Position numbers and translations under genes: made by a program. Source: a virus (Duplodnaviria; Caudoviricetes). From it: 34,589 nucleotides of DNA. This document shows positions 1 through 34,589 of the stretch, piece by piece. Under the pieces are notes generated by a model that was given only the letters and a program-made list of their open reading frames with translations, was not told where the DNA came from and did no database searches. Location: positions 1 to 34,589 of the IMG/VR virus record IMGVR_UViG_3300031260_000098. One strand, given 5' to 3'. The number at the start of each line of letters is the position of its first letter. Position 1 is the stretch's first letter.

Positions 1-139
1 AACCGCGGCGTGACCGGCTGTAGCGTTTCACCCATGGCGTGCTCCGGAAGCTGCTGTCGGGTTTCGTGTAGCAGCTTGATTCTACAGAGCTTTCGTGGGC
101 ACGCCAACAACTGTCCCAGAATTGGATGAATAAGCCGGG
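1..139 (-). mobile_element. Left end of a probable IS1380-family element; transposase starts at 35 and runs off the window
   Basis: Minus-strand ATG at 35 with GGAG upstream reads MGETLQPVTPR(F), resembling alphaproteobacterial IS1380 transposase N-termini as I recall them. The putative terminus CCCGGCTTATTCATCC begins at 139, where repB-like homology starts. Confidence 0.55.
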
Positions 140-770
140 CTCAACGGACGACGGGGCCTTCACCTACAACCGCCAGGTCAGCCGCCTCGCCCCGATCCAG
201 GAACACAAGATGATCCGCAAGGCGATCGAGCGCGGCGTGCCGGAGGAAAAGATCGCACTCGCGCTCGACCTCAACATGATCAGCATCAGGCGAAAGGTGC
301 GCCTGCTGGACGGGATCTGCGAGGAGGCCATCGCGATCCTCAAGGACAAGCCCGCGACCGGCGCGGTGTTCGAGGCGCTTCGCAAGATGAAAACCATGCG
401 CCAGATCGAGGCCGCGGAATTGCTCGTCAACGCCAACAACTATTCGGTGGCCTATGTGAACGCGATCCTCGCGGGGACGCCGCAGGCCCAGCTGGTCGAG
501 ACATCAAAGCCGAAGAAGGTCAAGGGGATCACGCCCGAGGCGATGGCGCGCATGGAACAGGAACTGGCCCGCCTGCAAGAAGGGATCGCGTCCATCCAGG
601 ATACATACGGTCAGGACCATCTGCATCTGACCGTGATCAAGGGCTACGTTGGCAAGCTGCTCGGGAACGCCCGGATCGTCCGCTATCTGGCGCAGACCCA
701 TCCTGAGTTCCTCAGCGAGTTCCAGACTATCACCGAGATCACGCCAACGGAGGCCGTCGAGGCTGAGTAG
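140..770 (+). pseudogene. 3' part of a RepB/ParB-like partition protein gene, interrupted by the IS
   Basis: STDDGAFTYNRQVSRLAPIQEHKMI...RQIEAAELL...YGQDHLHL resembles the RepB C-terminal-domain family. The N-terminal ParB part is missing and the ATG at 126 lies inside the putative IS end. Confidence 0.7.
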
Positions 771-1491
771 CGGTTTGCGGCGACGATGGGGACCCGGACC
801 CAGATCAAGCGCGGGGACCCCGGGAGACGCCGGATTGTGGGCCGGATCAATCGTGGCGGTGGGGGATGGCGGCGAACCCGCTCGGAGCCCACCAGGCCGG
901 CTCGAGCTTTCGCCGGCTGCGCGGCCGCGCCAGCGGCTGCGTCTCATTCGGGGCGTGTCGGAGATCGGGCCACTCCGGCACGCCCATGGTTCTCACCTCG
1001 TTACTCCCCGGATCAGCATCGCGCCGCTGGAACGCATTTCAATTTGCCGCCCAAGATCAAGTCGTTGATGTGGCCGACAATTTGAGACAGATCGCCCTCC
1101 TTGGGCTCGCGCGAGGTGTTCAGCAGTACCCGGTACAAGATCGAGCCTGCTCGCGTATCAGATCGTCGTCGCTGTATTCTCCTCGGTTGCCGATCCCTCC
1201 GGCAAAGGGACAAGTTCCTCGGCGGCCCGCGTCTGGAACGCCCCGCTGTGGTCGACGAAGGGTGGACACGTTTCGAGGCCACCGACGTCAGCTGCGCCCG
1301 TCGCACAGCTGCTAAGCCAGATCGTCGCGAGGTCCACAAAGACTCGCCTGGGCTGCGCGACCGAGGACAGATGTCGTTGTCAGAATGCCGCGGAACAGCT
1401 GCTTTCTTGAGCAATCCACACGCCCGAAGACCGCTAAAGCGTTGGCTGCGGTCTGCCAAACGGCCATGCGTGTTGCCATTCTCCGCTTCAA

Positions 1492-1556
1492 CCGTTATGC
1501 GGCATCGCAGCGAACCTGGACCTGGAAGCGATTCCGGGTGGCTCTTCCGGCCGCCG
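1492..1556 (+). promoter_or_regulatory. Candidate structured 5' leader of sulP (sul1-like RNA motif)
   Basis: Short hairpins CCG-TTATG-CGG (1492-1502) and CCGG...CCGG (1534-1550) lie ~85 nt upstream of sulP. The sul1 motif is described upstream of SulP genes in Alphaproteobacteria; the match is not verified. Confidence 0.45.
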
Positions 1557-1639
1557 ATCCGCCGGACAACCACAAGAAAACGGTGCACTTGCACGCCGAT
1601 CTCGCGCAAGCCGCAGGACCGGTATCGGACAACATTTAC

Positions 1640-3130
1640 ATGATCTCACTCGACGTCTACCGCGCCCAGTGGCTGGGCAACATATGCGGCGACCTGCTCG
1701 CCGGGCTCGTCGTGGCATTGGCGCTCATTCCCGAGGCCATCGCCTTTTCCATCATCGCGGGGGTCGATCCCAAGGTGGGCCTGTATGCCTCCTTCTCGAT
1801 CGCCGTCATCACAGCCATTACGGGCGGGCGGCCCGGCATGATCTCGGCCGCCACCGCCGCCACGGCGGTGCTGATGGTCACGCTGGTGCGCGACCACGGG
1901 TTGCAATACCTGCTGGCCGCGACGGTGCTGGCCGGATTGATCCAGATCGGCGCCGGCGTCCTGAAACTCGGCTTCCTCATGCGCTGGGTGTCGAAATCGG
2001 TGATGACCGGCTTCGTCAACGCGCTCGCGATCCTGATCTTCATGGCGCAGCTGCCCGAGCTCGACCCGCGGGAGGTGACGTGGATCACCTACGCGCTCGT
2101 GGCCGCGGGGCTTGCCATCATCTACCTCTTTCCGCTTCTGACCACGGCCATTCCCTCGCCCCTCGTGACCATCCTGGTGCTCACGGGTCTGGCCGTCGCG
2201 CTCGGGCTCGACGTGCGGACGGTGGGCGACATGGGCGCGCTGCCTGACACCCTGCCTGTCTTCCTGATCCCGCAGATCCCGCTCAACTTCGAGACCCTGA
2301 TGATCATTCTGCCCTATTCGGTGGCGGTGGCCGTCGTGGGCCTGCTCGAAAGCCTGATGACACAGAATATCGTCGATGACCTGACCGACACGAAGTCAAA
2401 CCGGAACCAGGAATGCATCGGTCAGGGGCTGGCGAACACCGCCACCGGCTTCATCGGCGGGATGGCGGGCTGCGCGATGATCGGGCAGTCCATCATCAAC
2501 GTGAAATCCGGCGGGCGCGGGCGGCTGTCGTGCTTCGTGGCGGGCGTCTTCCTGCTGATCCTGGTGGTGGGCCTCGGCGATCTGGTGAGCATCATTCCGA
2601 TGCCGGCACTCGTCGCTATCATGATCATGGTCTCGATCGGGACATTCTCCTGGTCATCGATCAAGGCGCTTCGAGTGCATCCGAAGTCGTCCTCGATCGT
2701 CATGATCGCGACCGTTGTCACCGTGGTCTACACCCACAATCTGGCCATCGGGGTGCTGGTGGGCGTGCTGCTGTCGGGCGTCTTCTTCGCCGGAAAGATC
2801 GCGCAGCTGTTCCGCGTGACCTCGGACATCAGCGCGGACGGGCGCGTGCGCACCTATCGCGTCGAGGGGCAGTTGTTCTACGGCTCCGTCGAGGATTTCA
2901 TGGATGCCTTCGACTTCAAGGAGGCCCCCGAGCGCGTCGTGATCGACGTGAGCCGTGCGCATATCTGGGATATCAGCTCGGTGCAGGCGCTCGACATGGC
3001 GATCCTGAAATTCCGTCGCGACGGCGCCGAGGTCGAGGTCGTGGGCATGAACGACGCGACCGAAACCCTGGTCGACCGGCTTGCGATCAATGACAAGCCC
3101 GGCGCCATGGACAAGCTGACGGCGCATTGA
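1640..3130 (+). CDS. sulP: SulP family inorganic anion transporter with C-terminal STAS domain
   Basis: [27 protein letters not shown] and [12 protein letters not shown] motifs, many TM segments and a STAS-like C-terminus. Start moved to the ATG at 1640. Confidence 0.95.
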
Positions 3131-3144
3131 GGGAGGAGAGACCC

Positions 3145-3999
3145 ATGACAGACAAGATCATCGCCCTCGTGGACGGCTCCATCTATTCCGAGAGCGTCTG
3201 CCACCACGCCGCCTGGATCGCGCAGCGCACCGCCGCACCGGTCGAGCTGATCCATGTACTCGGCCGACGGGAGGCCCCGGAAAAGTCGGACCTGTCCGGC
3301 GCGATCCGCCTCGGGGCGCGGACGAAACTGATGGAGGAACTGGCCGAGCTCGACGCGCAGCGCGCGAAGCTGGTCAGCCATCGCGGCCGCGCGATCCTCG
3401 AGGATGCCCGCGCCATCGTGGACCGGGACGGCGTGACCGAGATCACCACCCGCTTGCGCCACGGTGACATCGTCGAGGCCATCGGCGATATCGAGGGCGA
3501 AGCCCGAGCAATCGTCATCGGCAAGCGCGGCGAGGCGGCGGATTTCGCGAAGGGACATCTGGGCTCGAACCTGGAACGCATCGTGCGCGCTGCGCATCGA
3601 CCCGTCTTCGTCGCCGCGCGTGCCTTCAAGCCGATCGACTCCGTGCTCGTCGCCTATGACGGAGGGCGCTCGGCAATGAAGGCGGTCGATCACATCTCGC
3701 GCAGTTCTTTCTTCGCGGAGTTGCCCGTCACCGTCGTGACCGTCGGAAACGAAACGCCAGAGGTCACAAAGGGCCTTGCCGACGCCAAGGCCTTGCTCGC
3801 GGCCGCCGGGATCGAGGCGCAGACGCGCATCGTGCCCGGGCAACCGGACGAGGAACTTGGCAAGATGGTCGAGGCTGACGGCTTCGGCATGCTCGTGATG
3901 GGCGCCTACGGCCACAGCCGCATCCGGAGCCTCGTGATCGGCTCCACCACGACCGAGATGATGCGGTCCTGCAAGGTTCCTGTCCTGCTCTTGCGGTGA
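3145..3999 (+). CDS. Tandem-domain universal stress protein
   Basis: IIALVDGS, IVIGKRG...LGSNLERIVR and LVMGAYGHSRIRSLVIGSTT motifs; SD GGAGG before ATG 3145. Confidence 0.95.
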   Translation: MTDKIIALVDGSIYSESVCHHAAWIAQRTAAPVELIHVLGRREAPEKSDLSGAIRLGARTKLMEELAELDAQRAKLVSHRGRAILEDARAIVDRDGVTEITTRLRHGDIVEAIGDIEGEARAIVIGKRGEAADFAKGHLGSNLERIVRAAHRPVFVAARAFKPIDSVLVAYDGGRSAMKAVDHISRSSFFAELPVTVVTVGNETPEVTKGLADAKALLAAAGIEAQTRIVPGQPDEELGKMVEADGFGMLVMGAYGHSRIRSLVIGSTTTEMMRSCKVPVLLLR

Positions 4000-4352
4000 G
4001 CGCCATGTCGGACCCCACTCCGGAGGAGCTGAAGACAGCGTTTCTGCTGCGGCTCCGCGACGAACTGGATGCCTTGTGGTCCGCGTCCGCTCAGACGGCG
4101 GCGGACCGCAGACCTGTCGAGCTGGATCAGCAAAGCGTTGGCCGGCTCAGCCGCATGGACGCGATGCAGCAACAGGCCATGGCGGCCGCTCAGGAAACCC
4201 GACGCCTTGGTCGGGCCAGGGCTTTGGAGGCAGCGATCCGTCGACTCGATGCGGAGGATTTCGGCTGGTGCGACGACTGCGGCGAATTCATCGGCTTGCG
4301 TCGGCTCGAACTCGAGCCGACCGTGATGCGGTGTCGAAACTGCGCAGGTTGA
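3996..4352 (+). CDS. TraR/DksA C4 zinc-finger family protein
   Basis: LDQQSVGRLSRMDA coiled-coil tip and CDDC...CRNC zinc finger. The GTG start overlaps the usp stop (alternative ATG at 4005). Confidence 0.9.
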   Translation: MSAMSDPTPEELKTAFLLRLRDELDALWSASAQTAADRRPVELDQQSVGRLSRMDAMQQQAMAAAQETRRLGRARALEAAIRRLDAEDFGWCDDCGEFIGLRRLELEPTVMRCRNCAG

Positions 4353-4447
4353 CGAGGTAAGCGACGCGGCTGCCGCGAATGCACGCCGTGCTCTGTCGAG
4401 AGCGAAACAGACCTGGCTTCGGCTGTTCCGACCGGTCGCGACAGGCC

Positions 4448-4705
4448 TTACAGCAGGTTACACGCCCGCACCTGGTCGCGCATCACAGCGTAGTCGGCCA
4501 GCATCTCGCCGATGGCCGAGCCGTGCGGCAGCAGGGCCAGCTCATCGGCTGCCTGCGCCTGGAACTCCCGGCCATACTCGACCACAGGCGGGCACGCCGC
4601 GAGCCTCCCCACCTTAGAACCGTCCGTCGCGCAGCCGCTCAGCAAGCTCGTCGCGATCACGAGGGCGGCGAGCCGCCGCTTCCAGCATTCGGCGTTGAAC
4701 GTCAT
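4448..4705 (-). CDS. Putative outer-membrane spanin (Rz1-like lipoprotein)
   Basis: Signal peptide with lipobox LLSG-C; overlaps the 3' end of the upstream ORF in another frame; last gene of the late operon. Confidence 0.6.
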   Translation of the reverse strand: MTFNAECWKRRLAALVIATSLLSGCATDGSKVGRLAACPPVVEYGREFQAQAADELALLPHGSAIGEMLADYAVMRDQVRACNLL

Positions 4706-4907
4706 TGGCCTTCTCCGAGGTTTCAAGGCGCTCGGCGATGCAGTCCACCAGGGAGCGCAGATCGCGGATGTCGAGCGCGGCCTCGTCGCCGTCGAGACCG
4801 ACATCGGCGAGCGCGCGCTTCGCGCCTTCCTCGGCCGCCCGGGTCAGGATCGCCTCGAACTCGGCGTCGGGCATGCGCGCGAAGCCCTCGGATCGGGGTG
4901 GGTTCAT
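4614..4907 (-). pseudogene. Chimeric ORF: DUF6127-like N-terminus fused to an i-spanin-like C-terminus
   Basis: ...DIRDLRSLVDCI joins directly to AERLETSEKANDVQRRMLEAAARRP at ~4736. The TM segments I expect in both parents, and an endolysin gene, are absent. Confidence 0.6.
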
Positions 4908-4926
4908 CGGATCCTCCTTCCGCCGC

Positions 4927-6003
4927 TCAGCCGATCTTGCAGCCCCAGAAGGACGTGTGATCGGCGGCGAAATAGCCGTCCGCGACCCGGAAATACCCCT
5001 GCAGCTCGACCGTATCGCCCGCGGTCAGGGGCACCATGGTCTGGAGCCAGATGGCGGTGGCGAGCGAGACGTGCGTGGCGGAGATTTCGCCGAGGGAGCC
5101 GCGGATTTCGGTGGTGCCGTTCAGGACGAGCCGCCCGCGCATGCGGGCCGTGGCGCTGGCGTTGATCTTGTAGAGCAGCGTCGCGCCGAAGAGGTAGGTG
5201 CCGTCCACGGGGGCCACGAAGTGGTTGTTCGCGGCGTCGAAGGCCCCCTGGTCGTTGTAGTCGGTGTTGTTCAGGCCGATCTTCGTCCAGGTGCCGACGC
5301 CGACATAGTTGTCGTAGTTGGTGTAAGCCTTGAAGCGGGGCAGCCGGGGCTGGTCGACGATGCCGGTGGCGTTGTCGACGCTGAGCCCGTCGAAGAAGGT
5401 GCTGCCGTCGGCCGAGACGGCGAGGCGGAAGCGGTCCGAGCCGAAGAGGCCGACCAGCGCGCGGGTAGAAAAGCCGGTCTGCAGGGTCAGCCCGAGATCG
5501 TCGCCGGCCGCCTCCTTGTTCATGGTATAGAACAGGTCACCGGTGCCGCCCTCGGCCTTGGGTCTAGCCGTCCAGAGTGCGGCGTTGAGCTTGGCCGAGA
5601 ACGGGTTCGACGCATCCGCCGTCGTGCCGAGCCCCAGCAGCGCCATGTTCTGCAGCACGTCCGGGGTGGTCCCAATCCAGCCCTCGCCATCGTAGACCAG
5701 CAGCAGGCTCTCGTCCTCGACCCAAGCCCGCCAGCCAGGCCGAGGGGGAAGCCGCAGCCACGCCCCGTCCGTCCAGAGCGCGACGTTCAGGTCCCAGCCC
5801 GCCCAGTCTCCGGTCGCGCCCGAGGCGACGATGTAGCGGTCGCCATCGGCGGGGCTTCCGGGCGGCGCGGTGAGATCCCGGTCGAGAACGGAGAGCTGCA
5901 CGAGCCCGTCGAGGATGCGCAGCGCCTCGTTGTGGGTGACATGTTTCTGGGCCTGGGCCGCGAGGAGGTAGGGCAGCAGGAGATGGGTCGTGGCGTCGGA
6001 CAT
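4927..6003 (-). CDS. DUF2793 tail fibre/receptor-binding protein with a C1q-like C-terminal domain
   Basis: LPYLLAAQAQKHVTHNEALRILD is the DUF2793 signature; GAFDAANNHFVAPVDGTYLF is a C1q-like motif. Confidence 0.85.
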   Translation of the reverse strand: MSDATTHLLLPYLLAAQAQKHVTHNEALRILDGLVQLSVLDRDLTAPPGSPADGDRYIVASGATGDWAGWDLNVALWTDGAWLRLPPRPGWRAWVEDESLLLVYDGEGWIGTTPDVLQNMALLGLGTTADASNPFSAKLNAALWTARPKAEGGTGDLFYTMNKEAAGDDLGLTLQTGFSTRALVGLFGSDRFRLAVSADGSTFFDGLSVDNATGIVDQPRLPRFKAYTNYDNYVGVGTWTKIGLNNTDYNDQGAFDAANNHFVAPVDGTYLFGATLLYKINASATARMRGRLVLNGTTEIRGSLGEISATHVSLATAIWLQTMVPLTAGDTVELQGYFRVADGYFAADHTSFWGCKIG

Positions 6004-6013
6004 GTGGAAAGCC

Positions 6014-9000
6014 TCAGAACAAGAGCGTGACGGTTTTCGGCGCGCCCCGCCCGACGAGGGCGGAGAGCTGGGAGATGCGGATGTCGAGCGTGTCGCCGGG
6101 GGTGAGCAGCGCACCCCAGTCGGCGGTCTGGGCGGCGGCGGTGTAGAGCGCGTTGGTGGTGGTCGTGCTGAGCACGCGCTTCACGGCAGTGCCGTCGAGG
6201 ATCTCCACCTCGTAGGCTTCCAGTTCCTCGCCGAGCGGCGCCTCAACCGCGCCCCAGCTGTCGGCGGAAAGCGCGCGCGACCGGCGCGTCCAGCGGATGG
6301 TCAGATCGCCAAGCGTACGAGGTCTGCGCCACGGCTGCTCGACATGGGCGACGGAGAACGGCCGCAGCCCGACGCCCTCGGGCGTGAAAGTCCGCGCGAC
6401 GTAGGTCTCGTCGCTTACCGGGCGGCTCGCCGGGCCGATGCGCCAGTTCCACGGGATGCCGAGATCGGCCTCTGCGATCGGCAGGGACGCCAGCGCGGTG
6501 TCCAGCACCACCACCCGTGCTCCAGCGGGCGCCGGGTTGCCCATGGCATCCTCGGTGCCGCGCTGGCCGCGCAGGAGCCGGGTGAGCCGGTAGCGGGCGG
6601 GCGCCAGCAATTCGGCCGCGCCCGCCTGCACGATCTCCCAGGTGCCGGGCGCGCTCTCGATGGCGAGCGCGTTGGTGCCGCCGAAGAGCGTCAGGTCGGT
6701 GACGCTTTCCAGCGTTCCGGTCAGCAGATCGACCACCAGCGCATTTCCGAGATCGAAGCGCGATGTCGGCCCCGCGTAGAAGTCCGAGACCAGAGCCCCG
6801 ATCCGGGCGCGGGACTGAGCCGTCGTCAGCAGCTCGAAGCCGTCGCTCGAGGGGCTGCGGAACACCGCGATCTCGCCCGGCCAGGGAACCGCGTGAGCGG
6901 CGACCAGCGGCCGGTGCGCGGGCTGGTCCTCGGTCAGCTGTGGCAGGTCGAGGAGCACCGCCTCGGGCGCGCCGAAGACCACGGCCCGCGTCAGTGACGC
7001 TGCGCGGGGATCGCCGGGCGGCAGATCGTAGGTCGCGCGATCCTGCTGGACGGCCTCGACGCCACGCGCGTCGGCGTCGGCGATGGAGACGAGCCGCAGA
7101 TCGACCAGTCGCCCGTCATGCGCGAGCCGGATCGCGTCGGCCGGGTCGAGCGCGAGGCGCGAGGGCGGCAGACGGAAGGCCGCCGTCTCGCGCCCCACCC
7201 AAGCCTCCATCAGCGCACGGCGGCAGCGGCGATCGGCCTCCTCGGGCGGCACCGCCATCGGGAAGGACTCGGAGGCGATGCGCGTCGTGTCCACGGTGAT
7301 GCGCAGCGCCTCGACGAGGGCCGCGTCATAATCCTCGTCGGCGCGCGCGACCTGCCATTTCAGCGCCTGCGGCAGCTCGGTCTCCTGGCCGCGCGTCAGT
7401 TCCAGCACGTCGCCCTCGCGGGGGGCGACCAGATCGTCGGGCGCAAGCGTGGCGACAGACGCCCGGCCGCGCATGATGAACCGGATCACGCCCTCGGTCT
7501 CCACCGCATCGAACCCGAAATGGCGCGCGAGCGTGGTGATCGAGGCGCGCGGGGACTCGAGCGCGGTAATCGCGTAGCCCTCCACCGCGCCCCAGAGGCC
7601 GGTAACGTCGATGCGGGACTCGGGCAGCCCGGCGCGCAGGCAGAGGTGGCGGACGAGTGCGGCGAGCGAGACGGCACCCAGCCGTCCGGTCAACCAGTGG
7701 CCGAGCCGCCAGTTCGCGCCGTCGGCCCAGACGTCTGTCAGCGCCGGGAAGAAGGGATAGGGCCGCGCGTCCCAGGCCCATGCCGCGCATTCGGGCACAT
7801 GCACCATTCTGTCGCCGTAAACGGAAGAGACCGGGTTGTTCGCCGCCTCGCCCCACCAGAGATACGTCGCCTCGAGATAGGCCCGCTGGATCGCGTCGTC
7901 GCGCCAGCCGCGGGAGAAGTGGGGCACATGGCTCTCCGACGACTTCGGGTCGAAGAAGGTATTGGGCTGGTTGGTGCCGCGGTCGATGGCCGGGCAGCCG
8001 AGCTCCGTGAACCAGATAGGCTTGGACCCCGGCACCCATGCCGTCGGCGTCGCGCTCTCCACCCCGCCCGGGCGGTCGTAATGCGGGTTCGACCACCAGG
8101 CGCGCAGGTCCTTGGTGCGGAACACCCACGGCTTGCTGGCCGTTCCATCGGTGATCGGCGTGCGCAGCTGCGCGGAGCGGTCCGCCGCGCTGGCGTAGAA
8201 CCACTTGAACCCCTCGCCACCGGCGATATTGGATTGCAGGTAGGCCCGGTCGTAGATCGCGGGCCAGCCCTCGGCCGCGTCGGCATGTGTGAGGCCGTCG
8301 CGCCAGTCCGACAGCGGCATGTAGTTGTCGATCCCGATGAAATCGATCTGCGGATCGGCCCAGAGCGGGTCGAGGTGGAAGAACACGTCGCCCGAGCCAT
8401 CCTGTGGATGGTGCCCGAAGTATTCCGACCAGTCGGCGGCGTAGCCGATCTTCGTGCCCGAGCCGAGGATCGCCCGGCAGTCGGCCGCGAGTGCACGGAA
8501 GGCCTGCACCGCCGGATAGCTCGCAGCACCGTCCCGAACCTGAGTGAGGCCGCGCATCTCGGTGCCGATCAGGAAGGCATCGACCCCGCCCGCCGCCGCG
8601 CAGAGATGGGCGTAGTGCAGCACCATGCGGCGCAGGCCCCAGTCGTCCGCCGCGCCGGTCCAGGAGACGGTCTCGCCCGACACCGCGAAGTCGGAAATGC
8701 TGGCGCTCCCGAAAAAGGCCGCGACCTGCGCCGCCGCCGCGGCGGTCTTGTCGACCGATCCTGCATAGCCCGCCGCGGGCGAGCAGGTGATCCGCCCGCG
8801 CCAGGGGAATGCGGGCTGGCCGGTCTCCGCGGCGTTGTCGGAATACGGGTTCGCCAGCGCGTTGCCGGGCGGCACGTCCATCAGGATGAACGGGTAGAGC
8901 GTGACCCGCAGCCCGCGCGCCTTCATCTCCCGGATCGCCTGCACCACGGCGAAATCCGCGGGCGTGCCGCCATAGACGGGCCGGTCGTCTCCAGCCTCAC

Positions 9001-10015
9001 TCGAACCCGTGGCGTTCGGCTGGAGACCGTCGCGGCTGACGAGGTGGGCGGCGGCGCGGGAGACGCCGTTCACGGACCAGGTTTGCGGGGTCGTGACCTT
9101 GGTGGCCAACTCGACGCCCGGCCGGATCGCGCCCGCGTCCGCGCGCAGGTCGTTGCCGAACCAGGCGACGACGAGGCTGACGCTCTCGACCTGCGGAGCG
9201 CTGGCCTGCAACCGGTCGAGCGCCACCACCATGTCGGCAGTGTCCGAGAGCGCGTTGAGGTTCTCCGTGCCCTGGTTACCCGCCGGCCCCTTGCGGATGC
9301 CGTCCGTCGCATAGACGAACTCGCCCGAGGCCGGGATCATGGTGACGGCGCGGGTCAGCCCCTCGGCCGTGTCGGGATCGGCCAGCGGACGGAAGACCTC
9401 GAAGGACAGCTGCGGCAGGCGGTTGCCGTAGGCTCCGAGCGCCAGCTCCTCGAAGACGACATAGGCGGTGCCGCGGTAGGCGGGCGTGCTGGCCGCGCCC
9501 ATCCTCGCGGCGATGAACGGATCGGCCGCCTGCGCCTCGTCGCCAGGATACCAGCGCCAGGTGACGCCGGAGAGGTCCATCGGCTTGCCGTCGGCCCAGA
9601 TGCGGCCGATGCCGGTGATCGGGCCTTCGCACAAGGCCACCGCGAAGCTGGCGTAGTAGAGATACTCGGTGGTCTTGACCTTGCCGCCCCCGCCGCCCTT
9701 GCCGCCGCCCTGCGTGGTGGTCTTCGTCTCCTCGCGGAAATCCGTCGCCCAGATGATGTTGCCGCCCATCCGCATGCGCCCGTAGAGCCGCGGGATGACC
9801 GCGCCTTCGGTGGCCGAGGTGATGCGCAGCGTGTCGAGCCGCGCGCCTTCGATGCGCTGCGTCGGCGCCAGCGACGAGATGATCCAGCTGTCGACCGCTG
9901 AGCCGATGGTCGAGCCGACGAAGCCGCCGATCGTGACGGCGGACAGCCCAAGGATGCTGCCGCCGATCGACCCGCCGATGGCGGCGCCGGCCGCGCCGAG
10001 GACGAGCGTTGCCAT
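6014..10015 (-). CDS. GTA-like baseplate multidomain protein (megatron; TIM-barrel-like plus phage tail domains)
   Basis: 1333 aa; MATLVLGAAG start, YAADWSEY, GIDNYMPLSDWRDG and WFTELGCPAIDRGTNQPN motifs as in RcGTA g15-type proteins. Confidence 0.92.
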   Translation of the reverse strand: MATLVLGAAGAAIGGSIGGSILGLSAVTIGGFVGSTIGSAVDSWIISSLAPTQRIEGARLDTLRITSATEGAVIPRLYGRMRMGGNIIWATDFREETKTTTQGGGKGGGGGKVKTTEYLYYASFAVALCEGPITGIGRIWADGKPMDLSGVTWRWYPGDEAQAADPFIAARMGAASTPAYRGTAYVVFEELALGAYGNRLPQLSFEVFRPLADPDTAEGLTRAVTMIPASGEFVYATDGIRKGPAGNQGTENLNALSDTADMVVALDRLQASAPQVESVSLVVAWFGNDLRADAGAIRPGVELATKVTTPQTWSVNGVSRAAAHLVSRDGLQPNATGSSEAGDDRPVYGGTPADFAVVQAIREMKARGLRVTLYPFILMDVPPGNALANPYSDNAAETGQPAFPWRGRITCSPAAGYAGSVDKTAAAAAQVAAFFGSASISDFAVSGETVSWTGAADDWGLRRMVLHYAHLCAAAGGVDAFLIGTEMRGLTQVRDGAASYPAVQAFRALAADCRAILGSGTKIGYAADWSEYFGHHPQDGSGDVFFHLDPLWADPQIDFIGIDNYMPLSDWRDGLTHADAAEGWPAIYDRAYLQSNIAGGEGFKWFYASAADRSAQLRTPITDGTASKPWVFRTKDLRAWWSNPHYDRPGGVESATPTAWVPGSKPIWFTELGCPAIDRGTNQPNTFFDPKSSESHVPHFSRGWRDDAIQRAYLEATYLWWGEAANNPVSSVYGDRMVHVPECAAWAWDARPYPFFPALTDVWADGANWRLGHWLTGRLGAVSLAALVRHLCLRAGLPESRIDVTGLWGAVEGYAITALESPRASITTLARHFGFDAVETEGVIRFIMRGRASVATLAPDDLVAPREGDVLELTRGQETELPQALKWQVARADEDYDAALVEALRITVDTTRIASESFPMAVPPEEADRRCRRALMEAWVGRETAAFRLPPSRLALDPADAIRLAHDGRLVDLRLVSIADADARGVEAVQQDRATYDLPPGDPRAASLTRAVVFGAPEAVLLDLPQLTEDQPAHRPLVAAHAVPWPGEIAVFRSPSSDGFELLTTAQSRARIGALVSDFYAGPTSRFDLGNALVVDLLTGTLESVTDLTLFGGTNALAIESAPGTWEIVQAGAAELLAPARYRLTRLLRGQRGTEDAMGNPAPAGARVVVLDTALASLPIAEADLGIPWNWRIGPASRPVSDETYVARTFTPEGVGLRPFSVAHVEQPWRRPRTLGDLTIRWTRRSRALSADSWGAVEAPLGEELEAYEVEILDGTAVKRVLSTTTTNALYTAAAQTADWGALLTPGDTLDIRISQLSALVGRGAPKTVTLLF
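8987..9027. repeat. 41-bp in-frame hairpin element, family 1 copy A
   Basis: Perfect 10-bp arms GTCTCCAGCC/GGCTGGAGAC around CTCGAACCCGTGGCG; encodes GLQPNATGSSEAGD on the minus strand. Confidence 0.85.
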
Positions 10016-10024
10016 GGTCGGGTC

Positions 10025-10540
10025 TCAGCGTTGCGGGAACAGGAAGGCGAAGGCGATGCGCCGCCGCCAGGATGGGCTAAGTGGTTCCTCGATCACGCCG
10101 AGCCGCTCGTAGGCGTGGAGGAAGGTCTCGGGGCCGGTGAGGATCCCGACATGCTTGGGCGTCGCGCGGGGCCTCATGCGGAAGAGCACCAGCGCGCCGG
10201 GACCGGCCTCGGCAGGCGGCACCTCGATCATCATGCGTCGCGCGCCATCTGCCAGCCCTATCGGGCCTTCTCCGCCTCCAATCGCTCCACCGGAGCGATT
10301 GATCCCTTGCGGGACCGGCTCCGAAGCTTCGCGCGGTCCGGTCTCGCCCCAGTCGCGGCTGTAAGGCGGGATCGGGAACGGCTCGGGCCCGACGACCTCG
10401 CGCCAGACGCCCCGGGCGAGCCCGAGGCAGTCGCATCCCACACCGCGCAGGCTCGCCTGGTCGTGATAGGGCGTGCCGAGCCAGGAGCGTGCGACAGCGA
10501 CGATGCGCGCGGGGTCGGCTGATGCGAGAGGTTGCGTCAC
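10025..10540 (-). CDS. NlpC/P60 phage cell-wall peptidase (GTA g14-like)
   Basis: ARSWLGTPY, GCDCLGL (catalytic Cys), KHVGI and HAY motifs. Confidence 0.92.
   Translation of the reverse strand: MTQPLASADPARIVAVARSWLGTPYHDQASLRGVGCDCLGLARGVWREVVGPEPFPIPPYSRDWGETGPREASEPVPQGINRSGGAIGGGEGPIGLADGARRMMIEVPPAEAGPGALVLFRMRPRATPKHVGILTGPETFLHAYERLGVIEEPLSPSWRRRIAFAFLFPQR
10267..10326. repeat. In-frame double-hairpin element, family 2 copy C
   Basis: CAATCGCTCC-ACC-GGAGCGATTG (10279-10301), then TCCC-TTGC-GGGA and CCGG. Confidence 0.75.
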
Positions 10541-11457
10541 AGCACGCCCCCGTCGTGGCCGCCATCCTTCGTGGCATAGCGCAGCACCGCGTCCTGGCCG
10601 GGGATGTGCGGGAACCCGCGGAAGTTGACGGTGTTGGCGAACTTCGCGCCGCAGGTCTCCATGCGCTTGTCGCAGCCTGCGCGGATGGTGAAGGTGTCGC
10701 CCTCCGCGATCGCCCGCCCGTCTGCCCCCGCGCTCGAACCGGTGGCGCGCGGGGGCAGACCCTCAAGCAGGGTCAGCACGGCGACGCCGCCCGTCACGTC
10801 ATGGCCCAGCACCTCCGCGCGCCGTCCCGCGTTCGCGCCGCTGGTCCACGCGATCGTGCCGAAGGTGAACCAGCCGGCCTCGAACCCGGCGAGCCCCGAG
10901 GCGGTGAAGGCTCGGTCGCGCAGGCGATCGATCACGGCGCCCGCGCCCTTGAAAGCCGGGGCCTCCAGATCGACGCCGCAGCGCGCATCGCCGAGCGCGG
11001 CATCGCAGGTCGCCTGGAACGTCCGCCCGACCGTCTGGCCGAGGACATGCGCGAGCGAGCGGACCTCGGCGACGAAGGCGAGCCTCCCGCGCCGGACCTG
11101 GCCGATGGCCCCGCGTCGCATCAACACGCGCTGGCCCGTGTCGGCCCAGTTCACCCGCCAGACCTCGACCTCCGCGTTGTCCCAGCGGCCGTCGAGGATG
11201 TCGGTCTCGGTAATTCGGTCCGAGGTCAGCACACCCTCGGCGTCCTGCGCATCGACCGACAGGTCCGAGCCCGAGCGCACCTCCGATGCCGTCAACCCGC
11301 TCTCGGGCTCGAAGTCCGTGCCAATGAGGCTCAGCGCCCGGTCATGGTCGGTGAAGCCGAAGCCGACGCCATCGGCCCGCGTGATCCGCCAGCACCAGGC
11401 GAGCGTGGTCGTGCCCTCGTCGAGATGGGCCTGCAGGGCGGGCGAGAGGGATTTCAT
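10537..11457 (-). CDS. DUF2163 / TIGR02218 baseplate hub protein (GTA g13-like)
   Basis: TTTLAWCWRITR.DG..FGFTDHD, CDAALGDARC and GCDK...C..KF.N..NFRGFPHIPG motifs; start at MKSLS. Confidence 0.92.
   Translation of the reverse strand: MKSLSPALQAHLDEGTTTLAWCWRITRADGVGFGFTDHDRALSLIGTDFEPESGLTASEVRSGSDLSVDAQDAEGVLTSDRITETDILDGRWDNAEVEVWRVNWADTGQRVLMRRGAIGQVRRGRLAFVAEVRSLAHVLGQTVGRTFQATCDAALGDARCGVDLEAPAFKGAGAVIDRLRDRAFTASGLAGFEAGWFTFGTIAWTSGANAGRRAEVLGHDVTGGVAVLTLLEGLPPRATGSSAGADGRAIAEGDTFTIRAGCDKRMETCGAKFANTVNFRGFPHIPGQDAVLRYATKDGGHDGGVL
10720..10760. repeat. 41-bp in-frame hairpin element, family 1 copy B
   Basis: Perfect 14-bp arms GTCTGCCCCCGCGC/GCGCGGGGGCAGAC around TCGAACCGGTGGC; encodes GLPPRATGSSAGAD on the minus strand. 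Confidence 0.85.
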
Positions 11458-11532
11458 GGAATATCCTTGATGCGTTTGGTGCTGTGAGCCATCGTGTCCG
11501 TGAGGGTGAGTTGACCGCAGAGGGGCGCTTGC

Positions 11533-11721
11533 ATGACACACGATGCGACTGGCAAGGCTGGAAGCAGCAGCGAATCTACCGACAGGAGCGATCCTGATCC
11601 GGAGCGAGTAATTCTTGATGTCATGACCCCGGAGGCGTTCCTGGAGGCATTGAAAAAGGCGGCCCCGTCAGAGGATCACGACGGGACACCGATCTGTCAT
11701 CCTGCGCCCCGGACCAGGTGA
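11533..11721 (+). CDS. Small hypothetical protein (possible moron)
   Basis: 62-aa ORF with GAGGGG upstream, antisense to the tail operon, inside a lower-GC ~310-bp insert between two normally adjacent tail genes. Confidence 0.4.
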   Translation: MTHDATGKAGSSSESTDRSDPDPERVILDVMTPEAFLEALKKAAPSEDHDGTPICHPAPRTR

Positions 11722-11771
11722 CGGATCGCGTCATTCGCACGGACGATGTCCGGATTACGCTGACATCCCCC

Positions 11772-12398
11772 TCATCGCCGGATCTCCAGCAACGGTATGG
11801 AGGTGATCGAGCCGCGCCGCTCGAGATCGAGCGTCACGTCGAGCACGTCGGTGTCGAACCGGACGGGGACGTCGAAGGCGAAACCCGCGGTGATCGCGAC
11901 GCCCGATCCCGGCGCGGCGCCAAAGCTGACGACGCCGGTCACGGTATCGACCGACCAGCCGGAGGGCTGCTCGACGCCACCGAGGGCGACGCGCACGCTG
12001 CCTGCCACCGGCTTGGCGATGCTACGCGTCCAGGACTGCGCCCCGGACGCGTAGCGCTTCACCAGCTGGAAGGCGGTCGTCGTGCCGTCGCCCGTGCCGA
12101 TCGCCTGATCGGTGGGCGACGGCGTACCCGAAGGCAGGCAGGACTTGTGGTCGCCCCAGTCCTTGAAGCGGAAGCCGTGCAGGCGCCCGTTCCGTGCCTC
12201 GAAGAAGGCGACGACCGCCGCCAGGTCGTCGGCGCGGCGGATGCCGTAAGCGACATCAAAGCGGCGGCGCGAGTTGGCCCAGCTCGCGTTGCGCTCCTCG
12301 TCGCCCGAGGCGAGCTCGACGATCTGCGTCCGCCGCTCCGGTCCACCGCGGGCGCCGCGGCTGATGTTGTCGGGAAACCGGACCTCGTGAAACGCCAT
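11772..12398 (-). CDS. DUF2460 / TIGR02217 distal tail protein (GTA g12-like)
   Basis: MAFHEVRFP, FFEARNGRLHGFRFKDW and FDVPVRFDTD motifs; TGATG overlap with the tape measure stop. Confidence 0.92.
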   Translation of the reverse strand: MAFHEVRFPDNISRGARGGPERRTQIVELASGDEERNASWANSRRRFDVAYGIRRADDLAAVVAFFEARNGRLHGFRFKDWGDHKSCLPSGTPSPTDQAIGTGDGTTTAFQLVKRYASGAQSWTRSIAKPVAGSVRVALGGVEQPSGWSVDTVTGVVSFGAAPGSGVAITAGFAFDVPVRFDTDVLDVTLDLERRGSITSIPLLEIRR

Positions 12399-14854
12399 CA
12401 CATGCCCCTCCGCCCGAGCGAGACGGCGCGGGCGATGTCCGCCGCGACCTGCGTGCGAGATTGCCGGAAGCTCTCGGCGTCGCGGGTGTTGATGTTCACC
12501 GTCACGCCACCGCCCGCGCCGTAGCTCTGCGCCTCGCGCCGCGAGAGCACCCGCTCGCCGCGCTGCAGGATCGCGGGCACCTCGTCGGGCCGGAGGCCCG
12601 CAAAACCAGAAGTGGGCCGGAGGCCCGCAAAGCCGGAAGTGGGCCGCAGCCCGGCCATGCCGCCGGAGTGCATCCGGGGTGCAGCGGTGAAGGCCATGGC
12701 CGGGACCATGCGCGCGGGGCCGGCGCTGCCGACCATCCCGCCCGCATGCAGGACATTGGCGAATATCCCGCCGCCCAGTTTGCCGAGCACGCCGGAGAGC
12801 GCACCCGCGACCGGCCCGAGGATGAAGCGCCGCGCCGCGAGTTTCGCGAGGTCCGCCAGCAGCGAGGTGACCAGATCGCGAAAGTTCAGCTTGCCGGTCT
12901 TCACGAACTCGCCCACGGCGTTCCCGGCCGAGCGGAAGGCCCCGACGAGGCTCTGGCCGATATCGCCGCCGATGTCGCGCGCCTTGTTGGCATAATCGGA
13001 GAGCGTCGCGACAACCGCCTCCCATCCCGTTTTCGTTTCCTGCGCCGCTTTCTTCCCCGCGCCACCGGCGCGCCCGCCCGCGGCGGCCGCATCGTCGAGG
13101 GACCGGGAAACATCGGATGCGGTCTTTGCGGTCTCGCCAAGCGCGGCTTCGGTTCCAGTCACGGCATCCTTGAGCGCCTGCCATGCTGTCATGGGGCGCG
13201 ACGCGGCATCCGAAAGCTTCCCCGCGGCCTCGGAATATTCCGCAGCCCGCCCGCGCGCGGCGTCGGCCATGCCGCCGAAGAGGTTCGGCGACTCGAGATA
13301 GGTGCGGCCCATGGCCGCGCGGAAGGCATCGCCGGCCGCGTTGCCCGCGGCGGCGGCAGCGCCGGCATAAGGGTTCTCGATCCCGCCCAGCGCCACAGGA
13401 TCCAGCGTGCCGATGCGGACACCGCCTTCGCCCGTCGCCCAATCCGGAAGCCGTGCCAGCGCGCTGTTGAGCGTCTCGATGAATGCGTTGATGCGGGTGA
13501 CAACCGCGTTGAGCATCGACTCGACGCCGCCGATCAGCCCGTTGGCCGCCTGGAAGACGAAATCCCCGATCGCCCGGGGCAGCATGCCCCAGGTCGCCCT
13601 GACCGCATCGAAGGCACCCTGGAACGTCCCGACCGCGCTGTTGCCCCAGCCCACCACCGCGTCCGTGGCGCCCTGCAGGCCGTCGTAGATCACCGCCTGC
13701 GCCGAGGCCCAGCCCGTCTCGACGCGCGCCCAGGCGGCGCGCGCGCTCAGCGAGATACGGTCCCAGGCCTCGACGGCGAGGTCCCCGAGCAGGCTCATGG
13801 CGTTGCCGAAACCGCCAGCGCCCTGCACGAGACGGGTGAACTGGTAGACCAGCTCGCCCGCGCCGACGATCAGCGCGCCGATACCGGTGCGAACGAGCGC
13901 GCCGCGCAGGACAACGAGCGTGGTGGCGAGGCCGCGCACCGACAGCGCGGCGGCCGCCAGCCCGGCCACCCAGCGGCCCGCGAGGAAGGCGGCGAAGCTC
14001 GCGGCATAGGTCGTCAGCCGGCCGAGGTTGGCGAAGAGGCCATGAATGGCAATGCCGAGCGGCCCGGTGGTGCGCGCCACGGCCGCCATGGCCTCGGCGA
14101 CGGTTTCCAGCGCAGGCGCCGCGGCGACCGCCAGCTGGTTCGAGAGCCCGCGCCAGATCAACCCAAGCCGGGAAATCGCGTCATTGGTGTGCTCGATCTG
14201 GTCGGCATCCTGGTCGGAGACCACCACCCCGAAGGCGAGCACGTCCTCTGTCGCCTGCCGCAGCGTTGCCGTGTCGATCCGGGTAAACACGAGCGCCGCG
14301 CGGTCGCCGAAGAGTTGCGAGGCGACCGCCGCGCGCTCGGCTTCCGGCACGAACGCGGCGAGCCTCTCCTGGATGAGGGCGATGCGCCGGTCGAGCGGCA
14401 GGGCCTGCAGTTCGGCCGCCGACACGCCAAGCCGGTCGAGCGCATCGGCTGCGGGACCAGTCCCCGCGGCGGCCTGGCTCAACCGCCGGGTCAGTTGCAG
14501 GGTGGCCTGCTCGATCTGGCCCATGGAGACACCGGCCAGATCGCCCGCGCGCTCCAGCACCTGAATACTGGCGACGGTGGTCTCGAGGGAAGCTGCGAGC
14601 TTGGCCTGCGCATCCACCGTCTGCAGACCGGAGCGGATCATGGCGACGCCCGCCGCCGTGGCCGCAGCCACCGCAGCGGCTGACGCGACCCGCACACGGC
14701 GCGAGAAGGCCGCCAGCCGCCGGTTCGCCGCCTCCATTTCCTGGCTGAGCCGCCCAAAGCCACGCTTGCCGACCTCGCCCACGCCTTCCAGCTCGGTGCG
14801 CACCTGCCGTCCGCCCACGGCCGCGAGGCGGACGCTGACCCGTTTCTCGGCCAT
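12398..14854 (-). CDS. Tail tape measure protein
   Basis: 818 aa, Ala/Gly-rich; MAEKRVSVRL start and GLRPDEVPAILQRGERVLSR C-terminus; lies downstream of the chaperone genes. Confidence 0.9.
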   Translation of the reverse strand: MAEKRVSVRLAAVGGRQVRTELEGVGEVGKRGFGRLSQEMEAANRRLAAFSRRVRVASAAAVAAATAAGVAMIRSGLQTVDAQAKLAASLETTVASIQVLERAGDLAGVSMGQIEQATLQLTRRLSQAAAGTGPAADALDRLGVSAAELQALPLDRRIALIQERLAAFVPEAERAAVASQLFGDRAALVFTRIDTATLRQATEDVLAFGVVVSDQDADQIEHTNDAISRLGLIWRGLSNQLAVAAAPALETVAEAMAAVARTTGPLGIAIHGLFANLGRLTTYAASFAAFLAGRWVAGLAAAALSVRGLATTLVVLRGALVRTGIGALIVGAGELVYQFTRLVQGAGGFGNAMSLLGDLAVEAWDRISLSARAAWARVETGWASAQAVIYDGLQGATDAVVGWGNSAVGTFQGAFDAVRATWGMLPRAIGDFVFQAANGLIGGVESMLNAVVTRINAFIETLNSALARLPDWATGEGGVRIGTLDPVALGGIENPYAGAAAAAGNAAGDAFRAAMGRTYLESPNLFGGMADAARGRAAEYSEAAGKLSDAASRPMTAWQALKDAVTGTEAALGETAKTASDVSRSLDDAAAAGGRAGGAGKKAAQETKTGWEAVVATLSDYANKARDIGGDIGQSLVGAFRSAGNAVGEFVKTGKLNFRDLVTSLLADLAKLAARRFILGPVAGALSGVLGKLGGGIFANVLHAGGMVGSAGPARMVPAMAFTAAPRMHSGGMAGLRPTSGFAGLRPTSGFAGLRPDEVPAILQRGERVLSRREAQSYGAGGGVTVNINTRDAESFRQSRTQVAADIARAVSLGRRGM
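12587..12653. repeat. 27-bp tandem repeat (about 2.5 copies) in the tape measure gene
   Basis: GGGCCGGAGGCCCGCAAAACCAGAAGT / GGGCCGGAGGCCCGCAAAGCCGGAAGT / GGGCCGCAGCCCG; protein (GLRPTSGFA)x2. Confidence 0.9.
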
Positions 14855-14899
14855 TACTGTGGTCCTCGCGCATTAGCGATGATTGTGCTACGGTTAGAC

Positions 14900-15160
14900 A
14901 TCCCAAAGGTCTGGGGAAAGGAGGTCTGTCTTGACCAAACTTTTGAATGACCCGGAAAACCCCACAGCGCGGGGATAACCACGGCTCTCCGGGGAAGCGC
15001 TTGATAGGAGTGCAAGAGCACCAGGGCTGAAAAGCCCCGTGGGATCGCGGTAAGGCGAGGCGTGGCGCGCTGGCTTATCAGCGACGTTACCCAAGCAGAC
15101 GGATCGTCCTATCCCGACCGAGCTGCTCAGCGGCCCCGCTCTGGCGGGGTCGCACTCTCT
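14900..15160 (+). ncRNA. Putative structured RNA moron carrying a 15-codon 5' ORF
   Basis: Extended -10-like TGCTACGGT (14886-14894), several nested helices, loop-loop complementarity GATAGG/CCTATC and a terminal GC hairpin. No credible long ORF. Confidence 0.55.
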
Positions 15161-15163
15161 TCT
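15130..15163 (+). terminator. Putative intrinsic terminator
   Basis: GCGGCCCCGC-TCTG-GCGGGGTCGC followed by pyrimidine-rich ACTCTCTTCT (weak U tract). Confidence 0.55.
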
Positions 15164-15826
15164 AACTGCCTTGTCTTGCCATCTGCTCGTTGAGCTTGGC
15201 GACCATCACCGCCTCAACGGCGGGCAGCAGTTCAGCAATGGCGAGCGGCGGCACGCCGAGCGCGTCCCCGAGCGCCAGCGCTGCTGACAGGTCCCAGCCG
15301 ATCACCGCGCCGGGCAGCACGCGCAGCTGACCTCCGAGACGGCCGACCAGGTCCCAGACCTGCCAACCCTCCGGCGTTTCCGGACGGTTCAGCCGCGCCG
15401 GGCAGTCCGGGCAGGCTTTCGTGCAGGCTTGGCAGTACCGCTCGCCCCCGCCGAAGGACCATTCGGCGAGAGCGCGGAGGCGTTTTTTTCCTGTTCCAGC
15501 AGCAGGCCCTTCGAGACGTAGGTCAGCTGGAAGGCCTCGAAGATCGGCCAGATGTCGAGCAACGCGTCGATGGCCTCGGGGCTGGGATCGATCGACTTGC
15601 CGTCGGCGTCGCCGATGCCCTCCCAGGCGAGCACGGCGCGCCGCGCGAGCGCCTTGACGAAGGCAAGGGCGCGCTCCTCGTCCGAAGCGTCGTCGGGCAC
15701 CGCCTCGACGGCGGGATCACTGCGGGTCGCCACCATCAGCGCGGTGGTCAGCGGGCGCAGCTGCACCCGGACGCCGGGCGCGAGGTCATGCCAGCGCGGG
15801 GCGTTCGTCAGGTCGAGCGTCAGCAT
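15162..15826 (-). CDS. Tail assembly chaperone, extended gpGT-like product via -1 frameshift
   Basis: After A-AAA-AAC the -1 frame reads RLRALAEWSFGGGERYCQAC...CPDCP...GWQVWDLV...KLNEQMARQGS and stops at 15162. Confidence 0.75.
15389..15826 (-). CDS. Tail assembly chaperone (gpG-like)
   Basis: MLTLDLTNAPRW start overlaps the tail tube stop (TGATG); lies between tube and tape measure genes. Confidence 0.85.
   Translation of the reverse strand: MLTLDLTNAPRWHDLAPGVRVQLRPLTTALMVATRSDPAVEAVPDDASDEERALAFVKALARRAVLAWEGIGDADGKSIDPSPEAIDALLDIWPIFEAFQLTYVSKGLLLEQEKNASALSPNGPSAGASGTAKPARKPARTARRG
15482..15488 (-). promoter_or_regulatory. Programmed -1 ribosomal frameshift slippery site A AAA AAC
   Basis: In-frame X XXY YYZ heptamer (EKN codons) at the canonical G/GT position. 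Confidence 0.8.
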
Positions 15827-16767
15827 CAGTAACTCTCCACGTCGTTCACGAGGGTGGCGGTGCACATCCGGCCGACGACGCTGTCGCGCGCGGCCTGCCA
15901 GTCGAAGGTGGCCTGAACGCCCTGCGGCCCGGAGATCTCGACCCGCGGGCGCGGCAGGTAGACGGCGTGCACGGTCAGGCGCAAGCTCTCGCCGGAGGGC
16001 AGGACGTAGGCGAACTCCATCTCGCAGGCCTCGCCGCCCGTCGCCTGCGTCACCAGCGTCTGGTCGGCGAAGCGCACCTCGATCCGGCCGGTCAGCGCGG
16101 CGATGGACGGGTCCGCCCCGTCGATGCGGCCGTCCGAGCGGATGGTCTCGATGCGGTCGAGGTTGTTGGCATAGGCGATCTCGGCCGAGACCACGTTGCC
16201 GAGGGCGGTGCCGTTCCGGGTGATCGCGCCGTTGAAGTGCCCGAAGCGCTTGAGCTCCAACGCTGCTGGGGTTCCAGCGCTGGTGGTCGTGCCGACCGTC
16301 TCGCCCTGCGCCACCAGCCGCGCGGTCGCGGTGAGCAGGCCCGAGCGCTGCATCTGCCAGGTGATCTGGTCGAGCACGCAGCCGGAGTACATCGCGTAGC
16401 GCGGCACTTCCGGCATGCCGGTCTCGATCGACATGCTGGGCAGCGTCCAGGACCCTGACTGGAACTCGTGGCTGTACGGGGCTTCCACACCCGTGGTCGT
16501 GGGCGCGCCGAAGGCCGCCTTCAGCCAGAAGCCAAGTGCCTCGGCGTCGAGCGGCACGACGACATCGCCATCGGCCGTCACCGCGTCCTTGATCGGCGCC
16601 AGTGGATCGCGGCCGTAGCCGAGAAGCTCCGAGTTCAGAAGCGGTTGCTCCGCACCGAGTGAGGTGCTGGCGAAGGGCATGCGGGTGAAGCCGCTGGCGG
16701 GCGGCGTTCCATAGGTCGTCTCGAACGCAAGCGCCATCAGCGCCCGCGCCCCCTGGGCTCGTGCCAT
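15826..16767 (-). CDS. Phage tail tube (major tail) protein
   Basis: MARAQGARALMALAFETTYG start, 313 aa, beta-rich; position in the tail module. Confidence 0.88.
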   Translation of the reverse strand: MARAQGARALMALAFETTYGTPPASGFTRMPFASTSLGAEQPLLNSELLGYGRDPLAPIKDAVTADGDVVVPLDAEALGFWLKAAFGAPTTTGVEAPYSHEFQSGSWTLPSMSIETGMPEVPRYAMYSGCVLDQITWQMQRSGLLTATARLVAQGETVGTTTSAGTPAALELKRFGHFNGAITRNGTALGNVVSAEIAYANNLDRIETIRSDGRIDGADPSIAALTGRIEVRFADQTLVTQATGGEACEMEFAYVLPSGESLRLTVHAVYLPRPRVEISGPQGVQATFDWQAARDSVVGRMCTATLVNDVESY

Positions 16768-16791
16768 GGTGTTCTCCTCGGGTTGTCGGGG

Positions 16792-17265
16792 TCAGGCCAG
16801 CGGGTCGGCCGTGGAATAGTGCAGGATCACCGGGATCACGGCGGCCTTCAGGCTGGCCGCGCCCTCGACCGGCAGATCGACCGGGCGCGGCGCTTCCGCC
16901 TCGACCCAGTCGCAAAGCCCGCCCAGCGTGCGGTCGGCGGCGAGTGCCGCGCCGATGCTGGCGGTCAGCGTGTCGAATAAGGCGTCACGGTCGTTCGGTC
17001 CTTGCAAGGATCCCCCGGACCCTTGCATCTGCTGCGCAGACCGGGCCTCACCCTGCACGACCGCCTCGATCTCGGCGCGGTGCTGGTAGTGGTAGCGCGG
17101 GGGCGACAGCGTGACTTCCGGCTCCCCCGGCTCGCCATCGCGCAGGATCAGCAGACCCTCGGCCGGCACGCGCTCGGGCAGCACCTCTCCGCGCAGTGCG
17201 GTGGCGGGCAGCGCCGAGAGCCGCGCGTGCAGCGCGGCGAGGATGGTTTCGCGAAGGGTGGGCAT
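16792..17265 (-). CDS. Putative tail terminator/completion protein
   Basis: MPTLRETIL...ADRTLGGLCDWVEAEAP; immediately upstream of the tail tube gene. Confidence 0.75.
   Translation of the reverse strand: MPTLRETILAALHARLSALPATALRGEVLPERVPAEGLLILRDGEPGEPEVTLSPPRYHYQHRAEIEAVVQGEARSAQQMQGSGGSLQGPNDRDALFDTLTASIGAALAADRTLGGLCDWVEAEAPRPVDLPVEGAASLKAAVIPVILHYSTADPLA
16997..17047. repeat. In-frame double-hairpin element, family 2 copy D
   Basis: TGCAAGGATCC-CCC-GGACCCTTGCA (17003-17027, one mismatch), then TCTGC-TGC-GCAGA and CCGG. Confidence 0.75.
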
Positions 17266-17368
17266 TTGATAATGAAACTCCGGGGACACTTGTTCAGCGC
17301 GGAAAACATCCGTGAGCGTCGCGCTCCTGATACCCATCGATTGAAAATCCAAGAGGGTCTCAGACCGA

Positions 17369-17899
17369 ATGTGCCAGAATGCATCTGATTTCAGACTAGG
17401 TGCCGTCCATCCAAACATACTTCTCGTTGGCGCTTGTCCTGGCCGCGAAGAAGAGGCCAGCAATAGACCTTTCGCGGGAGTCGCCGGTCGGTGTCTAAGG
17501 TCGATGATGCTTAGCTTGAACGGGTTTAGGCCGATGCTTTTTCCTTCCCCGCATCCTGACGCGTACAGCATGTTGAACGCGCACGACTTACCGAGATATC
17601 GAGCCCGTCCGGGTTATGACGGTCGAACGCAGCCGACCAGACTGGAAGTGTTTGCCCCAGAGAACAGGGAAAGGGTCGCTGCGAAACTTCTTCACACGCA
17701 GCCGACTATGGTCCTGTATCTAGGGAACGTGGCCGAGTTCATTGACCCCATCGTGCAGGAGCTTCGACCAGAGGCGCTTGTCTTTCGAACGGGCCATCCT
17801 TCACCTTCTGGATGGAACACTTTTGCTCAATACGTCGGCCGTCCTCGGGAAGAGAAGCTTGAAAGGTGGGCGCGAGATCAATTCCGGCAACTCAGATAG
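17369..17899 (+). CDS. Uracil-DNA glycosylase superfamily protein (moron)
   Basis: Motif A-like ILLVGACPGREEEASNRPFAGVAG, a central LYLG and motif B GHPSP; lower GC and opposite strand to its neighbours. Confidence 0.8.
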   Translation: MCQNASDFRLGAVHPNILLVGACPGREEEASNRPFAGVAGRCLRSMMLSLNGFRPMLFPSPHPDAYSMLNAHDLPRYRARPGYDGRTQPTRLEVFAPENRERVAAKLLHTQPTMVLYLGNVAEFIDPIVQELRPEALVFRTGHPSPSGWNTFAQYVGRPREEKLERWARDQFRQLR

Positions 17900-18004
17900 G
17901 CTTTGATTTTCGACGACTGTCGGGCTCGATGCAGAATTCAACCCTATCGACAGCAGCGTTAGGCAAGACTTCTTTCAGGGCTCACAACTGGAGTACTGCA
18001 ACCA

Positions 18005-18448
18005 TCATCGCATGCGTGTTTCCACCCAATTTGCCACGATCAGCCCCGGCACGCTGTCCAATGCCCGGTCGGCATCCCGCGCCAAGTCCAGCCGCTTCGG
18101 CAGCTTCACCTGCGGCACTAGCAGGAAGATCGGCGCGGTGACCTTTCCACGCCCGGTCTTCGAGCGCGACACCACCGCCTGGCCCTTCGTGTCCAGCCGT
18201 CCCTCCGCCACCAGCAGGCTGGGGCCGGTGCGGCGATAAACGAAACGCAGGCGAAGACCGCGTCGCCGTTCCCATTCGCCGGGGGTGATCCGGCCGCCGC
18301 GCAGGGACTTGCCTGCGGCGGGCAGCGGGATCGCCAGCCAGAACCCGGTCTTCGAGCGGATCAGCGGGCCGGTGTCATGCGCGCCGACTATGACGGGCGC
18401 ATTCGACCACACAAGCGAGGCGGCGTCGATTCTCTCGCCCGACCTCGG
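18005..18448 (-). pseudogene. 5'-truncated DUF6441-like neck/tail completion gene
   Basis: LVWSNAPVIVGAHDTGPLIRS...IFLLVPQVKLPKRLDL is present; the N-terminus is replaced by the IS21 end. Confidence 0.75.
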
Positions 18449-18602
18449 TGCGGGTTTCGCTAATTCCCGGACACGGATTTCAGTAATTCCCGGACACGCG
18501 TTTCGGTAATTCCCGGACAGTTCGGGGAGACCCTGGACACGGTTGGTCATCGCCTACGCCGTCACGGCACTCTGCTGGTCTTGAACAAGATCGGGAGGGG
18601 AC

Positions 18603-20156
18603 ATGCCAAGACGGAAGCAACCGAGGCGCATGACTGTGCAAGACATACGAACTATATTGCGGCTGACGCATGAACAGGGGCTTTCTGTGCGCGAGGTTGG
18701 TCTGCGCCTGAAGCTCAGCAAGACGACCGTGGCGACCTACCTGCACCGCGCCCGGGAGGCGGGTCTGAACTGCTGGCCATTGCCATCCGGCCGCGATGAC
18801 GATGCGACACTGAAGCAGGTCCTTTTCCAGCGTGTCGGCCGCCCGCCTCGGGATCTGAGCGAACCCGACTGGCCGAAGATGGCCGCGGAGATGAAGCGCA
18901 AGGGCGTGACGTTGGTGCTGCTCTGGGAGGAGTACCGCAGCGCCCATCCCGACGGTTATGGCTACACTTGGTTCTGCGAACGCTACCGCGAGTTCGAGAA
19001 CCGCATCAGCCCCAGGTATCGCAATCGCCATGAGGCCGGCGCGGTGATGCAGACCGATTACGCCGGCCACACGATCCCGGTGATCGACCCGGGCATAGGC
19101 CGCGAGCATCGCGCTCAAATCTTTGTCGCCGTTCTTGGCGCTTCGAACTACACTTTCGCCTGGGCGAGCCTCAGCCAGAAGCTGCCCGACTGGATTGATG
19201 CCCAGGTCCGGGCCCTGAAGTTCTTCGGCGGGGTCCCCAAGGCGATTGTCTGCGATAATCTCAAGGCCGCGGTGGCCAAACCGCTCTGGTTCGAGCCGTC
19301 GCTGACCAAGACCTTCTCCGACATGGCCACGCACTACGACACCACGGTGCTGCCCACACGGCCCCGCAAGCCGCGCGACAAGGGCAAGGTCGAAGGGGCG
19401 GTGCTGATCGTGGAGCGCTGGATCCTTGCACGCCTGCGCAACCGGCAGTTCTTTTCCATCGAGGCGCTGAACGTCGCCATTGCCGAACTGCTCGATGATC
19501 TGAATGCCCGGACCATGCGGCGGGTCGGACGCTCGCGGCGGGAGCTGTTCGAAGAGATCGAACGCCCGGCACTCAGCCCGTTGCCCGATACACCCTTTGA
19601 GTACGCCGAATGGAAGCGGGCCAAGGTGCATCCCGATTACCACATCGAGATTCTGCACGGTTTCTATTCCGTGCCGCATCGCCTGATCGGCCGCCAGGTC
19701 GATGTCCGGCTCACCCACCGCATGATCGAGATTTTCCATAATCATGAACGCGTTGCGGTTCACCACCGCCGCGGACAGCGCGGCGGCCATACCACCATCA
19801 AGGAGCACATGCCCAAGGCGCATCAGCGCTACGGCGGCATGACGCCCGAGAGCCTGATCACCCGAGCCGCCCGCACCGGCTATCACGCCGCCGCGCTCGT
19901 CGAGCGGCTGATGCGCGACAGGCCGCATCCGGAACAGGGCTATCGATCTGCCTTGGGTGTTCTTGGCCTGGAACGGCAGTTCGGGGCGGACAGGCTGGAA
20001 GCGGCCTGCGAACGCGCCCTGACGGTCGGCACAGTCACCTATGCCTCGGTTCGCTCCATCCTGATCACCGGTCTGGATCGGGCACCCAGCCCGCCAGACC
20101 CGGTCACCGCCACGCCGGTTCACGACAACATCCGTGGCCCCGGCTACTACCAGTAA
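18603..20156 (+). CDS. istA: IS21 transposase IstA
   Basis: N-terminal HTH; DDE residues in QTDYAG, CDNLK and KGKVE. Confidence 0.96.
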
Positions 20157-20175
20157 CCCTCGAAAGGACAAACAA

Positions 20176-20958
20176 ATGCTGACACACCCCACACTCGACC
20201 AGATGGCCGCGCTCGGCCTGACAGGCATGGCAGACGCCTGGAAGGCGCTGGCCGAACAGGATCCGGGTCAGGCCCTCGAGCGCAATGAATGGCTCGGCCT
20301 CATGCTCGACCGCGAAGCCGCAGCCCGCGCCGACAAGCGCTTCGCCAACAGGCTGCGCAATGCGAAGATGCGCTTTCCCAACGCCTGCATCGAAGATGTC
20401 GATTTCGCCGCCAGCCGGGGGCTCGACCGGCGTCAGATCCTCGCGCTCGCCCAAGGCGACTGGATCAAGGCCCGCGAACAGATCATCCTCACGGGCCAGA
20501 CCGGCACTGGCAAGACCTGGCTCGCCTGTGCCTTCGGCCATCAGGCCGCACGCCTGGATCATTCCGTCCTCTATGTCCGGATGCCGCGGCTCTTCGAAGA
20601 CATGGCCATGGCACGCCTCGATGGGCGCTTTCCCCGCCTCGTCGACAAGCTGGCCCGCGTCCAGCTGCTGGTGCTCGACGACTGGGGCACGCATGGGCTG
20701 ACCGACCAGCAGCGGCTCGATCTGCTCGAGCTTTTCGAGGAGCGCTACCAGCGGCGGTCCACCATCATCACCGCCCAGCTGCCCGTGTCAGGGTGGCATG
20801 ACATGATCGGCGAGCCCACCATTGCCGATGCCATCCTCGACCGGATCGTCCACAACGCACACCGCATTGAACTCAAGGGAGACAGCATGCGCAAAAAGGA
20901 CCGGAACGCGGCCTTGACCTCCGCCGAAAACACCGAAACTATCCGAACCGAAACATGA
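20176..20958 (+). CDS. istB: IS21 helper ATPase IstB
   Basis: Walker A GQTGTGKT, Walker B LLVLDD and [10 protein letters not shown]; SD AAGGA before ATG 20176. Confidence 0.96.
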
Positions 20959-21060
20959 TCGCAGGCAGATGATCAGCCGTGCCCGAACTGTCCGGGAATT
21001 ACTGAAACGGCTGTCCGGGAATTAGCGTAATCGCTGTCCGGTATTTCTGAAATCCGCAGG

Positions 21061-23124
21061 TTACGCGCCCGGGTTCTTGTAGAGGCCGCGCCAGTCGATG
21101 GCCTTGGCGCCGAAGTCGAGGCGGCACTTGATCTCGACGCCGTCGACGTCGAAGCCGTTGCGCGTCTCGATGTAGGCGCCCTGCTGACCCTCGAGATAGG
21201 CGTACTCGATGGTGTCGATCTGGTTCGGGCTGGCCGCCAGATACCAGGCGGTCTCGCTGGCGGCGTCGAGCCGGGGCTCGCTGATCGGCGCGAGCGTGCG
21301 GATCGACTGCGGCACCACGCTAGACGTCGCGGCGGGCACGAGGTTCTGGGCGACCAGCTGTTCGGCCTTCAGTTCCAGCGAGGCGGGCACGATCAGGAAC
21401 GCCGGGCGGACGTTCAGCACCGTCTTCTTGTCGAGCCCCGTCTGCTTCGCCATCGCGGCGCGGGCGGCGCCGACGCTGCCGACGTCGAGCGCCGCGCCAG
21501 TGCCGGCGAGGTTCTTGTGCGTGGTGTGGAACAGCGCGTTGCCATCGGCCATGGCCGGGTTGGCGGTGATGATCCCCCAGACCACGTCCGACTCCAGCTG
21601 GGCGATGGAATTGCCGTACATCGCCGGGATCCGCGTGAAGGCGTCGAGATCGTCGTTGATCAGGGTCTGGCGGGTGATCGCGACCACCCGGCCATAAGTC
21701 TTGACCTTGTAGCTCTCCTTGCTCTCGCCGAGCGTGCCCCGCTTGAACTCGCCGCTCTCGCCGACCTCGAGCAGCTGCGGCGCTTCGCCGAGCTGGACGC
21801 GGTGCATGGCCTTGAAGTCGGTGGCGAGCACCTGGCGGCAGAACAGCATGAAGGTGCGGGGATAGGCCTCGTAGGCCTGTCGCAAGGTCTTGTTGGTGAC
21901 CGCCGACAGGATCTCGGGGAAGTCCGAGGTCGAATGCAGCGCCCGAGTCGCCACCTCGTCGCGCGACAGGCCGCGCGTGTTCACCCCGGCATTGCCGAGG
22001 CTTTCGCGGGCGAGCTCCAGCAGCGTCATGCCGCGATACTGGCGGGCGGCGTCCTCCAGCGTGAACAGCGTCGGGCTGTAGCGGTGCAGCAGCGCGTTCG
22101 CCACCGCATCGCGGCGGGTGATGCGCTCGTCGCGGCCGCCGAGCGGGACGGAGACATGGGGGAATGTCCGGGTCTCTTCCGACTTGGCAGCTACCTGATC
22201 AAGGATCAGGCGGCGGGAATCGTCGACGCTGACGCCGCGCTTGACCAGATCCTCGGCGAAGCCCCGCTCGAGGTTCAGGCGGCCCACGAGATCGTAGATG
22301 GTGGAGACGCGGTCGCGCTCGGCCTCGCGGGCGCGGGTGGCGACCGCTTCGGTGTCGGGCGCGCCGAGGGCATCGGTATTCTGAAGCTTCGGCTGGGCGC
22401 GGGTTTCCGCTGCGGCGACCTTCGGGTCGGGCGCAGCCGCTTTCGGCTCGGTCATGGACGTGTCCTCGGTTTCGACCGGCTCGGTCGGCTGGGTGGTGGC
22501 GGATGCGGCGTCGCGCGCCGGGGTCTGAATCTTGTCCGTCATCGGGATCGGTCCTTTCGGGCTGGAAGGGGCGTCCCGGCGGTGAAGGACGCAGTCGTGA
22601 AGGGGATGCTGGGTGCGGAAGCCCGCTGCGGGGTCGGCGCCGACCGCGACGGCGGAGACCTCGAAGGGCGTCCAGTCGACGGCGCGCCAGAGTTCGCGCG
22701 CGGCCTCGGGTTTCGAGACCTCGAAGCGGTGGACCTGGTAGCCGATGGAGACCGCGCGGATGTGCCCGGCCTGGATGTCGCGCCAGATCGGCTCGACATC
22801 GGCACGCTCGGAGATCCGCACCAGCGCGATGCCGCGGCCGTTCTCGATCCGCGCGGAGCCCGGCACGACCGAGCCGATCACCGCGTCGAGCGTGTCGAGC
22901 TCATGCACCTTAAGGAACGGCGCGCCCGCGTTCAGCCGGTCGAGCCGGACATGGGCGGGATCGAGGCTCAGCTCCTCGTCGTAGGGCTCCCCGAAGAATG
23001 TCGCGCGCCGGACGCGGGCCCCGGCCGACCAGACCACCTCGACGGTGCGGCTGTCGGCATCGGCGGTGTTCGGAGCAAGCTCCGCCGACCGGCGCATGGC
23101 CGGCAGTTCGATCATCGTGTCCAT
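21061..23124 (-). CDS. Prohead protease / major capsid protein fusion
   Basis: N-terminal protease-like region (H in FLKVH, VSIGY, WTPFEVSAV..GAD), a low-complexity scaffold linker, and a capsid domain (STSDFP, YGRVVAITRQTLINDDL, DFGAKAIDWRG). Confidence 0.92.
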   Translation of the reverse strand: MDTMIELPAMRRSAELAPNTADADSRTVEVVWSAGARVRRATFFGEPYDEELSLDPAHVRLDRLNAGAPFLKVHELDTLDAVIGSVVPGSARIENGRGIALVRISERADVEPIWRDIQAGHIRAVSIGYQVHRFEVSKPEAARELWRAVDWTPFEVSAVAVGADPAAGFRTQHPLHDCVLHRRDAPSSPKGPIPMTDKIQTPARDAASATTQPTEPVETEDTSMTEPKAAAPDPKVAAAETRAQPKLQNTDALGAPDTEAVATRAREAERDRVSTIYDLVGRLNLERGFAEDLVKRGVSVDDSRRLILDQVAAKSEETRTFPHVSVPLGGRDERITRRDAVANALLHRYSPTLFTLEDAARQYRGMTLLELARESLGNAGVNTRGLSRDEVATRALHSTSDFPEILSAVTNKTLRQAYEAYPRTFMLFCRQVLATDFKAMHRVQLGEAPQLLEVGESGEFKRGTLGESKESYKVKTYGRVVAITRQTLINDDLDAFTRIPAMYGNSIAQLESDVVWGIITANPAMADGNALFHTTHKNLAGTGAALDVGSVGAARAAMAKQTGLDKKTVLNVRPAFLIVPASLELKAEQLVAQNLVPAATSSVVPQSIRTLAPISEPRLDAASETAWYLAASPNQIDTIEYAYLEGQQGAYIETRNGFDVDGVEIKCRLDFGAKAIDWRGLYKNPGA

Positions 23125-23128
23125 GAGG

Positions 23129-24685
23129 TCAGTCCTGTTGGTCGGCCTGTGCCGGGTCATTGTCCGCGTCGGCAGCCGGGTCGTCGTCGGTGGTGCCGTC
23201 GGCGGCGGGATCGGTCGCCGGATCGTTGCTCTGCGCGCTGCCGGTTTTTGTGACGCGGCGCGGGTCGCTGTCGAGCACCAGCCCCAGCGCGTCGAGCTTG
23301 GCGTTGGTTGCGGCGATCTCGGCCAGCACGGCGTCCGGGTTGCGGCCCTGCCGCGCGATCACCTCGGCCAGTGTCATGGTGCCGGAGCGGATCGACAGCA
23401 GGTTCGCCATCGCATCCTTCTGCGGATCGACCGCCTCGAACTTCGGTGGCGACCATTCGACCGGCACGATTGGCGACGGGATCTGGCCCGCTGCCCATGC
23501 GGCTTCGGTGAACCACCGCCAGACCGGCGCGCAGAACATCGGAATGAACAGCTGCCACTGGACGGCGTCGATCTGGCGGCGGAACTCCACGAGTCCCGCC
23601 CGGATCGAGGAATAGTTCACCTGGGACAGGTCCCCGGTCAGCAACTCGTAGGGCACCCGGAACCCGGCCGAGATCGTGTGCAGGCTGGCCCGCTTGTACT
23701 CACCGTAGCCGCCGGTGGCGGAGGGCTGGTTGAAGCGGATGTCCTTGCCGCCGCGCGCATAGGCAATCAGCCCCGGTTCGAACTGCTCGACGCGGTTGCC
23801 GTCGGCGTCGACCACGGACGGCGCGATGCCCTGCTGCGCCTCGTCGTCGCCGAAGACGATGGCCGTGACGCAGGCCTCGGTCTTCTTTCGGACCAGCTCG
23901 GCGACCTCGTAATCGTCGAGATCGCGCAAGGACCGAATGACCGGCGCGCCCCAGGGAACGCCGCGCGCCTGCGTGCGCTGCTTCTCGTAGACATGGGCGA
24001 TCTCGGTCGCCGGGACCGGGCGGCTCTGCAGACCGTTCTGCAAGGCCCCGTAGGCGTCGCCCGGATGTTCGGCATGGAGCCAGTAGGCCCTGCGCTTGCC
24101 GACCGGGTCGAACTCGATCCCCTGCACCAGCCGCCCCGCGCCGAGGGCGCCGGATTTCGTGGCGTCGAGGAAGTCGGCCTCGAGCACCTGCAGTTGCAGC
24201 GGCACCGGCAGGCCGTCGCTCGCGCGCCGCAGGCGACGGCGCACCAGAACCTCGCCCGCCTCGACCATCTCGCGGCAGATCAGCGTCTGCAGCCCGTAGA
24301 AGTCGAGCTGGCCGTCGGCGTCGCAGTCCGCGGTCCAGCGCTCGAACAGCGCGTCGACCTTCCGGTCGAGCTTGTCGTCGCCGCTGGCGGCACGGGGCAT
24401 GATGCCAGCGCCGATGATGTTGTTCACCAGCACCGCAACGGCCTTGGCCGCATGCGGGTTGTTGCGCACGAGGTCGCGCATCCGGTCACGCAGCAGCGCC
24501 CCGGCGACGCCGATCTCGGTGTCGGCCGAGGATCCCGGTGCGCGCCAGCCCTCCGTCCGCCGTCCGCGTGCGGCGCCATCGTAGCCCCGTGTCAGGGTCT
24601 CGAAGGCCTGACGCGCCATCACGCGGCGGGCAGCCATGCGCGGCGCCACCGTGGCGATGGCATGATCGAACCAGGTCGCCGACAT
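23129..24685 (-). CDS. Lambda-family portal protein
   Basis: LRDRMRDLVRNN, QARGVPW, YELLTGDLSQVNYSSIRAG and VDPQKD motifs. Confidence 0.95.
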   Translation of the reverse strand: MSATWFDHAIATVAPRMAARRVMARQAFETLTRGYDGAARGRRTEGWRAPGSSADTEIGVAGALLRDRMRDLVRNNPHAAKAVAVLVNNIIGAGIMPRAASGDDKLDRKVDALFERWTADCDADGQLDFYGLQTLICREMVEAGEVLVRRRLRRASDGLPVPLQLQVLEADFLDATKSGALGAGRLVQGIEFDPVGKRRAYWLHAEHPGDAYGALQNGLQSRPVPATEIAHVYEKQRTQARGVPWGAPVIRSLRDLDDYEVAELVRKKTEACVTAIVFGDDEAQQGIAPSVVDADGNRVEQFEPGLIAYARGGKDIRFNQPSATGGYGEYKRASLHTISAGFRVPYELLTGDLSQVNYSSIRAGLVEFRRQIDAVQWQLFIPMFCAPVWRWFTEAAWAAGQIPSPIVPVEWSPPKFEAVDPQKDAMANLLSIRSGTMTLAEVIARQGRNPDAVLAEIAATNAKLDALGLVLDSDPRRVTKTGSAQSNDPATDPAADGTTDDDPAADADNDPAQADQQD

Positions 24686-24894
24686 CAGCGATCTCCGCGC
24701 GAGAAGCCCGCGAGCCCGGCCACCGGCAGCGGACGTGTGGTGCCCTCGATGGCGCGCTCGATGGTGCGGATCCGCGCCAGCAGATCGTCGGCCGAACCGT
24801 AGTCGACGGACTTGCCGTCATAGCTCACCCGGGTCGTGCCGCTGGCATAGGCCCGGCGCAGCGCCGAAAGCTCGGTTTCCGTCCAGTCGGTCAT
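24685..24894 (-). CDS. gpW-like head completion/head-tail joining protein
   Basis: 69-aa gene between TerL and portal; GTTRVSYDGKSVDY. Confidence 0.85.
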   Translation of the reverse strand: MTDWTETELSALRRAYASGTTRVSYDGKSVDYGSADDLLARIRTIERAIEGTTRPLPVAGLAGFSRGDR

Positions 24895-27800
24895 CAAAAC
24901 CATCCTCCGCGCCGCCCGAGCCAGTCGGAGCGGCGCTTGCCCTGCGGGGCCTGTCCCGGCCGGTTGATCTGCCCGGCGGGATCGGTGTCGGTGGGGGCCG
25001 CCCCGAGCTGATCCTCAAGGTCGCGCCATTTCTCGTCGGGCCAGCGATCCGCGCCCGCGATCCAGGCGGCGGCGCGGGCATAGACCCGGCAATCCAGCGC
25101 CTCGTTGCGCTCGCGGAGTTTCTGCCATTCCAGCCGGGCGAAGCCGCGTTTCGTGCGCACCGTCACCAGCTGCTCGGCCACGAACTGCTTCAGCCATTCG
25201 TTCTCGACCCAATGCGGCAGATGCACCGACCCGGGCGGAAACGCGGCACCGTCGGCCATGTCCTCCTCGGTCGGCCGCGCCAGCCGCAGGAAGCGGTAGG
25301 TCTCGGCCTTGAAGGTCGAGACCGCCACGGTCCAGAGCCGCGCCCCGCGCCGCAGGCGTTTGCCGCCCTCGGTCGCATCGACAAAGGTCGGGCCCGACAC
25401 CGGGCTCGAGCGGTTGAACCCCTCGACGCCCTTCACCGGCGACACCTGCCCGAACCCCTGCTCCCGCGACCAGGAATAGACCGCCGGGGCCTCGTAGCCC
25501 GTGTCGATGGCGAGCCGCGCAATGCGCAGATGCGCGCCGCGTTCATGCGGCCACGACCGGTCCAGCAGCGCGGTCAGCTCCGACCAGGCGTCATGCCGGT
25601 CGGGCCCGCCCTCGATGACGACGTGATCGACGAGCCAGCTTTCCAGCCCGCGACCCCAGGCCCAGACATCGACCTCGATCCGGTCCTTCTGCACGTCGGC
25701 CCCGGCGGTGAGGAACAGCCCGCCCGCGGGCACCGTGCCGGATGTCCAGCGCTCGCGCCGGTCGTAGAGCCGCTGCCAGTCCGGCGCTTCCCCGGTCTCG
25801 ACCCAGGTCTCGCCGAGGATCGTGTTGCGGAACGCCTTGATCGCCTCGTCCGACCCCTGTGCCGCGTCCCAGGCCCGCACGATCCGCTCCCAGCTCAGCC
25901 AGCCGATCGGCGAATAGAGCGCCGAGAGGTGATACCCGGCCGTGGTCGGATCGGCGGCCGTGGCGGTCGCCCGCCATTCGCCGCCCTCCAGCATGGCCGT
26001 CTTGTGATGCTCCGCGATGGGCGTCTCGCAGCCCTCGCAATGATACTCCGCCGTCTCCGGGCGGCCCTTCTGCCAGCGCAGCCGGTCGAACTTCAGCCAC
26101 TGCATCGCGCCGCAATGCGGGCATGGCACGAAGAACCGGCGCTGGTCGCTGGCCTCGTACTCGCGCTCGATGCGCGACAGCCCCCGGATTGTCGGCGTCG
26201 AGACCAGCAGCACCTTGCGCCGATGGGCGAAGGTCAGCGACCGCGCTTCCGCCAGCGTGACCGGATCGCCTTCCTCGTCGGCAGACGCGGGATACGCGTC
26301 GACCTCGTCGAGAAAGATGTACCGCGCCGGGGTGGACCGCAGCCCGACCGCCGAGTTCGCGCCCGTCATGATCAGGATGCCGCCGGCAAACTCCTTCGAC
26401 AGCATCGTGTTGCCCGCATCCCGCGAGCGGGCGGGCTTCACCCGCTCCCGAAGGTCCGGGCTCTCGTCGATCAGCGGATCGATCCGCTGGCGCGAGTTGC
26501 GCTTGGCCAGTTCCACGGTCGGCTGGACCGCGAGCATCGGCCCCGGCGCCTGGTGGATGGCGAACCCGATCCAGTTGTTGCCTGCCTCGGTGTTGTGTGT
26601 CGGGATCCATCCTTTTCCGCAGAGAAACAGGTGGCTCGGCGAGTCGACCTCAATGCAGCGCACTGGTACGCTGGTAACCGGCCGGATATCGACGATACGG
26701 CGACGACGGCTCTTCCACGGCCGCCCGTTTTCGATCGAGCGCATCCGGGCTCGCTTGCGCGAGAGCCGGAACATCGGCTCCTCGGCATAGGCCGTCCAGG
26801 AAATGCGCCAGTATTCGGCGGATTCGTAGATACGCCCTTCACACCCGAAGACTTTCCGGCGCGCCTTGCTCTGATAGACGGCGGGTTTGTAACCGAGGCT
26901 GCGCAGCAGCTCGACCATCGCGTCGATCAAGCCGCGGTCTGCATTCGAGAACTCGCAACGCTTCCCGTCCGGCGAAATCGTGCCGTCCGAGTCCATCAGC
27001 CCGCGCACCAGTTCCAGCCGCTGCCATCGGCTGGCGCGCATGTACGCCAGGGGCACGTGCTTGTTGTCGAGCACGTCCAGCTGCCTCAGCCGCATGATGA
27101 AGCGCGACCGGAAACAGTCCGAGAACGACGCGCCGCTCGCGTGCCGCATCCGAAAGGTCGGGTCGATCACGACATTGGCGATGCGGCCCTTGCGCCACTT
27201 CGGCAACCGGAACGCCGCCTCGACGCCGCACTCCATTAGATGCTCGACAACCTCGGCATCCTCCTCTTGCACCGAAATGTGGTTCATGATCGACGAACCG
27301 TCACCGAGCCAAAGACCCAGCACATAAGGATGGAGGATCAGGTTCTGGTCTGGCATGTCGACCGGATCGCAACAATCGATGGCATAGCGCCGGCGCTTGC
27401 CCTTCGCCCCGATGATCACGCGTCCAGCCATCTCGGCCGTCGTCAGTGTCCGCGCGGCAGGCCGGTCATTCGTGAAGTCCCAGACCGGCCAGCGGTGTTC
27501 CCCGTCCGCGACGATCCGCTCGCCATCGTCGAACACGACCTCGAAGCAAGCCCGCCCATTGAGCACGGGCGACAGGCCGGTCACCCGGCAGATACGCCCC
27601 CGCTCGTCGTAGAGCAAATCGCCCTCGATGATCTCGCCCATGGTCGTCCAGCCGAAGGGCGTGGGCACGGGCGTTTCGAGCGCGAGCGGGGCGCCGACCT
27701 GCGCCGCCTTCATGAACACGACCCGCTGGGTGGGATCGCCGGGCGAGAGCCGGTCCATGATCTCGCGCATGTAGGGCGTGCGGGCCGTCCGATACTGCCC

Positions 27801-27995
27801 CGGCTCGGCCGAGGCGCGGGACGACAGCTTGCGGTGCCGGTCGGCCCATTCCGACACGGTCAGGTCCGGGTCGGGCCGCAGCCCGGCGAGCCACGCCCGC
27901 AGGACATCCCTGGCCCCGTCGAAGGCCAGCGCGTCCGCGTCCTCAGCGGAGATCGGGCTGGATCTCGGCGAGGTCGTCGAGCTGGGATCGGACAT
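24894..27995 (-). CDS. terL: Terminase large subunit (lambda gpA family), intein-containing
   Basis: TVSEWAD, RTPYMREIMD, Walker A KAAQVGA/TE, Walker B IFLDEVD, STPT, CPHC, GADVQ and RNEALDC motifs. Start codon approximate. Confidence 0.95.
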   Translation of the reverse strand: MSDPSSTTSPRSSPISAEDADALAFDGARDVLRAWLAGLRPDPDLTVSEWADRHRKLSSRASAEPGQYRTARTPYMREIMDRLSPGDPTQRVVFMKAAQVGAPLALETPVPTPFGWTTMGEIIEGDLLYDERGRICRVTGLSPVLNGRACFEVVFDDGERIVADGEHRWPVWDFTNDRPAARTLTTAEMAGRVIIGAKGKRRRYAIDCCDPVDMPDQNLILHPYVLGLWLGDGSSIMNHISVQEEDAEVVEHLMECGVEAAFRLPKWRKGRIANVVIDPTFRMRHASGASFSDCFRSRFIMRLRQLDVLDNKHVPLAYMRASRWQRLELVRGLMDSDGTISPDGKRCEFSNADRGLIDAMVELLRSLGYKPAVYQSKARRKVFGCEGRIYESAEYWRISWTAYAEEPMFRLSRKRARMRSIENGRPWKSRRRRIVDIRPVTSVPVRCIEVDSPSHLFLCGKGWIPTHNTEAGNNWIGFAIHQAPGPMLAVQPTVELAKRNSRQRIDPLIDESPDLRERVKPARSRDAGNTMLSKEFAGGILIMTGANSAVGLRSTPARYIFLDEVDAYPASADEEGDPVTLAEARSLTFAHRRKVLLVSTPTIRGLSRIEREYEASDQRRFFVPCPHCGAMQWLKFDRLRWQKGRPETAEYHCEGCETPIAEHHKTAMLEGGEWRATATAADPTTAGYHLSALYSPIGWLSWERIVRAWDAAQGSDEAIKAFRNTILGETWVETGEAPDWQRLYDRRERWTSGTVPAGGLFLTAGADVQKDRIEVDVWAWGRGLESWLVDHVVIEGGPDRHDAWSELTALLDRSWPHERGAHLRIARLAIDTGYEAPAVYSWSREQGFGQVSPVKGVEGFNRSSPVSGPTFVDATEGGKRLRRGARLWTVAVSTFKAETYRFLRLARPTEEDMADGAAFPPGSVHLPHWVENEWLKQFVAEQLVTVRTKRGFARLEWQKLRERNEALDCRVYARAAAWIAGADRWPDEKWRDLEDQLGAAPTDTDPAGQINRPGQAPQGKRRSDWLGRRGGWF
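26592..27689 (-). mobile_element. 366-aa class 3 intein with LAGLIDADG homing endonuclease
   Basis: Runs PLALETPVPT...WIPTHN with Thr+1; ADGEHRW (block B), VRCIEV (block F), LGLWLGDG and LVRGLMDSDG. Confidence 0.9.
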
Positions 27996-28503
27996 GTTTC
28001 TCCAGAGCCTTCTGCATCGCGGCGGGCTCCACACCCAGATCGGCCGCCATCAGCGCGGCCACCCGGGCGGGCCAGTTGACCCAGACATCGCGCTCCTGCC
28101 GCGCGAGGCGGAACACCAGCGCCAGCGCGCGGGCACGGTCGACCAGCTCCCCCTTCAGCCTCGAGAGCCGGATGCGCCGCTCCTGCGCCTTCAGCACCTC
28201 GTTCGCGGTCTTGGCCTGCAGGAAGGTCGTAGCGCCGCCAACGGCCGGGGCGGACAGCCCCTGTTCGCGGAGCGTGTCGCCGACGGCGGCGACGGCGGCC
28301 TCGGGCACGGGTTTCAGCTTGGGCGCCGGCGCCTTTCGTGTCTTCGACGGGTCCGTCGTCTCGGCCCTGAGCCGGTCCGAGGCCGCGGCGTCGATGCTGC
28401 CATCCTCATGCAGGACGAGCCGGCCGGCGTCCTTCGCCTTCTGGATCGCGCCCCGCGACAGCCCGACACGGGCGGCGTACTGGCGCTCGCTCATGCCCTG
28501 CAT
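27943..28503 (-). CDS. Putative terminase small subunit (Nu1-like)
   Basis: N-terminal HTH (MSERQYAARVGLSRGAIQKA) and coiled coil ending GELVD; overlaps the TerL start. Confidence 0.75.
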   Translation of the reverse strand: MQGMSERQYAARVGLSRGAIQKAKDAGRLVLHEDGSIDAAASDRLRAETTDPSKTRKAPAPKLKPVPEAAVAAVGDTLREQGLSAPAVGGATTFLQAKTANEVLKAQERRIRLSRLKGELVDRARALALVFRLARQERDVWVNWPARVAALMAADLGVEPAAMQKALEKHVRSQLDDLAEIQPDLR

Positions 28504-28533
28504 CGTCGGCCCCGATTATCATTCAAATTCATT

Positions 28534-28554
28534 CGCTTATCTCGTTGATAAGCG
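28534..28554. promoter_or_regulatory. Candidate operator in a divergent promoter region
   Basis: Perfect 8-bp inverted repeat CGCTTATC-N5-GATAAGCG overlapping TTGATA in an AT-rich gap. Confidence 0.5.
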
Positions 28555-28614
28555 CGGCGGACAGAGGGAACGTGTCTCCAGAAGGACGATGCAACTCACC
28601 AAGGAGCCACCACG

Positions 28615-28887
28615 ATGACCACCCGCCTGAACCCGATCACCACCCCGCGCTTTGAGGCCCGCGCCGAGAATGCCCGGCGCAACAAGGAAGCGGCCCTGAA
28701 CGCCTTCATCGGAAAGAAGGCCGAAATCGACGAGATGCTCGCCCGCCTGCAGGCGCTCAGCGACGAACATTTCAACTGCCACCCCGACGAGGTGGGCTGG
28801 GCCATGGTCGGCACCCTCGAACACTACGCCAGCCTCCTGAAGCGCATCACCGACAGCGCCTTCGGTGAGGGCGAACACGCCCGCTGA
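28615..28887 (+). CDS. Conserved prophage hypothetical protein
   Basis: Strong SD AAGGAG; helical 90-aa protein of a type I recall next to DUF3489 genes. Confidence 0.8.
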   Translation: MTTRLNPITTPRFEARAENARRNKEAALNAFIGKKAEIDEMLARLQALSDEHFNCHPDEVGWAMVGTLEHYASLLKRITDSAFGEGEHAR

Positions 28888-28981
28888 TCTCCGGCCCAGC
28901 CGGAACTCCTGCCGCGCCGACGCGCGGCTCGGGGTCGTAGGAGGGTCGCGACGGTCGCGGCCCCAAAAACGGAGACCCCAG

Positions 28982-29569
28982 ATGACCAAGCTTTCCGACA
29001 CCCAGCTCGTGATCCTCAGCGCCGCTGCGCAACGCGAGGACCGCAACGTCCTGCCGCTCCCCGGCTCGCTCCGCGGCGGCGCCGCCGCCAAGGTGGTCGG
29101 CGCGCTGCTCTCCCGCGGGATGATCGCCGAGACCACGACCGACAGCCAGACCAAGGCGGACGCCGCGCTCAACCGGATCTGGCGCAACGACGAGGACGGC
29201 CGCGCCATCCTCCTGCAAATCACGAATGCGGGCCTCGCCGCCATCGGCGTCGAGCCCGAGGACGCGAACCCCGCGCCTGCGGGCGCGACGGACGCGCCGA
29301 CCGAGGAGCCCGCGCCGGACGCTCCCGCCGGACCCGAGACCGCGCCCAAGACGCCCACGCCGCGCGAGGGCACCAAGCAGGCCACCCTGATCGCCATGCT
29401 GCGCGCGCCGGACGGCGCGACCATCGAGGAGATCATGGCCGCTACGGGCTGGCAGTCGCACACGGTGCGCGGCGCGATGGCCGGGGCGCTGAAGAAGAAA
29501 CTCGGGCTCGAGGTGACCTCGGAGAAGGTCGATGGGCGCGGGCGGGTCTATCGGCTTCCGGCAGCCTGA
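28982..29569 (+). CDS. DUF3489 domain protein
   Basis: MTKLSDTQ start with GGAG SD; C-terminal REGTKQA.LIAML..P.GATI.EI..ATGWQ.HTVRG wHTH. Confidence 0.9.
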   Translation: MTKLSDTQLVILSAAAQREDRNVLPLPGSLRGGAAAKVVGALLSRGMIAETTTDSQTKADAALNRIWRNDEDGRAILLQITNAGLAAIGVEPEDANPAPAGATDAPTEEPAPDAPAGPETAPKTPTPREGTKQATLIAMLRAPDGATIEEIMAATGWQSHTVRGAMAGALKKKLGLEVTSEKVDGRGRVYRLPAA

Positions 29570-29589
29570 TCGCCCGCGCAAGAACTCAG

Positions 29590-29614
29590 GCCGCCGCCCC
29601 GACTGGGCGGCGGC
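29590..29614. terminator. GC hairpin between convergent genes
   Basis: GCCGCCGCCC-CGACT-GGGCGGCGGC is a perfect 10-bp stem; no clear U tract. Confidence 0.55.
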
Positions 29615-29622
29615 ATGCATGA

Positions 29623-30012
29623 TCATTTAAGAAGCGAAATGACCCCAAGCACGATCCCAATTGCGCCAAGGCCTACCGACCAAACAGCGAGCCACGCCGG
29701 GATATAGATCCGGGGATCCGGCGTCCGAAGGTACCAGCGCATCTTGCCAAACCATCCGAGCGCTTGGAGATCGAAATTCAGGCGTTCGCCCTTTTCCACT
29801 CCGAGCGCCTGCCTCGCATCAAAGGCCATGTAGATCGCGCTGTCGTCATCGTGGCCAAGAATAACCGTATCGTATGACCTCGATCGATCAGCCGTGTTTG
29901 TTATTCGAGCGACACCATATCGACCAATTCCGCTTCGATGTGAGTGATGCACTCGAACAATCGAATTTCCCCATTCGCTTCGATCAAGCCCTTTGACTTC
30001 AAGTTGCGGCAT
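29623..30012 (-). CDS. Membrane-anchored hypothetical protein (moron), possible double-psi beta-barrel
   Basis: Lower GC; SD AGGGA; C-terminal hydrophobic segment; pattern resembles the CDC48/VAT-N barrel. Confidence 0.7.
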   Translation of the reverse strand: MPQLEVKGLDRSEWGNSIVRVHHSHRSGIGRYGVARITNTADRSRSYDTVILGHDDDSAIYMAFDARQALGVEKGERLNFDLQALGWFGKMRWYLRTPDPRIYIPAWLAVWSVGLGAIGIVLGVISLLK

Positions 30013-30086
30013 GCTGCTGTCCCTACTGAACTTGGCACACCATACACGTCATGCGCGGCCGGCAAAAAGATCGTAACTGCCCGAAG

Positions 30087-30305
30087 CTATGTGTTCCGCC
30101 GCAGCCGTTCGAACAGCCGCCGCAGGACGTAGGACCGCGCTATGCTCACCACGGTGAACACCGCGCCCATCTTCAGGTTCTGCGCCAGCGTCGTGTGCAG
30201 GCCGAAGATCGGGAAGATCAGGATCTGCGTCATGACCGCGATGCCGTAGCCTACCGCCACGTTCGCGACCGCCTCGACCAGCGACATGGCGCGCGATTGC
30301 TTCAT
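30087..30305 (-). CDS. Small two-TM phage membrane protein
   Basis: MKQSRAMSLVEAVANVAVGY...RSYVLRRLFE; a type I recall beside phage methylases. Confidence 0.85.
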   Translation of the reverse strand: MKQSRAMSLVEAVANVAVGYGIAVMTQILIFPIFGLHTTLAQNLKMGAVFTVVSIARSYVLRRLFERLRRNT

Positions 30306-31333
30306 GTCGCCACCTCATCCATCGGCCAGCAATTCAGATGCCAGAGTTCGCAGCGCATGCGCCGCAACCAGCGGGACCACGCCGTTGCCACAGAGGCGAA
30401 GCCGGTCCACCCGGTGGGCCAGCCCATCAGCGCCTCGACGAACAGCGGGTTCAAGGTCCGGCGCGGCTCGGAGGTATCGCTCCCAGCCATTGGCGTCACC
30501 AGGACCTGGCGGCCAAGCAGGCCGTTCACCGGCGTATTCGCGAGGCTCGTCGCCCCGTCCTTGTGATCCCGCGCCGTCGGCGTCATCCACATCCGCGTCG
30601 CATCGCAGAGCGTCGCCCCGTCGTTGCGCGGGCGCGCCATCTCGCTGCGATTGCTCGTCCGGTTCCGCGTCCCCTTGCTGTCGCCCGCAAGAGGCGTCGG
30701 CCAGAGCCGCATCATCTCGGTCCGGTTGCCGCCGCTCGAGCGCGTCCCCGAGCAGGCGCGCGGGGTCGGCCAGGTGGTCGCGCTCGCGGTGCGCGAGGAT
30801 AAAGAGCCGCTCGCGCCTGTGGGGCGCGCCGACTTCCGCCGCCGTGAAGAGGCCTGCCGCAAGGCGGTAGCCCATGCCGACCAGTCCTGAGGCGACTTCG
30901 GGGAAGCCGAGGCGGAGATGATGGGCGACATTCTCGAGGAAGACGAACGGTGGCTCCACTTCGCCGATGATGCGGGCGACATGGGGCCAGAGGTGGCGCG
31001 GGTCGTCGGCGCCCCGGCGTTTGCCCGCGACGGAGAACGGCTGGCACGGATAGCCCGCAGTGACGATGTCCACCGCGCCGCGCCACGGGCGGCCGTCGAA
31101 AGTTGCAACATCGTCCCAGACAACAGCCTGATCCAGGGACGCGTCTTCCATCCGCGCCACGAGAGTGGCTGCGGCGAAGGTTTCCCGTTCGACATGGCCC
31201 ACAGCACGATATCCGGGGATGGCGATGGTGAGCCCGAGGTCGATACCGCCCGCGCCGGAGCAGAGGGAGAGGCCGAACAGACATGCGTCTCCGGCTCCGG
31301 AAGCGTCTCCGGAGGAAGGTAGAGCCAGGTCAT
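30302..31333 (-). CDS. Overlapping alternative-frame partner (beta-like subunit: TRD and motif IX) of the C5 methyltransferase
   Basis: 343-aa open frame starting 4 nt after the MTase ATG; WPTP/WMTP repeats and LNPLFVEALMGWPTGWT; its stop overlaps the next ATG (ATGA). Confidence 0.7.
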   Translation of the reverse strand: MTWLYLPPETLPEPETHVCSASPSAPARAVSTSGSPSPSPDIVLWAMSNGKPSPQPLSWRGWKTRPWIRLLSGTMLQLSTAARGAARWTSSLRAIRASRSPSRANAGAPTTRATSGPMSPASSAKWSHRSSSSRMSPIISASASPKSPQDWSAWATALRQASSRRRKSARPTGASGSLSSRTASATTWPTPRACSGTRSSGGNRTEMMRLWPTPLAGDSKGTRNRTSNRSEMARPRNDGATLCDATRMWMTPTARDHKDGATSLANTPVNGLLGRQVLVTPMAGSDTSEPRRTLNPLFVEALMGWPTGWTGFASVATAWSRWLRRMRCELWHLNCWPMDEVAT

Positions 31334-31337
31334 GCAT
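30315..31337 (-). CDS. DNA cytosine-C5 methyltransferase (alpha-like subunit)
   Basis: Motifs I LCSGAGG, IV GYPCQPFS, VI ENV, VIII HRRERLF and X RLCGNGV are present; motif IX is not evident in this frame. Confidence 0.93.
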   Translation of the reverse strand: MHDLALPSSGDASGAGDACLFGLSLCSGAGGIDLGLTIAIPGYRAVGHVERETFAAATLVARMEDASLDQAVVWDDVATFDGRPWRGAVDIVTAGYPCQPFSVAGKRRGADDPRHLWPHVARIIGEVEPPFVFLENVAHHLRLGFPEVASGLVGMGYRLAAGLFTAAEVGAPHRRERLFILAHRERDHLADPARLLGDALERRQPDRDDAALADASCGRQQGDAEPDEQSQRDGAPAQRRGDALRCDADVDDADGAGSQGRGDEPREYAGERPAWPPGPGDANGWERYLRAAPDLEPAVRRGADGLAHRVDRLRLCGNGVVPLVAAHALRTLASELLADG

Positions 31338-31338
31338 G

Positions 31339-32706
31339 TCACGCGGCGGTCTTGCGCTTTCGCGCGGGTTCGGGTTCGGCGTCCGTGTCCGGCGTATCGG
31401 TGACGTCGCCCAGCCGCTCCGCCTTCACCTGCGCGAAGGTCCGGCCGTCGCCGTCGAGGATCGCGTCCTTGTCGGTTTCGGCCTGCCAACGCTCCACGGC
31501 GACATCGACATACGCCGCGCTGATCTCCATTGCGAAGACGCGGCGGCCATTGGCCTCGCCCGCCATGATCTGCGACCCGGAGCCGGAGAACGGCTCATAG
31601 CAGAGGCCGCCCCGCGCCACATGCTGGCGCATCGGGATCCCGAAGGCGTCGAGCGGCTTCGGCGTCGGATGGTCAGGCCGGTCATCCTTGGCGAAGCTGG
31701 GAAGCGCCCATGTCGATGGCAGCGTTTCCTCGGCCACCTTCGGCGGGCGGTTCGGACGCCGCCAGCCCATGAAACAGGGCTCGTGCTTCCAGAGGTAATG
31801 GGAGCGGGTGAGCACCCCGCGGTCCTTCACCCAGATGATCTGCTGATGGACGAAGGCGCCGGCCTTCTCCCAGCAGGCCTCGAGCATCGCCTGGCGGCGC
31901 GAGGCGTGCCAGCAATACCAGGCCGCGTCCTCGGTGATCGCCTCGGCGACAGCGGCCGCGATGAAGCCGTCATAAAGCTCCGCCCCCTGAGAGCTGTCGT
32001 CCCAAGTTGTGCCGTAGGACGCCGACCAATCCTTGTTCCGCGTCGGATGGTTCGAGCCGTCGTAGTCAACGAGATACGGCGGGTCGGTCGCGAACAGGAT
32101 CGCCCGCTCGCCGTTCATTAGGCGGCGCACATCGTCGTGGCTGGTGCTGTCGCCGCAGAGCAGCCGGTGCTCGCCGAGGATCCACAGGTCGCCCGTCCGC
32201 GAGGCCGGATTGCGCGGCGGTTCGGGGATGGTCACCGGAGGCACGGAGCCCCCGGCGCCACCTTCTTCTTCACCGCCCTCGTCCGGATCGAAAGCCAGGA
32301 GCTTGTCCAACTCGCCGTCGGAGAAGCCGACCAGCGACAGGTCGTAGTCCTCGGCCAGAAGGTCATTCAGTTCGGCCGACAGCAGCGCCTCGTCCCAGCT
32401 GCCGAGTTCGGTCAGCTTGTTGTCCGCGATGCGGTAGGCTCGCCGCTGCGCCTCGCTCAGATGCCCGAGCACGATCACTGGCGCTTCGGTCAGCCCGAGC
32501 TGCGTCGCGGCCAGCACGCGCCCGTGGCCCGCGATCAACTCCCCGTTTTCCGCCACGAGACACGGCACGGTCCAGCCGAACTCGGCCATGCTGGCGGCGA
32601 TCTTCACGACCTGGTCTGCACCGTGCACCTTCGCGTTCTTCGCGTAGGGCTGGAGCTTGGCCAGCGGCCACATCTCGATCCGCTCGGGGGCGAAGGCGAG
32701 GGTCAT
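31339..32706 (-). CDS. ParB-like domain fused to an N6-adenine/N4-cytosine DNA methyltransferase
   Basis: EFGWTVP..IAGHGR..RIADN (ParB/Srx); DPPY precedes HPTPKP and EPFSGSGS (beta-class order). Confidence 0.93.
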   Translation of the reverse strand: MTLAFAPERIEMWPLAKLQPYAKNAKVHGADQVVKIAASMAEFGWTVPCLVAENGELIAGHGRVLAATQLGLTEAPVIVLGHLSEAQRRAYRIADNKLTELGSWDEALLSAELNDLLAEDYDLSLVGFSDGELDKLLAFDPDEGGEEEGGAGGSVPPVTIPEPPRNPASRTGDLWILGEHRLLCGDSTSHDDVRRLMNGERAILFATDPPYLVDYDGSNHPTRNKDWSASYGTTWDDSSQGAELYDGFIAAAVAEAITEDAAWYCWHASRRQAMLEACWEKAGAFVHQQIIWVKDRGVLTRSHYLWKHEPCFMGWRRPNRPPKVAEETLPSTWALPSFAKDDRPDHPTPKPLDAFGIPMRQHVARGGLCYEPFSGSGSQIMAGEANGRRVFAMEISAAYVDVAVERWQAETDKDAILDGDGRTFAQVKAERLGDVTDTPDTDAEPEPARKRKTAA

Positions 32707-32751
32707 GGTGGTGTTCCTGTTCGATTGGGTGCGGCGCGCCGCCAGGCGCGA

Positions 32752-32896
32752 GGTGGACTCTGCCAAGGTGGATTCCAGTGGATTCCGGGGTGGACTCCCG
32801 AGCGCCGGGTATCCACCTCGGAGTCCACCCTCCAAGCGGCTGTTATCGCGTGGTTATTTCTGGTTTCAGGGGTGGACTCCGACCGGGGTGGACTCC
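32752..32896. repeat. Cluster of eight GGTGGA(C/T)TCC-like repeats in both orientations
   Basis: Forward at 32752, 32767, 32777, 32789, 32871 and 32887; inverted at 32808 and 32820. Confidence 0.9.
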
Positions 32897-32919
32897 CAAA
32901 AAAACGGCCCTGACGCTGG

Positions 32920-32970
32920 CGAAATATCGCGCTTCGCCCGCCAGCATAGGAAGTGCGCGAAAAGGAACCG
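32920..32970 (-). other. Putative lambda-like cos site (cosQ/cosN)
   Basis: Minus strand CGGTTCCT...TATGC-TGGCGGGCGAAG-CGCG-ATATTTCGC parallels lambda CGGGTCCT...TTACG-GGGCGGCGACCT-CGCG-GGTTTTCGC. Confidence 0.6.
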
Positions 32971-32973
32971 TAA

Positions 32974-32986
32974 AATCAACGGCTTG
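32974..32986 (+). promoter_or_regulatory. IHF consensus site
   Basis: AATCAACGGCTTG matches WATCAANNNNTTR exactly and is adjacent to the cos-like site. Confidence 0.55.
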
Positions 32987-33054
32987 TCTGGCGGCGGAGA
33001 CAGTCTTCCCGGTCAAGCGGCGGGCGTTTGCCCGGTTTCGAACCGTCTCCCCTT

Positions 33055-33087
33055 CTGGACCCCGAACTGGACCCCGGCTGGACCCCG
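33055..33087 (+). repeat. Three direct CTGGACCCCG repeats
   Basis: Exact copies at 33055, 33067 and 33078. Confidence 0.85.
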
Positions 33088-33203
33088 GAATCCAGCGGTG
33101 CAAGCCATCGTCCCTTTGCTCACGTCTCGTGCGATCATATCCCGTTTGTAGCCCGCAGCACCGGTTCGTGAAACCCTCCGGGATGTCTCTCCGAAATTTC
33201 CCG

Positions 33204-33650
33204 TCACAGGATGATTTTCCTTGACAGCCGGTCGGCGTTCTCGACCACGAAGCGCCGCGATCGTCTCATGGACGGCACCCGCCCGTTGAGCCGCCAGGTG
33301 ATCAGCGCGACGCCATATTGCCAGTGGCGATTGGCCGCCGGACGGCTGAGCCCGACCTCCCAGGTGATCTTCTTCCACGGCTTGCGGTTGGCGCGCAGCC
33401 AGACGATCCGGGCGTCGTCCTTCTCAAGCCAGCGCAGCCAGAGCATGGTCTCTTCAGCTTCGGTGATCTGGCGCGGGCTGGGCCTCGGGCGACGCACCTG
33501 CGGCTCCTGGCCCACCTTGTCCGCGAAGCTGTGGAAATACTCGGGCCAGGCGTTGAAGTAGCCCTGCGGCCTCACGCCCGGCAGCTGCGCGAAGACGTCG
33601 GCGGCGAGTTCGAGGCGGTCCTGCACCTGCGTCGTGGTCCATTCAGTCAT
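33204..33650 (-). CDS. DUF6362-like protein (possible late-gene regulator)
   Basis: MTEWT..QVQDRL, GYFNAWPE and a C-terminal HTH-like WKKITWEVGLSRPAANRHW; located just before the late operon. Confidence 0.8.
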   Translation of the reverse strand: MTEWTTTQVQDRLELAADVFAQLPGVRPQGYFNAWPEYFHSFADKVGQEPQVRRPRPSPRQITEAEETMLWLRWLEKDDARIVWLRANRKPWKKITWEVGLSRPAANRHWQYGVALITWRLNGRVPSMRRSRRFVVENADRLSRKIIL

Positions 33651-33852
33651 GGCACACATCCCTGTCGTCCGCCCGAGGGCCATAGAGCTTCTCGCCCAGC
33701 TGGCGGACCAGTTCACGCTCGGGCCAGGTGAGCCGCTCGTCGTCGATGGCGACGGCCAGCAGGCCCCGGTCACGCCAGCCGTCCCGTTTGACGCGGTCCG
33801 GGTCGCGTCGTTCGCCGCCATAGCCCGGAGGATGCCAGCGCATGGTCTTCAT
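33643..33852 (-). CDS. Conserved prophage hypothetical protein
   Basis: PPGYGGERRDPDRVKRDGW; overlapping start and stop with both neighbours. Confidence 0.8.
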   Translation of the reverse strand: MKTMRWHPPGYGGERRDPDRVKRDGWRDRGLLAVAIDDERLTWPERELVRQLGEKLYGPRADDRDVCHD

Positions 33853-34277
33853 TTCCGGCCTCCTTCTGGCCCATCCTTTTCTGACTTACGCAATCCGGCG
33901 AGATCGTCTCCCGGCCACGTCCCCCCATCGAGGGGTGAGCCGTCGCTTTCCTCCTTTTCAGCAAATGCGTCGGCCAGATATTTGGCACGACGACGACCGA
34001 GCCGCCGGCCATGTTCGCGGCGCGCCTCGCTCACCGGACCGGCCCACGGGTTCTTGCCCATCCGGAACGGCCAGCTCGGGCAGTCCACGGCCCTGCAGAG
34101 CCGCACCTCCTGCGCCGAGCAGTTGCAGCAATCGAGGCATTTCAGCCGCAGGGCGCGCAGCGGCGAGACCCGGGCGTGGCCGAGCTGCTCCAGCTCGTCG
34201 GCGGACATGGTGCGGGGATCGCGCCCGACGTCATGGCCGTCCTGGCGTTCGAGACCGATATGGCGATGCTCGGTCAT
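33849..34277 (-). CDS. Hypothetical Cys-rich putative zinc-binding protein
   Basis: PLRALRLKCLDCC...EVRLC...CPSWPFRMG; ATGA overlaps at both ends. Confidence 0.75.
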   Translation of the reverse strand: MTEHRHIGLERQDGHDVGRDPRTMSADELEQLGHARVSPLRALRLKCLDCCNCSAQEVRLCRAVDCPSWPFRMGKNPWAGPVSEARREHGRRLGRRRAKYLADAFAEKEESDGSPLDGGTWPGDDLAGLRKSEKDGPEGGRK

Positions 34278-34589
34278 GCGCGCCCCTCCCGCCGCTCTCT
34301 TTCCATCGCCGCGCAGGCCTGCTGGGCCCGGCGACGGTCGCGGTCGTTGTCGAGGTCGATCCGGCTGAGGCCAGTCTCGCGATCGACATGGCTGCCTTCG
34401 CCATGGCGCGCCCAGGCGATGAAGGCGTTGGCGATCTTGCCATGCAGTGCGATCATGGCGCTCTGGTTGGCGACCGCGATGAGCGGCGCGAGATGGCGGG
34501 AGAGGAACGGCAGCCAGTCCGCGGGGTTCGGGACGACGACCTGATCGACGAAGGCCAGCGGCGTCTCGATCAGCACGAAGATGCCGTGG
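34274..34589 (-). CDS. Hypothetical protein, 5' end probably outside the window
   Basis: Frame is open to the window edge and its stop is coupled to the next gene. Confidence 0.6.
   Translation of the reverse strand, partial: HGIFVLIETPLAFVDQVVVPNPADWLPFLSRHLAPLIAVANQSAMIALHGKIANAFIAWARHGEGSHVDRETGLSRIDLDNDRDRRRAQQACAAMERERREGRA

What the first reader, a model, noticed from the sequence alone, without database searches (positions are those of the whole stretch)
14860..15163. Antisense moron that looks like a complex pseudoknotted RNA with a 15-codon leader ORF
Seen: a ~310-bp gap between chaperone and tape measure genes holds a + strand unit. It has TCGCGC-N17-TACGGT with a TG extension, a strong SD AAAGGAGGT (14917-14925) and TTG-start MTKLLNDPENPTARG* (14931-14978). 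Helices follow directly: CCACGG/CCGTGG (14979/15037) enclosing CTCT/AGAG, GCGCT/AGTGC and GGCT-GAAA-AGCC; GGTAA/TTACC (15049/15087) enclosing CGCTGG-CTTA-TCAGCG; and AGCAG/CTGCT (15094/15123). The loop CCTATC (15108-15113) is complementary to the distant loop GATAGG (15003-15008), and a terminator-like hairpin ends the unit. Inference: an independently expressed structured RNA at a moron position, possibly a ribozyme, ribosome-interacting RNA or RNA-based exclusion/defence factor. I could not assign it to a known family.
Basis: partly seen in the sequence, partly recalled or inferred. Interest (0 to 1): 0.8.

Follow-up and report, generated by a model that had tools for sequence, protein, structure and literature searches.

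The report
Ribosome-gated pseudoknot RNA, FuFi-1 cousin
A prophage carries, in a slot where sister phages carry toxin-antitoxin genes, a roughly 250-base RNA gene whose fold is kept by matching base changes in relatives and whose front end, a ribosome landing site predicted to be locked in a hairpin plus a tiny non-conserved reading frame, is shared with the unexplained FuFi-1 RNAs, so it is likely an RNA device that a passing ribosome switches rather than a peptide gene.

Summary
Real. The unit (about 14905-15161, + strand) is an insert: 68 of 77 measurable sister prophages lack one at this junction, and 7 carry toxin-antitoxin-type genes there. Thirty-six homologs support the fold (17 of 32 pairs change on both sides; 0 of 500 shuffles), including the kissing loop (7 different complementary pairs). 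The peptide is not conserved (11-33 codons, frameshifts, other heads). The RNA has no Rfam match, but the same head sits unmodelled in front of 25 of 25 FuFi-1 RNAs (RF02986), which also share the wiring. Best reading: a ribosome-gated structured RNA of a FuFi-1-like superfamily spread over many phyla in accessory DNA; a defence or toxin-antitoxin-like role is plausible but untested. Expression evidence is weak (contigs only). The scan had noted the FuFi-1 front section on other DNA, but no look-alike of this RNA body.

The parts
14855..15161 (.). Inserted unit between the tape-measure start (14854, - strand) and the stop of the tail-chaperone T frame (15162, - strand)
14866..14894 (+).
14908..14952 (+). 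H0 lock hairpin (predicted): 14923-26/14933-36, 14916-20/14940-44, distal 14908-11/14949-52; buries SD and start codon
14917..14925 (+). Strong Shine-Dalgarno (8-nt match to the E. coli 16S 3' end; 6-8 nt in 36 of 36 homologs)
14931..14978 (+). 15-codon mini-ORF, TTG start; length and sequence after codon 9 not conserved
14951..14993 (+). P1 pseudoknot helix 14951-14955 with 14989-14993; its 5' strand overlaps the distal H0 helix
   Evidence: (36 of 36 pair; one double change, L332)
14960..14974 (+). P2 hairpin inside the mini-ORF
   Evidence: 3 of 4 pairs with double changes
14979..15042 (+). P3 (14979-83/15038-42), P4 (14984-88/15015-19) and P6 hairpin (15024-37), crossed by P1
14997..15013 (+). 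P5 hairpin whose loop carries the 5' half of the kissing loop
15047..15096 (+). P7 short hairpin with a GNRA-type loop (15047-56; label recalled) and variable P8 domain
15094..15127 (+). P9 hairpin whose loop (15107-15114) pairs with the P5 loop (15003-15009): second pseudoknot
15130..15161 (+). Intrinsic-terminator-like hairpin and pyrimidine tail

Best explanation
This is a free-standing RNA gene of about 250 bases, inserted against the tail operon, in which a 5' hairpin is predicted to lock a strong ribosome-binding site and a disposable mini-ORF runs into a covarying double-pseudoknot body, so it likely works as a ribosome-gated RNA whose fold and lifetime would be set by whether a ribosome loads and reads through it. 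Shown: the insert, the conserved pairings, the conserved SD with an interchangeable start codon, the non-conserved peptide, and the head shared with FuFi-1. Inferred steps: (1) the nascent RNA folds the lock and is translation-silent; (2) as the body folds, helix P1 takes the strand that ends the lock and loosens it; (3) a ribosome then loads, meets P1 within a few codons and, in reaching the stop, unzips P1-P4 and often the kissing loop, which would refold the RNA or send it to decay, as start-codon-dependent turnover does for rreB; (4) the intact folded body is the working part, and would accumulate when host translation falters. Its target is unknown. Its place in a toxin-antitoxin slot and in accessory DNA suggests a defence or maintenance role (about 0.35 on its own).
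For: Lock: SD-to-ORF pairing and a distal leader helix together in 87 of 99 distinct heads versus 5 of 94 long-ORF control genes with a similar SD and start; the distal helix, which no search pattern imposed, in 93 of 99 versus 26 of 94 (folds). Initiation signal kept: TTG 28, ATG 6, GTG 2 of 36; a 6-8 nt SD in 36 of 36, including 21 metagenome members found with a pattern lacking the SD. Peptide disposable: 11-33 codons, variable after codon 9. In the synonymous-tolerant scan the exact ACC-AAR-CTT-TTG-A occurs only before ORFs of 23 codons or fewer, and synonymous variants form no family. Codon 3 is Lys, Asn or Gln. The same body occurs behind four unrelated heads (L668, L669, L670, second copy in L342), each still SD + start + anti-SD abutting P1. 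Competition: the leader pairs with the P1 strand in 77 of 99 heads; removing that strand lowers the cost of opening the ribosome site in 21 of 34 (window 10.4 to 4.4 kcal/mol). Body: 91.5% of cells paired, 17 of 32 pairs with double changes, 0 of 500 shuffles; kissing loop with 7 different complementary pairs in 8 hand-located members. FuFi-1 link: 25 of 25 FuFi-1 RNAs found by a 3' pattern have a locked head; in 16 of 16 parsed, the central loop pairs with a 3' element (1 of 5000 permutations; related sequences), and 13 of 16 have a rival P1 of 5 or more pairs. Context: PIN-, HigB- and HTH-type modules at the same junction and orientation in 7 sister prophages; no recurring protein partner. 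Precedent: rreB is weakly translated from a hairpin-buried site, and its start codon shortens its half-life (PMC5711450); in timP a pseudoknot frees a sequestered SD (PMC13000454, PMC11228461 abstracts).
Against: No experiment shows translation, switching or a target. The predicted loosening is small for most members (median 12.9 to 10.9 kcal/mol; 13 of 34 change by 1 kcal or less), so the site may stay mostly shut. P1 is almost invariant (1 double change in 36), so it is supported mainly by conservation. SD-to-ORF pairing is partly built into the search patterns. On the automatic alignment only 1 of 6 kissing pairs shows a double change; no partner loop was found in L001, L675, L677, L388, L394, L400 or the second L342 copy. 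L677 keeps much of the body without a clear SD or start. The single-strand MFE of the window prefers a different long-range fold that pairs the SD with the 3' hairpin. The window's own promoter is weak. Expression rests on contigs that give no strand or ends.
Confidence: 0.45

Rival explanations
1. CreT-like RNA toxin: once unlocked, the head captures ribosomes and holds them against the pseudoknot after a few codons, draining ribosomes or peptidyl-tRNA; the lock hairpin is the built-in antidote.
For: Strong SD, start codon and hairpin with a dispensable peptide are what Acinetobacter CreT needs (PMC10097628 passages). In the MTKLL clade P1 begins 20 nt after the start in 36 of 36 (spacing imposed by the pattern for 21 of them). 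Toxin-antitoxin slot. Transposon-type breaks in L359, L367, L386 and ACG-start variants could be escapes from a cost.
Against: No cas gene or other recurring partner was seen next to the loci. The weak TTG start dominates (28 of 36). The spacing is 16-35 nt in other-head members. rreB overproduction did not slow growth. A large conserved tertiary body is more than CreT needs.
Confidence: 0.2
2. The head is only a stabilising 5' hairpin and the body acts on its own (a protein- or ribosome-binding scaffold); SD and ORF are passengers.
For: The lock stays strong even with P1 formed; L677 lacks a clear SD; Rfam models FuFi-1 without the head.
Against: A 6-8 nt SD at the right distance from an A/G/T-TG start is kept in 36 of 36, in 25 of 25 FuFi-1 heads, and in unrelated heads on the same body. 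A mere cap would not need it.
Confidence: 0.12
3. Cis-antisense or head-on brake on leaky lytic transcription in the lysogen.
For: It lies against the tail operon in the window, L110, L152 and L390; earlier scan notes report FuFi-1 facing lytic transcripts (unchecked).
Against: Most genome copies lie among unrelated genes in either orientation. Neither the tertiary fold nor the SD is needed for this. Protein morons at the junction share the orientation.
Confidence: 0.08
4. Small-protein or type I toxin gene: the short peptide is the product.
For: Thr-x-Leu-Leu is kept in frame across phyla; SD sequestration is typical of type I toxin mRNAs (PMC11228461 introduction).
Against: Length 11-33 codons with frameshifts; no synonymous variation; unrelated peptides on the same body; not a hydrophobic membrane peptide; no antisense gene evident.
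Confidence: 0.06
5. Self-cleaving or other ribozyme.
For: Double pseudoknot with invariant positions.
Against: No Rfam ribozyme match even at E up to 10; terminator-ended; FuFi-1 showed no self-cleavage, though possibly tested without its head (PMC5737381 passages; supplement unreadable).
Confidence: 0.05
6. Two-site 16S binder: the SD grips the 3' end while codons 1-5 pair with 16S nucleotides 5-19 (central pseudoknot region, label recalled).
For: The best 16S match of the head is at nucleotides 5-19, 13 of 15 pairs, reached by 2 of 300 shuffles.
Against: AAC and CAA variants break the pairing while keeping the lock; no family with the better complement among 31 viral hits; other heads lack it. 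The lock hairpin explains the sequence.
Confidence: 0.03

Closest known systems
FuFi-1 RNA motif (Rfam RF02986; Weinberg et al. 2017, PMC5737381; passages read, supplement not readable)
   Same: Orphan, free-standing, terminator-ended structured RNA. Full-length FuFi-1 genes start with the same locked SD and NUG-ACC-NAN-CUU-UUG-A head (24 of 25; one other locked head). They show the same wiring: a strand near +20 that pairs with the leader or downstream, and a central hairpin loop that pairs with a 3' element before the terminator.
   Different: The window's body has no match to RF02986 even at E up to 10, and model R1 matches only the head of a FuFi-1 locus. Different helices (P2, P4, P6, P7, P9; loop-loop kiss). 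Found mainly in Alphaproteobacteria and other phyla, not Firmicutes/Fusobacteria. The Rfam model omits the head.
rreB / rreR small mRNAs of Alphaproteobacteria (PMC5711450; parts 1-4 of 6 of the main text read)
   Same: Small stand-alone RNA with an SD and weak start codon inside a hairpin and a short ORF; ribosome-dependent turnover is the precedent for the proposed gate.
   Different: rre is defined by 16-17 nt complementarity to the 16S 3' end and has a clade-conserved peptide and conserved chromosomal context. Here the match is 6-8 nt, the peptide varies, the distribution is patchy, and there is a double-pseudoknot body.
CreT RNA toxins (PMC10097628 passages; bioRxiv 10.64898/2026.06.02.729485 abstract)
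   Same: SD + start codon + hairpin matter, the peptide does not.
   Different: CreT is short, lies in CRISPR-Cas loci and is repressed by CreA. No cas gene or CreA-like partner was seen next to these loci; toxicity is untested here.
timP type I toxin mRNA switch (PMC13000454 abstract; PMC11228461 abstract and opening)
   Same: A sequestered SD is released by pseudoknot formation without processing.
   Different: In timP the structure lies upstream of a conserved membrane toxin ORF and an antitoxin sRNA exists. Here the structure lies within and after a non-conserved ORF, and no antitoxin is evident.

Membership tests
FuFi-1 (RF02986) | Score above the Rfam gathering threshold (59.6 bits) | tested here: not met
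   no FuFi-1 match at gathering or at E up to 10
FuFi-1 (RF02986) | Free-standing motif followed by a Rho-independent terminator | tested here: met
FuFi-1 (RF02986) | 5' locked-SD mini-ORF head of full-length genes (not in the Rfam model; established here) | tested here: met
   25 of 25 FuFi-1 loci and the window
FuFi-1 (RF02986) | Common ancestry of the body (shared wiring) | tested here: inconclusive
   same order of pairings but no sequence or model similarity
FuFi-1 (RF02986) | Occurrence in Fusobacteria/Firmicutes | tested here: not met
   named holders of this body are mainly Alphaproteobacteria, plus Chromatiaceae, Ca. Binatia and Pirellulales records
rre small mRNAs | 16-17 nt complementarity to the 16S 3' end reaching the start codon | tested here: not met
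   6-8 nt against E. coli 16S in 36 of 36
rre small mRNAs | SD and start codon in a hairpin, short ORF | tested here: met
rre small mRNAs | 30S binding and start-codon-dependent decay | not testable with these tools
   needs gradients and half-life assays
CreT RNA toxins | Linked cas operon and CreA guide | tested here: not met
   no cas family among 37 window proteins or 115 neighbour ORFs
CreT RNA toxins | Toxicity needing SD and start codon | not testable with these tools
   needs expression tests
Type I toxin-antitoxin mRNA | Conserved toxic peptide | tested here: not met
Type I toxin-antitoxin mRNA | Antisense antitoxin RNA | tested here: inconclusive
   no minus-strand promoter or terminator hit in 14700-15400; no stranded reads available
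Self-cleaving ribozymes in Rfam | Match to a known ribozyme model | tested here: not met

The most novel reading that the evidence does not exclude
A cross-phylum class of protein-free defence or addiction modules: a folded RNA is the effector and the host ribosome is its off-switch. Ongoing translation of the mini-ORF keeps unfolding and destroying the RNA; when a phage or a rival toxin shuts host translation down, the intact double-pseudoknot RNA builds up and acts. FuFi-1 and this RNA would be two bodies on one ribosome-sensing head.
Probability: 0.15. Interest if true: 0.92.

Novelty: new variant of a known kind. Interest (0 to 1): 0.68.

Why it matters
FuFi-1 was flagged in 2017 as a widespread RNA of likely sophisticated but unknown function, and only that paper in the library names it. 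The finding shows that FuFi-1 genes begin with an unmodelled locked ribosome-binding head, that the same head drives a second, uncatalogued RNA body, and that the head occurs in many phyla (44 of 47 genome hits after dropping 3 ordinary genes). That turns an orphan motif into a superfamily with a directly testable mechanism: mutate the start codon, the lock or P1. Its seat in a toxin-antitoxin slot of a prophage raises the possibility of RNA-only defence or addiction modules.

Tried and rejected
Rfam at gathering (whole window) and at E up to 10 (locus): nothing relevant. No tRNA or tmRNA. BLAST of annotated phages: no match; plasmids: one real hit in Methylocystis, one chance hit. A loose pattern on P3 plus the loop gave almost only chance hits. 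Pairing of the head with 16S nucleotides 5-19 looked significant but was rejected. A +1 slip at CUU-U into UGA at a P1 roadblock was considered; it fits the MTKLL clade only, since other heads lack it, and was not adopted. Pairing of the P2 loop with the CGC before P7 is complete in 35 of 36 but shows only one-sided changes: left open. No recurring protein partner. Model R1 hits L672, L673 and L674 were judged chance, and L680 was not inspected. Two further weak FuFi-1 hits (L681, L682) were not inspected, and L665 looked like chance. A first parse of FuFi-1 pairings mis-anchored (not significant) and was redone with stricter anchors. Literature searches that found no description of this RNA or head.

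Full report
Setting. The window is a virus record: a prophage with lambda-type terminase and portal and a tail like that of gene transfer agents (Pfam). The finding lies between the tape-measure gene (12398-14854, - strand) and the tail chaperone, whose last frame stops at 15162. Of 78 related viral loci examined (78 of the 80; two lacked upstream DNA), 77 were measurable: 68 have a 6-35 nt gap at this junction, 2 are identical copies of this sequence, and 7 hold other inserts. Those 7 are toxin-antitoxin-type modules on the strand opposite the tail genes. Four have a Pfam-confirmed PIN gene, a fifth (L039) has a similar ORF that I did not scan, one has HigB plus an HTH gene, and one has a lone HTH gene. 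Three more prophage lineages (L110, L152 with its near-copies, L390) carry the RNA at this same junction.

Observation. The 251-nt unit folds better than 200 of 200 shuffles (z -3.65). Rfam has no match.

Homologs. Pattern scans gave 47 genome hits, 38 metagenome hits and a few viral ones. I aligned 36 members with the full body: 15 from the window, viruses, a plasmid and genomes, and 21 of the 38 metagenome hits; the 17 dropped were 11 duplicates or near-duplicates, 3 truncated or interrupted, and 3 divergent. On 32 proposed pairs, 91.5% of cells pair and 17 pairs change on both sides, against 8.3 in shuffles (0 of 500), and slid controls fall to about 40%. This supports P2, P3, P4, P5, P6 and P9. 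The kissing loop is nearly invariant in the alignment (1 of 6 pairs with a double change). In 8 hand-located members both halves lie in hairpin loops and show 7 different complementary pairs; no partner was found in 7 other divergent or broken copies. A covariance model found genuine-looking copies in 7 of 151 genomes of one family (9 hits, 2 judged chance), 5 of 151, 1 of 151 and 1 of 151 in three other samples, each count including the centre genome. The distribution is patchy, as for accessory DNA. Neighbours include integrases, transposases, a resolvase, and HEPN, Fic and PemK genes, but also ordinary genes, and no protein family recurs.

The head. The most conserved part is the first 45 nt. 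SD plus NUG-ACC-AAR-CUU-UUG-A occurs in records of many phyla; 44 of the 47 genome hits remain after dropping 3 ordinary long genes. The start codon interchanges (TTG 28, ATG 6, GTG 2 of 36), and the SD is present even where the pattern did not ask for it, so initiation is under selection. The peptide is not: 11-33 codons, frameshifts, variable after codon 9, no synonymous variants in the family, codon 3 Lys, Asn or Gln. The fixed letters are explained by a hairpin that buries the SD and start codon and is extended by a leader helix whose sequence differs freely between phyla. Both parts are present in 87 of 99 distinct heads and in 5 of 94 control genes; the distal helix, which no pattern imposed, in 93 of 99 versus 26 of 94. 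The same body also occurs behind four unrelated heads, each again an SD, a start codon, a short ORF and an anti-SD that abuts P1. The 3' strand of the lock overlaps the 5' strand of P1 in 77 of 99. Removing that strand lowers the predicted cost of opening the ribosome site by more than 1 kcal/mol in 21 of 34 members: strongly in the window (10.4 to 4.4), modestly at the median (12.9 to 10.9). The head also matches E. coli 16S nucleotides 5-19 better than 298 of 300 shuffles, but natural variants break that match while keeping the lock, so I reject it.

Link to FuFi-1. Gut-phage carriers of the same head turned out to have bodies that match Rfam FuFi-1 (7 of 20 sources; 1 of 20). As a test free of head bias I scanned for a 3' FuFi-1 motif: 25 of 40 loci pass the FuFi-1 threshold, and all 25 (9 distinct upstream sequences) carry a locked SD and mini-ORF, 24 of the same type. 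Two further hits from a genome search have variant heads. In 16 of 18 FuFi-1 loci that could be parsed, the central hairpin loop pairs by 4-6 bases with an element just before the terminator, with matching changes (1 of 5000 permutations; the sequences are related, so this is not a probability). Thirteen of the 16 have a rival downstream partner for the strand near +20. That is the wiring of the window's RNA, yet the bodies show no sequence or model similarity. Weinberg et al. list FuFi-1 as a terminator-ended motif of unknown function without self-cleavage (PMC5737381, passages; the supplement could not be read, and may mention the head or the pseudoknot). Earlier notes of this scan had seen a tiny ORF in front of FuFi-1; none shows a look-alike of this body.

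Expression. Only contigs were available. In RNA-seq run X3 the only long near-identical pieces over 20 kb cover 14916-15062, starting at the SD. In X2, labelled metatranscriptomic but flagged as probably DNA, pieces at 14965-15121 have depth 24-69, while most others lie at 2-6 (one short piece at 35). X1 covers the whole prophage and says nothing; X22, from the same sample as X2, lacks the RNA. This is a weak hint. Twenty-seven of 31 homologs show a TTG(A/C) box about 52-61 nt before the start, which would put the 5' end at the foot of the lock; the window's own copy does not (promoter reading from recalled consensus).

Mechanism. I commit to a ribosome-gated RNA (0.45). The nascent RNA locks its own ribosome site. 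Folding of the body takes the end of the lock for P1. A ribosome that loads must unzip the pseudoknots to reach the stop, so translation sets the RNA's fold and lifetime, and the intact body is the effector. The precedents are start-codon-dependent decay of rreB (PMC5711450, parts 1-4 of 6 read; supplement not read) and pseudoknot release of the timP SD (abstracts). All of these steps are inferred. The main rival is a CreT-like ribosome trap (0.2; PMC10097628 passages; a 2026 preprint abstract). Weaker rivals are a passive 5' cap, cis-antisense action, a functional peptide and a ribozyme. A 2026 preprint shows that a sister orphan motif, skipping-rope, is a tRNA mimic (abstract); no tRNA-like call was made here.

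Verdict. Real, conserved and not catalogued. It is not a member of FuFi-1 by score, nor of rre, CreT or type I toxin mRNAs by their defining features. It is best filed as a new variant of the FuFi-1 kind that reveals a shared, ribosome-addressed head. Interest 0.68.

Noticed in passing
window 1515-1571 (+): Rfam sul1 RNA match (RF03058, 72 bits) near the left end of the prophage.
   Followed up: no
window 24894-28034 (-): The terminase large subunit is 1046 aa with a LAGLIDADG domain splitting the ATPase domain, as for an intein.
   Followed up: no
window 15481-15490 (-): A-run where the tail chaperone frame overlaps a second frame ending at 15162: likely the usual G/GT programmed frameshift (recalled).
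   Followed up: partly
L014, L035, L039, L045, L070, L025, L018, just upstream of the tape-measure match: The chaperone/tape-measure junction is a hotspot for PIN-type, HigB-type and lone-HTH modules.
   Followed up: yes
L328, L330, L336, L337, L343, L351, L355, L362, L370, L439, L456, L504, L571 (head positions as): The same locked head sits on further bodies that match neither model R1 beyond the head nor Rfam where scanned: probably more uncatalogued RNA families.
   Followed up: partly
L663-L664, L683-L722: FuFi-1 genes have a 45-180 nt 5' extension and a loop-to-3' pseudoknot that the Rfam model lacks.
   Followed up: yes
L475 (about 280-330, -): Tandem 12-nt duplication of the head motif in a gut phage copy.
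   Followed up: no
L570, L596: FuFi-1-type heads with an ACG start codon in 7 viral records.
   Followed up: no
L359, L367, L386; L328, L335, L337: Three copies are broken by transposon-type sequence shortly after the head, and three have group II introns nearby.
   Followed up: partly
L342 2493-2555 and 3060-3235 (+): Two members in tandem, with different heads, in an actinobacterial record; one genome (G002) also holds two copies.
   Followed up: partly
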